The notes below the pieces were generated by a model, which worked only from the letters and a program-made list of their open reading frames with translations, was not told where the DNA came from and searched no databases. A stretch of DNA of 11,553 nucleotides from a virus. The position numbers were made by a program, and so were the translations under genes. Positions 1 through 11,553 of this stretch are shown piece by piece (position 1 is the stretch's first letter; the number at the start of each line of letters is the position of its first letter). Location of the stretch: the UHGV virus genome UHGV-0047852; one strand, 5' to 3'.

Positions 1-46
1 AGGTTGCTCCGGGCTATGAAATAGAAAAATGAATCCGTTGAAGCCT
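1..46. other. Host chromosomal flank (bacterial B arm of attL)
   Basis: Sequence immediately left of the att core differs from the lambda P arm and matches my recollection of the E. coli attB left side (…TGAAGCCTGCTTTTTTATACTAA). Confidence 0.7.
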
Positions 47-61
47 GCTTTTTTATACTAA
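47..61. other. attL: attL core (15-bp lambda O region GCTTTTTTATACTAA) = prophage left junction
   Basis: Exact 15-bp lambda att core, followed on the right by lambda P' arm sequence and int. Confidence 0.9.
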
Positions 62-134
62 GTTGGCATTATAAAAAAGCATTGCTTATCAATTTGTTGC
101 AACGAACAGGTCACTATCAGTCAAAATAAAATCA
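62..134. promoter_or_regulatory. attL P' arm with IHF H' site (TATCAATTTGTTG, 87-99) and tandem Int arm-type sites (CAGGTCACTAT / CAGTCAAAAT, about 107-127)
   Basis: IHF consensus WATCAANNNNTTR and the arm-type motif are visible directly; position between core and int matches lambda. Confidence 0.8.
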
Positions 135-1205
135 TTATTTGATTTCAATTTTGTCCCACTCCCTGCCTCTGTCATCACGATACTGTGATGCCATGGTGTC
201 CGACTTATGCCCGAGAAGATGTTGAGCAAACTTATCGCTTATCTGCTTCTCATAGAGTCTTGCAGACAAACTGCGCAACTCGTGAAAGGTAGGCGGATCC
301 CCTTCGAAGGAAAGACCTGATGCTTTTCGTGCGCGCATAAAATACCTTGATACTGTGCCGGATGAAAGCGGTTCGCGACGAGTAGATGCAATTATGGTTT
401 CTCCGCCAAGAATCTCTTTGCATTTATCAAGTGTTTCCTTCATTGATATTCCGAGAGCATCAACATGCAATGCTGTTGGGATGGCAATTTTTACGCCTGT
501 TTTGCTTTGCTCGACATAAAGATATCCATCTACGATATCAGACCACTTCATTTCGCATAAATCACCAACTCGTTGCCCGGTAACAACAGCCAGTTCCATT
601 GCAAGTCTGAGCCAACATGGTGATGATTCTGCTGCTTGATAAATTTTCAGGTATTCGTCAGCCGTAAGTCTTGATCTCCTTACCTCTGATTTTGCAGCGC
701 GAGTGGCTGCGACCGGGTTTGTTGTTATATGGCCTTCAGCTATAGCCTCTCGGAATGCATCGCTCAGTGTTGATCTGATTAACTTGGCTGATGCCGCCTT
801 GCCCTCGTCTATGTATCCATTGAGCATTGCCGCAATTTCTTTTGTGGTGATGTCTTCAAGTGGAGCATCAGGCAGACCCCTCCTTATTGCTTTAATTTTG
901 CTCATGTAATTTATGAGTGTCTTCTGCTTGATTCCTCTGCTGGCCAGGATTTTTTCGTAGCGATCAAGCCATGAATGTAACGTAACGGAATTATCACTGT
1001 TGATTCTCGCTGTCAGAGGCTTGTGTTTGTGTCCTGAAAATAACTCAATGTTGGCCTGTATAGCTTCAGTGATTGCTATTCGCCTGTCTCGGCCTAATCC
1101 AAACTCTTTACCCGTCCTTGGGTCCCTGTAGCAGTAATATCCATTGTTTCTTATATAAAGGTTAGGGGGTAAATCCCGGCGCTCATGACTTCGCCTTCTT
1201 CCCAT
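135..1205 (-). CDS. int: Lambda-type tyrosine integrase Int (356 aa)
   Basis: ORF translation matches lambda Int essentially end to end (MGRRRSHERRDLPPNLYIRNNGYY … HELRSLSARLYEKQ … GHKSDTMASQYRDDRGREWDKIEIK), including the C-terminal catalytic region; sits adjacent to attL. Confidence 0.97.
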   Translation of the reverse strand: MGRRRSHERRDLPPNLYIRNNGYYCYRDPRTGKEFGLGRDRRIAITEAIQANIELFSGHKHKPLTARINSDNSVTLHSWLDRYEKILASRGIKQKTLINYMSKIKAIRRGLPDAPLEDITTKEIAAMLNGYIDEGKAASAKLIRSTLSDAFREAIAEGHITTNPVAATRAAKSEVRRSRLTADEYLKIYQAAESSPCWLRLAMELAVVTGQRVGDLCEMKWSDIVDGYLYVEQSKTGVKIAIPTALHVDALGISMKETLDKCKEILGGETIIASTRREPLSSGTVSRYFMRARKASGLSFEGDPPTFHELRSLSARLYEKQISDKFAQHLLGHKSDTMASQYRDDRGREWDKIEIK

Positions 1206-1401
1206 TTCTGATCCTCTTCAAAAGGCTACCTGTTACTGGTCGATTTAAGTCAACCTTTACCGCTGATTCGTGGAACAGATACTCTCTTCCATCCTTAACC
1301 GGAGGAGGGAATATCCTGCACTCGCGTACCCATCGACGAACTGTTTCAAGGCTTCTTGGGCGTCGCTGGCGTGCGTTCCACTCCTGAAGTGTCAAGTACA
1401 T
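1183..1401 (-). CDS. xis: Excisionase Xis (72 aa)
   Basis: Translation MYLTLQEWNARQRRPRSLETVRRWVRECRIFPPPVKDGREYLFHESAVKVDLNRPVTGSLLKRIRNGKKAKS matches lambda Xis; 3' end overlaps the int start as in lambda. Confidence 0.95.
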   Translation of the reverse strand: MYLTLQEWNARQRRPRSLETVRRWVRECRIFPPPVKDGREYLFHESAVKVDLNRPVTGSLLKRIRNGKKAKS

Positions 1402-1426
1402 CGCAAAGTCTCCGCAATTACACGCA

Positions 1427-1448
1427 AGAAAAAACCGCCATCAGGCGG
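1427..1448 (-). terminator. Intrinsic terminator on minus strand (CCGCC-tgat-GGCGG stem followed by U7), overlapping the orf55 stop codon
   Basis: Plus strand reads AAAAAACCGCCATCAGGCGG; on the minus strand this is a 5-bp GC stem plus a T-run. Sits between orf55 and xis. Confidence 0.5.
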
Positions 1449-1608
1449 CTTGGTGTTCATTCAGTTCTTCAATTCGAATATTGGTTACGTCTGCATGTGC
1501 TATCTGCGCCCACAGCATCCAGTGGTCATAGCAGTCGCTGATGTTCTCGGCTTCGATAACTCTGTTGAATGGTTCTCCATTCCATTCACCTGTGACTCGG
1601 AAGTGCAT
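1441..1608 (-). CDS. Lambda orf55-like small protein (55 aa; MHFRVTGEWNGEPFNRVIEAENISDCYDHWMLWAQIAHADVTNIRIEELNEHQAA)
   Basis: Translated by hand from the minus strand; below the size cut-off of the supplied ORF track. Position just beyond xis matches lambda orf-55. Confidence 0.7.
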   Translation of the reverse strand: MHFRVTGEWNGEPFNRVIEAENISDCYDHWMLWAQIAHADVTNIRIEELNEHQAA

Positions 1609-1850
1609 TTATCATCTCCATAAAACAAAACCCGCCGTAGCGAGTTCAGATAAAAGAAATCCTCGTCAGTGCGAGGATGCTGTTCATTGCTGCTATACAC
1701 TTTTTTGCTCTCAACGTAAGCGGTAGCCCATTCTGTTGGGTTGGTGCAGTTGCTTTTAGGAAATGCTATTTACCCCTTAAATGTCGGCTGAAAGAGCTAA
1801 AATCCATGCAAAAAATTTACGCAATTTTGTGTATTATTGTGCAGTAAGTA

Positions 1851-2453
1851 ATGAGCTATTTTCTGCGCAAAAAATGGATGGTAAATTTGTCCGGGTCAGG
1901 AAAAATTTTATGGGCGCTAAACATGAAAAAAGATTCGTATCCTTATTTGATTTGCATGACAGTTTCAGGGCTGATCTTTATTTTCCTTTTCTTCTGGTGG
2001 CGGGCAGATATCTACAGGGTCACGTTTCTTAATCAGAGTATATCCCACTATTACATTCTGTTTAGCATGGGAATAGCTTTTCTGTTATCTCTGTTTTGGG
2101 TTAAGAAGGGGATAGTAAAACAAAGCGGCTGGAAGAGTCTGTCAGCATACCTTAAGGTTTATGCAGGGATGTGCATATTTGCTGGATTTTTTCTGATTAT
2201 ACCCCTTACGACACTAACTTATTTTTTGCCTGGAGAGACATCGTCTTATGTTGCACCGTATCGGTATACTTCCGGTAGTTCAAAAAGTTGTTCTGGAGCT
2301 GAGGTGGATGACCCCGATCTACATGAGAATATTCGCATTTGCTATCCGTATGGCAATTATGAGTACGATAATATTATCTATGTTGAAAAGAAAATTAATA
2401 TATTAGGTGCGGTAGTGACATATGCACAGACCGCGCGTGATGATACTGAATGA
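1851..2453 (+). CDS. Hypothetical integral membrane protein (200 aa; about 3 N-terminal TM helices plus a hydrophilic C-terminal domain of about 80 aa); moron in the ea8.5/ea22 position
   Basis: 200-codon open frame in AT-rich DNA where stops are frequent; hydrophobic stretches YLICMTVSGLIFIFLFFWW, YYILFSMGIAFLLSLFWV, VYAGMCIFAGFFLIIPLTTLTYFL. Opposite strand to flanking phage genes. No strong SD at any candidate start (1851, 1878, 1923), so the start is uncertain. Confidence 0.6.
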   Translation: MSYFLRKKWMVNLSGSGKILWALNMKKDSYPYLICMTVSGLIFIFLFFWWRADIYRVTFLNQSISHYYILFSMGIAFLLSLFWVKKGIVKQSGWKSLSAYLKVYAGMCIFAGFFLIIPLTTLTYFLPGETSSYVAPYRYTSGSSKSCSGAEVDDPDLHENIRICYPYGNYEYDNIIYVEKKINILGAVVTYAQTARDDTE

Positions 2454-2487
2454 TATAGTATATAGCGGGCAAGTTTTAGTTAATTTA

Positions 2488-2520
2488 TCGAGGTAATATA
2501 ATTTACCTCGACTCGTTTGT
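2488..2520 (+). terminator. Candidate intrinsic terminator downstream of the membrane-protein gene (TCGAGGTAA-tataat-TTACCTCGA, then CTCGTTTGTT)
   Basis: Perfect 9-bp inverted repeat with 6-nt loop about 35 nt after the stop codon; the T-tract is interrupted. Confidence 0.4.
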
Positions 2521-2663
2521 TCTGGTATTAATATTTCGCTTTACGACCGATTTTTATCTGATGATATCATGCGGTTTTCATATACTGACTTACTGTCTTT
2601 TCTCCGTTAGCGATTTTCTCCTGCTCAGCGATGATTTTATCTTTGGCTTCTAGTTAATTTCGC

Positions 2664-2885
2664 TCACTTCGAACCTCTCTGTTTACTGATAAGCTCCAGA
2701 TCTTGCTGGCAACTGGCACAAGTCCGACAACCCTGAACGGCCAGTCGTCTTCGTTCATCTATCGGATCGCCACACTCACAACAATGAGTGGCAGATATAG
2801 CCTGGTGGTTCAGGCGGCGCATTTTTATTGCTGTGTTGCGCTGTAATTCTTCAATTTCTGATGCTGAATCAATTATGTCTGCCAT
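2664..2885 (-). CDS. TraR/DksA-family C4 zinc-finger protein (73 aa)
   Basis: Two CxxC pairs (CCECGD … CRTCASC) in a 73-aa protein, typical of phage TraR-like proteins. Stop overlaps a 5-codon remnant of the ea22 start (GTGAGCGAAATTAAC-TAG, minus strand 2650-2667). Confidence 0.8.
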   Translation of the reverse strand: MADIIDSASEIEELQRNTAIKMRRLNHQAISATHCCECGDPIDERRRLAVQGCRTCASCQQDLELISKQRGSK

Positions 2886-2940
2886 CTTTCATTAATCCCT
2901 GAATTGTTGGTTAATACGCTTGAGGGTGAATGCGAATAAT

Positions 2941-2961
2941 AAAAAAGGAGCCTGTAGCTCC
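2941..2961 (-). terminator. Intrinsic terminator on minus strand (GGAGC-ctgta-GCTCC followed by U6) between orf61-like and TraR-like genes
   Basis: Plus strand AAAAAAGGAGCCTGTAGCTCC; on the minus strand this is a hairpin followed by a TTTTTTATT tract. Confidence 0.5.
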
Positions 2962-2983
2962 CTGATGATTTTGCTTTTCATGT

Positions 2984-3199
2984 TCACCGTTCCTTAAAGA
3001 CGCCGTTCAACATGCCGATCGCCAGGCTTAAATGAGTCGGTGTGAATCCCATCAGCGTTACCGTTTCGCGGTGCTTCTTCAGTACGCTACGGCAAATGTC
3101 ATCGACGTTTTTATCCGGAAACTGCTGTCTGGCTTTTTTGATTTCAGAATTAGCCTGACGGGCAATACTGCGAAGGGCGTTATTATGTTCTATTGTCAT
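2984..3199 (-). CDS. Lambda orf61-like small protein (71 aa from MTIEHNNALRSIARQ…)
   Basis: Internal ATG at 3199 has a GAGG SD 5 nt upstream; the 117-aa track ORF is an N-terminal over-extension. The C-terminal two-thirds matches my recollection of lambda orf61. Confidence 0.65.
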   Translation of the reverse strand: MTIEHNNALRSIARQANSEIKKARQQFPDKNVDDICRSVLKKHRETVTLMGFTPTHLSLAIGMLNGVFKER

Positions 3200-3206
3200 A
3201 TTGGCC

Positions 3207-3958
3207 TCACACTTCGAATGCCAGTTGAGGGGTAAAGACGTCCCGTTCAGCGTTGTAATTAAGTGAACTGGCACTGTTGAATGATTCAATGCGTTCCACA
3301 AGAACTTGCGTACGGGTTTCTTTACTTGCGGGAGCATATGGCGAACCTACCCAGGATTTGTCGATGCCTATATTTCTTGCGACGTTCGTGCTGTCTGCAG
3401 ACGAAAGCGGTACATGAGTAAAAATGTCTTTATTTAACATCCGTAACCCATGAATCTTGGTGATTGGGTAGCCGTACTGATCTACAACATGACGTATAAG
3501 ATCGCGTAGTTTAGCCCGACACGCTCTCGGTCGTTTTGCATCGTATTCCCCCATCGAGCCGATGCAGACGCGGGGAAACTCATGGCACAGACGAATAAAT
3601 CGCTCATCTGGTTCGTTCATGTGCCACACCGGAGCACCAATAAATTTACCGTGAGGCCATGCCGCAATCAGGGCGTCATTCTCTTCACTGGTTCCGCCGA
3701 TAACATCCGGGATAACCGCGAATGAGAAACGAGGGTGATTGCCCCAGCGTTCAACAAATTGTAATATTCATTCCAGTCTACGGCCTTGTTTTTTGTCCAG
3801 AATGTGAATGCACCATTATCAAGAGCAAATGATTGGGTGACTTCGGAAGCCAGATCAATCTGAGCTGGATTAGCAAAACTGATGAATGCGTGTCTGCCTT
3901 TCCAGGCTTTCAACGCACAGGTATCGGGAGTTATTGGACCACCGTGAAAATGAATCAT
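3207..3958 (-). pseudogene. Frameshifted gene for an unrecognised protein of about 250 aa (N-terminal part [31 protein letters not shown]…; C-terminal part …AVIPDVIGGTSEENDALIAAWPHGKFIGAPVWHMNEPDERF…QLAFEV) occupying the lambda orf63 position
   Basis: Two adjacent minus-strand ORFs (3668..3958 and 3207..3629) in different frames; extending the downstream frame upstream gives continuous plausible protein back to about 3768, so a single 1-nt indel near 3760-3770 would join them. The ATG at 3958 overlaps the orf60a-like stop (ATGA). Confidence 0.6.
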
Positions 3959-4113
3959 ACACTCTCCCGTTTATTATTTATCTCCTCAGCCAGCCGCTGG
4001 GCTTTCAGCGGATTTCGGATAACAGAAAGGCCGGGAAATACCCAGCCTCGCTTTGTAACGGAGTAGACGAAAGTGATCGCGCCTACCCGGATATTATCGT
4101 GAGGATGCGTCAT
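3955..4113 (-). CDS. Lambda orf60a-like small protein (52 aa, [52 protein letters not shown])
   Basis: Hand-translated; ATG overlaps the exo stop (ATGA) as in lambda; C-terminus diverges from lambda. Confidence 0.65.
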
Positions 4114-4790
4114 CGCCATTGCTCCCCAAATACAAAACCAATTTCAGCCAGTGCCTCGTCCATTTTTTCGATGAACTCCGGCACCATCTCGTCAAAACTC
4201 GCTATGTACTTTTCATCCCGCTCAACCACGACATAATGCAGGCCTTCACGCTTCATCCGCGGGTCATAGTTGGCAAAGTACCAGGCATCTTTTCGCGTCA
4301 CCCACATGCTGTACTGCACCTGGGCCATGTAAGCCGACTTTATGGCCTCGAAACCACCGAGCCGGAACTTCATGAAATCCCGGGAGGTAAACGGGCATTT
4401 CAGCTCAAGGCCATTGCCGTCACTGCATAAACCATCGGGAGAGCAGGCGGTGCGCATACTTTCGTCGCGATAGATGATCGGGGATTCAGTAACATTCACG
4501 CCGGAAGTGAACTCAAACAGGGTTCTGGCGTCGTTCTCGTACTGTTTTCCCCAGGCCAGTGCCTTAGCGTTAACTTCCGGAGCCACACCGGTGCAAACCT
4601 CGGCAAGCAGGGTGTGGAAGTAGGACATTTTCATGTCAGGCCATTTCTTTCCGGAGCGGGGTTTTGCTATCACATTGTGAACCTCTGAAGCGGTGATGAC
4701 GCCGAGCCGTAATTTGTGCCACGCATCATCCCCCTGTTCGACAGCTCTCACGTCGATCCCGGTACGCTGCAGTATAATGTCCGGTGTCAT
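4110..4790 (-). CDS. exo: Lambda exonuclease Exo (Red-alpha, 226 aa)
   Basis: Translation [65 protein letters not shown]… matches lambda Exo. Confidence 0.97.
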
Positions 4791-5572
4791 GCTGCCACCT
4801 TCTGCTCAGTGGCTTTCTGTTTCAGGAATCCAAGAGCTTTCACTGCTTCGGCCTGTGTCAGTTCTGACGATGCGCGAATGTCGCGGCGAAATATCTGGGA
4901 ACAGAGCGGCAATAAGTCGTCATCCCATGTTTTGTCCAGGGCAATCAGCAGAGTGTTAATCTCCTGCATGGTTTCATCGTTAACCGGAGTGATGTCGCGT
5001 TCCGGCTGACGTTCTGCAGTGTATGCGGTATTTTCGACAATGCGCTCGGCTTCATCCTTGTCATAGATACCAGCAAATCCGAAGGCCAGACGGGCACACT
5101 GAATCATGGCTTTATGACGTAACATCCGTTTGGGATGCGACTGCCACGGCCCCGTGATTTCTCTGCCTTCGCGGGTTTTGAATGGTTCGCGGCGGCATTC
5201 ATCCATCCACTCGGTAACGCAGATCGGATGATTGCGGTCCTTGCGGTAAATCCGGCATGTGCAGGATTCATTGTCCTGCTCAAAGTCCATACCATCAAAC
5301 TGCTGGTTTTCATTGATGATGCGGGACCAGCCATCAACGCCCACCAACGGAACGATGCCGTTCTGCTTATCAGGGAAGGCGTAAATTTCTTTCGTCCACG
5401 GATTAAGGCCGTACTGGTTGGCGACGATCAACAATGCGATGAACTGCGCATCGCTGGCATCACCTTTAAATGCCGTCTGGCGAAGAGTGGTGATCAGTTC
5501 CTGTGGGTCGACAGAATCCATGCCGACACGTTCAGCCAGCTTCCCTGCCAGCGTTGCGAGTGCTGTACTCAT
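4787..5572 (-). CDS. bet: Single-strand annealing recombinase Bet (Red-beta, 261 aa)
   Basis: Translation [82 protein letters not shown]… matches lambda Bet; overlaps the exo start. Confidence 0.97.
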
Positions 5573-5577
5573 CCGTT

Positions 5578-5874
5578 TTATACCTCTGAATCAATATCAA
5601 CCTGGTGGCGGGCAATAGTTTCAACCATGTACCGTATGTGTTCTGCCATGCGTTCCTGAAACTCAACATCGTCATCAAACGCACGGGTAATGGCTTTTTT
5701 GCTGGCCCCGTGGCGTTGCAAATGATCGATGCATAGCGATTCAAACAGGTGCTGGGGCAGGCCTTTTTCCATGTCGTCTGCCAGTTCTGCCTCTTTCTCT
5801 TCACGGGCGATCTGCTGGTAGTGACGCGCCCAGCTCTGAGCCTCAAGACGATCCTGAATGTAATAAGCGTTCAT
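5578..5874 (-). CDS. gam: RecBCD inhibitor Gam, short form (98 aa)
   Basis: Translation [60 protein letters not shown]… matches lambda GamS. An in-frame TAA lies 19 codons upstream, so the long form is not encoded. Confidence 0.95.
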
Positions 5875-5950
5875 GGCTGAACTCCTGAAAATGGCTGTGA
5901 AAATATCGCCCGCGAAATGCCAGGCTGATTAGGAAAACAGGAAAGGGGGG

Positions 5951-6157
5951 TTAGTGATTCAGGCCGTTACCGCGTCCGTCGAGAAAAACTTCCACGAGCA
6001 AATCACGGGTATAAGTGCGCTCGATGCCGCGATGCAGATAAAGCCGTCCGCGTAAATTAGCTGATGCAGTCCAGGTACCATCTTTGTGTTTGACCAGCAT
6101 TCCTGGCATGACCGCACCTCGATTAACGGTCTGCGTTCCGTAATGTTGATGAACCAT
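5951..6157 (-). CDS. Hypothetical small protein in the lambda kil position (68 aa from MVHQHYGTQTVNRGAV…; alternative upstream start at 6241 gives 96 aa)
   Basis: ATG at 6157 has AGGAG SD with 5-nt spacer; the protein does not resemble lambda Kil or cIII. Confidence 0.5.
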   Translation of the reverse strand: MVHQHYGTQTVNRGAVMPGMLVKHKDGTWTASANLRGRLYLHRGIERTYTRDLLVEVFLDGRGNGLNH

Positions 6158-6434
6158 AAAAACTCCTGCCCGTAAGCTGGGCTGCTGAACATATAAAGAC
6201 TTCTGCGCGTATTCAGGCGGTGGATGGCCGCCGGTTGTCATAACTAAGCCGCCTCGTTGAAGCGACTAAGGTATGAAATGTTGAGTTAATTTCAGCTGGT
6301 CACACCGACGTTCACGCGTCCGTTTCACCCCTCGCACTCCCCGAAGCCTGCTGAAATTCAAACTGCGGATCTAAGCGGTCATCGCAACGGTGAATCAGGT
6401 AGTTGCCGTATCGTTGTGTTGTTGCGATGAACTT

Positions 6435-6463
6435 ATTTAAAACTATAGTTGTTTTATCGTCAA
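6435..6463 (-). promoter_or_regulatory. Candidate leftward early promoter pL (-35 TTGACG, 17-bp spacer, -10 TTAAAT) embedded in operator repeats
   Basis: Minus strand TTGACGataaaacaactatagttTTAAAT is closely parallel to the PR element at 7491-7519 (TTGACTaaaaacaaccatagtttTAATCT). Confidence 0.5.
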
Positions 6464-6512
6464 CAACAAAAGTTGTTTTATTGGTTGTTTTAGATATAAC
6501 TGGTTGTATTTA
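6448..6512. repeat. OL operator repeat array: three direct copies of GTTGTTTTA (6448-6456, 6472-6480, 6484-6492) plus GGTTGTATTTA, sharing the GGTTGT half-site with OR
   Basis: Repeats visible directly; the same GGTTGT/ACAACC half-sites form a palindrome at OR. Confidence 0.55.
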
Positions 6513-6602
6513 GGATGGATTTATTTTGTGACTTGAATCGCATAGCGATAACTGAAGCGAGGTTATGGTGGTTTTTTTAACGGTGTGTGTGATGAGGGGA
6601 GG

Positions 6603-6631
6603 GCAAAAGAAAACCCGGCACGGTGACCGGG
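6603..6631 (-). terminator. Intrinsic terminator on minus strand downstream of the repressor gene (CCCGG-8 nt loop-CCGGG followed by UUUUCUUUUG)
   Basis: Plus strand GCAAAAGAAAACCCGGCACGGTGACCGGG; the reverse complement gives a hairpin plus U-tract about 120 nt past the repressor stop. Confidence 0.55.
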
Positions 6632-6752
6632 ATTCTTACGCCGTTAGGTAAAGATATTATTGCGGTGGCTTAATATTACTACCTAGAGCAAAGATAGGAA
6701 TTAGTTCTTTACTGAATGAGCACAATGCCCAGTTGATAATTTTTAATTGGTA

Positions 6753-7442
6753 CTACCCATGCTTCCTATATGTCTGCGGCATGCTCCCAATAACCTTACC
6801 GAAGATGAACACCCGGTTCATCTCGTCTTTCTCGATCGGGTCCCACGGTGAGTAGCTTTTGTTATCAGAGATGACCAGCAGCTTATCCTTCATCATTTGC
6901 AGGCGCTTTACATGGGCTGTGTCGTCGTACAGAAACGCATAGATACCATCACCGTCGAAAGATTTAACTGTGATATCAACGAACAGCAGATCACCTGGTT
7001 CGATCGTTCCTGACATGCTGTCACCACGCACGTTAATGATGCGGATATTTTCCGCCTTCCTACCATCGAACATGTGACGAGCATCGTCAAACGAGTACTC
7101 AACCGAGCGTAGAACTTCTACAAACTCACGGTTGATGACTCCCGGCCCAGCACTGACTTCTATATCAAGAACGTCAATCTTGAAGTATTTGGAATGGCTG
7201 ACAGTTGATTGTATTGGTTGCACTGTACTGTCTGACATATTTCCAACGCCAGAAGATAACCATTCTGCGCGCACACCCAAAGCGTTCGCGATCTCCACGA
7301 TTTTAGTTGTTTGATTAGCTTTCCCTGTTTCGATTTTCTGAATAGCAGCCTGGCTAACCCCGACCAAATCCCCAAGCGCCTTTTGTGTAAGGCCTCGCGC
7401 TAATCTGGCTTCTTTAAGTCTTTCTGAGAGTGTTGTTTTCAT
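6753..7442 (-). CDS. CI-like prophage repressor (229 aa; N-terminal XRE-type HTH, C-terminal LexA/S24 peptidase-like autocleavage domain)
   Basis: HTH region LARGLTQKALGDLVGVSQAAIQKIETGK; S24 signature GDSMSGTIEPGDLLFVD with downstream KRL. Start chosen at MKTTLSERLKEA (7442); the 251-aa track ORF runs into the operator. Confidence 0.85.
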   Translation of the reverse strand: MKTTLSERLKEARLARGLTQKALGDLVGVSQAAIQKIETGKANQTTKIVEIANALGVRAEWLSSGVGNMSDSTVQPIQSTVSHSKYFKIDVLDIEVSAGPGVINREFVEVLRSVEYSFDDARHMFDGRKAENIRIINVRGDSMSGTIEPGDLLFVDITVKSFDGDGIYAFLYDDTAHVKRLQMMKDKLLVISDNKSYSPWDPIEKDEMNRVFIFGKVIGSMPQTYRKHG

Positions 7443-7450
7443 AGTCCAAA

Positions 7451-7519
7451 TGTACAACCAAGGTTTTATTCCATCAAACGAAAATGGTTGTTGACTAAAA
7501 ACAACCATAGTTTTAATCT
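7451..7519 (+). promoter_or_regulatory. OR/PR region: 25-bp palindromic operator ATGGTTGTTGACTAAAAACAACCAT (7484-7508), extra half-site TGTACAACCA (7451-7460), PR -35 TTGACT (7491-7496) and -10 TAATCT (7514-7519); divergent PRM-like element for the repressor on the minus strand
   Basis: Perfect dyad symmetry, 17-bp spacer promoter, GGAGG SD before the cro-like ATG at 7547. On the minus strand TTGATG-17-TACATT ends 6 nt before the repressor ATG, suggesting a leaderless transcript. Confidence 0.65.
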
Positions 7520-7546
7520 TGATTCAAATTAACCACGGAGGTTGTT

Positions 7547-7777
7547 ATGAACCCAGCTATCAAAACAGCGATCAATATCGTTGGTTCACAAAAGAAACTG
7601 GGCGCTGCTTGCGAAGTTTCACAGCAGGCCGTCTATAAGTGGCTTCACAACAAAGCAAAGGTATCCCCTGAACATGTCGGCAGCATTGTTACGGCTACTG
7701 GTGGAGTAGTGAAGGCATACCAGATTCGCCCGGATCTTCCGAAGTTGTTTCCACACACCGAAAAGAACGCAGCTTAA
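7547..7777 (+). CDS. Cro-like small HTH regulator (76 aa, YdaS-like)
   Basis: Small HTH protein (GSQKKLGAACEVSQQAVYKWL) divergent from the repressor with strong SD; resembles Rac YdaS-type Cro from memory. Confidence 0.75.
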   Translation: MNPAIKTAINIVGSQKKLGAACEVSQQAVYKWLHNKAKVSPEHVGSIVTATGGVVKAYQIRPDLPKLFPHTEKNAA

Positions 7778-7846
7778 ATTTCCATTTCACGCTCTTTAAC
7801 AATAAGCAATCAACTTAACAGTCAATTCAAACTAAAGGAGTCAATT

Positions 7847-8173
7847 ATGCAACCACTTACATACCAACAGACTAGCGGATTTAGCCCGACTGCGGTGATA
7901 AATCGTTCTCAAACAAAACAGGTGCCAGGCCACGAAAAAATCCGTGATGCCGTCCGCGCCTGGTCGGCTGTAGATAATCAGGATGTCGTTGCCACACTCA
8001 TTGTGAATGAGTATCGGGAGCAGGGCGGCGGCACCATCGATTTCCCTGATGATGTCAGCCGTGCACGCCAGAAGCTGTTCCGCTTCCTCGATAACAAATT
8101 CGATTCTGAAAAATACCGAAATAATGTGCGTGAACTGACCCCGGCAATTCTGGCGGTACTACCGCTGGAATAA
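7847..8173 (+). CDS. YdaT-like (CII-position) protein, apparently C-terminally truncated (108 aa)
   Basis: Similarity from memory to Rac YdaT (motifs EYREQGGG and PAILAVLP); AAAGGAG SD. The ORF stops soon after the PAILA(V/I)LP motif whereas YdaT continues about 30 aa. Confidence 0.55.
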   Translation: MQPLTYQQTSGFSPTAVINRSQTKQVPGHEKIRDAVRAWSAVDNQDVVATLIVNEYREQGGGTIDFPDDVSRARQKLFRFLDNKFDSEKYRNNVRELTPAILAVLPLE

Positions 8174-8403
8174 AAGATGCTCTCAAACACACTTATCTCG
8201 GTTATGAAACCAAAGAACTGATTGATGTCGTAACCGGTGAAATCACCACCATTCAGTCATTACGTCATACCTCCGATCTCGATACCGGAGAGATGTATGT
8301 CTTCCTGTGTAAGGTTGAAGCCTGGGCGATGAATATTGGCTGCCACCTGACTATTCCGCAGAGCTGCGAGTTCCAGCTGCTCCGCGACAAGCAGGAGGCG
8401 TAA
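8134..8403 (+). pseudogene. 3' remnant of a ybcN-like nin-region gene lacking its 5' half and start codon
   Basis: Frame open from 8134 to the TAA at 8401-8403, which overlaps the ninE ATG (TAATG). Only an internal ATG at 8293 without a usable SD; position immediately before ninE matches DLP12 ybcN. Confidence 0.5.
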
Positions 8404-8573
8404 TGGCTACACCGCTTATTCGTGTCATGAACGGACACATCTACAGAGTATCTAATCGTCGTAAGCGTAAGCCTGAGCTGAAGCCATCCGAAATACCAAC
8501 ACTGCTCGGATATACCGCTAGCCTGGTTGATAAAAAATGGTTGCGACTGGCAGCAAGGAGGAATCATGGCTGA
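8403..8573 (+). CDS. ninE: NinE-like protein (56 aa, [56 protein letters not shown])
   Basis: Hand-translated (below track cut-off); shares the RRKRKP motif and C-terminal basic region with lambda/DLP12 NinE. Confidence 0.75.
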   Translation: MATPLIRVMNGHIYRVSNRRKRKPELKPSEIPTLLGYTASLVDKKWLRLAARRNHG

Positions 8574-8856
8574 TTTGAGAAAAGCAGCGCGTGGTCGGGA
8601 ATGCCAGGTAAGAATCCCTGGCGTATGTAATGGCAATTCTGAGACGTCTGTACTGGCACATATCCGGCTGGCTGGATTGTGCGGTACCGGTATCAAACCG
8701 CCAGACCTGATTGCCACCATTGCATGTTCTGCCTGCCACGACGAAATCGACCGCCGCACGCATTTTGTTGACGCTGGATATGCAAAAGAATGCGCGCTGG
8801 AAGGTATGGCGAGAACGCAGGTTATCTGGCTGAAAGAGGGGGTAATTAAGGCGTGA
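8566..8856 (+). CDS. ybcO: YbcO-like DUF1364 protein (96 aa from [23 protein letters not shown]…), Cys/His-rich putative nuclease
   Basis: AGGAGG SD 4 nt before the ATG at 8566; matches DLP12 YbcO from memory. The track ORF from 8527 is a TTG over-extension. Confidence 0.8.
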
Positions 8857-9215
8857 ATACTTACCACATCACACTACCCTGGCCGCCGAGCAATAACCGC
8901 TACTACCGCCATAATCGAGGGCGCACGCACATCAGCGCAGAAGGGCAGGCATACCGCGATAACGTCGCCCGAATCATTAAAGGCTCAATGCTGGATATCG
9001 GTCTGGCTATGCCTGTGAAAATCCGCATTGAGTGCCACATGCCGGATCGCCGTCGCCGTGACCTGGATAATCTGCAAAAAGCCGCTTTTGACGCACTCAC
9101 TAAAGCAGGTTTCTGGCTGGATGATGAGCTGGTCGTTGATTACCGCGTTGTGAAGATGCCTGTTACCAAAGGTGGGAAGCTGGAACTGACCATCACTGAA
9201 CTGGGAGATGAATGA
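8853..9215 (+). CDS. rusA: Holliday junction resolvase RusA (120 aa)
   Basis: Translation [25 protein letters not shown]…[35 protein letters not shown]… is near-identical to E. coli RusA; GTG start overlapping the ybcO stop (GTGA). Confidence 0.93.
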
Positions 9216-9352
9216 TGTTTGAGTCTTATATGGCAGAACGTCTTCGCCGCCGCTGGGTGCGCCTGCGCTTATATCGTTTCCCCGGTTCTGTTTTGACCGA
9301 TTACCGAATACTGAAGAGTTACGCCAAAACCCTGACAGGAGCAGGAGTATGA
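9212..9352 (+). CDS. ylcG: YlcG-like small protein (46 aa, [46 protein letters not shown])
   Basis: Hand-translated; ATG overlaps the rusA stop; gene order rusA-ylcG-quuD as in DLP12. Confidence 0.7.
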
Positions 9353-9437
9353 AGTCAGAGATAACAATCAACTAATACTGTTTTGTTGATTTTTGCTTGT
9401 AATTGGCGTTTTGGTCTGATTTTTGTGGAGTAAGTTG

Positions 9438-9821
9438 ATGCGTGATATTCAGATGGTTCTTGAGCGTTGGGGAGCGTGGGCGGCTAATAATCATGAAGAT
9501 GTGACCTGGTCGTCCATTGCCGCCGGTTTTAAGGGATTAATTCCTTCAAAAGTAAAATCTCGCCCGCAATGTTGTGACGATGACGCGATGATCATTTGCG
9601 GGTGCATGGCCCGTCTGAAAAAGAACAACAGCGATTTGCACGATTTATTAGTAGATTATTATATAGTCGGTATGACATTCATGTCACTGGCAGGTAAGCA
9701 TTGCTGCTCTGATGGTTATATCGGGAAAAGGTTACAAAAGGCTGAGGGCATAATTGAAGGGATGTTAATGGCATTAGATATCCGGTTAGAGATGGATATC
9801 GTTGTTAATAACTCTAATTAA
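9438..9821 (+). CDS. quuD: Late-gene antiterminator Q (QuuD-type, 127 aa)
   Basis: Translation [60 protein letters not shown]… matches DLP12 QuuD; GGAG SD 7 nt upstream. Confidence 0.9.
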
Positions 9822-9844
9822 TACGCCAATTATTTACTAAAAGT

Positions 9845-9872
9845 TATTAAAAATGGGGCGTTGAAACGCCCC
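9845..9872 (-). terminator. Hairpin GGGGCG-ttgaaa-CGCCCC with U-tract on the minus strand; candidate terminator for nmpC
   Basis: Perfect 6-bp GC stem; reverse complement is followed by ATTTTTAATAACTTTT. Confidence 0.45.
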
Positions 9873-9960
9873 CAAAAATAAAGGGTAATATATAACAGAA
9901 GGTTTGTATAGTTAGAAGCAAGGTTGTGCTTCTAAAGGAAGTGGCTTGAGGGAGCCACTT

Positions 9961-9999
9961 ATATGTTGGGGAGGCAAAGCCTCCCACAACATATCTTTT
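9961..9999 (+). terminator. Long hairpin (ATATGTTGGGGAGG-caaa-GCCTCCCACAACATAT) followed by CTTTT; candidate terminator downstream of quuD
   Basis: 14-bp stem with one bulge plus a short U-tract, 11 nt before the convergent nmpC stop. Confidence 0.45.
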
Positions 10000-10009
10000 A
10001 GTAATCAAA

Positions 10010-11092
10010 TTAGAACTGGTAAACCATACCTACAGCAACGATATCATCGGTAGCAACGCCAGATGCTTTCGTGAAATCGCTCTTATCAATCAGGTTGATT
10101 TTGTAGTCAACAAAAGTGGACATATTTTTGTTGAAGTAATAGGTTGCACCTACATCAACATACTCAACCAGGTCCTGATCACCCCAAACACCCAAGTCTT
10201 TTCCTTTAGAATGCAGGTAAGCAACGGATGGACGCAGGCCGAAGTCGAACTGATATTGTGCAACAGCTTCGAAGTTTTGTGCTTTGTTGGCAATATGGTT
10301 ATTACCAAAAACAGTCATGTTCTGGGTTTCAGAATAGGTGGTGGCCAGATAGATGTTGTTCGCATCATATTTCAGACCAGCTGCCCATACTTCAGCATTT
10401 TGACCAGAAGCATTCAGACCGTTGTTACCGTAGATAACCTGATTATTAGTGCGATCAGATTTAGCATAGGTTGCACCCACGCCGAATCCTTCATACTCAT
10501 AAGTAGTTGAGAAACCGAAACCATCGCCATTAGTTTCAGTTACTTCATTTCGGTCATTTTTGCCCTGATACTGAGCTGCAAAGTTCAGGCCATCAACCAG
10601 ACCAAAGAAGTCGTTGTTACGATAAGTTGCAACACCTGTGGTGCGACCAGTCATGAATACATCTGTTTGGGTCCAGGTATCGCCACCGAATTCTGGCAGA
10701 ACGTCGGTCCATGCACCAATATCGTATGCTACACCGTAGTTACGGCCATAATCGATGGAGCCGTAGTCACCGAATTTCAGGCCAGCGAAGGCAAGACGGG
10801 TTTTATCTTTGGAGGAACCTTGAGATTCAGCGCGGTTGCCTTTGAATTCATATTCCCACTGACCGAAACCAGTCAGTTGATCGTTGATTTGGGTTTCACC
10901 TTTGAAGCCAAGACGGGCATAAGTAGTATCACCATCATCTGCATCATTAGAGGAGAAGTAGTGCTTAGCATTAACTTTCCCGTACAGATCCAGCTTGTTA
11001 CTGTCTTTATTATAAATTTCAGCTGCCTGAGCAGACATCGCCATCAGTACTGATGCAGCTACAGCAGAAATTGCCACTGTTAATTTTTTCAT
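10010..11092 (-). CDS. nmpC: Outer membrane general porin, NmpC/OmpC family (about 360 aa with signal peptide [23 protein letters not shown]), apparently intact
   Basis: Signal peptide then [16 protein letters not shown], typical of OmpC/OmpF/NmpC porins; C-terminal …VAVGMVYQF ending in Phe. Opposite strand to quuD, as nmpC is in DLP12. Confidence 0.9.
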
Positions 11093-11478
11093 CGTGAGAC
11101 CTTTTTTTGAACATTTATTAAAAAATGATGCCCTGCGCGACAAATATTCATCTAATCAATGTGATTAATTCAAGATGTAAGTTTTAGATTCTTATTTAAA
11201 TTGTGATCTAGATCTCTATTTTTATCTGAACTTTTTCTAATGCATGCTGTGCATGACTATTCTCTGAAAGAAAATAAATTTGGTAGCTAAATTATATTAA
11301 AGGTTGTTATTTATAAGTGTTCTATAATTCATCTCTTTAATTTAAATTCACTGAAAATAACGTCGGAAATTATTTAATGATTATTTGTTTATTTTTCCTT
11401 ATGTGATTGTGGTGGTGTTTTGAACACTCGATATCATTCTCACAAATATTGTTTAGAGGTTTACGTACGTAAAAAATT

Positions 11479-11553
11479 GGGTAATGACTCCAACTTATTG
11501 ATAGTGTTTTATGTTCAGATAATGCCCGATGACTTTGTCATGCAGCTCCACCG
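11479..11553 (-). mobile_element. IS1 terminal fragment (23-bp terminal inverted repeat GGTAATGACTCCAACTTATTGAT plus the 3' end of insB), continuing beyond the window
   Basis: The 75 bp match the reverse complement of the IS1 right end (…CGGTGGAGCTGCATGACAAAGTCATCGGGCATTATCTGAACATAAAACACTATCAATAAGTTGGAGTCATTACC) as I recall it. Confidence 0.85.

Follow-up and report, generated by a model that had tools for sequence, protein, structure and literature searches.

Positions 1786-2530 of the window, the 11,553-nucleotide stretch of virus genome UHGV-0047852 that was analyzed, are a mobile single-gene cassette, or “moron,” composed of a conserved upstream region, a 176-residue open reading frame and a terminator-like hairpin. 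The cassette lies on the other strand from the pL operon, with tL4/orf55 on one side and a gutted Ea22-like gene on the other, and the 176-residue protein is under purifying selection. Its best reading is a lysogen-expressed envelope protein that blocks the entry of other phages, which we hold tentatively and at somewhat less than an even chance.

The gene is of interest for several reasons. First, it is present in the classic model phage 434, in about one-sixth of complete E. coli genomes and in the O104:H4 outbreak strain, and it is the fourth commonest cargo unit of the P2 hotspot. Secondly, it is still without a family name, a structure or an assigned function. Third, if the exclusion reading is true, the gene would be a common but now-invisible factor in which E. 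coli and Salmonella strains a phage can infect, with a bearing on phage therapy and phage typing, and it would exemplify the exchange of a cassette by two temperate-phage lineages that are unrelated. Lastly, if a role in the host envelope is true, lysogenic conversion by this gene would be widespread, and its ancestor would be a chromosomal gene of Enterobacter.

The cassette and its insertion site

The AT-rich segment (approximately 1679/1705-2650) sits between orf55/tL4 and a TraR-like gene, and its features are listed in Table 1. The first-pass annotation had called this segment distinctly AT-rich, and the sliding-window analysis bears this out to a moderate degree. The GC content of 1705-2650 is 0.383, compared with 0.451 in the left flank and 0.500 in the right flank, and 200-nucleotide windows give 0.345-0.41 across 1701-2700 and 0.43-0.55 on both sides. 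At the left junction, homology to lambda, DE3 and HK106 stops at 1678 and homology to some Stx phages stops at 1704, with the tL4 hairpin marking the left edge of the insertion. At the right junction, similarity to Ea22-bearing phages starts again at 2651. Phage PhiR11_1 has the order ea8.5-ea22-TraR at the corresponding place, and by these comparisons the cassette separates genes that lie side by side in related phages. The region 2454-2670 had no match among 50,697 phage records beyond the group of phages that shares the cassette.

Table 1. Coordinates of features at the cassette locus (positions in the window).
Feature	Position	Strand	Basis or remark
tL4 of phage 434, backbone terminator hairpin	1659..1678	-	Terminator-like site; within the t-L4 feature of M60848
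56-aa ORF, “putative membrane protein” in the 434 and mEp332 records	1677..1847	+	Spans the left junction and the conserved upstream region
AT-rich segment missing from lambda-type relatives	1679..2650	.	Cassette plus 3' piece of the Ea22-like gene
Putative promoter/leader region travelling with the gene	1786..1922	+	Conserved in P2-like copies
24-codon N-terminal extension of the annotated ORF	1851..1922	+	Found in no homologue beyond the lambdoid copies
Gene for the 176-aa protein, predicted inner-membrane	1923..2453 (stop included)	+	Met25 invariant; dN/dS; hydropathy; AlphaFold
TM1 (predicted)	~1944-2003	+	
TM2 (predicted)	~2049-2105	+	
TM3 (predicted)	~2160-2228	+	
Beta-barrel domain (predicted)	2229-2450	+	
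Intrinsic-terminator-like hairpin of the cassette	2488..2511	+	9 pairs, loop of 6 nt, partial U tail; tail CTCGTTTGTT
3' fragment of the internally deleted Ead/Ea22-like gene	2567..2653	-	28 codons plus stop, LEAKDKIIAEQEKIANGEKTVSQYMKTA*
5' remnant of the Ea22-like gene	2650..2667	-	GTG start, VSEIN then stop; overlaps the stop of the TraR-like gene

Relative to lambda, ea8.5 and the interior of the Ea22-like gene are missing. The claim that ea8.5 and ea22 are both absent was correct for ea8.5; ea22 is not wholly absent, as an Ead/Ea22-like gene with an internal deletion has left its two ends. The proposed five-codon remnant of the ea22 start is genuine: its VSEIN, which is followed by a stop, matches the VSEIN start of PhiR11_1 Ea22, and the 50 bp at 2651-2700 are shared with over 100 lambdoid/Stx phages in the region of their Ea22 start. 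The short “coiled-coil fragment” placed at about 2570-2650 proved to be homologous, at the DNA level, to the central portion of an Ead_Ea22 gene from a P2-like prophage (L014). The fragment is homologous to L014 6622-6774, which corresponds to Ead_Ea22 (PF13935) positions 71-111 (E 1.4e-6), and an L014 ORF with an MSEIN start matches PF13935 positions 1-63 (E 4e-14). The 28-residue fragment alone, which is too short to score, gave no match to the PF13935 HMM.

Approximately 115-135 nucleotides of upstream DNA are common to the lambdoid and P2-like copies. This region is 76% identical to an E. coli P2-like copy (from 1786) and 71% identical to a Salmonella copy (from 1827). It contains the repeat TTGTGT-N4-TTGTGCAG at 1827-1844 and an extended -10-like element, TGnTAAATT, at 1879-1887, with a predicted transcription start near 1894. 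The form TGnTAA(A/T/G)TT is kept in five of six diverged copies, and from this conserved motif we infer a promoter; a simple scan for the sigma-70 consensus identified no canonical promoter in 1786-1922. The gene would be transcribed from its own weak promoter of the extended -10 type in the repressed prophage. In lytic growth, antiterminated pL transcription would oppose the gene, crossing it in antisense, and tL4 would end the non-antiterminated pL transcripts just past their antisense passage over the cassette. The hairpin that had been noted after the gene was also found. It folds at -18.2 kcal/mol (z = -2.4), the P2-like copy that is 76% identical keeps it apart from one mismatch and one wobble, and its pattern suggests a terminator. 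The stand-alone, opposite-strand architecture described earlier is strengthened by the foreign composition, the single gene with its own terminator-like hairpin, the upstream DNA that moves with the gene and the location of other copies in the P2-like gpQ-gpA (tin/old) hotspot.

The upstream region also bears on whether the gene serves the life cycle of the phage itself, in lysis control, in DNA entry of its own genome or in the establishment of lysogeny, for example as a CII-activated gene. The record of phage 434 marks a TTGY-N6-TTGY “CII site” at the equivalent of window 1827-1840, and class I holins are among the proteins with three transmembrane segments. However, the same motif is kept in P2-like copies, which have no CII, and CII control was rejected for this reason. 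In one P2-like copy the second repeat of the motif is TCGT. In addition, lambda and most lambdoid phages do not have the gene (three distinct phages carry it among the 50,697 phage records), and the gene is not part of the lysis cassette, is encoded on the opposite strand and is also found at chromosomal loci that are not phage. A life-cycle function is for these reasons quite improbable.

Other candidates for transcripts at this locus were rejected. A Rfam search of 1400-2900 returned nothing credible. The svsR sRNA of prophage NC-SV lies away from the cassette, at the 3' end of cI. The “transmembrane protein” moron reported at 81-fold above background in the transcriptome of the LF82 prophage “Perceval” is an unrelated gene that lies between kil and cI; at the cassette locus, Perceval is without a gene.

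The 176-residue protein

The plus-strand ORF of 200 residues at 1851-2453 is present as claimed in the first-pass annotation. The length was not upheld, as the conserved start is Met25 (ATG 1923), which gives 176 residues. Met25 is the start in every diverged homologue. For example, ATG 1851 is absent from L014 and is followed by TAG in a second P2-like copy (L005), and the Met10 frame carries a stop in L014. From these comparisons, 1851-1922 is probably an untranslated leader. The Shine-Dalgarno sequence before ATG 1923 is poor, and the start differs between database records (200, 188 and 176 residues). Phage 434 CPT_434_36 (UMO75300.1), mEp332 XSB40999.1 and RefSeq WP_000120065.1/WP_000120064.1 represent the same locus at 98.8-100% DNA identity; they differ in the chosen start (188 or 200 residues) and are named “putative membrane protein” or “hypothetical protein.” The 56-residue ORF upstream was rejected and is probably not a gene. 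Homology to the P2-like copies begins only at 1786-1827, the ORF is not called by RefSeq/PGAP, and profile searches gave it no family match. The “ORF-22+” of M60848, in a different frame, was also rejected as a gene.

The dN/dS values are 0.09-0.16 against copies with a synonymous divergence of 0.57-0.72, and the lowest values (0.05-0.10) are in the barrel. There are 32 invariant columns among sequences down to 42% identity, of which 21 are in the barrel and four in loop 1; TM3 has one and TM2 has none. The architecture is kept in members from Proteus, Providencia and Pseudomonas. A decaying or spurious ORF without function could be suspected from the inconsistent annotated starts, the weak Shine-Dalgarno sequence and the degraded Ea22-like gene that adjoins it. 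However, the low dN/dS, the invariant columns, the confident AlphaFold model and the architecture kept across genera all stand against it. The selection analysis effectively refutes this explanation, and its probability is very small.

Hydropathy identified three hydrophobic segments (residues 32-51, 67-85 and 104-126 in the 200-residue numbering) followed by a hydrophilic, net-acidic tail. AlphaFold predicted three long helices and five strands, with a short strand in the loop between TM1 and TM2, with a pLDDT of 84.5 overall and of 91.7 over the barrel domain. As predictions, the three transmembrane helices described at first pass are supported by both methods. The hydrophilic tail is likewise present, at 74 residues rather than the 80 given. 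The C-terminal domain is modeled as a five-stranded OB-like beta-barrel. In the alignment of homologues, two cysteines in the barrel, C123 and C140 in the 176-residue numbering, are invariant and the motifs CSGAxV and IxICYPxGxY are conserved, and the cysteine pair probably forms a disulfide. Over 18 homologues, the mean number of lysines and arginines is 1.8 in the N-terminus and 4.0 in loop 2, compared with 1.8 in loop 1. The N-terminus and the TM2-TM3 loop would be cytoplasmic, while the conserved TM1-TM2 loop (IYRVTFL) and the barrel would face the periplasm and jointly form the functional surface. Residue charge and the model make a periplasmic location of the barrel probable.

Distribution in prophages and chromosomes

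The same cassette is carried by phages 434, mEp332 and 2B8 and by many E. coli prophages. The gene is present in 906 of 5,426 complete E. coli genomes, including O104:H4, nearly all at an identity of at least 99%. Diverged copies (52-78% protein identity) are found in P2-like prophages of E. coli, Salmonella and Klebsiella, in the cargo hotspot between gpQ and gpA. Four independent copies there, with identities of 55-78%, sit beside changing cargo. At three of the four P2-like loci measured, the GC content of the gene is 0.38-0.44 compared with 0.51-0.56 in the flanks; at the fourth (L017), other AT-rich cargo forms the left flank. The phages that carry the gene are both siphoviruses and myoviruses, and it is therefore not tied to one injection apparatus.

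Six Enterobacter species have syntenic chromosomal orthologues in which both flanks are conserved and the GC content is host-like (0.50-0.53). These orthologues lie 16 nucleotides downstream of a gene for a LysR-type regulator, and they are vertically inherited and GC-adapted. A chromosomal copy in Klebsiella has a GC content of 0.554 compared with 0.58-0.595 in its flanks. In both genera, the orthologues are among ordinary metabolic and regulatory genes.

The P2 gpQ-gpA hotspot holds old, tin and many validated defense systems (PMC9122126). It also has cargo that is not for defense, such as par partition systems and toxins, for example cytolethal distending toxin. The first-pass annotation had read the gene as typical lysogen-expressed cargo. 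This reading stands with respect to architecture, but guilt by association with defense is weaker than had been assumed, because of the GC-adapted orthologues on Enterobacter chromosomes and the cargo other than defense in the P2 hotspot. Each of superinfection exclusion, abortive infection and lysogenic conversion is a function that we infer.

The main rival explanation is a lysogenic-conversion or host-fitness factor apart from phage defense, in which a phage-borne copy of a chromosomal enterobacterial envelope protein alters the inner membrane or periplasm to the direct benefit of the lysogen. Examples would be envelope-stress tolerance, modulation of a transporter, or immunity to a bacteriocin or contact-dependent toxin that acts in the periplasm or membrane. 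The chromosomal orthologues in Enterobacter and Klebsiella, with their conserved setting and a base composition at or near that of their surroundings, point to such a cellular envelope role and against exclusion. The lack of a PADLOC match and the par and toxin cargo of the P2 hotspot are consistent with it, and nearby morons in such prophages serve host fitness, as with a porin in this window and with sitABCD, NmpC and Bor in LF82. However, the copies in phage lineages recur at known sites of anti-phage cargo as a minimal cassette, a toxin or bacteriocin gene is never consistently adjacent, and no family or structural match backs any particular envelope function. This explanation is possible but should be regarded as doubtful.

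An abortive-infection effector was also considered, which would sense phage, depolarize or permeabilize the inner membrane and kill the cell before progeny are made, a RexB-like logic in one protein. Transmembrane proteins are often suicide effectors and are read as such in the study of P2/P4 hotspots (PMC9122126), and the gene is located in the P2 hotspot. However, the gene is always single and its neighbors vary; it therefore has no sensor partner. Conservation peaks in the periplasmic loop and the barrel and is nearly absent from TM2 and TM3, the opposite of a pore-former. The Enterobacter orthologues are stable without an antitoxin-like partner, and the gene is intact in approximately 900 E. 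coli genomes. We consider this effector unlikely.

The reading that is preferred here remains a block to the entry of other phages. As a superinfection-exclusion factor, the periplasm-facing module would protect the lysogen at the entry step. Its target would be an inner-membrane component used for genome delivery, or the ejection or tape-measure proteins of the incoming phage, and binding would stop phage DNA from crossing the inner membrane, as with P22 SieA and HK97 gp15 but by an unrelated protein. In favor of this reading are the structure and mobility of the cassette, the constraint on the gene, the predicted topology, the copies in the P2 hotspot, the precedent of SieA and the high frequency in E. 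coli. Against it are the literature searches, which returned no phenotype, transcript or protein evidence, the lack of homology to known exclusion or defense proteins, the chromosomal orthologues, the hotspot cargo that is not for defense, the carriage by both siphoviruses and myoviruses, the promoter scan that gave no consensus match and the poor Shine-Dalgarno sequence. A fuller and more speculative form of this proposal, which we would not expect to hold in all its parts, is that the family represents a new class of superinfection-exclusion factor, one that acts as a single protein and faces the periplasm. Its origin would be a chromosomal envelope protein of the Enterobacter type, and lambdoid and P2-like prophages would now be passing it back and forth as a minimal unit of promoter, gene and terminator. 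By way of its OB-like barrel, held by a disulfide, the protein would bind an inner-membrane component of genome delivery, and it would explain part of the resistance conferred by 434-type prophages in approximately 17% of complete E. coli genomes, including O104:H4.

Comparison with known families and systems

Searches of Pfam, NCBIfam and PADLOC gave no match to the protein, and Pfam gave none for any of the 18 aligned members. PADLOC-DB 2.0.0 returned no families at E values up to 10, and a sequence-profile search of the PDB returned nothing under E 0.37. The family matches PHROG 1416 only. Comparisons with PADLOC, SieA and HK97 gp15 identified no homology to known exclusion or defense proteins. 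LF82_152 was compared as a possible relative and rejected. A protein of 3,074 residues (P0122) contains ten weak repeats that resemble part of the barrel profile, and its Pfam matches are all sub-threshold. No study of the gene, and no phenotype, transcript or protein evidence, came up in literature searches by accession number or phage name, and the gene is not in the supplementary files of the Vassallo 2022 screen. The first-pass annotation had not recognized the protein; it is uncharacterized, but it is already in the databases and in the catalogue discussed below.

Short NfeD-like proteins have approximately 150-175 residues, N-terminal transmembrane helices and a C-terminal five-stranded OB-like barrel, which is the gross plan of the 176-residue protein. 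A search of BFVD gave a weak match to an NfeD-like viral protein (E 0.04). The combination of an NfeD Pfam domain and an adjacent SPFH/stomatin gene, which was taken to define NfeD membership, was not found.

The HK97 gp15 moron is a superinfection-exclusion gene (Cumby et al. 2012, as cited in PMC11436027). It is similar to the cassette in being a single-gene moron with its own terminator, in a phage of lambdoid type, that encodes a small membrane protein. However, gp15 has 62 residues, is inside the tail gene block and is without a periplasmic domain, and it was rejected as a relative (hhalign probability 1.2%).

SieA of phage P22 is an inner-membrane protein of 162-164 residues with three transmembrane segments that blocks DNA injection (PMC10883804). 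Its size and its three predicted segments are similar to those of the 176-residue protein, and its inner-membrane location, which is shown for SieA, is predicted for the cassette protein. Both are encoded by prophage genes on the strand opposite to their neighbors; SieA has its own promoter, and the cassette has a putative one. However, SieA (types A-C) was rejected as a relative, with an hhalign probability of 0.2%, and SieA matches PHROG 7745. The SieA motif FxRYPxEAxxFNK, which is predicted to be cytoplasmic, is absent from the alignment of the 176-residue family, whereas the conserved module of that family is a cysteine-containing beta-barrel that is predicted to be periplasmic. SieA is also limited to P22-like prophages, where it lies between genes 16 and 9.

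Rousset et al. 2022 (Cell Host Microbe; PMC9122126) list in Table S5B a “System #4” with no Pfam, “3 TM” and 470 occurrences, which ranks fourth in frequency among the “systems” of the gpQ-gpA hotspot in E. coli P2-like prophages. Its representative is 52% identical to the 176-residue protein over 168 residues (E 5e-57). The sequence is missing from their table of cloned constructs, and it was catalogued without an attached function. System #4 has the same plan of three transmembrane segments plus a barrel and the same CSGA...ICYPxGxY motif, and it is a single-gene unit. The two differ in their setting, as System #4 is found in P2-like myovirus prophages, whereas the copy in the window belongs to a lambdoid prophage, in its accessory region near int.

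Position and coding limits of the membrane gene

The left arm of a lambda-like prophage makes up the window; past the TraR/DksA-like gene come exo, bet and gam, then a kil-like gene and the gene for an S24-type repressor. The first-pass annotation had placed an AT-rich segment with a plus-strand ORF (1851-2453) and a following hairpin between orf55 and the TraR-like gene, and all three were found there. In 200-nt windows GC content dips to 0.345-0.41 over 1701-2700, compared with 0.43-0.55 outside; for 1705-2650 it is 0.383, with 0.451 in the left flank and 0.500 in the right. The match to relatives lacking the segment (lambda/DE3, O276, HK106) ends at 1678, the left junction in some Stx phages is 1704, and homology with lambdoid and Stx phages that carry Ea22, over 100 of them, begins again at 2651. 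Rfam gave no families on the non-coding parts of the segment. The records of 434 and mEp332 annotate a "putative membrane protein" of 56 aa at 1677-1847 (plus strand); this ORF runs across the insertion junction into the conserved upstream DNA, has no RefSeq call and is probably an annotation artefact.

Features located in the window
Feature	Position	Strand	Remark
int	135-1205	minus	
xis	1183-1401	minus	
orf55	1441-1608	minus	
Terminator hairpin	1659-1678	minus	t-L4 feature of old phage 434 record; directly before the 1678 junction
TTGTGT-N4-TTGTGCAG repeat	1827-1844		Upstream DNA of membrane gene
TGnTAAATT element	1879-1887		Extended -10-like; conserved in 5 of 6 diverged copies
Hairpin 3' of membrane gene	2488-2511		9-bp stem, partial U tail
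TraR/DksA-like gene	2664-2885		
ORFs without Pfam match	2984-3337, 3207-3629, 3668-3958	minus	
DUF1317	3955-4119		
kil-like gene	5951-6241	minus	
S24-type repressor	6753-7508	minus	
OmpC/NmpC-type porin gene	10010-11143	minus	Late region; Porin_1, E 4e-152

The ORF was confirmed as a gene, but most likely not with its 200-aa start. Among the 74 database clusters matching the protein, all members less than about 80% identical to it have 169-180 aa, and each starts at the residue aligned to Met25 (numbered in the 200-aa ORF), which is invariant across homologues. The upstream starts are broken in diverged copies: the E. coli copy (78% identity) lacks an ATG equivalent to 1851 and has a stop interrupting the Met10 frame, and the Salmonella copy (71%) has TAG directly after the equivalent ATG. 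These comparisons make 1923-2453 (176 aa) the most likely translated gene, and the 200-aa (RefSeq, mEp332) and 188-aa (434) calls most likely extend into the leader. Against diverged copies where dS is unsaturated, dN/dS is 0.09-0.16; the C-terminal domain gives 0.05-0.10 and the membrane part 0.10-0.23. This substitution pattern marks a genuine gene held under purifying selection, contrary to the possibility first raised of a degenerated phage gene fragment, and a dead ORF is scarcely credible.

Mobility, Ea22 remnants and distribution

DNA homology to the E. coli P2-like copy covers 1786-2543 (76% identity) and that to the Salmonella copy 1827-2421, limits which show that the gene travels as one unit with its terminator and with some 115-135 nt of the DNA upstream. 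A consensus promoter scan found none in the upstream DNA. From the putative extended -10, transcription would begin at about 1894, and all three rejected start codons lie upstream of that point. The 434 record annotates 1827-1840 (2678-2691 in the compared locus L001) as a CII-binding site; this reading is disfavoured because P2-like prophages, which lack CII, have kept the TTGTG repeat ahead of the gene.

The segment had been described as replacing both ea8.5 and ea22. What is missing relative to lambda is ea8.5 and the interior of an Ea22-like gene. The 5-codon remnant already noticed (2650-2667, minus strand) reads VSEIN-stop and equals the Ea22 start, and the coiled-coil-like fragment placed at about 2570-2650 is an ORF fragment refined to 2567-2653, coding for LEAKDKIIAEQEKIANGEKTVSQYMKTA-stop and related to Ead_Ea22 through the DNA of L014, an E. 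coli P2-like prophage copy. In L014 a convergent gene in two frames directly follows the membrane gene; its first piece starts MSEIN and covers Ead_Ea22 profile positions 1-63, and its second covers positions 71-111 and includes DWLETKDNRIAELEKIA, homologous to the window fragment. The two overlapping frames (6622-7004, minus strand), both halves of which match PF13935, suggest a frameshift or sequencing error. From these matches the window appears to retain the two ends of an Ead/Ea22-like gene that has lost its interior; the membrane gene and the convergent Ea22-like gene appear to have passed as a pair between lambdoid and P2-like phages. An arrangement "...hypothetical + Ead_Ea22" beside StbA/Plasmid_stab_B is listed by Rousset et al. 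2022 (PMC9122126).

A search for the gene in other lambda-like prophages had been proposed, and the gene does occur outside the window. Phages 434, mEp332 and 2B8 carry identical or near-identical DNA (98.8-100%), and beyond these the gene was in none of 50,697 phage records, tblastn included. It is present in 906 of 5,426 complete E. coli genomes, for example strain 042 and O104:H4 C227-11. P2-like prophages of E. coli, Salmonella (two lineages) and Klebsiella michiganensis have copies at 78, 71, 59 and 55% identity, always as single genes between the portal gene and gpA, beside changing cargo (StbA/Plasmid_stab_B, YafO toxin, an AAA_16 protein, small ORFs). This site is the tin/old hotspot of Rousset et al. 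2022 (PMC9122126), whose Table S5B lists "System #4: no Pfam, 470 occurrences, 3 TM." The System #4 protein is 52% identical to the window protein (E 5e-57) and, since its sequence is not among the cloned constructs tabulated in that study, appears to have been catalogued without a functional test. Being already in databases and in one published catalogue, the gene is not new as a sequence. A 3,561-bp contig binned as "Candidatus Nanosynbacter" (L023, JARKOR010000073.1) encodes a 99% identical protein and also exo and bet, whose products are about 99% identical as well, and is almost certainly misbinned or a contaminant.

Chromosomal copies also occur. Six Enterobacter species carry it in a syntenic position, with conservation on both sides and at host-like GC (0.50-0.53); a LysR-family regulator gene on the same strand ends 16 nt before it (L011 5085-6510; L025-L028, L032), an arrangement that suggests co-transcription or local regulation. 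A chromosomal Klebsiella copy is GC-adapted (0.554) among ordinary genes, and the Cedecea copy is AT-rich (0.41 vs about 0.51) and adjoins an integrase-like remnant. The main rival reading, an envelope or host-fitness role that has nothing to do with phages, draws on the vertical inheritance of the Enterobacter orthologues and on the P2 hotspot's mixed content; we regard it as somewhat unlikely.

Elsewhere in the window, the interval from the TraR-like gene to exo is about 490 bp longer than in mEp332 and the O104:H4 prophage (region 2984-4119). The approximately 500 nt between the kil-like and repressor genes (6242-6752) contain no ORF of at least 40 aa; at the equivalent position LF82 prophage Perceval has LF82_152/153, two genes with strong lysogen transcription, and in prophage NC-SV the sRNA svsR maps at the cI 3' end. 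The porin gene is a second opposite-strand cargo gene, of a kind seen transcribed in LF82 lysogens.

Predicted protein

The three TM helices predicted at first were supported by hydropathy and AlphaFold2, and the hydrophilic tail, first put at 80 aa, is an acidic one of 74 residues. Mean Lys/Arg counts in 18 homologues are 1.8 at the N-terminus and 4.0 in the TM2-TM3 loop vs 1.8 in the TM1-TM2 loop (loop 1), a bias that predicts an N-in, C-out topology. Two invariant cysteines lie in the tail motifs CSGAxV and IxICYPxGxY and are retained in the most distant members (Proteus, Providencia, Pseudomonas), which would fit a periplasmic disulfide. With the family alignment, AlphaFold2 gave three long helices and five strands (pLDDT 84.5), with a short strand within the conserved loop 1 (IYRVTFL); the tail modelled alone reached 91.7. 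Of 32 invariant columns, 21 are in the C-terminal OB-like beta-barrel, four in loop 1 and almost none in TM2 and TM3. This concentration points to the predicted periplasmic module as the functional surface, with the helices probably serving mainly as anchor. An abortive-infection effector is improbable for two reasons: conservation is lowest in the helices, and there is never a partner gene. A phage life-cycle role is more improbable still.

The membrane protein has no match in Pfam, NCBIfam, PADLOC or PDB. PHROG 1416 (function unknown) matches just the C-terminal 88 residues, from the later part of TM3 across the barrel, a partial coverage suggesting that the phage gene calls behind the profile were cut at an internal Met. 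When 1.84 billion representative proteins were searched exhaustively with the profile, only 61 matched, nearly all with the same plan; the named members are Enterobacterales and a few Pseudomonas. In P0122, a 3,074-aa protein from the profile search, ten repeats match family-profile positions 122-158 (E 8e-8); its Pfam matches, adhesin-type repeats among them, are all sub-threshold.

Candidate function and comparison with SieA

No experimental work on the gene was found in the literature. A "transmembrane protein" 81-fold above background in the LF82 Perceval transcriptome is an unrelated gene in a rexB-like position and was rejected as expression evidence. The first-pass reading of lysogen cargo is supported in its architecture (cassette, opposite strand, P2 hotspot), while the function is unproven. 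Our leading reading, held tentatively, is an envelope protein that the lysogen would express and that would act at the step of phage entry. Four points favor this reading. First, the gene has cassette form. Secondly, it is oriented against pL. Third, it resides repeatedly in the P2 anti-phage hotspot. Lastly, it combines a conserved, predicted periplasm-facing module with a three-TM anchor. Tests of membership in the SieA and HK97 gp15 families both failed, so the claim is "may work like" rather than "is a"; the likeness is to P22 SieA, a 162-164-aa inner-membrane injection blocker (PMC10883804) with the same plan as the window protein.

Follow-up and report, generated by a model that had tools for sequence, protein, structure and literature searches.

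Enzymes of the TGT type and bacterial DpdA exchange bases by double displacement, with one aspartate acting as general acid/base, another as nucleophile and a third reading the base, and in bacterial DpdA a zinc-binding CXCX2CX22H motif is conserved (PMC10164549). Hutinet et al. 2019 (PMC6884629) listed in their Supplementary Data 1 the DpdA of phage SfI (NC_027339, YP_009147480), which comes without preQ0 or archaeosine synthesis genes, and considered that singleton DpdAs of this kind may have diverged functionally. In the DNA of Salmonella phage 7-11, dADG stands in for about 0.02% of G. The DNA of Pantoea phage vB_PagS_MED16 (MED16) contains dADG as well, and the restriction enzymes tried on it were not blocked.

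Here we describe a locus in the virus genome UHGV-0047852, of which a stretch of 11,553 nt (the window) was analysed as a whole. A sequence-only reading of the window had pointed to an unrecognised gene of about 250 aa that is split by a single frameshift, and had left open whether this was a recently inactivated accessory gene or a sequencing or assembly indel in an intact one. We compared the locus with SfI and other phages, with E. coli prophages and with the enzymes introduced above.

Gene order at the locus

An ORF scan placed all pL-operon genes of the window region, including both halves of the split gene, on the minus strand (Table 1). The Red recombination genes exo and bet (4110..5572, minus strand), both intact, belong to the same leftward early operon and lie directly upstream. 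They are separated from the split gene by orf60a, for which PF07026 was recorded on the sister loci. The proposed translational coupling to orf60a was borne out, the start codon of the split gene overlapping the orf60a stop as ATGA. The proposed overlap with orf61 downstream exists only if the longest possible ORF is taken (ATG 3337, the SfI annotation). It does not apply to the conserved 71-aa gene, which starts at ATG 3199, as annotated in PhiR5_1 and in RefSeq E. coli, is preceded by a GAGG Shine-Dalgarno sequence and leaves a gap of 7 nt.

Table 1. Features of the window at and around the split gene.
Feature	Position	Strand	Remarks
bet	5572..4787	-	intact; Red recombination
exo	4790..4110	-	intact; Red recombination
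orf60a / DUF1317 gene	3955..4119	-	stop overlaps dpdA start as ATGA (3958..3955)
dpdA pseudogene (probable; singleton DpdA / TGT-superfamily homolog)	3207..3958	-	752 nt here; 753 nt intact
ORF-A, truncated product, 96 aa	3668..3958	-	native residues 1-66 including D47-N-G-A-F51, then 30 out-of-frame residues
Second frame (-1 register), native codons 67-250	3207..3767	-	open from 3767 to the stop 3209..3207
1-nt deletion, G missing	between 3760 and 3759	-	codon 67 (AGA, Arg67); alignment column 212
orf61-like gene, 71 aa	2984..3199	-	start ATG 3199, 7 nt past the dpdA stop
Replacement module, 774 nt	3182..3955	-	blastn against lambda NC_001416

A blastn comparison with lambda (NC_001416) matched window positions 3956..4300 to lambda 31194..31538 and positions 2652..3181 to lambda 30380..30910. 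Between these two blocks, the module listed in Table 1 stands in place of 283 nt of lambda (30911..31193), and its upstream break in homology falls exactly at the dpdA start codon. The sequence-only reading had called this a precise gene-for-gene replacement at the orf63 position. The position is correct, and the exchange is wider than one gene, since the replaced lambda segment comprises orf63 together with the 5' part of the annotated orf61. At the upstream edge, orf60a encodes 54 aa ending in ...NNKRESV in the window and 60 aa ending in ...NNKRGAVCTKHLLLS in lambda. The module exchange has thus also rewritten the last codons of orf60a, thereby creating the ATGA coupling.

Three further observations concern neighbouring parts of the window. 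A run of six T residues at window 3134-3139 corresponds to seven in the lambda reference (NC_001416, 30856-30862). The T6 version, which is common to many E. coli prophages, yields the 71-aa orf61-like ORF (2984..3199), whereas the annotated lambda orf61 (61 aa) departs from this frame after residues EIKK. It follows that the lambda orf61 annotation may be a frameshifted form. On the strand opposite to the pL operon, between xis and a TraR/DksA-like gene, there is a 200-aa ORF (window 1851-2453, plus strand) with membrane-protein-like hydrophobic stretches and a GC content of 39%, compared with 46% for the window. This ORF, which had no match in a Pfam search and is kept in related prophages as a hypothetical protein, looks like a moron. 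Finally, the right arm of the prophage holds a porin gene (window 10010-11143, minus strand) that is annotated as OmpC/OmpD in close relatives and is probably one reason why all E. coli genomes were matched in a whole-window search.

A single-base deletion splits one gene

In Enterobacteria phage SfI and Escherichia phage PhiR5_1 the locus holds one annotated gene of 753 nt that encodes 250 aa, and a megablast search against phage genomes covered the whole stretch in both phages, with one extra base in each. When window, SfI and PhiR5_1 were placed in a three-way alignment, the only difference between the window and SfI in 782 nt was the absence of one G from the window. The site reads TACAGATTT in SfI and TACA-ATTT in the window, the gap falling between 3760 and 3759. 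Written across the whole site, the window allele is TACAATTT and the G-containing allele is TACAGATTT. No homopolymer run is present at the deletion site. The SfI alignment thus supports the earlier suggestion that the two ORFs are halves of a single gene of about 250 aa (250 codons, with a one-nucleotide frameshift), and the deletion falls within the range near 3760-3770 that had been estimated for the shift. Since the shift strikes codon 67 of 250, ORF-A is composed of 66 native and 30 out-of-frame residues.

A search of 5.8 billion proteins returned 6182 homologs. Among the best 120 of these, which came from Enterobacterales, Aeromonas and Vibrio phages, almost all were 247-252 aa long. The idea that the two ORFs are normally separate genes, named beforehand as an outcome that would speak against a split gene, was ruled out in this way, the homologs being single ORFs of about 250 aa. 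Intact homologs were found at the orf60a-orf61 junction itself, where the sequence-only reading had suggested looking for them: in SfI and in a prophage of E. coli ZH193, whose copy (WP_000581109) has the same orf60a-X-orf61 context and lies at att-lambda.

Identity of the split gene

The sequence-only reading could not assign the gene to a family. Its intact ortholog is SfI gp34 (YP_009147480), the SfI gene that matches the window except for the deletion, and this protein, which belongs to the TGT superfamily, has been catalogued as a singleton DpdA. The gene was therefore already known rather than unrecognised. Several comparisons with the repaired protein agree with this identity. The protein matched PHROG 887, 'queuine tRNA-ribosyltransferase', with E=4e-99. 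An AlphaFold2 model built from a 45-sequence alignment is a TIM barrel with a pLDDT of 72 and a poor prediction for the C-terminal 60 residues, and this (beta-alpha)8 barrel, the fold of the TGT superfamily, was closest to solved TGT-family structures. In a fold search among predicted viral structures, all named matches were phage queuine tRNA-ribosyltransferases. By tblastn, the gene was found in 111 phage records, including Salmonella phage 7-11 (E=4e-28), MED16 (E=7e-38), HK106, BTP1 and SPN3UB. The repaired protein, for which a lack of any detectable fold or homolog had been considered, thus has a clear fold and a clear family.

A link to a DpdA of established activity came from hhalign, in which a 68-sequence profile of the family was aligned with the DpdA of phage 9g at 98.3% probability (E=1.4e-14), pairing LDNGAF with LDSGAF, KIHG with KVHG and SADS with CDSS. 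Among the 68 diverse family members D47 and D189 were invariant and D85 was near-invariant. In the alignment, D47 (LDNGAF) and D189 (SADS) fall on the LDSGAF and CDSS motifs of 9g DpdA, and D85 is two columns off.

General-purpose models were silent on this family. At a cut-off of E<=1, neither the repaired protein nor any of the two fragments matched Pfam, including the TGT model PF01702, with E. coli Tgt scoring 560 bits as a control, and the DpdAs of 7-11 and MED16 had no Pfam match either. NCBIfam and PADLOC likewise had no match for the repaired protein or for either fragment. Searches of PDB sequences by phmmer and hmmsearch, for which the protein itself and two family profiles served as queries, returned chance matches only. 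No match was obtained when the family profiles were compared by hhalign with E. coli Tgt as a single sequence, so that of the hhalign comparisons only the one with 9g DpdA worked. By its catalogued ortholog and its profile match, the split gene is a singleton dpdA, a member of a known family within the TGT superfamily.

Function of the intact protein

E. coli possesses the queuosine pathway, and phages with a singleton DpdA are thought to take preQ0 from their host. What is known of the family suggests that the intact protein would replace guanines of the phage DNA by the 7-deazaguanine base preQ0. This base would come from the host queuosine pathway, since the phage is without synthesis genes of its own: none of the preQ0/G+ synthesis genes folE, queC, queD and queE was found in the window or in the sister loci. 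Some temperate phages carry the gene in their leftward early operon, with the Red recombination genes on one side and xis/int on the other, and the enzyme would be expressed with the pL operon at an early stage of lytic growth. Marks of dPreQ0/dADG at a low level would result, and these could blunt restriction. Such a protective role is uncertain, because modification is sparse in 7-11 and the restriction enzymes tried on MED16 DNA were not blocked.

We regard a DNA guanine/7-deazaguanine transglycosylase as the most likely activity of the intact protein. It is unlikely, in our judgement, that the family consists instead of TGT-fold enzymes that act on tRNA, on a protein N-terminus (as in CBASS Cap10) or on a free base. 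Such a substrate would agree with the absence of the zinc site that bacterial DpdA and TGT possess (PMC10164549), as the CXCX2CX22H motif is absent here and no Cys or His follows D189. It would also agree with the very low modification in singleton phages and with the functional divergence raised by Hutinet et al. [quoted passage not shown] The immediate neighbours, orf60a and orf61, offer it no support either: neither a CD-NTase nor a QueC-like partner lies next to the gene. There is also no dpdB beside it.

Inheritance of the deletion and decay of the prophage

The truncated 96-aa product with its out-of-frame tail is a signature of the window allele, and we used it for an exact protein look-up. 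The exact product was present on 86 contigs, in 177 index blocks, from NCBI E. coli drafts, Logan and ENA gut metagenomes. Ten loci were fetched from these contigs. In all ten, the 752-nt remnant differed from the window by 0-1 SNP, and the locus belonged to the same lambdoid prophage at att-lambda, adjoining ybhC/ybhJ. Their flanks, by comparison, differed from the window by 8-40 SNPs (a divergence of 0.1-0.5%) and showed at least four different large internal deletions, with O and P retained in 6/10. Because the same allele sits on diverged and differently deleted backbones, the frameshift appears to be single, early and inherited. These comparisons indicate that the deletion is real, that it arose once before the prophage lineage diversified and that it has been inherited since. 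Of the two alternatives offered by the sequence-only reading, the recently inactivated accessory gene was the right one.

The prophages have also lost DNA elsewhere. Compared with intact relatives, the window carries a 6.2-kb internal deletion (junction at window 8171/8172) by which O, P, ren, emrE and ybcK are gone, and a ydaT-like ORF (7847..8173) is cut at the junction, leaving 108 aa of 179 aa. With O and P lost, the window prophage is replication-defective. In sister contigs with the same dpdA frameshift, large deletions have arisen independently at other places (junctions at window 6100/8995, 4390/9692 and 4984/9184). One contig from a human gut metagenome (ENA OQIG01001572, coverage 2.4x) has both the dpdA deletion and the 6.2-kb deletion of the window. 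A further 22 indels are private to this contig; most of these fall in short homopolymers, and three are within the dpdA remnant. As this is a low-quality assembly, these extra frameshifts should not be read as biology.

The simplest reading of the loss would be neutral decay, as expected for an accessory gene of the lytic cycle in a domesticated and defective prophage. The remnant itself, with its 0-1 SNP, does not distinguish such decay from a selected loss. The loss of dpdA may have removed a liability, either because host defences act on 7-deazaguanine DNA or because leaky expression damages the chromosome of the lysogen. There is precedent for the former, as dpdA loss-of-function mutants were selected as escapers of Dag1, a glycosylase that targets preQ0-modified DNA (bioRxiv 10.1101/2025.10.29.685425). 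It would also fit with such a liability that the frameshift is older than the diversification of the prophage lineage, and that exo and bet are intact in the window. On the other hand, these prophages are decaying in general, and several large deletions that occurred independently would be expected if the loss was neutral. Moreover, one inactivating event was seen, with no recurrent independent hits, and it is common for other E. coli to have the gene in intact form. We thus consider a selected loss of dpdA quite unlikely. Our credence is lower still for the frameshift itself having been positively selected, be it through glycosylase or type IV restriction attack on 7-deazaguanine marks or through leaky modification of the host chromosome, even when the weaker variant is counted in that the 96-aa N-terminal fragment has gained a function of its own. 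If the loss was selected, a trade-off between modification and anti-modification would be acting on the prophage inside its host.

Coding capacity of the split allele

Both reading frames are open over 98 nt (3767..3670). Within this zone there is no -1 slippery heptamer of the form X XXY YYZ and no homopolymer of five or more, and programmed frameshifting was ruled out on these grounds. A heptamer A AAA AAC lies upstream (codons 55-57). The -1 frame that it would give access to meets a TGA at 3770..3768 before the deletion is reached, so this heptamer is unable to rescue the frame. The first start codon in the second frame is GTG 3629, which corresponds to Val111 of the native protein. Codons 67-110, which include the near-invariant P84-D85, are therefore untranslatable, and the deletion parts D47 from D85 and D189. 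Judged by these coding constraints, the window allele makes no active enzyme and the gene is dead.

It is highly improbable that the ORF pair still yields a functional product by -1 frameshifting, by transcriptional slippage or by two fragments that reassemble the TIM barrel. Split (beta-alpha)8 barrels can sometimes reassemble, the zone in which both frames are open is of some length, and the allele has been kept with hardly a SNP in 752 nt while the lineage diversified. Such a low SNP count, however, fits the low divergence of the flanks, and the intact allele is otherwise identical, so that no recoding signal has evolved. The lack of a heptamer and of a homopolymer in the zone argues against recoding, and any pair of fragments would miss residues 67-110, as the second frame starts at Val111.

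Authenticity of the deletion

The gene was present and intact in 81/5426 complete RefSeq E. coli genomes, and the deletion was found in 0/81 of them. The exact deletion junction was also absent from GTDB representative genomes and from IMG/VR viral contigs, and an exact-junction scan of metagenomes gave one low-coverage contig. After the negative outcomes in complete genomes, GTDB and IMG/VR an assembly error was still possible, and it was the exact look-up of the 96-aa product that decided the matter. The window itself shows two gaps in about 10.3 kb when compared with an independent complete genome (3181+4218+2877 nt aligned). A sequencing or assembly indel in a gene that is intact in the organism, which these negative scans would fit, thus has a negligible probability, given that the same truncated product occurs on 86 contigs of independent assemblies from NCBI, Logan and ENA, that one and the same allele was present in all ten independent loci, on backbones unlike in SNPs and structure, that the deletion lies outside any homopolymer and that the window is nearly without other indels.

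Discussion

Altogether, we put the probability at roughly 85% that this locus is a lineage-fixed singleton dpdA pseudogene in a decaying lambdoid prophage at att-lambda of E. coli. An ORF pair annotated as 'hypothetical' is hereby given a name and a likely function. The split is real and marks a lineage rather than an error, and annotators should flag the pair as a dpdA pseudogene. Taken alone this matters little, as the gene family is already catalogued. The wider question is whether, and to what end, temperate phages of the lambdoid and P22-like types use their short singleton DpdAs to modify DNA with preQ0 of the host, and for this question the intact alleles, SfI gp34 and WP_000581109 of E. 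coli ZH193, are better suited than the broken copy.

Among known systems, CBASS Cap10 (PDB 9ntn) has 10% identity only to the protein. The window gene has no CD-NTase or Cap9 neighbour and lies in a phage early operon, not in a defence island. The DpdA1 proteins of phages 9g and CAjan and the bacterial DpdA (S. Montevideo, PDB 7ui4) are 317-413 aa long, as against 250 aa here, and unlike these the window protein is without the CXCX2CX22H motif, a DpdB partner, adjacent folE/queCDE genes and a Pfam TGT match. Closer are the DpdAs of Salmonella phage 7-11 and Pantoea phage vB_PagS_MED16, with 35-36% identity over near full length and the common motifs D-N-G-A-F, P-D, W-H, H-G-L-R and A-D-S. These two are also singletons that depend on host preQ0. 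They differ from the window protein in their C-terminal 50 residues and occur in virulent or other-type phages rather than in a lambdoid pL operon, and their activity is inferred from DNA composition. The closest described system is the singleton DpdA 'group 3' of Hutinet et al. 2019 (PMC6884629), which contains the exact ortholog SfI gp34. The SfI gene is nucleotide-identical to that of the window except for one base, occupies the same orf60a-X-orf61 slot downstream of exo and is likewise without preQ0 synthesis genes. SfI gp34 is intact, whereas the window copy is frameshifted at codon 67 and unable to encode the enzyme.

Follow-up and report, generated by a model that had tools for sequence, protein, structure and literature searches.

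How does a lambdoid phage run its early left operon when both of the familiar antitermination devices are missing? In the textbook case, the timing of lambdoid early genes rests on antitermination, through the N protein with its nut sites or, in HK022 relatives, through the put RNA. The stretch of viral DNA analysed here (11,553 nucleotides of virus genome UHGV-0047852, called the window hereafter) represents a family without N/nut and without an HK022-type put, which comprises Bievrevirus phages such as 4A7 and also Perceval, PhiR34_1, and Turner, includes plaque-forming phages, and retains a terminator-containing distal left operon in common with lambda, 933W, and a put phage. An untranslated leader of ~271 nt (6428-6158, minus strand) lies between its left promoter pL and the kil gene, and the initial annotation had proposed a put-like antiterminator RNA at this place. 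The literature on the Bievrevirus family, on N-independent lambdoid early regulation, and on Pas/AgvB sRNAs was searched and held no description of this leader.

The left promoter and the first gene of its operon

The leader is bordered by two features:

6435-6463, minus strand: promoter pL, with -35 TTGACG (6463-6458), a 17-nt spacer, and -10 TTAAAT (6440-6435)
5951-6157, minus strand: kil (FtsZ inhibitor, 68 aa), the first gene of the pL operon, with its ATG at 6155-6157 and the Shine-Dalgarno (SD) sequence AGGAG at 6163-6167

The candidate pL of the initial annotation was borne out. It is embedded in AAAACAAC-type operator repeats, and I consider it real because ~30 nt of it are a near-identical copy (paralog) of pR at 7484-7520, found as inverted-repeat pairs, one of them at 95%. 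A6428 is the predicted +1 of the pL transcript. In relatives of other immunity, homology starts exactly at 6427/6428, such that the promoter differs and the transcript is conserved from +1, and the leader persists where the immunity region was swapped exactly at this position. ST101-KPC2phi6.1, a Klebsiella phage with the same promoter type, has only the first ~25 nt of the transcript in common and then diverges, too early to be useful for comparing structures. From the sequence I infer that transcription starts at +1 and that a leader RNA exists.

What had been described as a small unrelated ORF after the leader turned out to be kil, present as in lambda (phrog_294, E = 1.3e-37; NCBIfam FtsZ inhibitor, 1.8e-17), with a strong SD, and PGAP calls the same 207-nt kil gene and start in relatives. 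The absence of an N gene after pL was upheld: the ORF scan found no N-like ORF between pL and the first gene, the small leftward ORFs had no N hit in Pfam, PHROG, or NCBIfam, tblastn agreed, and the fetched stretches of PhiR34_1 and 4A7 carry no N annotation. The minus strand of 6150-6430 contains no boxA, even with up to 3 mismatches, and no boxA/boxB nutL. The sole exact boxA (CGCTCTTTAACA) is on the plus strand at 7790-7801, just after cro and hence at the nutR position; no boxB-like hairpin is visible in the sequence that follows it, and relatives whose cro differs lack this boxA, among them 4A7, in which 30 nt separate cro from the cII-like gene. A nut-like left-right pair was considered as well, namely the 15-nt CGCAGYTTRAATTTC at 6353-6367 and 7768-7782, and was rejected as not significant (83 of 1000 shuffles reached the left-right local alignment score) and absent with other cro genes.

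The same ORF scan of 6428-6158 supported the claim that these ~270 nt hold no convincing ORF, since the only ORFs of at least 20 aa were a 31-aa TTG ORF (6266-6361) and an in-frame extension of kil from 6241. It is very improbable that one of them is the functional element, be it as an arginine-rich mini-N (MNFSRLRGVRGVKRTRERRCDQ...) or as a longer Kil. The 31-aa ORF does contain the stretch KRTRERR, which to my eye recalls the arginine-rich RNA-binding motifs of N proteins, and in the window the ATG at 6241 shares the kil reading frame. Against this, the 31-aa ORF starts with TTG, has no SD upstream, matches nothing outside the phage family by tblastn, and has no PHROG or N match; its common polymorphisms show no third-position bias, and relatives carry a 1-nt insertion and a 5-nt duplication within it. 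Lambda N has 107 aa, with NusA- and RNAP-binding regions after the arginine-rich motif, and 31 aa are too short to accommodate these regions. Several relatives carry 1- or 2-nt indels that put the ORF from 6241 out of frame, and its AUG lies at distances from the hairpin HP2 (see below) that differ among phages by non-multiples of 3. A proline-stalling leader peptide from the same AUG (6239-6241, MTTGGHPPP...) was likewise rejected, the frame being shifted by indels within and between families; this removes peptide-level conservation of the uORF, which may still be translated.

Anatomy of the leader

The leader is a composite of a family-specific 5' half (6276-6428) and a 3' module (6158-6275) that is common to other phages. 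In the order of the transcript, its parts are:

6381-6428, minus strand: SL-A, the 5'-terminal hairpin, in which AUCGCAAC pairs with GUUGCGAU around a 32-nt C/A-rich loop
6359-6380, minus strand: linker 1 (GACCGCUUAGAUCCGCAGUUUG), nearly invariant (pi 0.0275 vs 0.09-0.11 at synonymous sites)
6288-6358, minus strand: SL-B, the inverted repeat flagged by the initial annotation, with arms 6347-6358 and 6288-6299 closing a 47-nt G-rich core
6304-6323, minus strand: inner hairpin of the SL-B core, ACGGACG-CGUGAA-CGUCGGU, predicted by RNAalifold
6276-6287, minus strand: linker 2 (AACUCAACAUUU), in the slot held by the tL1 hairpin and U-tract in other phages
6158-6275, minus strand: post-tL1 module, consisting of CAUACCU, HP1, UAGUUAUGA, HP2, and GCGCAGAAGUCU (pi 0.024)
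6239-6275, core 6247-6267, minus strand: HP1 extended helix, covarying, which buries GAGG and the AUG at 6239-6241
6216-6232, minus strand: HP2, GGCGG-CCAUCCA-CCGCC, stem and loop almost invariant across phages

SL-A corresponds to a perfect 10-nt inverted repeat at the extreme 5' end (6379-6388 with 6421-6430), the second in the leader, which the initial annotation had missed. It folds locally at -7.9 to -12.4 kcal/mol; its loop evolves at a neutral rate (pi 0.12), and in an O157-type variant the 5' arm retains 7 of 8 pairs despite an unrelated loop. For SL-B, the position of the repeat and its 9 perfect bp were reproduced, the arms being 12 nt each and 92% complementary with 47 nt between them. 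The structural weight placed on it was not: a perfect repeat of at least 9 bp arose in 13 of 300 dinucleotide shuffles of the leader (p ~0.04) and is thus only modestly unusual, the repeat measures 8 bp in most relatives (the outermost A-U pair is found in only 13 of 66), and the stem is absent from both the MFE fold and the RNAalifold consensus. When folded locally, SL-B adopts a Y shape at -26.4 kcal/mol, with pi of 0.030-0.039.

The MFE of the whole leader is no better than that of shuffles (z = 0.13 and 0.69). Structure was further evaluated in an alignment of 67 IMG/VR leader variants, for which a second k-mer anchor gave identical contigs. Among these variants there were no compensatory changes in SL-A or SL-B, the flagged stem included, as would be expected of so shallow a family (mean column identity 88%). 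Their stem substitutions are all pair-preserving wobbles, adding 11 further pair types vs 1-6 in slid controls. The inner hairpin is paired in 100% of cells, with two varying pairs (A-U to G-U, and C-G to U-G). In 4 relatives, linker 2 accommodates a duplication of the 5 nt TCAAC. Where the window has ...GCUGAAAUUAACUCAACAUUU, before CAUACCU, other phages carry GCCGCC...GGCGGC and then U5-7; linker 2 lacks a U-tract and is therefore not a terminator, and a terminator scan of 6158-6430 reported nothing.

The 3' half belongs to an unnamed leader module, defined in this analysis, that sits between tL1 and the kil block: 6216-6275 matches all of its blocks (CAUACCU, HP1, UAGUUAUGA, and GGCGGCCAUCCACCGCC). 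The module is also present in phi80, HK225, HK639, CobraSix, and S9-5, where it lies directly 3' of terminator tL1 and precedes the kil gene block, and in many IMG/VR phages, and is hence common to N-phages (phi80) and put-phages (HK639). HP1 is 97.9% paired across the alignment, with 7 pairs changed on both sides, and its covariation of 0.340 compares with 0.121 in shuffles (reached by 0 of 500) and with 0.03-0.08 for slid 3' partners. The distance from the AUG to HP2 varies from 3 to 9 nt across phages, and the conservation of HP2 is therefore not at the level of a peptide. Some phages have a U-run after HP2, including HK639, where HP2 is annotated as a terminator. By inspection, two further candidates were discarded: HP2 as an ops/RfaH element, whose likeness I take to be limited to the initial GGCGG since the remainder differs, and a LexA box at CTGAATACGCGCAG (~6202-6215), which has N8 spacing instead of the N10 of the consensus. 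With one covarying and one invariant hairpin, the module represents a second uncharacterised RNA element, widespread among N-type and put-type phages of several enterobacterial genera.

Distribution and selective constraint

The leader matches 2315 of 5426 complete E. coli genomes (~40%); among the matching genomes, 2033 have a match over at least 80% of the query and 2169 one with at least 95% identity. Two leader patterns searched against 185,579 species-representative genomes gave no hits, revealing no deeper homologs. Nucleotide diversity over 6158-6380 was 0.024-0.039. Four-fold sites of kil, gam, and bet gave 0.086-0.110, meaning that the leader is 3-4 times less diverse than synonymous sites of its adjacent genes; polymorphic sites numbered 17 of 223 in the leader and 57 of 191 among those synonymous sites (Fisher p = 3e-9). 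Going by these comparisons, the leader is a real, constrained, and hence functional non-coding element, and the constraint probably acts at the level of RNA.

The leader and the put RNAs

Seven put RNAs were used to train a covariance model (16 pairs, 7 of them covarying, and 29 invariant columns), which recovered put copies outside its training set at 58-99 bits overall (59 for phiEt88 putR, and 87-99 for 13 further IMG/VR copies). With filters off, it gave no hit in 6150-6430 at E <= 10, and none in 20 related family loci within a search over 1 Mb of related loci. Blastn with HK022 putL retrieved no member of this phage family. HK022 and phiEt88 carry a putR, which was not found in the HK639 or CobraSix stretches examined; elsewhere in the window, the rightward operon included, the leader has no paralog that could be an equivalent of putR (best blastn E = 0.16, over 15 nt). 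The put-like proposal thus fails as a statement of family membership, and, as judged by its sequence, the leader is not a copy of the HK022 put antiterminator RNA.

Terminators in the left operon

The claim that intrinsic terminators lie further along the leftward operon was correct:

2945-2963, minus strand: strong intrinsic terminator within the leftward operon, which precedes the TraR/DksA-like gene, xis, and int
1678-1659 and 1647-1628, minus strand: further intrinsic terminators from the terminator scan
1432-1451, minus strand: strong terminator-like hairpin ~30 nt upstream of xis, with a plus-strand call at the same place

The terminator at 2963-2945 is conserved in 4A7 and PhiR34_1, and the segment that carries it shares 95-97% identity with lambda (DE3), with 933W/Stx phages, and with O276, a put phage in which putL is annotated. 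In lambda (DE3), 933W, and O276, an N- or put-modified polymerase would presumably read through this terminator. In the present family, tL1, the terminator found after N or put in relatives, is absent along with N/put, and the argument that readthrough is needed is therefore weakened. Within the window, the terminator scan gave no strong terminator for the rightward operon.

Possible roles of the leader

I put the probability at roughly 45% that the leader regulates the pL operon in cis as its 5' end, standing in for the nutL-N-tL1 or put-ORF-tL1 cassette. The antiterminator together with tL1 (nutL-N-tL1 in phi80, put-ORFs-tL1 in HK639) has been replaced in this family by ~150 nt of non-coding RNA without a terminator, and the leader would act in cis to set the pL transcription and translation that reach the toxic kil and gam-bet-exo. 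Candidate means are transcript stability through the 5'-terminal hairpin, the structure of the leader, and possibly the docking of a factor or sRNA. In favour of such a role, the leader is conserved from +1, non-coding, and under constraint, SL-A and SL-B fold locally, HP1 covaries, the 3' module follows tL1 in other phages, and kil with its strong SD comes first in the operon. On the other hand, the proposed action is of a generic kind: the leader sequence revealed neither a specific attenuator or rut site nor a terminator/antiterminator alternative, a ligand pocket, or a structure that sequesters the kil SD. The family is shallow, SL-A and SL-B lack compensatory covariation, the MFE is at the level of shuffles, the low diversity could in part reflect a recent sweep or recombination given that the sites are linked, and the strong conserved terminator downstream argues that a readthrough device could be needed.

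Such a device would be a new, non-put, cis-acting processive antiterminator RNA, in which nascent SL-A/SL-B modifies E. coli RNAP so that transcription from pL reads through 2963-2945 and 1451-1432 and reaches the traR-like gene, xis, and int, as put does for HK022. Its position directly after pL resembles that of putL, N, nutL, and put are all absent, a strong terminator shared with lambda (DE3), 933W, and O276 is conserved in the operon, and ~100 nt of family-specific RNA in a two-stem-loop architecture are constrained in sequence, which would fit sequence-specific contacts as in put. I nonetheless regard it as unlikely, given the lack of covariance-model similarity to put, of a second copy in the pR operon, of a strong rightward terminator within the window, and of any covariation or thermodynamic signal; moreover, the most immediate need for it disappeared with the promoter-proximal tL1, and the family has plaque-forming members, the lambda genes beyond the terminator (xis, int, and neighbours) being dispensable for lytic growth. 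A cis-regulatory leader is the more likely of the two. Slightly less probable again than the specific antiterminator is the statement that 6276-6428 is an unrecognised non-put cis-acting RNA that renders RNAP resistant to termination or otherwise replaces N/put, with which a capture of the host sRNA GcvB could be combined.

This last possibility stems from the very 5' end of the transcript:

6404-6427, minus strand: tract complementary to the GcvB R1 seed, with the perfect 12-mer CAACAACACAAC at 6413-6424

Leader nt 5-16 (CAACAACACAAC) are perfectly complementary to GUUGUGUUGUUG of the GcvB R1 seed, a match that was noticed post hoc; of 500 dinucleotide shuffles, 1 contained a complementary stretch of 12 nt or more. 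The predicted duplex involves leader nt 2-25 at -28.9 kcal/mol and was the top-ranked site in ~72 kb of phage strands. The leader could accordingly dock or sponge the Hfq-dependent GcvB, whether by titration when pL leader is abundant, on induction or infection, or by pairing that opens SL-A and alters stability or Rho access. A-to-G variants retain the pairing as G-U, and there is a precedent in AgvB, a prophage-encoded anti-GcvB sRNA with the CACAACA target consensus in its 5' end (PMC4104026). GcvB is one of many possible sRNAs, though, both sequences are of low complexity (C/A vs G/U), with unrelated phage windows coming within 1-2 kcal/mol, the SL-A loop evolves at a neutral-like rate, and the O157-type leader lacks the tract entirely (-12.1 kcal/mol). 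Moreover, ~260 nt separate the site from the first start codon, lysogens presumably keep pL repressed, and the constraint on 6158-6394 would be left unexplained; I hold GcvB docking to be improbable. I give the same low odds to the absence of any RNA function, with the conserved segment being a DNA-level element (a protein site or a junction for module recombination) or a recently spread haplotype, and the repeats incidental. The family is indeed young and narrow, mosaic breakpoints fall exactly at the leader edges (6427/6428, 6394, and CAUACC), SL-A and SL-B do not covary, and the inverted repeat only reaches p ~0.04. A sweep of the whole block, however, would not depress the leader to a third or a quarter of the diversity of kil synonymous sites in the same genomes; the SL-A loop within it does vary at a neutral rate, all stem substitutions preserve pairing, and the compensatory changes in HP1 are strand-consistent with G-U pairs included, which indicates RNA.

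Two outcomes are conceivable: either a large share of E. coli prophages run their early left operon without processive antitermination, or they do so with a new RNA device, which would give lambdoid phages a third way to early antitermination, used by one of the commonest E. coli lambdoid prophage families. Either answer bears on prophage induction, excision, and the expression of toxic kil.

Comparison with known systems

When the whole window was scanned against Rfam with cmscan (E <= 10), including the AgvB and AsxR families, the 4 hits were at chance level and none of them fell in 6158-6430. The leader was also compared with its nearest counterparts individually. The put RNAs suppress pausing and termination independently of other factors via the zinc-binding domain of the RNAP beta' subunit (PMC9378689). 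Like the put of HK022 and HK639, the leader is a non-coding RNA of strongly conserved sequence directly 3' of pL in a phage without N, with intrinsic terminators further along the operon, and the put carriers HK639, CobraSix, and S9-5 have the same post-tL1 module as its 3' half. The differences are substantial: a put RNA measures ~74 nt in two adjacent stems, while the stem-loops here are of 48 and 71 nt and 22 nt apart; the put profile of a GAACGGC...GUCGG stem I and a GGCGGGUUCAGGAUGAACGGCAAU stem II is not matched by the leader; the inner hairpin at 6304-6323 is superficially like put stem I (GAACGGCGCG...CGUCGG) and receives no score from the put model; and put phages keep tL1 downstream, which this family lacks.

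Among lambda-type N/nut systems, the nutL-N-tL1 of phi80 is nearest in layout, occupying the same slot between pL and the kil, gam, and recombination genes and being followed by the same downstream module, but here there is neither an N ORF nor a leftward boxA/boxB. AgvB/AsxR (RF02702/RF02703) are likewise RNAs of E. coli lambdoid prophages with a 5' C/A-rich, GcvB-target-like sequence; AgvB, however, is an sRNA of 51-60 nt downstream of PR' in the late region, whereas the present element is an mRNA leader without a terminator of its own. The leader also resembles the generic class of long structured 5' UTRs that gate toxic or early genes, with which it shares a 5'-terminal hairpin, conserved hairpins, and, in kil, a toxic first gene.

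Genome setting of the leader

The window corresponds to the early region of a lambdoid prophage; its features are listed below.

Features of the early region and of the leader RNA
135-1205, leftward: int
1183-1401, leftward: xis
4110-4790, leftward: exo
4787-5572, leftward: bet
5578-5874, leftward: gam
5951-6157, leftward (minus strand): kil, 68 aa
6216-6232, minus: hairpin HP2, almost invariant, loop included
6247-6267 (extended 6239-6275), minus: hairpin HP1
6631-6614, minus: cI terminator
6753-7508, minus: cI repressor (S24/HTH), immunity region
7547-7777, plus: cro, immunity region
7847-8173, plus: YdaT/cII-like gene

The leader is the untranslated minus-strand stretch 6158-6428 between pL and kil. 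The candidate pL of the initial annotation was borne out by TTGACG (6463-6458) and TTAAAT (6440-6435) on the minus strand, separated by 17 nt, and the ~30-nt pL block nearly duplicates the pR region at 7484-7520 (inverted-repeat pairs I1, I2, I9, and I19). Transcription is predicted to start at A6428, and in ten phages and many genomes with other immunity types this predicted start is exactly where similarity to the window sets in (6427/6428); in an O157/O55-type group it sets in at 6394. The gene following the leader, which had been taken for a small unrelated ORF, turned out to be kil (phrog_294, E = 1.3e-37; NCBIfam FtsZ inhibitor match), as PGAP also annotates it in relatives; its ATG (6157-6155) has a strong AGGAG five bases upstream.

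Plaque-forming close relatives are PhiR34_1, Turner, PhiR47_2, IdasGreatGrand, 4A7/4C10 (genus Bievrevirus), 1W, 3W, D2, and Perceval. The leader was matched in 2315 of 5426 complete E. coli genomes, with at least 95% identity in 2169 of the matching genomes and at least 80% query coverage in 2033, and its bearers include O157:H7, UPEC 536, and ST131 strains.

The YdaT/cII-like gene stops after 108 aa and spans positions 1-94 of the 168-position phrog_163 profile (its PhiR34_1 counterpart has 179 aa), and the adjacent minus-strand ORFs 3671-3958 and 3210-3629 correspond to successive stretches of a single PHROG, phrog_887. Both look like frameshifted genes, and for this reason the prophage copy may be decaying. 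The slot between cI and pL (6464-6752), which is the position of rexAB in lambda, holds only the cI terminator in the window. Its cargo differs among relatives and comprises GevA/GevT toxin-antitoxin, a SIR2-family protein, a HipA-family kinase with DUF3037, and an ASCH-domain protein with a second gene (L002:3738-5166, L011:549-2150, L012:690-2263, and L133:7733-9149), so that the slot looks like a defence-gene hotspot. A 200-aa plus-strand ORF (1851-2453; phrog_1416, unknown function) opposes the leftward operon and, lying between xis/int and the recombination genes, resembles a moron.

Sequence constraint on the leader

Diversity was estimated from 88 distinct haplotypes running from the leader through bet. 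Nucleotide diversity was 0.0275 in linker 1 (6359-6380), 0.030-0.039 in SL-B (the flagged inverted repeat with its core, 6288-6358), and 0.024 in the 3' module (6158-6275); four-fold degenerate sites showed 0.106 in kil, 0.086 in gam, and 0.110 in bet, and first and second codon positions 0.024-0.051. Sites with a minor-allele frequency of at least 5% made up 17 of 223 in the leader versus 57 of 191 four-fold sites (Fisher p = 3e-9). The exception was the 32-nt loop of the 5' hairpin, where diversity was neutral-like at 0.12. Probe bias was excluded as the cause of low diversity, as a second, independent anchor fetched the same contigs; probe positions were left out in one of the estimates. 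The leader is a genuine element that is under constraint and extremely common and, judging by this pattern of variation, is functional.

Tests for put, N, and nut

The initial annotation had hypothesised a put-like element, that is, an antiterminator RNA of the HK022 type. The put set consisted of HK022 putL and putR read from the genome, the annotated putL-like RNA of HK639, and four further homologs, and its alignment showed two stems with 7 covarying pairs. The put covariance model, R1, recovered the untrained putR of phiEt88 at 59 bits and, over 1 Mb, 13 more put copies at 87-99 bits, one such locus having a second copy at 58 bits. Since R1 (filters off, E <= 10) reported nothing on the minus strand of 6150-6430 and zero put matches in 20 loci of the window's phage family, and since no leader paralog was found elsewhere in the window, the leader is, by these searches, not a member of the put family, and the put reading fails in that sense. 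A likeness to put stem I at 6304-6325 (GAAACGGACGCG...CGUCGG) is short and was left unscored by the model.

The reported lack of an N-like ORF held for the leader, whose sole ORF is a 31-aa arginine-rich frame (6266-6361, minus strand; …RLRGVRGVKRTRERRCDQ…) overlapping SL-B and resembling N-type arginine-rich motifs. It was judged non-coding: it has a TTG start and no SD, tblastn and PHROGs gave no homologs outside the window's phage family, its polymorphisms are not concentrated in third positions, and indels of 1 nt and 5 nt break the frame in relatives. The leftward leader contains no boxA. The only exact boxA in the window (CGCTCTTTAACA, 7790-7801, plus strand) lies 13 nt past the cro stop codon, in the nutR position, with no boxB-like hairpin visible after it, and is missing in relatives with another cro (4A7), where cro and the cII-like gene are 30 nt apart. 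As the phage has no N, this boxA may be vestigial, or an anti-Rho element that relies on Nus factors alone.

Structure of the leader

The flagged inverted repeat was confirmed, with 12-nt arms at 6288-6299 and 6347-6358 that are 92% complementary (9 bp perfect) and 47 nt apart (pair I12). Of 300 dinucleotide shuffles made from the leader, 13 contained a perfect repeat of 9 bp or longer whose loop did not exceed 100 nt; the flagged repeat is only modestly beyond chance. The whole leader folded no better than shuffles (z = 0.13; 0.69 for the 5' 154 nt) and its MFE fold lacked the flagged stem, while 6286-6360 in isolation folded into a Y-shaped structure with that stem at its base (-26.4 kcal/mol). 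On alignment A2 (67 distinct leader variants from IMG/VR, mean column identity 88%), RNAalifold returned 60 pairs with zero compensatory change and did not choose the flagged stem. An explicit model of SL-A (the 5'-terminal hairpin), SL-B, an inner hairpin, HP1, and HP2 left 96.7% of cells paired with 0 double changes, and gave 11 extra pair types, all one-sided wobble, versus 1-6 with the 3' partners slid. The outermost A-U of the 9-bp stem was present in only 13 of 66 relatives. Because neither alignment nor pair counts showed compensatory change and the family is shallow, the leader structure is compatible with the data rather than demonstrated, and the specific structure flagged is weakly supported; no deeper leader homologs turned up in the collections searched.

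One feature had been missed initially: right where the transcript starts lies a perfect inverted repeat with 10-nt arms (6379-6388 / 6421-6430, I17), and SL-A is the perfect hairpin of 8-10 bp there (6381-6428, minus strand). The O157-type variant keeps 7 of 8 SL-A pairs despite unrelated sequence replacing the 32-nt loop. UUCAGCAG is present twice on the minus strand (6183-6190 and 6346-6353), and the 3' arm GCUGAA (6291-6296) has two possible partners, the upstream arm of the flagged stem or a site ~25 nt before the kil SD, which RNAalifold prefers. GCUGAA and the two UUCAGCAG copies may form alternative pairings.

A module shared with other lambdoid phages

Distant blastn searches showed that ~60 nt of the leader (window 6216-6278) recur in phi80, HK225, HK639, and Enterobacter, Salmonella, and Klebsiella phages. 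The module (window 6216-6275, minus strand) runs CAUACCU, HP1, UAGUUAUGA, and the invariant hairpin GGCGGCCAUCCACCGCC. In all those phages it begins directly after a canonical intrinsic terminator, with a kil-containing gene block downstream: the terminator is tL1A, located after N, in phi80, and in HK639 it is the first of a pair of annotated terminators that come after put and two ORFs. Its hosts are N-type and put-type lambdoid phages of Escherichia, Salmonella, Enterobacter, and Klebsiella (copies at L004:2495-2560, L005:2501-2560, and L006:2501-2563), and an IMG/VR pattern scan yielded at least 120 module loci with 40 versions of the hairpin.

Across 35 representatives, HP1 showed 97.9% pairing and changes on both sides in 7 pairs, and its covariation was 0.340 versus 0.121 in shuffles (reached by 0 of 500) and 0.03-0.08 when slid. 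Within 6158-6430, HP1, which buries a GAGG and an AUG, is the only structure for which evolution gives real support. Depending on the phage, 3 to 9 nt separate the conserved AUG from HP2, which means that HP2 is not conserved as a peptide. A U-run follows HP2 in some phages, and in HK639 HP2 is an annotated terminator, whereas HP2 of the window has no U-run.

In the window's family the layout is pL, ~150 nt of family-specific RNA, the module, and kil. The hairpin and U-tract position of tL1, the terminator after N or put cassettes elsewhere, is occupied by the SL-B 3' arm and AACUCAACAUUU. The nutL-N-tL1 or put-ORFs-tL1 cassette has been replaced as a unit. Copies of put were carried by 13 of 80 tL1-plus-module loci and by 0 window-type loci.

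Downstream terminators and the proposed role of the leader

Minus-strand terminators are present downstream, as annotated initially, at 2963-2945, 1678-1659, 1647-1628, and 1451-1432. That at 2963-2945 has an 8-bp stem followed by a U run, is conserved in 4A7 and PhiR34_1, and sits upstream of a TraR/DksA-like gene; the segment is 95-97% identical in lambda (DE3), 933W and other Stx phages, SfI, and the put phage O276. Antiterminated polymerase is expected to read through this terminator in lambda, 933W/Stx, and O276. The hairpin at 1432-1451, ~30 nt upstream of xis, was called terminator-like on both strands. The conserved terminator at 2963-2945 supports the earlier argument that the operon needs readthrough, by which the TraR-like gene, xis, and int would be expressed from pL. 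Against such a need, the promoter-proximal tL1 is absent, and no strong plus-strand terminator was seen in the rightward operon within the window. Lambda, moreover, can form plaques without the genes that lie past the terminator, and the phages of the family are viable.

I tentatively favour, at a probability of about 0.45, a regulatory role in cis for this 5' leader of the pL mRNA. The 5'-terminal hairpin would be of the transcript-stabilising kind and, jointly with the G-rich domain, itself under constraint, and the HP1/HP2 module common to other phages, would determine how strongly kil and the recombination genes are expressed in a phage that does without the N/put-tL1 timing device. The main rival, a new antiterminator RNA outside the put family, would suit the position of the leader, its constraint at the sequence level, the conserved terminator further down the operon, and the fact that N and put are both absent, but it is unlikely given the missing tL1 and the lack of structural or paralog support.

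Still less probable is that the 5' end of the pL transcript acts as a target or sponge of GcvB, as the prophage RNA AgvB does by binding the same seed (PMC4104026); AgvB is a late-region RNA distinct from the pL leader. Transcript nt 5-16 (CAACAACACAAC, 6424-6413) are a perfect complement of GUUGUGUUGUUG, which lies in the R1 seed of GcvB (MG1655 sequence), and a complement of at least 12 nt occurred in 1 of 500 shuffles. The extended duplex over nt 2-25 (6404-6427; 21-23 bp, -28.9 kcal/mol) is the top site for this GcvB region in ~72 kb of phage strands. The match was, however, noticed post hoc in low-complexity sequence, has no counterpart in the O157-type 5' end, and falls in the least constrained part of the leader.

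Returning to the favoured cis-acting leader, neither it nor the post-tL1 module had a prior description in Rfam, record annotations, or the literature searched; among these sources it would be a previously undescribed leader RNA of a phage early operon, distinct from put. It opens to direct test the way in which lambdoid phages lacking both N and put operate their early-left operon. The same terminator at 2963-2945 lies in operons with N (933W and lambda) and with put (O276), whereas the operon of the window carries it without a known antiterminator.

Follow-up and report, generated by a model that had tools for sequence, protein, structure and literature searches.

A predicted lambda-plan immunity switch with 434-like operators in a DLP12-family lambdoid prophage

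The DNA analyzed here (the window) is a stretch of 11,553 nucleotides, or 11.5 kb, of virus genome UHGV-0047852, and the features discussed below are listed in Table 1. As originally predicted, this is an immunity region, with divergent cI and cro genes. The repressor gene is the 229-aa ORF at 6753-7442, and a 251-aa ORF that extends up to 7508 through OR was rejected as the repressor. Its HTH_3 domain carries the recognition helix VSQAAIQK (residues 29-36), and the best match in PDB was the DNA-binding domain of the 434 repressor (E = 4.5e-9), aligned without gaps over residues 5-68 versus 2-65. The S24 domain (PF00717, E = 1.2e-18) had also been foreseen, and its cleavage and catalytic residues are in place: SAGPG supplies the Ala98-Gly99 bond, and in an alignment with UmuD, Ser142 (GDSM) and Lys179 (VKRL) correspond to its catalytic Ser/Lys pair. 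With this Ala-Gly bond and Ser/Lys dyad, the protein is predicted to be a self-cleaving repressor of the S24 type.

The HTH of the Cro analogue is 46% identical to that of cI over 24 residues. The gene after cro encodes a YdaT/CII-family protein (PF06254, E = 3e-12; PHROG 163, CII-like activator), so that a YdaS-family and then a YdaT-family protein are encoded downstream of PR, as in a YdaS/YdaT module. In CP-933P, members of the two families have been demonstrated to act as analogues of Cro and CII (PMC8630535). No ORF, and hence no N gene, was found between pL and kil. A perfect boxA is located at 7790-7802, after cro; no second boxA copy or obvious boxB was seen, and Rfam gave no match. 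A search for an HK022 put-like antiterminator, by blastn against HK022 22-32 kb, gave no match, and no second copy is present after cro. The full set of elements of lambda-type N/nut antitermination is not found at the locus.

Table 1. Features of the immunity region, in window coordinates.
Feature	Position	Strand	Details
pL transcript 5' stem-loop (predicted)	6380-6429	-	stem of 9-10 bp, CATCGCAAC/GTTGCGATG; 32-nt loop
OL/pL cassette, immunity-specific	6428-6520		comparison with L008
pL (predicted)	6434-6463	-	-35 TTGACG, 6463 to 6458; -10 TTAAAT/TAAATA, 6440 to 6434
OL1 (predicted)	6439-6452		AAAACTATAGTTGT; 1 mismatch; between pL -35 and -10
OL2 (predicted)	6463-6476		ACAACAAAAGTTGT; perfect dyad, 0 mismatches; adjoins pL -35
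Candidate OL3-like auxiliary array	6482-6488, 6501-6507	+	direct half-sites TGGTTGT
Spacer between OL and terminator	6521-6613		conserved in homoimmune and heteroimmune relatives (blastn)
Intrinsic terminator, end of cI(-cargo) operon	6614-6631	-	CCCGGTCACCGTGCCGGG then TTTTCTTTT
gevA-like antitoxin gene, 3' remnant	6638-6711	-	
cI-type repressor, 229 aa	6753-7442	-	HTH_3 + Peptidase_S24 (Pfam)
PRM (predicted)	7449-7477	-	-35 TTGATG, 7477 to 7472; -10 TACATT, 7454 to 7449
OR3 (predicted)	7454-7467		ACAACCAAGGTTTT; between PRM -35 and -10
OR2 (predicted)	7478-7491		ACGAAAATGGTTGT; adjoins PR -35
PR (predicted)	7491-7519	+	-35 TTGACT, 7491-7496; 17-bp spacer; -10 TAATCT, 7514-7519
OR1 (predicted)	7501-7514		ACAACCATAGTTTT; between PR -35 and -10
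Fourth operator-like site	7532-7545		ACCAC-GGAG-GTTGT; 1 mismatch
Cro analogue, YdaS / P22-Cro family, 76 aa	7547-7777	+	PF15943, E = 4e-17; PHROG 35

Three promoters are predicted in the region. PR would start at about 7526, and its -10 is found in the same register in relatives as TATTCT, TATATT, TATTAT or TATAAT. The TTG.. and TA..TT elements of PRM keep an unchanged register in 25 OR regions, as do the TTGAC(A/G) -35 and T/A-rich -10 of pL in 22 OL regions; pL would start at about 6428 and read toward kil-gam-bet-exo. A consensus promoter scan called neither PR nor pL nor PRM, and its single match (plus strand, 6422-6449) is within chance expectation. The three -10 hexamers fit the promoter consensus at just three to four of six positions. 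In agreement with the earlier claim of a nearly identical core, pL and PR are homologous: positions 6437-6455 and 7498-7516 are 95% complementary, the 29-nt arm pair is 72% complementary, and the cores read TTGACG-ATAAAACAACTATAGTTTT and TTGACT-AAAAACAACCATAGTTTT in the 5' to 3' direction. Only 6 nt separate the predicted PRM from the cI ATG, which would give a leaderless cI mRNA with its start at about 7442. No Shine-Dalgarno sequence was found for cI, and by analogy to lambda cI and paaR2 the transcript is probably leaderless.

The predicted operators are 14-bp dyads of the form ACAAC-N4-GTTGT, with OR3, OR2 and OR1 spaced by 24 and 23 bp and OL1 and OL2 by 24 bp; the earlier description of the operators as GGTTGT-type holds in that they are built on GTTGT. 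With at most one mismatch, the motif occurs five times in the window, each time within one of the two control regions. In Markov-random sequences of window composition the mean was 0.41 occurrences and none of 400 sequences reached five, and with local composition the mean fell to 0.035. The same geometry is kept in 25 OR and 22 OL regions from many genera of the Enterobacterales, and the central N4 varies freely. The OR regions come from Escherichia, Klebsiella, Providencia, Kosakonia, Enterobacter, Brenneria, Serratia, Morganella, Xenorhabdus, Pantoea, Rosenbergiella, Arsenophonus, Erwinia and others. The spacing from OR3 to OR2 is 24 bp, and that from OR2 to OR1 is 23 bp, in 22 of the 25 relatives. 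OR2 has two mismatches to the motif, with a weak left half, ACGAA, that is conserved, and its center is located at about -42.5 relative to the predicted cI start. On the left side, the OL1 form AAAAC-N4-GTTGT is kept in 22 loci, the spacing from OL1 to OL2 is 24 bp in 21 of 22 loci, with TTGAC(A/G) between the two, and a third OL dyad is absent.

Two elements of the original prediction bear on an alternative reading of these sites, in which the OR operator is an interrupted palindrome, GTTGT-N9-ACAAC, on the PR -35 and OL consists of tandem asymmetric GTTGTTTTA repeats. We consider this reading highly improbable. The inverted repeat at 7484-7508 is real and overlaps the PR -35, and its 9-bp arms, ATGGTTGTT and AACAACCAT, are perfectly complementary. 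However, its 7-nt center, GACTAAA, is non-symmetric, so that OR is not the perfect 25-bp palindrome that had been described; nor is OR a single palindrome, since it consists of three 14-bp dyads and the repeat represents the facing halves of OR2 and OR1. An outward-facing pair of half-sites also flanks the pL -35 (GTTGT at 6448-6452 and ACAAC at 6463-6467), but the gap is 9 nt at OR versus 10 nt at OL, and the half-site centers are 14-15 bp apart and therefore not on one face of the helix. Against the reading there is also OR3, an inward dyad that stands by itself without an outward partner and is the best-conserved element: it is a perfect dyad in 16 of 25 relatives, begins 11-13 nt from the cI ATG and has an N4 that is constant in length and free in sequence (17 different N4 sequences). 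Moreover, the 434 repressor, which is the closest solved homologue, binds 14-bp inward dyads, and the extension of the palindrome into ATG/CAT is absent in relatives such as L105 and L007.

As for OL, the claim of a run of direct repeats is correct to the extent that GTTGTTTTA occurs exactly three times in the window (at 6448, 6472 and 6484), all at OL, and that direct GGTTKT copies beyond OL2 are conserved. Two of the three copies are nevertheless the right halves of OL1 and OL2, and the only free direct half-sites are the copy at 6484 and a variant at 6503.

Further sites are the free half-sites at OL and a fourth site over the cro Shine-Dalgarno sequence. Measured from the right half of OL2, the two TGGTTGT half-sites begin at 12 and 31 bp. 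Among the 22 OL regions, all have one to three GGTTKT copies within 60 nt beyond OL2 and none has a copy in the opposite orientation; the offsets cluster at 6, 15, 25/26, 36 and 48. The fourth site, with the cro Shine-Dalgarno sequence within its central N4, spans roughly +6 to +20 of PR and is present with at most one mismatch in 20 of 25 relatives despite diverged flanks. These direct half-sites, phased with OL2, and the fourth site over the cro ribosome-binding site are probably auxiliary low-affinity sites for the repressor.

It is possible, and deserves some weight, that repressor binding does not explain either element, and that the GGTTGT(T)n copies represent curved DNA or an UP-like T-tract that stimulates pL and the fourth site merely a ribosome-binding-site context. 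A T-run follows each GGTTGT copy, and the recurrence at multiples of about 10.5 bp is the signature of phased A/T tracts. Yet the G-containing core GGTTGT, beyond the T-run, is present in a single orientation in 22 of 22 OLs and matches the right half-site and flank in OL1 and OL2. For the fourth site, N4 falls on GGAG and the right half on the stretch leading to the ATG, so that the right half is also constrained as spacer between Shine-Dalgarno and start codon, and the third base of the left half varies (within the Escherichia and Klebsiella group, either ACCAC or ACTAC). Against a ribosome-binding-site context alone, the left half 5' of the Shine-Dalgarno sequence becomes ATAC(C/T/G) in three independent loci with ATACG half-site operators, and CP-933P, which also has a YdaS-type Cro, has four footprinted OR repeats (PMC8630535).

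A further elaboration of the auxiliary-site reading is that the switch is a lambda variant without N, in which the half-site array replaces the third OL and nucleates an OL-OR complex, with the fourth site over the cro Shine-Dalgarno sequence; this we regard as tentative and rather doubtful. If true, the half-site array would be phased on the same helix face as OL2, and the fourth site, with the Shine-Dalgarno sequence in its non-contacted center, would let repressor or Cro block PR a second time, immediately beyond the promoter.

The relationship between operator and repressor was examined in the translated cI of the compared loci, in which the recognition helix is the same or nearly identical: VSQAAIQK in most, VTQASIQK and VTQAAIQK in two, and LSQAAIQK, SVSQAAIQK or VSQAAIQKL elsewhere. 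The heteroimmune phage 4A7 has the C-terminal domain of cI and both OL flanks in common with this locus. Its helix is VAQPTIWR and its operators are ATACG-N4-CGTAT in an unchanged geometry, which suggests that the operator half-sites covary with the recognition helix. No 4A7-type OL was found in other genera in loci L124, L125 and L131. Homology with 4A7 stops at 6428 and returns at about 6520. A 21-codon ORF on the plus strand (6516-6581) was not accepted as a gene, since its ATG, which sits in the immunity-specific block, is missing from 4A7. The predicted stem-loop of the pL leader is common to 4A7, with identity up to 6427; the fold of the whole leader showed no unusual stability (z = -0.54), and an Rfam search of the complete window (E <= 1) returned a chance miRNA match only, with no known RNA element in the pL leader or the gap.

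The distance of OL from the repressor gene had been described as about 300 bp and as unusual. The first statement is accurate, as 276 bp separate the end of OL2 from the cI stop codon (6476 versus 6753; a gap of about 270 bp), but the second is not. Measured from the cI ATG to OL, the distance of 962 bp belongs to the shortest class among 77 homoimmune IMG/VR prophages (range 961-3154 bp), and the range across genera is 800-3251 bp. In phi80, OL is located about 1.3 kb beyond cI. In lambda, the interval from cI to OL houses rexAB, and looping is usual (PMC8630535). In sibling phages the slot is filled by BstA, RexAB, GevTA or kinases; OL and OR are spaced by 2-3 kb in siblings with cargo, against 1.0 kb here, and PhiR26_1, PhiR47_2 and PhiR5_1 keep the terminator 3' of their cargo. 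Positions 6200-6711 match 1622-2135 of the PhiR47_2 locus and positions 6699-6794 match 3501-3598, so that 1365 bp, comprising part of gevA and gevT, are missing here; a 13-bp junction repeat, AATTAGTTCTTTA, is present at 6699-6711. The gap between cI and OL is thus the scar of a deleted GevTA cargo cassette, with the terminator of the slot still present.

Comparison with the 434 system revealed both likenesses and differences. Among solved structures, the 434 repressor is the best match to the DNA-binding domain, both systems have three OR sites, both have 14-bp operators with an outer ACAA...TTGT and a non-contacted center (ACAA-N6-TTGT in 434), and the Gln that opens the recognition helix is kept (Gln28 of 434 is Gln31 here). 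However, position 5 is fixed here (ACAAC/GTTGT), three of the four compared contact positions differ (Gln29 to Ala, Gln33 to Lys and Arg43 to Thr), and Cro is of the YdaS / P22-Cro type and no paralogue of the repressor. Judged by the contact residues, Cro and the lack of classical phages among the DNA matches, the immunity is not imm434, in spite of the shared 14-bp frame with outer ACAA/TTGT.

The likeness to lambda is one of plan. Both have divergent cI and cro genes, a tripartite OR with 24/23-bp spacing, OR2 at about -42 of PRM, a likely leaderless cI, an S24 self-cleaving repressor, a lysogen-expressed, terminator-closed slot for accessory genes between cI and OL, and a second operator cluster at the leftward promoter for recombination and integration genes. 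This second cluster, of apparently the same specificity as OR and placed at the predicted leftward early promoter, is as expected of a lambdoid phage. The dyads are, in contrast, 14 bp instead of 17 bp, phased direct half-sites take the place of a clear third OL dyad, an extra site covers the cro ribosome-binding site, neither N nor nutL is present, with boxA only, after cro, and the Cro and CII analogues are YdaS- and YdaT-family proteins.

With the PaaR2-YdaS-YdaT system of CP-933P (Sp12; PMC8630535), the locus shares the YdaS-family Cro analogue, the YdaT-family CII analogue, a leaderless repressor gene and a separate PL/OL. That system likewise has four intergenic repeats, two of them conserved in one half only, and a toxin-antitoxin cargo cassette co-transcribed with the repressor. 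PaaR2 differs in having no S24 domain and no similarity to cI, and its repeats are 18 bp long with the consensus GTTTAGTAA, and thus of another specificity.

A chromosomal gene in all species representatives of Pectobacterium encodes an N-terminal domain that is 72-75% identical to that of cI, with an identical helix, GVSQAAIQKIE, and has ACAACCTAGGTTGT located 11 nt from the start codon, like OR3 here. Its C-terminal domain has diverged, however, the partner gene is no cro, and the arrangement of OR1, OR2 and PR is absent. Based on the literature, these loci are probably rdgA, and the CDS of Erwinia phage phiEt88 that matches the cI segment carries the annotation 'rdgA'. RdgA of Pectobacterium is a DNA-damage-responsive regulator of pectin lyase.

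We propose that the switch would work as follows. A repressor dimer would bind the 14-bp ACAAC-N4-GTTGT dyads, and cooperative occupancy of OR1 and OR2 would shut PR. Repressor at OR2 would activate PRM, from which cI would be read as a leaderless transcript, and at high repressor levels occupancy of OR3 would repress PRM. OL1 and OL2, which bracket the -35 and -10 of pL, would repress the kil-gam-bet-exo-xis-int operon, and looping between OL and OR may contribute. Cro, with a recognition helix resembling that of cI, most likely binds the same dyads, by which PRM would be shut. Cleavage at Ala98-Gly99, stimulated by RecA, would induce the prophage.

The distribution of this immunity type was assessed by similarity searches. 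The region is 99.9% identical in phage Turner. Of 5426 complete E. coli genomes, 1050 have matches that cover 80% or more of the query. No classical phage was among the DNA matches to the region (megablast) or to the segment comprising the N-terminal domain, OR and cro (blastn). In the phage collection, the N-terminal domain of the repressor identified six phages with the same immunity and a handful at 60-80%, every other match being below 60%. Two scans of IMG/VR matched 100%-identical E. coli copies only, and the IMG/VR copies were used for the statistics of the cI-OL gap, not for covariation. No experimental work on this specificity was found in the literature under the phage names or rdgA operators.

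The prophage itself is defective, as cII/YdaT is cut short at 8172 and neither O nor P is present; relative to PhiR34_1 it has lost the 3' end of cII together with O, P, ren and more. Superinfection immunity may therefore be all that the switch provides. These losses, together with that of the cargo cassette, could also mean that the immunity region is a decaying relic with no present function. This is unlikely, because the ORFs of cI and cro are intact and positions 6200-7850, including the complete immunity region, are 100% identical to PhiR34_1, a plaque-forming phage propagated on K-12, and to many genomes; the presence of the region in the E. coli genomes counted above argues in the same direction.

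In view of the sites, their geometry and the protein domains, positions 6428-7546 very probably act as a bistable immunity switch for a lambdoid prophage of the DLP12 family, with the layout of lambda and 434-like operators. The plan is the ordinary one of a lambda-style repressor/Cro switch, the "distant" OL being accounted for by the deleted cargo-gene slot. The immunity type is a further case of a known switch design, and the lambda paradigm is not overturned. It is present in about one fifth of complete E. coli genomes, and relatives throughout the Enterobacterales show the same operator code, including the probable RdgA regulon of Pectobacterium. The cI-OL slot is a hot spot for lysogen-expressed defence and toxin-antitoxin genes and is useful for finding new ones. 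The definitions of operators, promoters and modules at the sequence level allow homoimmunity to be predicted among E. coli prophages, and they help in the design of reporters and induction-proof mutants.

ORFs and family searches identify the window as a lambdoid prophage (table). Between 6200 and 7850 the sequence matches Escherichia phage PhiR34_1 at 100% identity and phage Turner at 99.9%, and at least 80% of this stretch is contained in 1,050 of 5,426 complete E. coli genomes. Thus the immunity type is a common one, carried by phages that still grow. The homology with PhiR34_1 ends at 8172 within the cII/YdaT gene. O, P, ren and the emrE/ybcK region are absent, and ninE-ybcO-rusA-Q-nmpC come directly after (8172-8530). 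This prophage copy is therefore replication-defective.

Predicted features of the prophage and its immunity region
Feature	Position	Strand	Remark
int, xis, exo, bet, gam		minus	ORFs and family searches
Kil-type FtsZ inhibitor gene	5951-6241	minus	ORFs and family searches
pL	-35 TTGACG 6463-6458; -10 TTAAAT/TAAATA 6440-6434	minus	predicted; OL1 inside spacer
GGTTKT direct half-sites	6482-6488; 6501-6507
cI (HTH_3 + Peptidase_S24 repressor)	after Kil-type gene	minus
PRM	-35 TTGATG 7477-7472; -10 TACATT 7454-7449	minus	predicted; OR3 inside spacer
PR	-35 TTGACT 7491-7496; -10 TAATCT 7514-7519	plus	predicted; 17-bp spacer containing OR1
Fourth operator-like site, ACCAC-GGAG-GTTGT	7532-7545		stops one base short of cro ATG; Shine-Dalgarno core in presumed uncontacted centre
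cro (YdaS family)	7547-7777	plus
YdaT/CII-family gene	7847-8173	plus
ninE-ybcO-rusA-Q, then nmpC-type porin	downstream of YdaT/CII-family gene		DLP12 right arm

In the 11.5 kb, ACAAC-N4-GTTGT with at most one mismatch has five matches in all (6439, 6463, 7454, 7501 and 7532). The expected number was 0.41, and 400 random sequences gave no case with five or more. At 7478 lies a sixth site, ACGAAAATGGTTGT, with two mismatches. The original prediction of homologous pL and PR cores was confirmed (19 nt at 95%, stretching to 29 nt at 72%). The perfect 25-bp palindrome proposed as OR is an inverted repeat (7484-7492/7500-7508, 9 of 9 positions complementary) with an asymmetric 7-nt centre, and is thus interrupted rather than perfect. 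The proposed direct repeats at OL are present: the window has exactly three copies of GTTGTTTTA, which fall inside 45 bp (6448-6492). Within the cI coding sequence, ACGATTTTAGTTGT (7297-7310) resembles OR2 with two mismatches and is identical to the site upstream of the divergent gene in one Pectobacterium locus; it may reflect coding constraint or chance.

The operator model was tested in the diverged Klebsiella phage ST101-KPC2phi6.1 and Providencia phage PSTCR7lys, and in 44 further loci from one-genome-per-species contigs, chosen by the peptide patterns VSQAAIQK and MKTTL[AS][EQ]RL. Among 25 OR regions, which come from over a dozen genera, the half-sites are kept and the central four bases are free (17 different N4 at OR3). 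The distance between the cI ATG and the start of OR3 is 11-13 nt, the OR3-OR2 and OR2-OR1 spacings are 24 and 23 bp, each in 22 of the 25, and the atypical ACGAA in the left half of OR2 is also conserved. In 22 OL regions, TTGAC(A/G) sits between OL1 (AAAAC-N4-GTTGT) and OL2 (ACAAC-N4-GTTGT), which lie 24 bp from each other in 21 of them. The heteroimmune phage 4A7 and its relatives have both OL flanks and, at 95% DNA identity, the C-terminal domain of cI in common with the window, together with a different recognition helix, VAQPTIWR, and operators of identical geometry, ATACG-N4-CGTAT. Operator specificity thus tracks the repressor protein. The palindrome is therefore formed by the inner halves of OR2 (right) and OR1 (left), which face each other across the PR -35. 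Of the three GTTGTTTTA copies, two are the right halves of the dyads OL1 and OL2. Homology with 4A7 stops at 6428, where pL is predicted to start, and restarts near 6520; OL/pL is thus a swappable cassette of 93 bp. The right-hand module begins within cI near 7205 (residue ~79) and continues through OR and cro.

Two features depart from the lambda plan. The fourth site, over the cro ribosome-binding site, goes beyond it, and direct half-sites past OL2 replace the third dyad. In 20 of 25 relatives the fourth site is kept with no more than one mismatch, despite complete divergence of the sequence between OR1 and the site, and three independent loci with ATACG half-site operators (4A7, Providencia and Rouxiella) carry ATAC(C/T/G) at its position. 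The four footprinted repeats of CP-933P provide a precedent (PMC8630535). Past OL2, all 22 OLs carry GGTTKT copies, from one to three in number and uniformly oriented, at offsets clustering at 6, 15, 25/26, 36 and 48 nt, approximately multiples of 10.5 bp from the OL2 right half. These copies could serve as auxiliary repressor half-sites, reflect phased T-tract curvature, or do both.

The promoter hexamer registers are kept in relatives, where the PR -10 reads, for example, TATTCT, TATATT, TATTAT or TATAAT. OR2 is centred at about -42.5 relative to the predicted PRM, whose -10 lies 6 nt from the cI ATG without a Shine-Dalgarno sequence, implying that cI would be leaderless, like lambda and paaR2. 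The main weakness of the promoter model is that the window's -10 elements match only 3-4 of 6 consensus positions and that a consensus promoter scanner missed PR, pL and PRM. Its sole match, TTGCGA-16-TATAGT (6422-6449, plus strand), reads rightward through OL1, antisense to cI, and does not exceed the chance expectation for the region.

The true repressor gene is the 229-aa ORF starting at 7442, since the alignment with 434 begins at residue 5 versus 2 and PhiR26_1 and PhiR47_2 are annotated with that start. A 251-aa ORF, which would extend through OR, was rejected. The 434 repressor is the closest solved structure for the N-terminal domain (E = 4.5e-9, ungapped); the first Gln of its recognition helix is kept and the remaining contact positions are altered. 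The S24 domain noted originally is present (Peptidase_S24 family match). Its alignment with UmuD via GDSM (Ser142) and VKRL (Lys179), and Ala98-Gly99 within SAGPG, make RecA-stimulated self-cleavage plausible. Cro belongs to the YdaS/P22-Cro family, and its HTH is 46% identical to that of cI over 24 residues. The recognition helices of cI and Cro are alike within each immunity type (SQAAIQK/SQQAVYK here, AQPTIWR/AQPTVWR in 4A7), which fits with both proteins reading the same operators. In CP-933P, YdaS and YdaT were experimentally shown to be Cro and CII analogues (PMC8630535).

The main point of the original prediction, an unusually distant OL, is refuted. The distance from the cI ATG to OL ranges from 961 to 3154 bp in 77 IMG/VR prophages whose repressor N-terminal domain is identical, and the window, at 962 bp, falls into the shortest class (24 loci). 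Across genera the range is 800-3251 bp, and in phi80 OL lies ~1.3 kb beyond cI. The gap between cI and OL is a deletion scar: 6200-6711 matches PhiR47_2 as far as 74 bp into the 3' end of gevA, and 6699-6794 matches the DNA directly downstream of its cI, so that 1365 bp (the rest of gevA and gevT) are missing. A 13-bp repeat is found at the junction. Thus, an OR-OL distance of ~1.0 kb is the minimal layout rather than an outlier, and OL-OR looping, if it occurs, would be normal lambda behaviour.

Phages with other cargo diverge just beyond the terminator (6614-6631) and rejoin the window at the cI stop codon. In homoimmune prophages this slot (6614-6752) is a hot spot for defence and toxin-antitoxin genes, with BstA (7e-122), RexA (3.5e-115), PDC-M11A (GevT-like), PDC-S42 and PDC-M63B, and also RexAB, the GevTA/PDC-M11 system, PDC-M63 and PDC-M66. 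Other cargo includes PD-T4-6/Stk2-like kinases, a lipoprotein and HipA-type toxins; several cargo ORFs, such as a 340-aa ORF at locus L049, had no PADLOC match.

The early operons appear to lack N, since no hairpin is evident beside the boxA and there is no N-like ORF between pL and kil in the window. The perfect boxA-type sequence, CGCTCTTTAACAA, lies just past cro (7790-7802), where relatives in other genera have boxA and a boxB-like hairpin. Just upstream of kil, 61 bp (6218-6278) are 85% identical to phi80 DNA immediately downstream of the phi80 N gene, suggesting a lineage without the N segment that phi80 has. The 5' end of the predicted pL transcript (6380-6429, minus strand) could form a 9-10 bp stem with a 32-nt loop, which is kept in 4A7. 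It matched nothing in Rfam, is not similar to HK022 put, and may be a 5' stabiliser or processing element.

The switch follows the lambda model in its layout and spacing, its predicted leaderless cI, its cargo slot and its presumed S24 induction, and its operators resemble those of 434 in being 14-bp dyads with outer ACAA/TTGT. The immunity is neither imm434 nor any other classical immunity. No classical phages were among the DNA matches to the region, and in the phage collection the repressor N-terminal domain matched six phages at 99% identity or more, eight at 60-80% and all others below 60%. The YdaS/YdaT module of CP-933P has the same gene content and a different repressor family. We found no experimental work in the literature on this operator specificity. 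The switch is a well-defined new example of an already known type. Its closest named relative is the probable RdgA of Pectobacterium: the recognition helix is the same, and an OR3-like site lies at the start of the RdgA gene. This chromosomal repressor gene, probably rdgA, was present in all representatives of Pectobacterium species. ACAACCTAGGTTGT lies 11 nt from its start codon, and a second site, ACGA/ACAA-N-GTTGT, is ~100 bp away. These sites would predict the RdgA operator.

Follow-up and report, generated by a model that had tools for sequence, protein, structure and literature searches.

In the 11,553-nucleotide stretch of DNA analyzed here (the window), the immunity region of a prophage is followed across 7847-8403 by a short ydaT-like open reading frame (ORF) and a fragment resembling ybcN, and then by the nin/Q module. 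This arrangement raises the question of whether a replication module was lost at this locus and, if so, by what kind of event and with what consequence for the element. The original prediction had described the locus as a deletion junction in a probably cryptic prophage. Our analysis makes it very probable that a single microhomology-level deletion in a lambda-like prophage at att-lambda removed the replication module and left a decaying cryptic element.

The prophage and its deletion junction

Bases 2155-13707 of the source locus match the window at 100% identity, and the window is therefore made up of the final 11,553 bases of contig NODE_859 (15,223 bp; coverage 5.6) in the human-gut metagenome assembly ENA ERZ504749. 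On the bacterial side (positions 1-2154 of the source locus), the prophage is flanked by homologues of ybhJ and ybhC; it therefore lies at the classical att-lambda site and not at the DLP12 site. A lambda-type attL, composed of the core GCTTTTTTATACTAA and then the P' arm (approximately 40-240), adjoins a lambda-like int gene (135-1205, minus strand). The element is an Escherichia coli lambda-like (lambdoid) prophage integrated at att-lambda next to ybhC. According to the ORF map and family scans, int is followed by xis and several small early-left genes, also on the minus strand, and the left arm contains a TraR-like gene, a DUF1317 gene, exo, bet, gam, and kil. Close to int, and in opposite orientation to the early-left genes, positions 1851-2453 (plus strand) encode a 200-aa predicted membrane protein, the last 88 residues of which match phrog_1416, a family of unknown function; this looks like a moron gene.

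The immunity switch is preserved. The gene for a CI-like repressor (6753..7508, minus strand), with HTH_3 and Peptidase_S24 domains by Pfam and annotated as an S24 family peptidase in relatives, is intact, its homologues being annotated as 229 aa from an internal start. The regulator in the Cro position, a YdaS/Cro-like helix-turn-helix (HTH) protein of 76 aa (7547..7777, plus strand; Pfam YdaS_toxin, 4.1e-17; P22_Cro, 8e-5), is likewise intact and 100% identical to its relatives. The cI-cro intergenic region carries repeated ACAACCA(A/T)(A/G)GTTTTA motifs (7454-7518) and a palindrome with a 9-bp stem, ATGGTTGTT...AACAACCAT (7484-7508), which probably represent the OR operators. A repeat search of the cI-cro-ydaT intergenic regions returned only operator-like half-site repeats, and the CP-933P YdaT operator TTGATTN6AATCAA was matched at chance level only (2 found versus 1.2 expected). 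Between kil and the repressor gene, the minus strand of a 511-bp region (6242-6752) contains no ORF of 40 aa or longer and no recognizable N gene; a terminator-like hairpin is present at 6631-6614 (minus strand). Scanning the whole window against Rfam at gathering thresholds yielded zero RNA families; neither the scar nor 6242-6752 thus contains a put/nut-type element or another known RNA.

To the right of the scar, the first intact gene is ninE (8403..8573, plus strand), which has its own Shine-Dalgarno (SD) sequence, AGGAGG (8393-8398), and is annotated as ninE in relatives, with a Pfam NinE match slightly under the curated cutoff (23.8 versus 25 bits; E 4.1e-05). It is followed on the same strand by intact ybcO (8566-8856), rusA (8853-9215), ylcG (9212-9352), and quuD, encoding the Q antiterminator (9438-9821), which closes the nin/Q module (8566..9821). 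An nmpC/ompC-like porin gene (10010-11143, minus strand) comes next, and beyond it lies a terminal sequence of 73 nucleotides (11481..11553), which is recognizable as an IS1 terminus, in agreement with 'IS1 family transposase' annotations. This IS1 end (GGTAATGACTCCAACTTATTGATAG...) begins precisely where similarity to the relatives stops (11480), and the contig stops inside IS1. IS1 divides the porin gene from any remaining late region.

The alignment proposed with the original prediction, against intact ydaT and ybcN, was carried out with two intact comparators, the prophage of E. coli PigCaeca_1 (NZ_CP039298.1) and that of strain 600468 (NZ_CP025849.1), the latter at att-lambda next to ybhC, and it placed the breakpoint exactly at 8171-8172. 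When window positions 7500-8620 were searched by megablast against 5,426 complete E. coli genomes, thousands of matches were obtained and none crossed the junction; the best matches all ended, at 100% identity, at query base 673, which corresponds to window position 8172. Relative to PigCaeca_1, window positions 7400-8172 are 100% identical and 8171-11480 differ by one single-nucleotide polymorphism (SNP; 99.97% identity), with 4,412 bp extra in PigCaeca_1 between them. PigCaeca_1 was the closest intact relative, by a wide margin on the right flank; in the searches, LR-06 equaled PigCaeca_1 in matching both flanks. For strain 600468, window positions 3956-8172 correspond to 5457-9673 and 8171-10954 to 15890-18673, and the 6,216 bp between have no counterpart in the window. 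Both flanks thus align in unchanged order with intact relatives (99-100% identity) and meet at a clean break, and therefore the arrangement is not a chance pattern.

At the level of single bases, the left flank extends to 8172, where ydaT is interrupted after codon 108 of 179, and the right flank takes up at 8171-8173 within ybcN, at codon 75/76 of its 151 codons. The parental ydaT site reads ...CCGCTGGAATA (in longer form, ...ACTACCGCTGGAATA) up to the break and continues with TCGCGG..., and the parental ybcN site reads ...CCTTGGGTA (in longer form, ...ACTCCACCTTGGGTA) up to the break and continues with AAAGATG..., while the window has ...CCGCTGGAATAAAAGATG... at this position. The deletion junction (8171..8172) is accordingly a 2-bp microhomology, TA, common to both parental sites. 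Upstream of this TA, 9 of 15 bases agree between the two sites, an event of approximately 3% by chance given the TA. Inspection of the junction for an insertion sequence (IS) remnant, a repeat, or a recombinase site found none. Judged by its bases, this junction is the signature of an illegitimate, microhomology-level deletion, and the predicted fusion of a truncated ydaT to ybcN is confirmed to the base.

Two gene remnants and the missing replication module

We examined the two coding sequences interrupted at the junction. The truncated ydaT, a gene in the cII position (7847..8173, plus strand), retains codons 1-108 of 179 and ends at a TAA (8171-8173) that arises across the junction, from the T and A of the microhomology and the first A of ybcN codon 76. 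Its 108-aa product has the C terminus ...TPAILAVLPLE*, so the earlier description of an ORF stopping at 8173 shortly after a PAILAVLP motif had the coordinates right. The label Rac-type ydaT is loose in that this is the cII-position gene of lambda-like phages, with no more than distant similarity (E about 0.002-0.004) to the YdaT proteins of known structure (8bt1 and 3c4r). Only positions 1-40 of 92 in the Pfam profile YdaT_toxin (PF06254; E 3.1e-12) and positions 1-94 of 168 in phrog_163, 'CII-like transcriptional activator' (E 1.4e-36), are covered by the stub.

YdaT has been described as the equivalent of CII, in which residues 3-90 form a POU-like HTH domain, residues 94-99 a hinge, and residues 100-124 helix alpha-6, which mediates tetramerization; the engineered fragment YdaT(1-96) from CP-933P is a monomer that shows no operator binding (PMC9986795). 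Residues 28-106 of the stub align to PDB 8bt1 and end at approximately native residue 86-88, a position estimated from the tag offset. By the published domain boundaries (PMC9986795), the stub mostly keeps the N-terminal POU-like HTH domain and, ending at residue 108 of 179, lacks the hinge and the long C-terminal helix that forms the tetramer. By analogy, the stub should remain a monomer without operator binding, at least as defective as YdaT(1-96); the proposal stays an analogy because homology to CP-933P YdaT is distant (E 0.002). We suggest that the ORF at 7847-8173 be annotated as a ydaT/cII-like pseudogene fragment.

On the other side of the junction, 8173..8403 (plus strand) is the 3' remnant of ybcN, which encodes an Orf/NinB-family recombination mediator; codons 76-151 and the stop codon are present, out of frame with the truncated ydaT. 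The remnant matches phrog_72 'NinB/Orf' at positions 83-158 of 161 (E 2.9e-23) and has the same sequence as residues 76-151 in YbcN of PigCaeca_1, which refines the predicted 3' half of a ybcN-like gene to its last 76 codons; it thus contains the C-terminal half of the protein, and the start and N-terminal half of a complete coding sequence (CDS) are missing. Full-length YbcN of PigCaeca_1 itself gives a weak, subthreshold match to Pfam NinB (PF05772; 19.4 bits versus a cutoff of 23.8), and a sequence search of the PDB returned no relative of YbcN. YbcN has been reported as an Orf-family protein that binds single-stranded DNA and SSB (PMC4118853).

As predicted, the reading frame of the remnant is open from 8134, right after a TGA at 8131-8133, to a TAA that overlaps the ATG of ninE (TAATG, 8401-8405), and it has neither an initiation codon nor an SD sequence before an internal ATG at 8293. 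The frame reads TDPGNSGGTTAGIKDALKHTYLGYETKEL...LLRDKQEA* and contains no ATG, GTG, or TTG upstream of 8293, from which a product of 36 aa would start; the sole purine-rich stretch, GGAGAG (8287-8292), abuts this ATG without a spacer and so leaves no usable SD spacing. With the remnant untranslatable from a proper start, YbcN function is presumably lost, and we propose to annotate 8173-8403 as a ybcN pseudogene fragment.

Comparison with PigCaeca_1 defines what is missing in the window: YdaT residues 109-179, O, P, a ren-like gene, four small genes, and YbcN residues 1-75. In PigCaeca_1, this interval encodes a 339-aa Phage_rep_O protein (Pfam, 8.6e-34) and a 233-aa Phage_lambda_P protein (Pfam, 1.1e-61), along with a ren-like winged-helix gene, a DUF4145 gene, a theta-like pseudogene, and two small ORFs. 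In strain 600468, the 6,216-bp interval begins with the remainder of ydaT and continues through O, P, ren, emrE, ybcK, and three further genes into the 5' part of ybcN. The size of the deletion depends on which relative serves as the reference (4.4 or 6.2 kb) and amounts to at least 4.4 kb. Within the PigCaeca_1 O gene, at positions 10969-11085 of the prophage locus, we found five iterons of approximately 22 nt (TTACCTGATTCGGGTAA-like) with a palindromic TTACC...GGTAA core, adjoining a tandem AT-rich 15-mer; this array appears origin-like, analogous to the lambda ori inside O. A search of the window for the iterons, allowing up to 3 mismatches, gave 0 matches. No convincing terminator was detected on the coding strand of the deleted interval.

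The earlier claim that no replication genes lie between cro/ydaT and ninE was borne out by the ORF map together with the Pfam and PHROG scans and extends across the window, in which O (Phage_rep_O), P (Phage_lambda_P), and other replication ORFs are all absent; this search covers the window, and the contigs that carry the allele are at most 15 kb long and end in IS1 or a repeat. Lambda-type replication requires O acting on its iterons and P recruiting host DnaB. Since origin, initiator, and helicase loader are absent, the element would be unable to replicate on its own, and we strongly infer that the prophage is replication-dead and cryptic.

Two further marks of decay were observed. A gene of phrog_887, a family annotated as queuine tRNA-ribosyltransferase-like (251 aa; 3207..3958, minus strand), is intact in PigCaeca_1 but has lost 1 bp near 3759 in the window, which divides it into ORFs of 96 and 140 aa; the gene is called in the same two parts in three junction-carrying contigs, including the source NODE_859. 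This shared frameshift and the IS1 insertion lend further weight to the view of the element as a decaying, cryptic prophage; with the replication module deleted, the element shows the loss of an essential module that characterizes cryptic lambdoid prophages. Independently of these marks, the window is a mosaic: positions 1-3181, the int-xis end, match strain 600468 (att-lambda) at 99.3% identity, 3182-3955 have no counterpart in that strain, and 2706-8172 match at 99.0% the PigCaeca_1 prophage, which has a different integrase and is located at icd.

We propose that one illegitimate deletion took at least 4.4 kb, from ydaT codon 109 through ybcN codon 75. The loss would have included the initiator O with its internal iteron origin, the helicase loader P, the ren-like gene, and a few accessory genes, and it would have left behind an intact CI-like/Cro-like switch, a 108-aa YdaT stub, an untranslatable ybcN tail, and intact ninE-ybcO-rusA-ylcG-Q. 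Such an element would persist solely as chromosomal DNA, without replication after derepression or excision, and as a decaying prophage it may still provide immunity, Red recombination, RusA, and the porin.

Distribution of the junction and alternative explanations

We determined how common the intact and the deleted arrangements are. Among 5,426 complete E. coli genomes, 2,203 have a ydaT that runs on through the left breakpoint and 2,912 a ybcN that runs on through the right one, while the junction occurs in none; the allele is therefore rare. Sixteen phage records match the intact ydaT(cII)-O stretch over at least 80% of the query, with 97.8-99.1% identity among the 12 listed, which include PhiR5_1, PhiR34_1, IdasGreatGrand, Turner, Lambda_4C10, 1W, 3W, and Perceval; P is annotated beside ydaT-O in most of these 12, and the junction was found in no phage record. 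Neither a junction 41-mer nor a junction 24-mer matched any of 185,579 GTDB genomes, a set of species representatives that is silent on strain-level presence. The 24-mer, CCGCTGGAATAAAAGATGCTCTCA, was found in eight different public contigs besides the window, with 0-15 substitutions relative to it. These carriers come from ENA metagenome and Logan run assemblies (NODE_-named, k141_-named, and Logan contigs), and their recurrence across different assemblers indicates a real, inherited allele.

Had the 108-aa form been the normal state of the protein, the deletion reading would have failed; as it is, the 179-aa YdaT runs across the breakpoint in the 2,203 complete genomes above and is intact in the phage records. 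From these matches, full-length ydaT and ybcN can be taken as the normal state and the junction as a genuine allele of a rare lineage. The 24-mer is a handy marker for this lineage, recurring in gut metagenomes and sequencing runs and absent from the 5,426 complete genomes. Two further contigs, AASEFB010000094.1 of GCA_012351685.1 and one in Logan ERR2030152, end exactly at the base equivalent to 8172; this suggests a fork in the assembly graph, and intact and deleted alleles, or two related prophages, could coexist there.

Four alternatives were weighed against deletional decay. The one that survives best is selected domestication, in which the deletion was kept for removing functions that harm the host upon derepression, i.e., YdaT/CII-like toxicity, P-mediated sequestration of DnaB, and in situ firing of the origin, while immunity, Red, RusA, Q, and the porin were kept and nin/Q might come under direct control of pR, as in nin5. 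In its favor, the allele persists at 0-15 SNPs of divergence across at least eight samples, the retained genes are intact, a deletion from O to ybcN arose independently in strain GF31, and published work has addressed the toxic effect of expressing YdaS/YdaT in Rac. However, the allele is rare and absent from the complete genomes, the scans of the deleted interval gave no convincing coding-strand terminator, and neutral decay fits the data equally well, with nothing that requires selection; we consider domestication unlikely. A stricter version, selected 'grounding', in which the origin, O, P, and active YdaT, potentially lethal in an unexcised derepressed prophage, were removed and ninE-ybcO-rusA-Q came to lie within approximately 0.9 kb of pR, seems to us more doubtful still. 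If it were true, the host would retain superinfection immunity together with a RusA/Q/Red cassette inducible by SOS, and would run no risk of runaway replication. A nin5-like removal of terminators, considered separately, was unsupported, as promoter and terminator scans of the window and the lost interval revealed no convincing terminator on the coding strand.

It is highly improbable that the deletion was made by a dedicated recombinase, such as the serine recombinase YbcK, or by an IS-mediated adjacent deletion. A recombinase-family gene, ybcK, does lie within the interval in strains 600468 and JNEC-KY204, and IS1 sits 3.3 kb to the right of the junction, but the closest relative of the right flank (99.97%) has no ybcK in its interval, and the breakpoints fall in two unrelated coding sequences that have only TA in common, with the agreement at 9 of 15 bases upstream of it noted above (approximately 3% by chance). 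An IS- or recombinase-mediated origin was rejected because neither repeats nor IS remnants are present at the junction.

We give hardly any credence to the possibility that the junction is an assembly chimera, with the immunity and nin regions drawn from two different prophages, the latter, e.g., from a DLP12-like prophage in the same sample. In its favor, the source is a low-coverage metagenome contig (coverage 5.6), window positions 7500-8620 match a median of 2 places per E. coli genome, and two contigs stop exactly at the junction. Yet the parental sites have only 2 bp in common, and no k-mer graph could therefore make the join; the chimera was rejected given that the same 24-mer recurs in eight contigs from different samples and with different assembly naming, which differ from one another by SNPs. 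Least credible of all is a normal mosaic variant, in which a short YdaT and a small ORF would be ordinary in functional lambdoid phages replicating through genes located elsewhere: lambdoid genomes are highly mosaic and the window is itself a mosaic of two relatives, but both coding sequences break off in mid-profile beside flanks approximately 100% identical to the full-length genes, the downstream piece has no start codon, the arrangement is found in 0 of the 5,426 complete genomes and in no phage record, and the remaining window has no replication-type ORF.

Altogether, a single microhomology-level deletion remains the preferred reading. The event is ordinary deletional decay of a lambdoid prophage, its allele unrecorded in complete genomes and without categorical novelty. 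The element should be annotated as a replication-defective prophage, and the significance of the finding goes little beyond annotation; it provides a further clean case of prophage decay by microhomology-level deletion and a natural truncation of YdaT close to one already studied in vitro.

Comparison with known prophages

Intact lambda-like prophages and phages share the order cI/cro/ydaT(cII)/O/P/ren...ybcN/ninE/ybcO/rusA/ylcG/quuD and 99-100% DNA identity with the window beside the scar; PigCaeca_1, strain 600468, PhiR5_1, PhiR34_1, IdasGreatGrand, Turner, and Lambda_4C10 have this layout, and strain 600468 also shares with the window the integration at att-lambda by ybhC and the lambda-type Int/Xis. 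Unlike these relatives, the window lacks 4.4-6.2 kb comprising the C-terminal part of YdaT, O and the iterons within it, P, ren, accessory genes, and the N-terminal part of YbcN. The engineered CP-933P YdaT(1-96) (PDB 8bt1; PMC9986795) resembles the stub in keeping the POU-like HTH domain without the C-terminal tetramerization helix, whereas the truncation in the window is natural, slightly shorter (to the equivalent of approximately residue 86-88), and in a distant homologue (E 0.002).

The lambda nin5 deletion invites a second comparison. Positioned between P and Q, nin5 does not impair replication. Both deletions are to the right of the immunity region and bring Q nearer to pR; in contrast to nin5, the deletion in the window begins within the cII-position gene and takes away the origin along with O and P, and no clear terminators were found in the lost interval.

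DLP12, Rac, and Qin are the classical cryptic prophages of E. coli K-12, which lost essential modules by deletions and IS insertions. Compared to them, the element in the window retains an intact immunity switch, the Red genes exo-bet-gam, and kil; it differs from DLP12 in residing at att-lambda, not argU, and in its truncated ybcN, which is intact in DLP12. Defective K-12 prophages keep a nin/Q region of the ybcN-ninE-ybcO-rusA-ylcG-quuD-nmpC type and act as gene reservoirs (PMC4118853). The family to which the window belongs spans apparently complete members, such as JNEC-KY204 with terminase, portal, and capsid genes, to truncated ones, and the PigCaeca_1 prophage itself ends at trkG after the lysis genes. 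Within the same family, the prophage of E. coli GF31 (NZ_CP172152.1; locus 6538-7313) carries an independent deletion that also destroyed the replication module and ends at ybcN, although there both ydaT and ybcN remain whole, O breaks off after approximately 110 codons and is fused next to ybcN, and Q is truncated as well. This second, independent deletion indicates that loss of the replication module is recurrent in these prophages.

Follow-up and report, generated by a model that had tools for sequence, protein, structure and literature searches.

The window analysed here, a stretch of 11,553 nt from the virus genome UHGV-0047852, carries two convergent genes separated by a gap of 188 nt. 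On the plus strand lies quuD, a gene for a Q-type late antiterminator (9438-9821, stop codon at 9819-9821), which was identified from the annotation under the matches and mapped from positions 2957-3340 of the K-12 locus (L001). On the minus strand lies an nmpC/lc-type porin gene (10010-11092, stop codon at 10010-10012), which is intact and whose transcript bears the small RNA IpeX. The earlier note had named these two genes as the flanks, and their ends at 9821 (plus strand) and at 10010-11092 (minus strand) agree with this. The true start of the porin is the ATG at 11092 (360 aa), as placed by identity to the N-terminus of K-12 NmpC; the mechanical list of open reading frames stretches the porin frame to a TTG at 11143 (10010-11143 in the window, 377 aa). 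In K-12 nmpC is broken by IS5, whereas in the window it is intact.

Four near-perfect hairpins are packed into the gap, and all of the inverted repeats that had been claimed there were found, with coordinates that were exact or at most 1 nt off. Hairpin 1 (9855-9872, minus strand; GGGGCG(TT)/(AA)CGCCCC) is the Rho-independent terminator of nmpC/IpeX, as indicated by a terminator scan and by Term-seq ends, and its U-tract in the minus-strand reading occupies 9849-9853. Hairpin 2 (9912-9935, minus strand; TTAGAAGCA/TGCTTCTAA; 9 bp, 6-nt loop) and hairpin 3 (9939-9960, minus strand; AAGTGGCT/AGCCACTT; 8 bp, 6-nt loop) belong to the structured body of IpeX; the former had been placed at 9913-9934, where it is indeed present but with a stem one pair longer. 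Hairpin 4 (9961-9994, not assigned to a strand) has a stem of 15 bp, which a single bulged base (9986) divides into two segments, and is the first structure 3' of the nmpC stop codon on the minus strand. The U-tracts described for two of the hairpins are also there: hairpin 1 is followed by AUUUUUAAUA on the minus strand and hairpin 4 by CUUUUAG on the plus strand. The terminator scan calls hairpin 1 on the minus strand; on the plus strand it does not call hairpin 4, which we attribute to the bulge in the stem.

The 173-nt stretch at 9840-10012 folds into exactly the same four hairpins on either strand, and this folding is well beyond chance: the minus-strand energy was -58.5 kcal/mol, as compared to -29.5 +/- 3.6 kcal/mol for 200 dinucleotide shuffles (z -8.1), and none of the 200 shuffles matched it. 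However the palindromes fold equally well on the plus strand (z -7.9), which counts against the best explanation given below.

The hairpin cluster is an already described small RNA, namely an allele of the known ipeX. In MG1655, ipeX occupies 574365-574531 on the reverse strand (167 nt; supplementary table, PMC8313858). In NC_000913 the nmpC coding sequence begins at 574529 on the reverse strand and quuD ends at 574339; therefore the nmpC stop codon is where ipeX begins, and quuD is the gene toward which it is read. Mapped via L001 and by alignment, these coordinates correspond to 9847-10012 on the minus strand of the window (166 nt, vs 167 nt in K-12), and thus all four hairpins lie inside IpeX, within the 3' untranslated region of the nmpC/lc-type porin mRNA. 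The RNA so placed follows the nmpC stop codon directly, has the orientation of the porin gene and stops at the terminator of that gene (9872-9855). The ipeX of the window differs from that of K-12 by ~9 substitutions and a 1-nt indel, none of them in the unpaired linker that separates hairpins 1 and 2. Over 186 of its 188 nt, the gap as a whole is 95.2% identical both to the listed strains derived from K-12 and to the region downstream of PA-2 lc (J02580). It was found in ~2,510 of the 5,426 complete E. coli genomes (~46%) and in 36 phage records, which include the 1986 PA-2 lc sequence J02580.

Reviews describe IpeX as a 167-nt DLP12 RNA that derives from the porin transcript and is processed from a longer precursor; in the literature it represses OmpC and OmpF, though not OmpA, and it has been seen by RNA-seq. 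Against Rfam no match was obtained at the gathering score, and those at E up to 10 were at chance level; Rfam 15 appears to be without an IpeX model. The RefSeq feature table of MG1655 does not list ipeX either, and the two absences are probably the reason that the feature looks unannotated. The earlier note had judged the cluster denser than a bidirectional terminator needs and had offered RNA processing or stability elements, or a small stable RNA, as options. Both points agree with the four hairpins lying within annotated IpeX (167 nt in MG1655) and with the region coinciding with that small RNA; the right kind of element was therefore among the options, but the known ipeX had gone unrecognised. 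Taken as a whole, the best explanation of the locus is very probably that the hairpin cluster is the ipeX gene and that the prophage porin mRNA ends in this small RNA as its 3' untranslated tail, with the linker as the proposed working part.

RNA 3' ends were taken from the published Term-seq of MG1655 (PMC7815308, supplementary file 1), the table of which covers three growth conditions. Minus-strand 3' ends at 574367 and 574366, from two separate parts of the table, map to 9849 and 9848 in the window, i.e., to the end of the U-tract after hairpin 1. Thus in the K-12 copy, where the RNA has a discrete 3' end at this position (574366/7), hairpin 1 is a working terminator of nmpC/IpeX. A third minus-strand end in the same dataset (574476) maps to 9958, which is 3 nt past the base of hairpin 4 and between hairpins 4 and 3. 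As the minus strand has no U-tract there, a product of termination is less likely than one of processing or of an exonuclease stop; the end hints at cleavage between hairpins 4 and 3, and a shorter form of IpeX, ~109 nt long and beginning with hairpin 3, may be defined by it. Shortly after the IpeX terminator, a Rho-termination region is listed at 574331 on the minus strand (PMC7815308; ~9813 in the window, within quuD and antisense to it), and Rho therefore appears to stop transcripts that read through hairpin 1.

On the plus strand, on the other hand, no 3' end is listed between 574300 and 574599 in the MG1655 Term-seq (PMC7815308), which is weak evidence because the K-12 prophage is largely silent. 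Published 3'-end mapping of the two strands in K-12 thus places ends at hairpin 1 and past hairpin 4 on the minus strand and none on the plus strand. Of the two terminators that had been proposed, one per strand, that of the minus strand at hairpin 1 is borne out by both the scan and Term-seq, while that of the plus strand at hairpin 4 consists of a CUUUU after the stem, with neither a scan call nor a listed K-12 end. Judged from its sequence, hairpin 4 with this CUUUU probably halts plus-strand transcription leaving quuD.

The four hairpins are kept in DLP12-like prophages, where the earlier note had suggested looking for them, and in free phages as well. We gathered 47 haplotypes from BLAST matches and from IMG/VR contigs that were found by a 23-mer of the linker, and aligned 25 of the distinct IpeX sequences among them. 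Across these 25, the four-hairpin structure kept 96.7% of its pair cells, as compared to 41-48% when the partners were slid, and the stem of hairpin 1 was paired in 99.4% of cells. Leaving aside positions that the search pattern had fixed, 14 of 76 stem sites were variable, as compared to 31 of 67 sites elsewhere (Fisher p = 0.0005), a contrast that was not significant once singleton haplotypes were left out (p = 0.11). The variation concentrates in the loops, the bulge at 9986, the spacers and the AU-rich stretch by the stop codon. The commonest stem variant (9931 T>C, in hairpin 2) keeps a G-U pair in the minus-strand RNA only, and one haplotype family lacks the two loop-proximal pairs of hairpin 3. 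Transitions that preserve pairing through G-U favour the minus strand at five sites and the plus strand at three, a weak and not decisive difference. No compensatory double change was found in any stem among the 25 haplotypes; their divergence is too low for covariation to give a verdict on the structure either way, and the argument for an RNA structure is therefore one from thermodynamics and conservation.

The linker, by comparison with the rest of the gap, hardly varies at all. Its positions 9875-9905 were invariant in 11 of 11 haplotypes that had been retrieved by BLAST independently of the linker, and it was 100% identical in 2,498 of ~2,507 E. coli records, whereas the whole gap was at least 99% identical in only 243 of 2,512. 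Among GTDB species representatives the linker 23-mer was found only in three Escherichia genomes, with no distant homologues.

This linker (9873-9911, minus strand; 39 nt) separates hairpin 2 from the terminator. No other long segment of the fold is unpaired, and on account of the duplex predictions and its invariance the linker is the proposed seed. Duplexes were computed in windows between IpeX and positions -150 to +60 of the K-12 ompC, ompF, ompA and nmpC mRNAs, with the opening costs of both partners included; full-length duplex folding gave meaningless long-range pairings, and the windowed version was used instead. For ompC, IpeX nt 109-123 (9890-9904) is predicted to pair with -21 to -7 (duplex -20.3, total -14.3 kcal/mol) in a run of 15 contiguous pairs, 14 Watson-Crick and one G-U, across the GAGGG Shine-Dalgarno sequence. 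A second helix is formed by IpeX nt 129-137 (9876-9884) with ompC -31 to -23, and with both helices the linker and the ompC initiation region share 24 bp (15 + 9) at -26.4 kcal/mol. For ompF, IpeX nt 116-133 (9880-9897) pairs with -15 to +2 (duplex -15.2, total -10.7 kcal/mol; the best total, -10.9, belongs to a slightly longer duplex). The best site in ompA is distant from the start codon (duplex -14.6, total -5.9 kcal/mol), and nmpC offers nothing useful (duplex about -10, total -0.6 kcal/mol or weaker). The positive control, MicF with ompF, gave a duplex of -14.5 and a total of -11.8 kcal/mol.

Shuffling set these values apart. The 15-bp ompC run was equalled by one of 2,000 dinucleotide shuffles of IpeX, and the ompC duplex of -26.4 kcal/mol by one of 2,000 shuffled linkers and by none of 2,000 shuffled targets. 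The linker duplex with ompF (-18.8 kcal/mol) was equalled by 42 of 2,000 and 19 of 2,000 shuffles (p ~0.01-0.02), while those of the linker with ompA and nmpC were no better than the shuffle means. Hence IpeX, as computed on K-12 targets, holds an accessible segment that is complementary to the ompC initiation region beyond chance, in the manner of MicF, and the computed pattern (ompC above ompF, with ompA and nmpC at background) matches the reported repression of OmpC and OmpF. On the plus strand, the letters at 9876-9904 (AAATAAAGG GTAAT ATATAACAGAAGGTT) nearly reproduce the ompC leader (AAAUAAAGG C AUAUAACAGAGGGUU). The match is laid out as 10 nt, the G-U position and 4 nt, which is too short for the default BLAST word; no homology of the linker to porin leaders was found beyond ~30 nt. 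In the searchable literature, which did not include the original 2006 paper, we found no description of an IpeX-ompC duplex, and IpeX was absent from the searchable Hfq CLASH supplementary tables. The sequence has a U-rich stretch, the terminator and a U-tail, and the U-rich stretch next to the terminator is a likely Hfq site.

We therefore consider a model in which IpeX is a direct antisense regulator, its linker (9876-9904) pairing with ompC -31 to -7 and with an overlapping match at the ompF Shine-Dalgarno sequence; on the duplex predictions we give this about an even chance. The RNA is read on the minus strand from the nmpC stop codon (10012) to hairpin 1 and ends at ~9848. In this model, hairpins 4, 3 and 2 would form a compact nuclease-resistant body, in which hairpins 2 and 3 probably serve as RNase protection or as a protein-binding platform. 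The linker would pair with the Shine-Dalgarno region of ompC (24 bp, two helices) and, more weakly, with that of ompF, and the pairing would keep ribosomes from binding, as pairing with MicF does for ompF. The leader of the phage porin itself, not being complementary, would be spared. The U-rich end of the linker, the terminator and the U-tail could together act as an Hfq-binding module, and hairpin 4 with its CUUUU would probably also stop transcription leaving quuD.

Direct pairing is the likeliest mechanism on present modelling, though its prospects set against a protein-titration or indirect model are about even. The principal rival holds that IpeX is real but acts without base pairing, its hairpins titrating or recruiting a protein (RNase E, ProQ, Hfq or another) or acting indirectly, so that the linker complementarity is incidental; we regard this as possible but the less probable account. 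The original ipeX study by Castillo-Keller, Vuong and Misra of 2006 speaks for it, as it reportedly found no complementarity of ipeX to the ompC leader. That study reportedly proposed a mechanism other than simple pairing, and reportedly found the ompC effect to be Hfq-independent and the ompF effect not. The literature on IpeX and Hfq is otherwise mixed, with one source calling IpeX Hfq-independent, and a review says that the mechanism does not rely on complementarity only; moreover three packed hairpins with conserved stems exceed the needs of a small RNA made of a seed and a terminator. However, an incidental match would have to be a 24-bp one that is centred on the ompC Shine-Dalgarno sequence and equalled by at most one in 2,000 shuffles, and it would have to fall by accident in the sole long unpaired segment, which is essentially invariant in ~2,500 genomes while loops and spacers vary. 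The order of the predictions, ompC and then ompF, with ompA and nmpC at background, also mirrors the reported phenotype. A long duplex would also explain Hfq-independence: a long ompC duplex and a shorter ompF duplex would account for the Hfq-independence reported for ompC only.

The remaining readings are less likely. That the cluster is merely a pair of back-to-back terminators insulating quuD and nmpC, with hairpins 2 and 3 as neutral palindromes, fits hairpin 1 as a minus-strand terminator, the resemblance of hairpin 4 to a plus-strand one and the lack of covariation in any stem; it is nevertheless improbable in view of an annotated small RNA that is detected by RNA-seq and has a reported phenotype, of the conserved stems and variable loops that hairpins 2 and 3 show among the haplotypes, and of the K-12 data, which contain no plus-strand 3' end. 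Less probable still is that the hairpins belong to a plus-strand late leader, with a pR' just after quuD and a 6S-like or StxS-like RNA ending at hairpin 4. In many lambdoid phages, e.g., VT2-Sakai, pR', qut and tR' do follow Q directly, and a T-run follows hairpin 4 on the plus strand, but the gap holds no plus-strand promoter-like site and Term-seq no plus-strand 3' end. The reading was rejected, as the homologue of promoter, qut and terminator lies beyond nmpC, between nmpC and essD: K-12 L001 6195-6277 is homologous to the annotated late promoter, Q-utilisation site and terminator of VT2-Sakai and other Stx phages, and it contains a strong terminator on the plus strand (L001 6254-6275). 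The least credible of all is a small protein, encoded by a 53-codon frame at 9847-10008 (minus strand) or by the short frames annotated in phage records. The former is in the mechanical list, and the records of phages 434, Chlobot and PA-2 carry features here that are labelled 'hypothetical protein' or ORF1; yet the TTG start overlaps the nmpC stop codon and palindromes dominate the sequence, and we rejected this reading as well, as the haplotypes differ by 1-base indels (after 9995, at 9874-9875 and near 10002) that disrupt the frame.

The late promoter being beyond nmpC, the porin gene, IpeX and the terminators constitute a moron between Q and its promoter. In K-12 the nmpC-essD interval at L001 6195-6285 shares 77-85% identity with pR', qut and tR' as annotated in Stx phages, and its terminator reads AAACCCGCCGTCGAGCGGGTTT plus a T-run. 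This similarity gives the interval the look of the late promoter, qut site and terminator of DLP12; such a segment would yield a short StxS-like leader RNA, and it is unannotated in the RefSeq record. In the window, the left part of the pR' homologue (the -35 region; 11459-11480, plus strand; homology to Stx-phage annotation via K-12 L001), GGTTTACGTACGTAAAAAATTGG, is interrupted at 11480/11481 by an IS1 end, GGTAATGACTCCAACTTATTGATAG... (11481-11553). This tail matches a multi-copy element that is annotated as IS1 transposase in nearly all E. coli genomes. No high-identity full-length match to 11459-11553 was found in the 5,426 complete genomes, from which the junction appears to be absent. 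The late operon of the prophage is probably uncoupled from QuuD in the window.

The nmpC-ipeX module is a repeated target of insertion sequences. For example, a ~700 bp insertion lies between hairpin 4 and the nmpC stop codon in one locus (L120 3864-4566), with a 9-bp duplication of 9991-9999; IS1 lies directly after the IpeX terminator in another (L129 6807-7340), at window position 9840; an IS5-like element sits at 9885 inside the linker in a third (L013 1565-2758), where most of nmpC is lost; and in K-12 IS5 sits in nmpC (L001 3592-4786). An apparent inversion of the module in L129 was rejected, as it is the IS1 insertion that adjoins the terminator. At the left edge of the moron, an imperfect inverted repeat of 20 nt (9802-9821 and 9834-9853, 80% complementary) frames both the stop codon of quuD and that side of the IpeX terminator on which the U-tract lies. 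In phage Lambda_ev087 (L003 2516-3574), a QuuD-type Q gene is 88% identical, with homology ending ~24 nt before the stop codon, and a reverse-oriented lipocalin Blc moron follows Q in place of nmpC-ipeX; therefore the slot after Q takes alternative cargo.

As a feature of the genome, the cluster is ordinary, i.e., an allele of a small RNA described in 2006, and the complementarity of the linker to the ompC and ompF ribosome-binding regions is possibly its sole new point. Its setting is a phage moron that carries a replacement porin and a host-porin silencer in one transcript. OmpC is the receptor of PA-2, and silencing of host porins would therefore serve superinfection exclusion. If the model of direct pairing is true, the transcript of the phage porin silences the host porins by occluding their ribosome-binding sites and spares its own, and the pairing revises the original conclusion, which was reportedly that there is no complementarity. 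If functional, the complementarity would also provide a testable mechanism of action for a small RNA described in 2006, and would explain why repression of ompC, with the long duplex, can be Hfq-independent and that of ompF, with the shorter one, is not.

Among known systems, the closest is IpeX of DLP12 and PA-2 itself. The element of the window shares with it the position from the nmpC/lc stop codon up to the terminator, the strand, the four hairpins, ~95% identity and, at the equivalent base, the 3' end mapped in K-12; it differs from K-12 IpeX in being an allelic variant with an intact porin upstream, where K-12 has IS5. With MicF there is no sequence relationship. Under the pairing model, however, both would present an unpaired segment across the Shine-Dalgarno/start region of a major porin mRNA, and the energies predicted for IpeX are similar to those of the MicF-ompF control; MicF has a gene to itself and a seed at its 5' end, whereas IpeX forms part of a 3' untranslated region and its predicted seed is internal, between hairpins. 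Compared to the lambda 6S RNA and StxS, the pR'-tR' leaders, IpeX is likewise a short structured RNA downstream of the Q gene that ends at a terminator, but it is read from the other strand and shows no homology to their promoter or qut site. CpxQ, SroC and DapZ are small RNAs derived from 3' untranslated regions that share the terminator of their mRNA. Like them, IpeX comes from the end of a coding transcript, uses the Rho-independent terminator of the gene and is reportedly processed; unlike them, it is phage-borne and more heavily structured.

Follow-up and report, generated by a model that had tools for sequence, protein, structure and literature searches.

IS1 has very likely split the late promoter PR′ of a defective lambdoid prophage carrying a DLP12/PA-2-type porin cassette

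The right-hand end of the window (the whole 11,553-nucleotide stretch of DNA that was analysed, UHGV-0047852) carries a late antiterminator gene, a porin gene in the opposite orientation, the beginning of a late promoter and one end of an IS1 element. The stretch comes from a human-gut metagenome assembly and covers the right part of a defective lambdoid prophage that belongs to Escherichia coli or Shigella and sits at the lambda attachment site; the integrase at the left end is of the lambda type, and its four example loci all adjoin ybhC, which is the lambda attachment site. Relatives that lack the insertion sequence are 99.97-100% identical to the window as far as the IS1 junction. The closest of these is the prophage of strain PigCaeca_1 (L001), relative to which the window shows a 4.4-kb deletion at 8171/8172 that takes out most of ydaT, both replication genes and several nin-region genes. 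The prophage is defective regardless of the effect of IS1. The end of the window coincides with the end of its source contig (ENA ERZ504749 NODE_859; 15,223 bp, short-read, coverage 5.6x); the contig breaks at IS1 because assemblers break at repeats, and the window therefore cannot be extended. The features of this end are listed below.

9438-9821, plus strand: quuD, late antiterminator Q of the Q21/Q933W family, 127 aa (Pfam PF06530)
9840-10009, minus strand: structured region 3′ of the porin stop codon, with four hairpins, the last being an intrinsic terminator (stem 9855-9872)
10010-11092, minus strand: NmpC/Lc-type general porin gene, intact, 360 aa including a 23-aa signal peptide
11093-11459, minus strand: AT-rich porin control region, 22-27% GC, with a putative promoter position
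11460-11465, plus strand: -35 element TTTACG of PR′, assigned by homology with IS-free relatives and Stx-phage PR′
11466-11479, plus strand: remaining 14 bases of the 16-bp PR′ spacer, with the motif CGTAAAAA at 11468-11475
11480-11553, minus strand: right (insB-distal) end of IS1, 74 bases, identical at 74/74 positions to the annotated 768-bp IS1 of locus L002

The product of quuD, which is annotated as QuuD in relatives, matches the phage 21 Q structures 6P18 and 6JNX (E=1e-7), and is 78% identical to Q of the 933W-type Stx phage Min27 and 85% identical to Q of phage PhiR40_1. A cognate PF06530 Q is encoded in the same prophage as the split PR′. The gene is convergent with the porin gene, which lies between Q and the lysis genes, as the first-pass annotation had described. 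This late-control module, with the gene order ninE-ybcO-rusA-ylcG-quuD, reversed porin, late promoter and lysis genes, is present in 2399 of 5426 complete E. coli genomes (about 44%). The order Q, reversed porin, PR′ and lysis genes is kept by the viable phages 434B, Lambda_4C10 and PA-2, and phage 434B carries the K-12 DLP12 segment, including nmpC with its IS5. We take this arrangement to be the DLP12/qsr′ and PA-2 layout described in the 1980s.

The porin open reading frame is listed as 10010-11143, with the ATG at 11092 as the most likely start. The called gene carries the Pfam Porin_1 domain (PF00267) and scores above the NCBIfam cut-off for the OmpC subfamily (515 vs 484 bits), and residues 24-360 align end to end with trimeric structures of OmpC, OmpK36, OmpK37, PhoE and OmpF (E~1e-135). 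Both signals for export and assembly are present, namely the N-terminal signal peptide and a C-terminal aromatic residue (...VYQF). The protein is 90% identical over its full length to Lc of phage PA-2; residues 1-98, signal peptide included, are the same in both, whereas the differences fall mainly within residues 181-235. In K-12, nmpC is interrupted by IS5 after codon 346, according to the annotation of the 434B-borne DLP12 segment, whereas the porin gene of the window is intact. Earlier statements that this is an intact nmpC-type porin and that its K-12 counterpart is inactivated by IS5 are thus both upheld. The exact protein is recorded on two contigs, one being the source contig of the window.

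The flanks of the porin gene are also those of the known cassettes, with which it shares gene order, the 3′ hairpin region and a proximal CRP-type site (DLP12 nmpC, PA-2 lc). The region 3′ of the stop codon folds with an energy of -58.5 kcal/mol (z = -8.1 relative to shuffled sequences), its 9855-9872 stem is picked up by a terminator scan, and it is nearly invariant in PA-2, DLP12/434B and Lambda_4C10. Its counterpart in DLP12 is the nmpC-quuD intergenic region, where the small RNA IpeX was described. No Rfam family matched 9300-11553 at E<=1, so the conserved hairpin region is without a curated family. Upstream of the gene, the AT-rich character noted in the first-pass annotation is confirmed, and the control region is 83% identical to that of PA-2 (322/388 positions), the 250 bp nearest the porin promoter being conserved. 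It includes a conserved proximal block at about 11135-11185 and a CRP-like site at 11202-11217 (plus-strand TGTGATCTAGATCTCT), which aligns with positions 1363-1383 of the PA-2 lc record J02580, labelled there as a CRP site. The locus differs from DLP12 and PA-2 in having IS1 in the late promoter, and its lysis module beyond PR′ is of the methylase/trkG type found in PigCaeca_1, whereas that of DLP12 is of the essD/rrrD type.

The first-pass annotation had expected the late promoter directly after Q. In this family PR′ normally lies beyond the porin gene, as in 434B, Lambda_4C10 and PA-2. In IS-free relatives the promoter reads TTTACG-16-TATGCT and is followed by a leader and then by a plus-strand intrinsic terminator. 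The sequence runs across the insertion point as ...GGTTTACGTACGTAAAAAATTGG|TTATGCTGTTAAGAGTGGTTACTTCGCC...AAACCCGCCGTCGAGCGGGTTTTTTT, with AAACCCGCCGTCGAGCGGGTTTTTTT closing with the terminator; from the junction onwards these relatives continue as TTATGCTGTTAAGAGTGG...AAACCCGCCGTCGAGCGGGTTTTTTT and then into the late genes, which are either essD-rrrD (DLP12 type) or the methylase type (small ORF, DNA methylase, holin, lysozyme, Rz, trkG). Were PR′ instead to lie directly after quuD, as in lambda, 21 and 933W, late transcripts would cross the porin gene in antisense and IS1 would only lengthen an antiterminated transcript by 768 bp. This placement has a precedent in the Stx phages, where the end of the Q gene and the -35 of PR′ overlap, but a promoter scan found no plus-strand promoter-like site between quuD and the porin gene, and conserved hairpins and a terminator on the minus strand occupy the interval. 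The homologue of the Stx PR′, with its -35, spacer motif, -10, leader and hairpin, sits upstream of the porin gene, and other phages with QuuD-like proteins have a different reversed cargo followed by the same promoter and leader. A late promoter adjoining quuD is accordingly very improbable.

The PR′ block that lies beyond the porin gene has about 80% identity with the DNA that immediately follows Q in Stx phages of the 933W/Sakai type. It shares with PR′ of 933W and Sakai Sp5 the -35 TTTACG, the motif CGTAAAAA, a 16-bp spacer, a -10 of the form TAT..T and a leader with ...TAAGAGTGGTTAC... and a first hairpin followed by a T-run. The arrangements differ in that the promoter overlaps the end of Q in the Stx phages, whereas here a reversed porin cassette of about 1.65 kb lies between Q and PR′, and in that PR′ of the window is physically split by IS1. 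The same block is found in the porin-less phages PhiR40_1 and cdtI, with other reverse-oriented genes in the slot, and SfII and Stx2a_1447 have reverse-oriented ORFs directly upstream of it. In Stx phages the PR′ transcript is the source of the regulatory small RNA StxS, and the first ~50 nt of the leader RNA are conserved with that transcript.

The start of the PR′ transcript has been mapped in Sakai by dRNA-seq at 1,266,203, with its 3′ end at 1,266,460 (Sy et al., PMC7547250). The promoter scan of Sakai Sp5 gives TTTACG-16-TATCAT. For the transfer onto NC_002695.2 coordinates we infer a shift of +142 bp from the coordinate of stx2A. With this shift the published start falls on the A seven bases after TATCAT and the 3′ end on the T-run of the terminator, the fit of both ends being a matter of self-consistency and the sole check on the 142-bp offset. 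By homology with the Stx phages, the start in the prophage of the window would be the A seven bases after TATGCT, which is position 8095 of L001.

The spacer is also the part of PR′ in which a Q-binding site may be sought. The record of phage 21 (OL657228) annotates a Q-binding element within the spacer between -35 and -10. Among the promoters of L001, PhiR40_1 and Sakai Sp5, three promoters paired with Q proteins of the QuuD/Q933W type, CGTAAAAA is invariant and begins two bases after the -35, whereas the part of the spacer near the -10 varies. Its register matches that of QBEu, the upstream subsite of the annotated phage 21 promoter, but a repeat like that of phage 21 is not seen here. CGTAAAAA is a candidate Q-binding subsite, probably part of the QuuD binding element.

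At the right-hand end of the window PR′ gives way to IS1. The IS1 end reported in the first-pass annotation is real, although it starts at 11480 and not at 11479, one G at this boundary being ambiguous between flank and element; the distance to the porin ATG was given correctly as 387 bases (11093-11479). The transposase genes would be read toward the porin gene, their coding sequence ending about 15 bp from this end of the element in L002 and L003. Of PR′, the window by itself has no more than the -35 and 14 spacer bases, and the left junction has no exact match among 5426 complete E. coli genomes, the GTDB species representatives and a metagenome contig collection, the only near match being a separate insertion in strain MS20675.

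The right junction was sought with a query made of the IS1 end, 5-12 unspecified bases and GGTTATGCTGTTAAGAGTGG. None of the GTDB species representatives has it, and the metagenome contig collection gave a single match, a contig from a human gut metagenome (L014; ENA OQIG01002559, NODE_2559, 5391 bp, coverage 2.3x). Positions 1-50 of L014 are identical at 50/50 positions to the other end of IS1, in the orientation that fits a single element, and are followed by AAAAATTGG and the remainder of PR′ with the -10, leader and terminator. On L001 coordinates the flank in the window ends at 8081 and that of L014 starts at 8073, the overlap being AAAAATTGG with one G ambiguous. The target-site duplication that the first-pass annotation had anticipated is thereby recovered as AAAAATTG[G], of 8-9 bp, with its window copy AAAAATTG at 11472-11479; this is the usual size for IS1. 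IS1 enters PR′ after spacer base 14 or 15 (about -15/-14), and comparison with IS-free homologues accordingly shows the interrupted element to be PR′ between its -35 and -10. A sigma-70 promoter homologous to a mapped PR′, with a proximal terminator, is found upstream of the lysis genes both in the IS-free relatives and in the window and L014 combined.

Beyond PR′, L014 carries a small ORF, a DNA methylase gene split into two ORFs, a 71-aa ORF in the position of the holin, a 141-aa ORF, Rz, trkG, a ynaK-like gene and, at the contig end, a fragment of an IS3-type integrase. The first-pass annotation had allowed for the late promoter and lysis genes being intact beyond the element; the lysis genes do follow at once, but behind a promoter that is split. 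The trkG and ynaK genes on this contig raised the question of a chimera with the Rac prophage, which was rejected because PigCaeca_1 has Q, porin, PR′, methylase, lysis genes, trkG and ynaK contiguous in one prophage, which sits at icd with the terminase genes next.

Judged from these two junctions, IS1 is a simple insertion with both ends present, the window and L014 being two contigs of different coverage that need not come from one assembly or one genome and between which the IS1 interior is unassembled. An artefact, in which the contig end was misjoined to a repeat and no such insertion exists in the real genome, would account for a window that stops exactly at the end of a 5.6x short-read metagenome contig and for a junction that is missing from the three collections searched. 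Against it stands L014, an independent contig that has the complementary junction in the expected orientation and with the next bases of the same target, and since a chimeric join would not give a target duplication of 8-9 bp, we regard a misassembly as very unlikely.

In the reading that we consider very likely, an IS1 insertion has split PR′ of a DLP12/PA-2-type module, with the lysis genes probably uncoupled from Q and the porin gene untouched. An IS1 of the 768-bp class would have transposed into PR′ between TTTACG and TATGCT, duplicating AAAAATTG(G) and presumably destroying the native promoter, so that the -35 and CGTAAAAA on the porin side would now face into IS1; a promoter scan found no usable -10 following the stranded -35 on the IS1 side. 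On L014 the scan finds a hybrid promoter, TTGGCA-18-TATGCT, made of the outward -35 of IS1 and the resident -10. An outward -35 box in the inverted repeat of IS1 is known to make hybrid promoters (PMC8764528), and the spacing here, with TTGGCA 18 bp from the resident TATGCT, resembles that at IS1-activated genes. With this hybrid promoter in place, initiation at the old site may persist. QuuD would probably be unable to load once the conserved spacer motif is gone, in which case transcription would stop at the terminator and the lysis cassette would no longer answer to Q. Unlike the silent genes that IS1 activates, the hybrid replaces an existing promoter, and the likely outcome would be a loss of Q control and not a gain of expression. 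The first-pass annotation had proposed that the element separates Q from its late promoter; Q-dependent late expression is indeed what would be affected, but IS1 lies inside the promoter, and the distance between Q and promoter is irrelevant because Q is a diffusible protein. Since the replication genes were already lost, the insertion would most likely be a neutral or mildly favourable step of decay.

Phage 434B is able to grow on the Q, late promoter and lysis segment of DLP12, which gives indirect support to Q-dependent readthrough of the terminator. A sigma-E-dependent essD promoter has reportedly been proposed for DLP12; if located further upstream, it would also be cut off from the lysis genes by IS1, and the conclusion would therefore be unchanged. 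A reporter described as '-121 to +650' (PMC7918800) was considered as a source of start-site data for the DLP12 late transcript and was rejected. Its forward primer sits in the signal-peptide codons of the porin gene, about 650 bp upstream of the essD ATG, and its reverse primer found no place in the loci compared; the numbers probably denote -650 to +121 from the essD start codon and therefore give no start-site information.

The same split promoter could also be seen as a selected rewiring, in which a constitutive hybrid promoter replaces PR′ and frees the lysis cassette of QuuD while the porin is kept intact, although we consider this unlikely. If it were true, the hybrid promoter would still make a short terminated leader RNA, and a second IS1 nearby would suggest either selection or a target hot spot. 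Such an element is found in E. coli MS20675 (NZ_CP082056), where an IS1 of the same orientation has entered the late leader at +6/+7, about 20 bp from the present site, with the porin intact. The two insertions hit different bases and are independent. Past the MS20675 element lies non-phage DNA (ISAs1 and other genes), and the late region has therefore been lost there.

Other insertion sequences in the module include IS5 in the porin gene, IS1 in the 5′ end of the porin gene, IS1 at the 3′ end of quuD and IS30 within the stretch. A hot spot at PR′ was rejected: of the 2470 E. coli genomes with the 157-bp promoter segment, 2412 show no interruption in it. The earlier suggestion that insertional modulation of this porin is recurrent is right in that several insertion sequences have entered the module, but is overstated in view of these counts; the pattern looks like general prophage decay.

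Insertion of IS1 upstream of the porin gene was earlier thought capable of silencing or activating it, whereas under the split-promoter reading preferred here the promoter-proximal region is untouched and porin expression would be expected to be unchanged. An effect on the porin could arise through the loss of upstream AT-rich silencing of the H-NS type or through readthrough from IS1. IS1 and IS5 disrupt an AT-rich silencer at the bgl operon, some E. coli strains reportedly keep an intact nmpC-type porin silent, the 387-bp interval between IS1 and the porin gene is likewise AT-rich (22-27% GC), and the transposase genes of the element run toward the porin. At this locus, though, the conserved proximal block and the CRP-like site are intact, with the IS1 end about 260-340 bp upstream of them, and a promoter scan found no promoter facing the porin created at the IS1 junction. 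The insertion point, moreover, falls exactly on the divergent late promoter, and altered porin expression as the consequence of IS1 is thus improbable; no evidence was found that the element modulates the gene.

A porin gene between Q and the lysis genes, as nmpC in DLP12 and lc in PA-2, has been known since the 1980s, and insertion sequences in cryptic prophages are routine; the insertion described here is an ordinary decay step of a prophage with a long-known porin cassette. Because the late promoter of this phage family follows the reversed cargo, automated annotation which expects PR′ right after Q will miss it. Beyond annotation the importance of the finding is small. The IS1 allele is a natural promoter swap, in which the native -35 and spacer are replaced by the outward -35 of IS1, and as such may be used to locate the binding site of Q proteins of the QuuD/Q933W type.

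The prophage carries a 4.4-kb deletion at window position 8171/8172, corresponding to positions 362-4771 of the IS-free relative from strain PigCaeca_1 (L001), which is otherwise 100% identical. The deletion has cut ydaT to 108 aa and has removed both replication genes together with several nin-region genes; with both replication genes gone, the prophage is therefore unable to replicate. The repressor differs in length from its counterparts in prophages that are otherwise alike (251 aa versus 228-230 aa), which suggests that the immunity type is not that of similar prophages.

Window 6753-7508, minus strand: CI-like repressor of 251 aa, with HTH and S24 peptidase domains.

The region downstream of the porin stop codon is strongly structured, with a z-score of -8.1 for the fold of the first 170 nt, and is nearly unchanged across PA-2, DLP12/434B, and Lambda_4C10.

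Window 9840-10012, minus strand: four strong hairpins, the last a terminator, from folding of the 170 nt past the porin stop.

IpeX, a small RNA that regulates porins, has been described from this region; an Rfam scan of window 9300-11553 (E<=1) matched no family to it.

On the other side of the porin, the late leader contains a hairpin that is conserved between DLP12-type prophages and Stx phages, and in E. coli MS20675 an IS1 has entered this leader, at +6/+7 and about 20 bp from the insertion in the window.

L013 (Sakai Sp5) 769-796 and L001 8119-8146: strong hairpin followed by a T-run, about 25-50 nt past the PR' start.
L003 (E. coli MS20675) 5199-5966: IS1 from a separate event, in the same orientation as in the window.

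For Stx phages, the PR' transcript has a published 3′ end at +258 (PMC7547250), beyond the first hairpin, which may act in termination or instead serve in, for example, pausing or the loading of Q. Past the MS20675 IS1 are an ISAs1 and non-phage genes, and the late region has therefore been lost there. On L014, the metagenome contig that has the other IS1 end and probably carries the prophage onward, a DNA methylase (588-1639) is broken into two ORFs, which may reflect a frameshift or a low-coverage error, and an IS3-type integrase fragment (5168-5383) closes the contig after a ynaK-like gene.

The distal 'CRP site' of the 1986 PA-2 lc record (J02580, L006 1067-1087) coincides with the initial ~20 nt of the leader that belongs to the divergent late promoter, a location that is not obviously porin control DNA, and its counterpart in the window's prophage is on the far side of the IS1. 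The DLP12 promoter fragment given as '-121 to +650' (PMC7918800, methods and supplementary primer table) starts in nmpC signal-peptide codons, at a point that precedes the essD start codon by ~650 bp, and its numbering thus appears to be inverted.

Reverse-oriented genes also lie between Q and a conserved late promoter and leader in PhiR40_1 (L008 1990-2436) and cdtI (L009 1012-2400), but these differ from the porin cassette that occupies the same slot in the window. Reverse-oriented ORFs are likewise found immediately 5′ of the conserved leader in SfII (L020 421-1443) and Stx2a_1447 (L021 416-1447), where the flank examined stops short of Q. The interval between Q and its promoter looks like a cargo slot that has been filled repeatedly.
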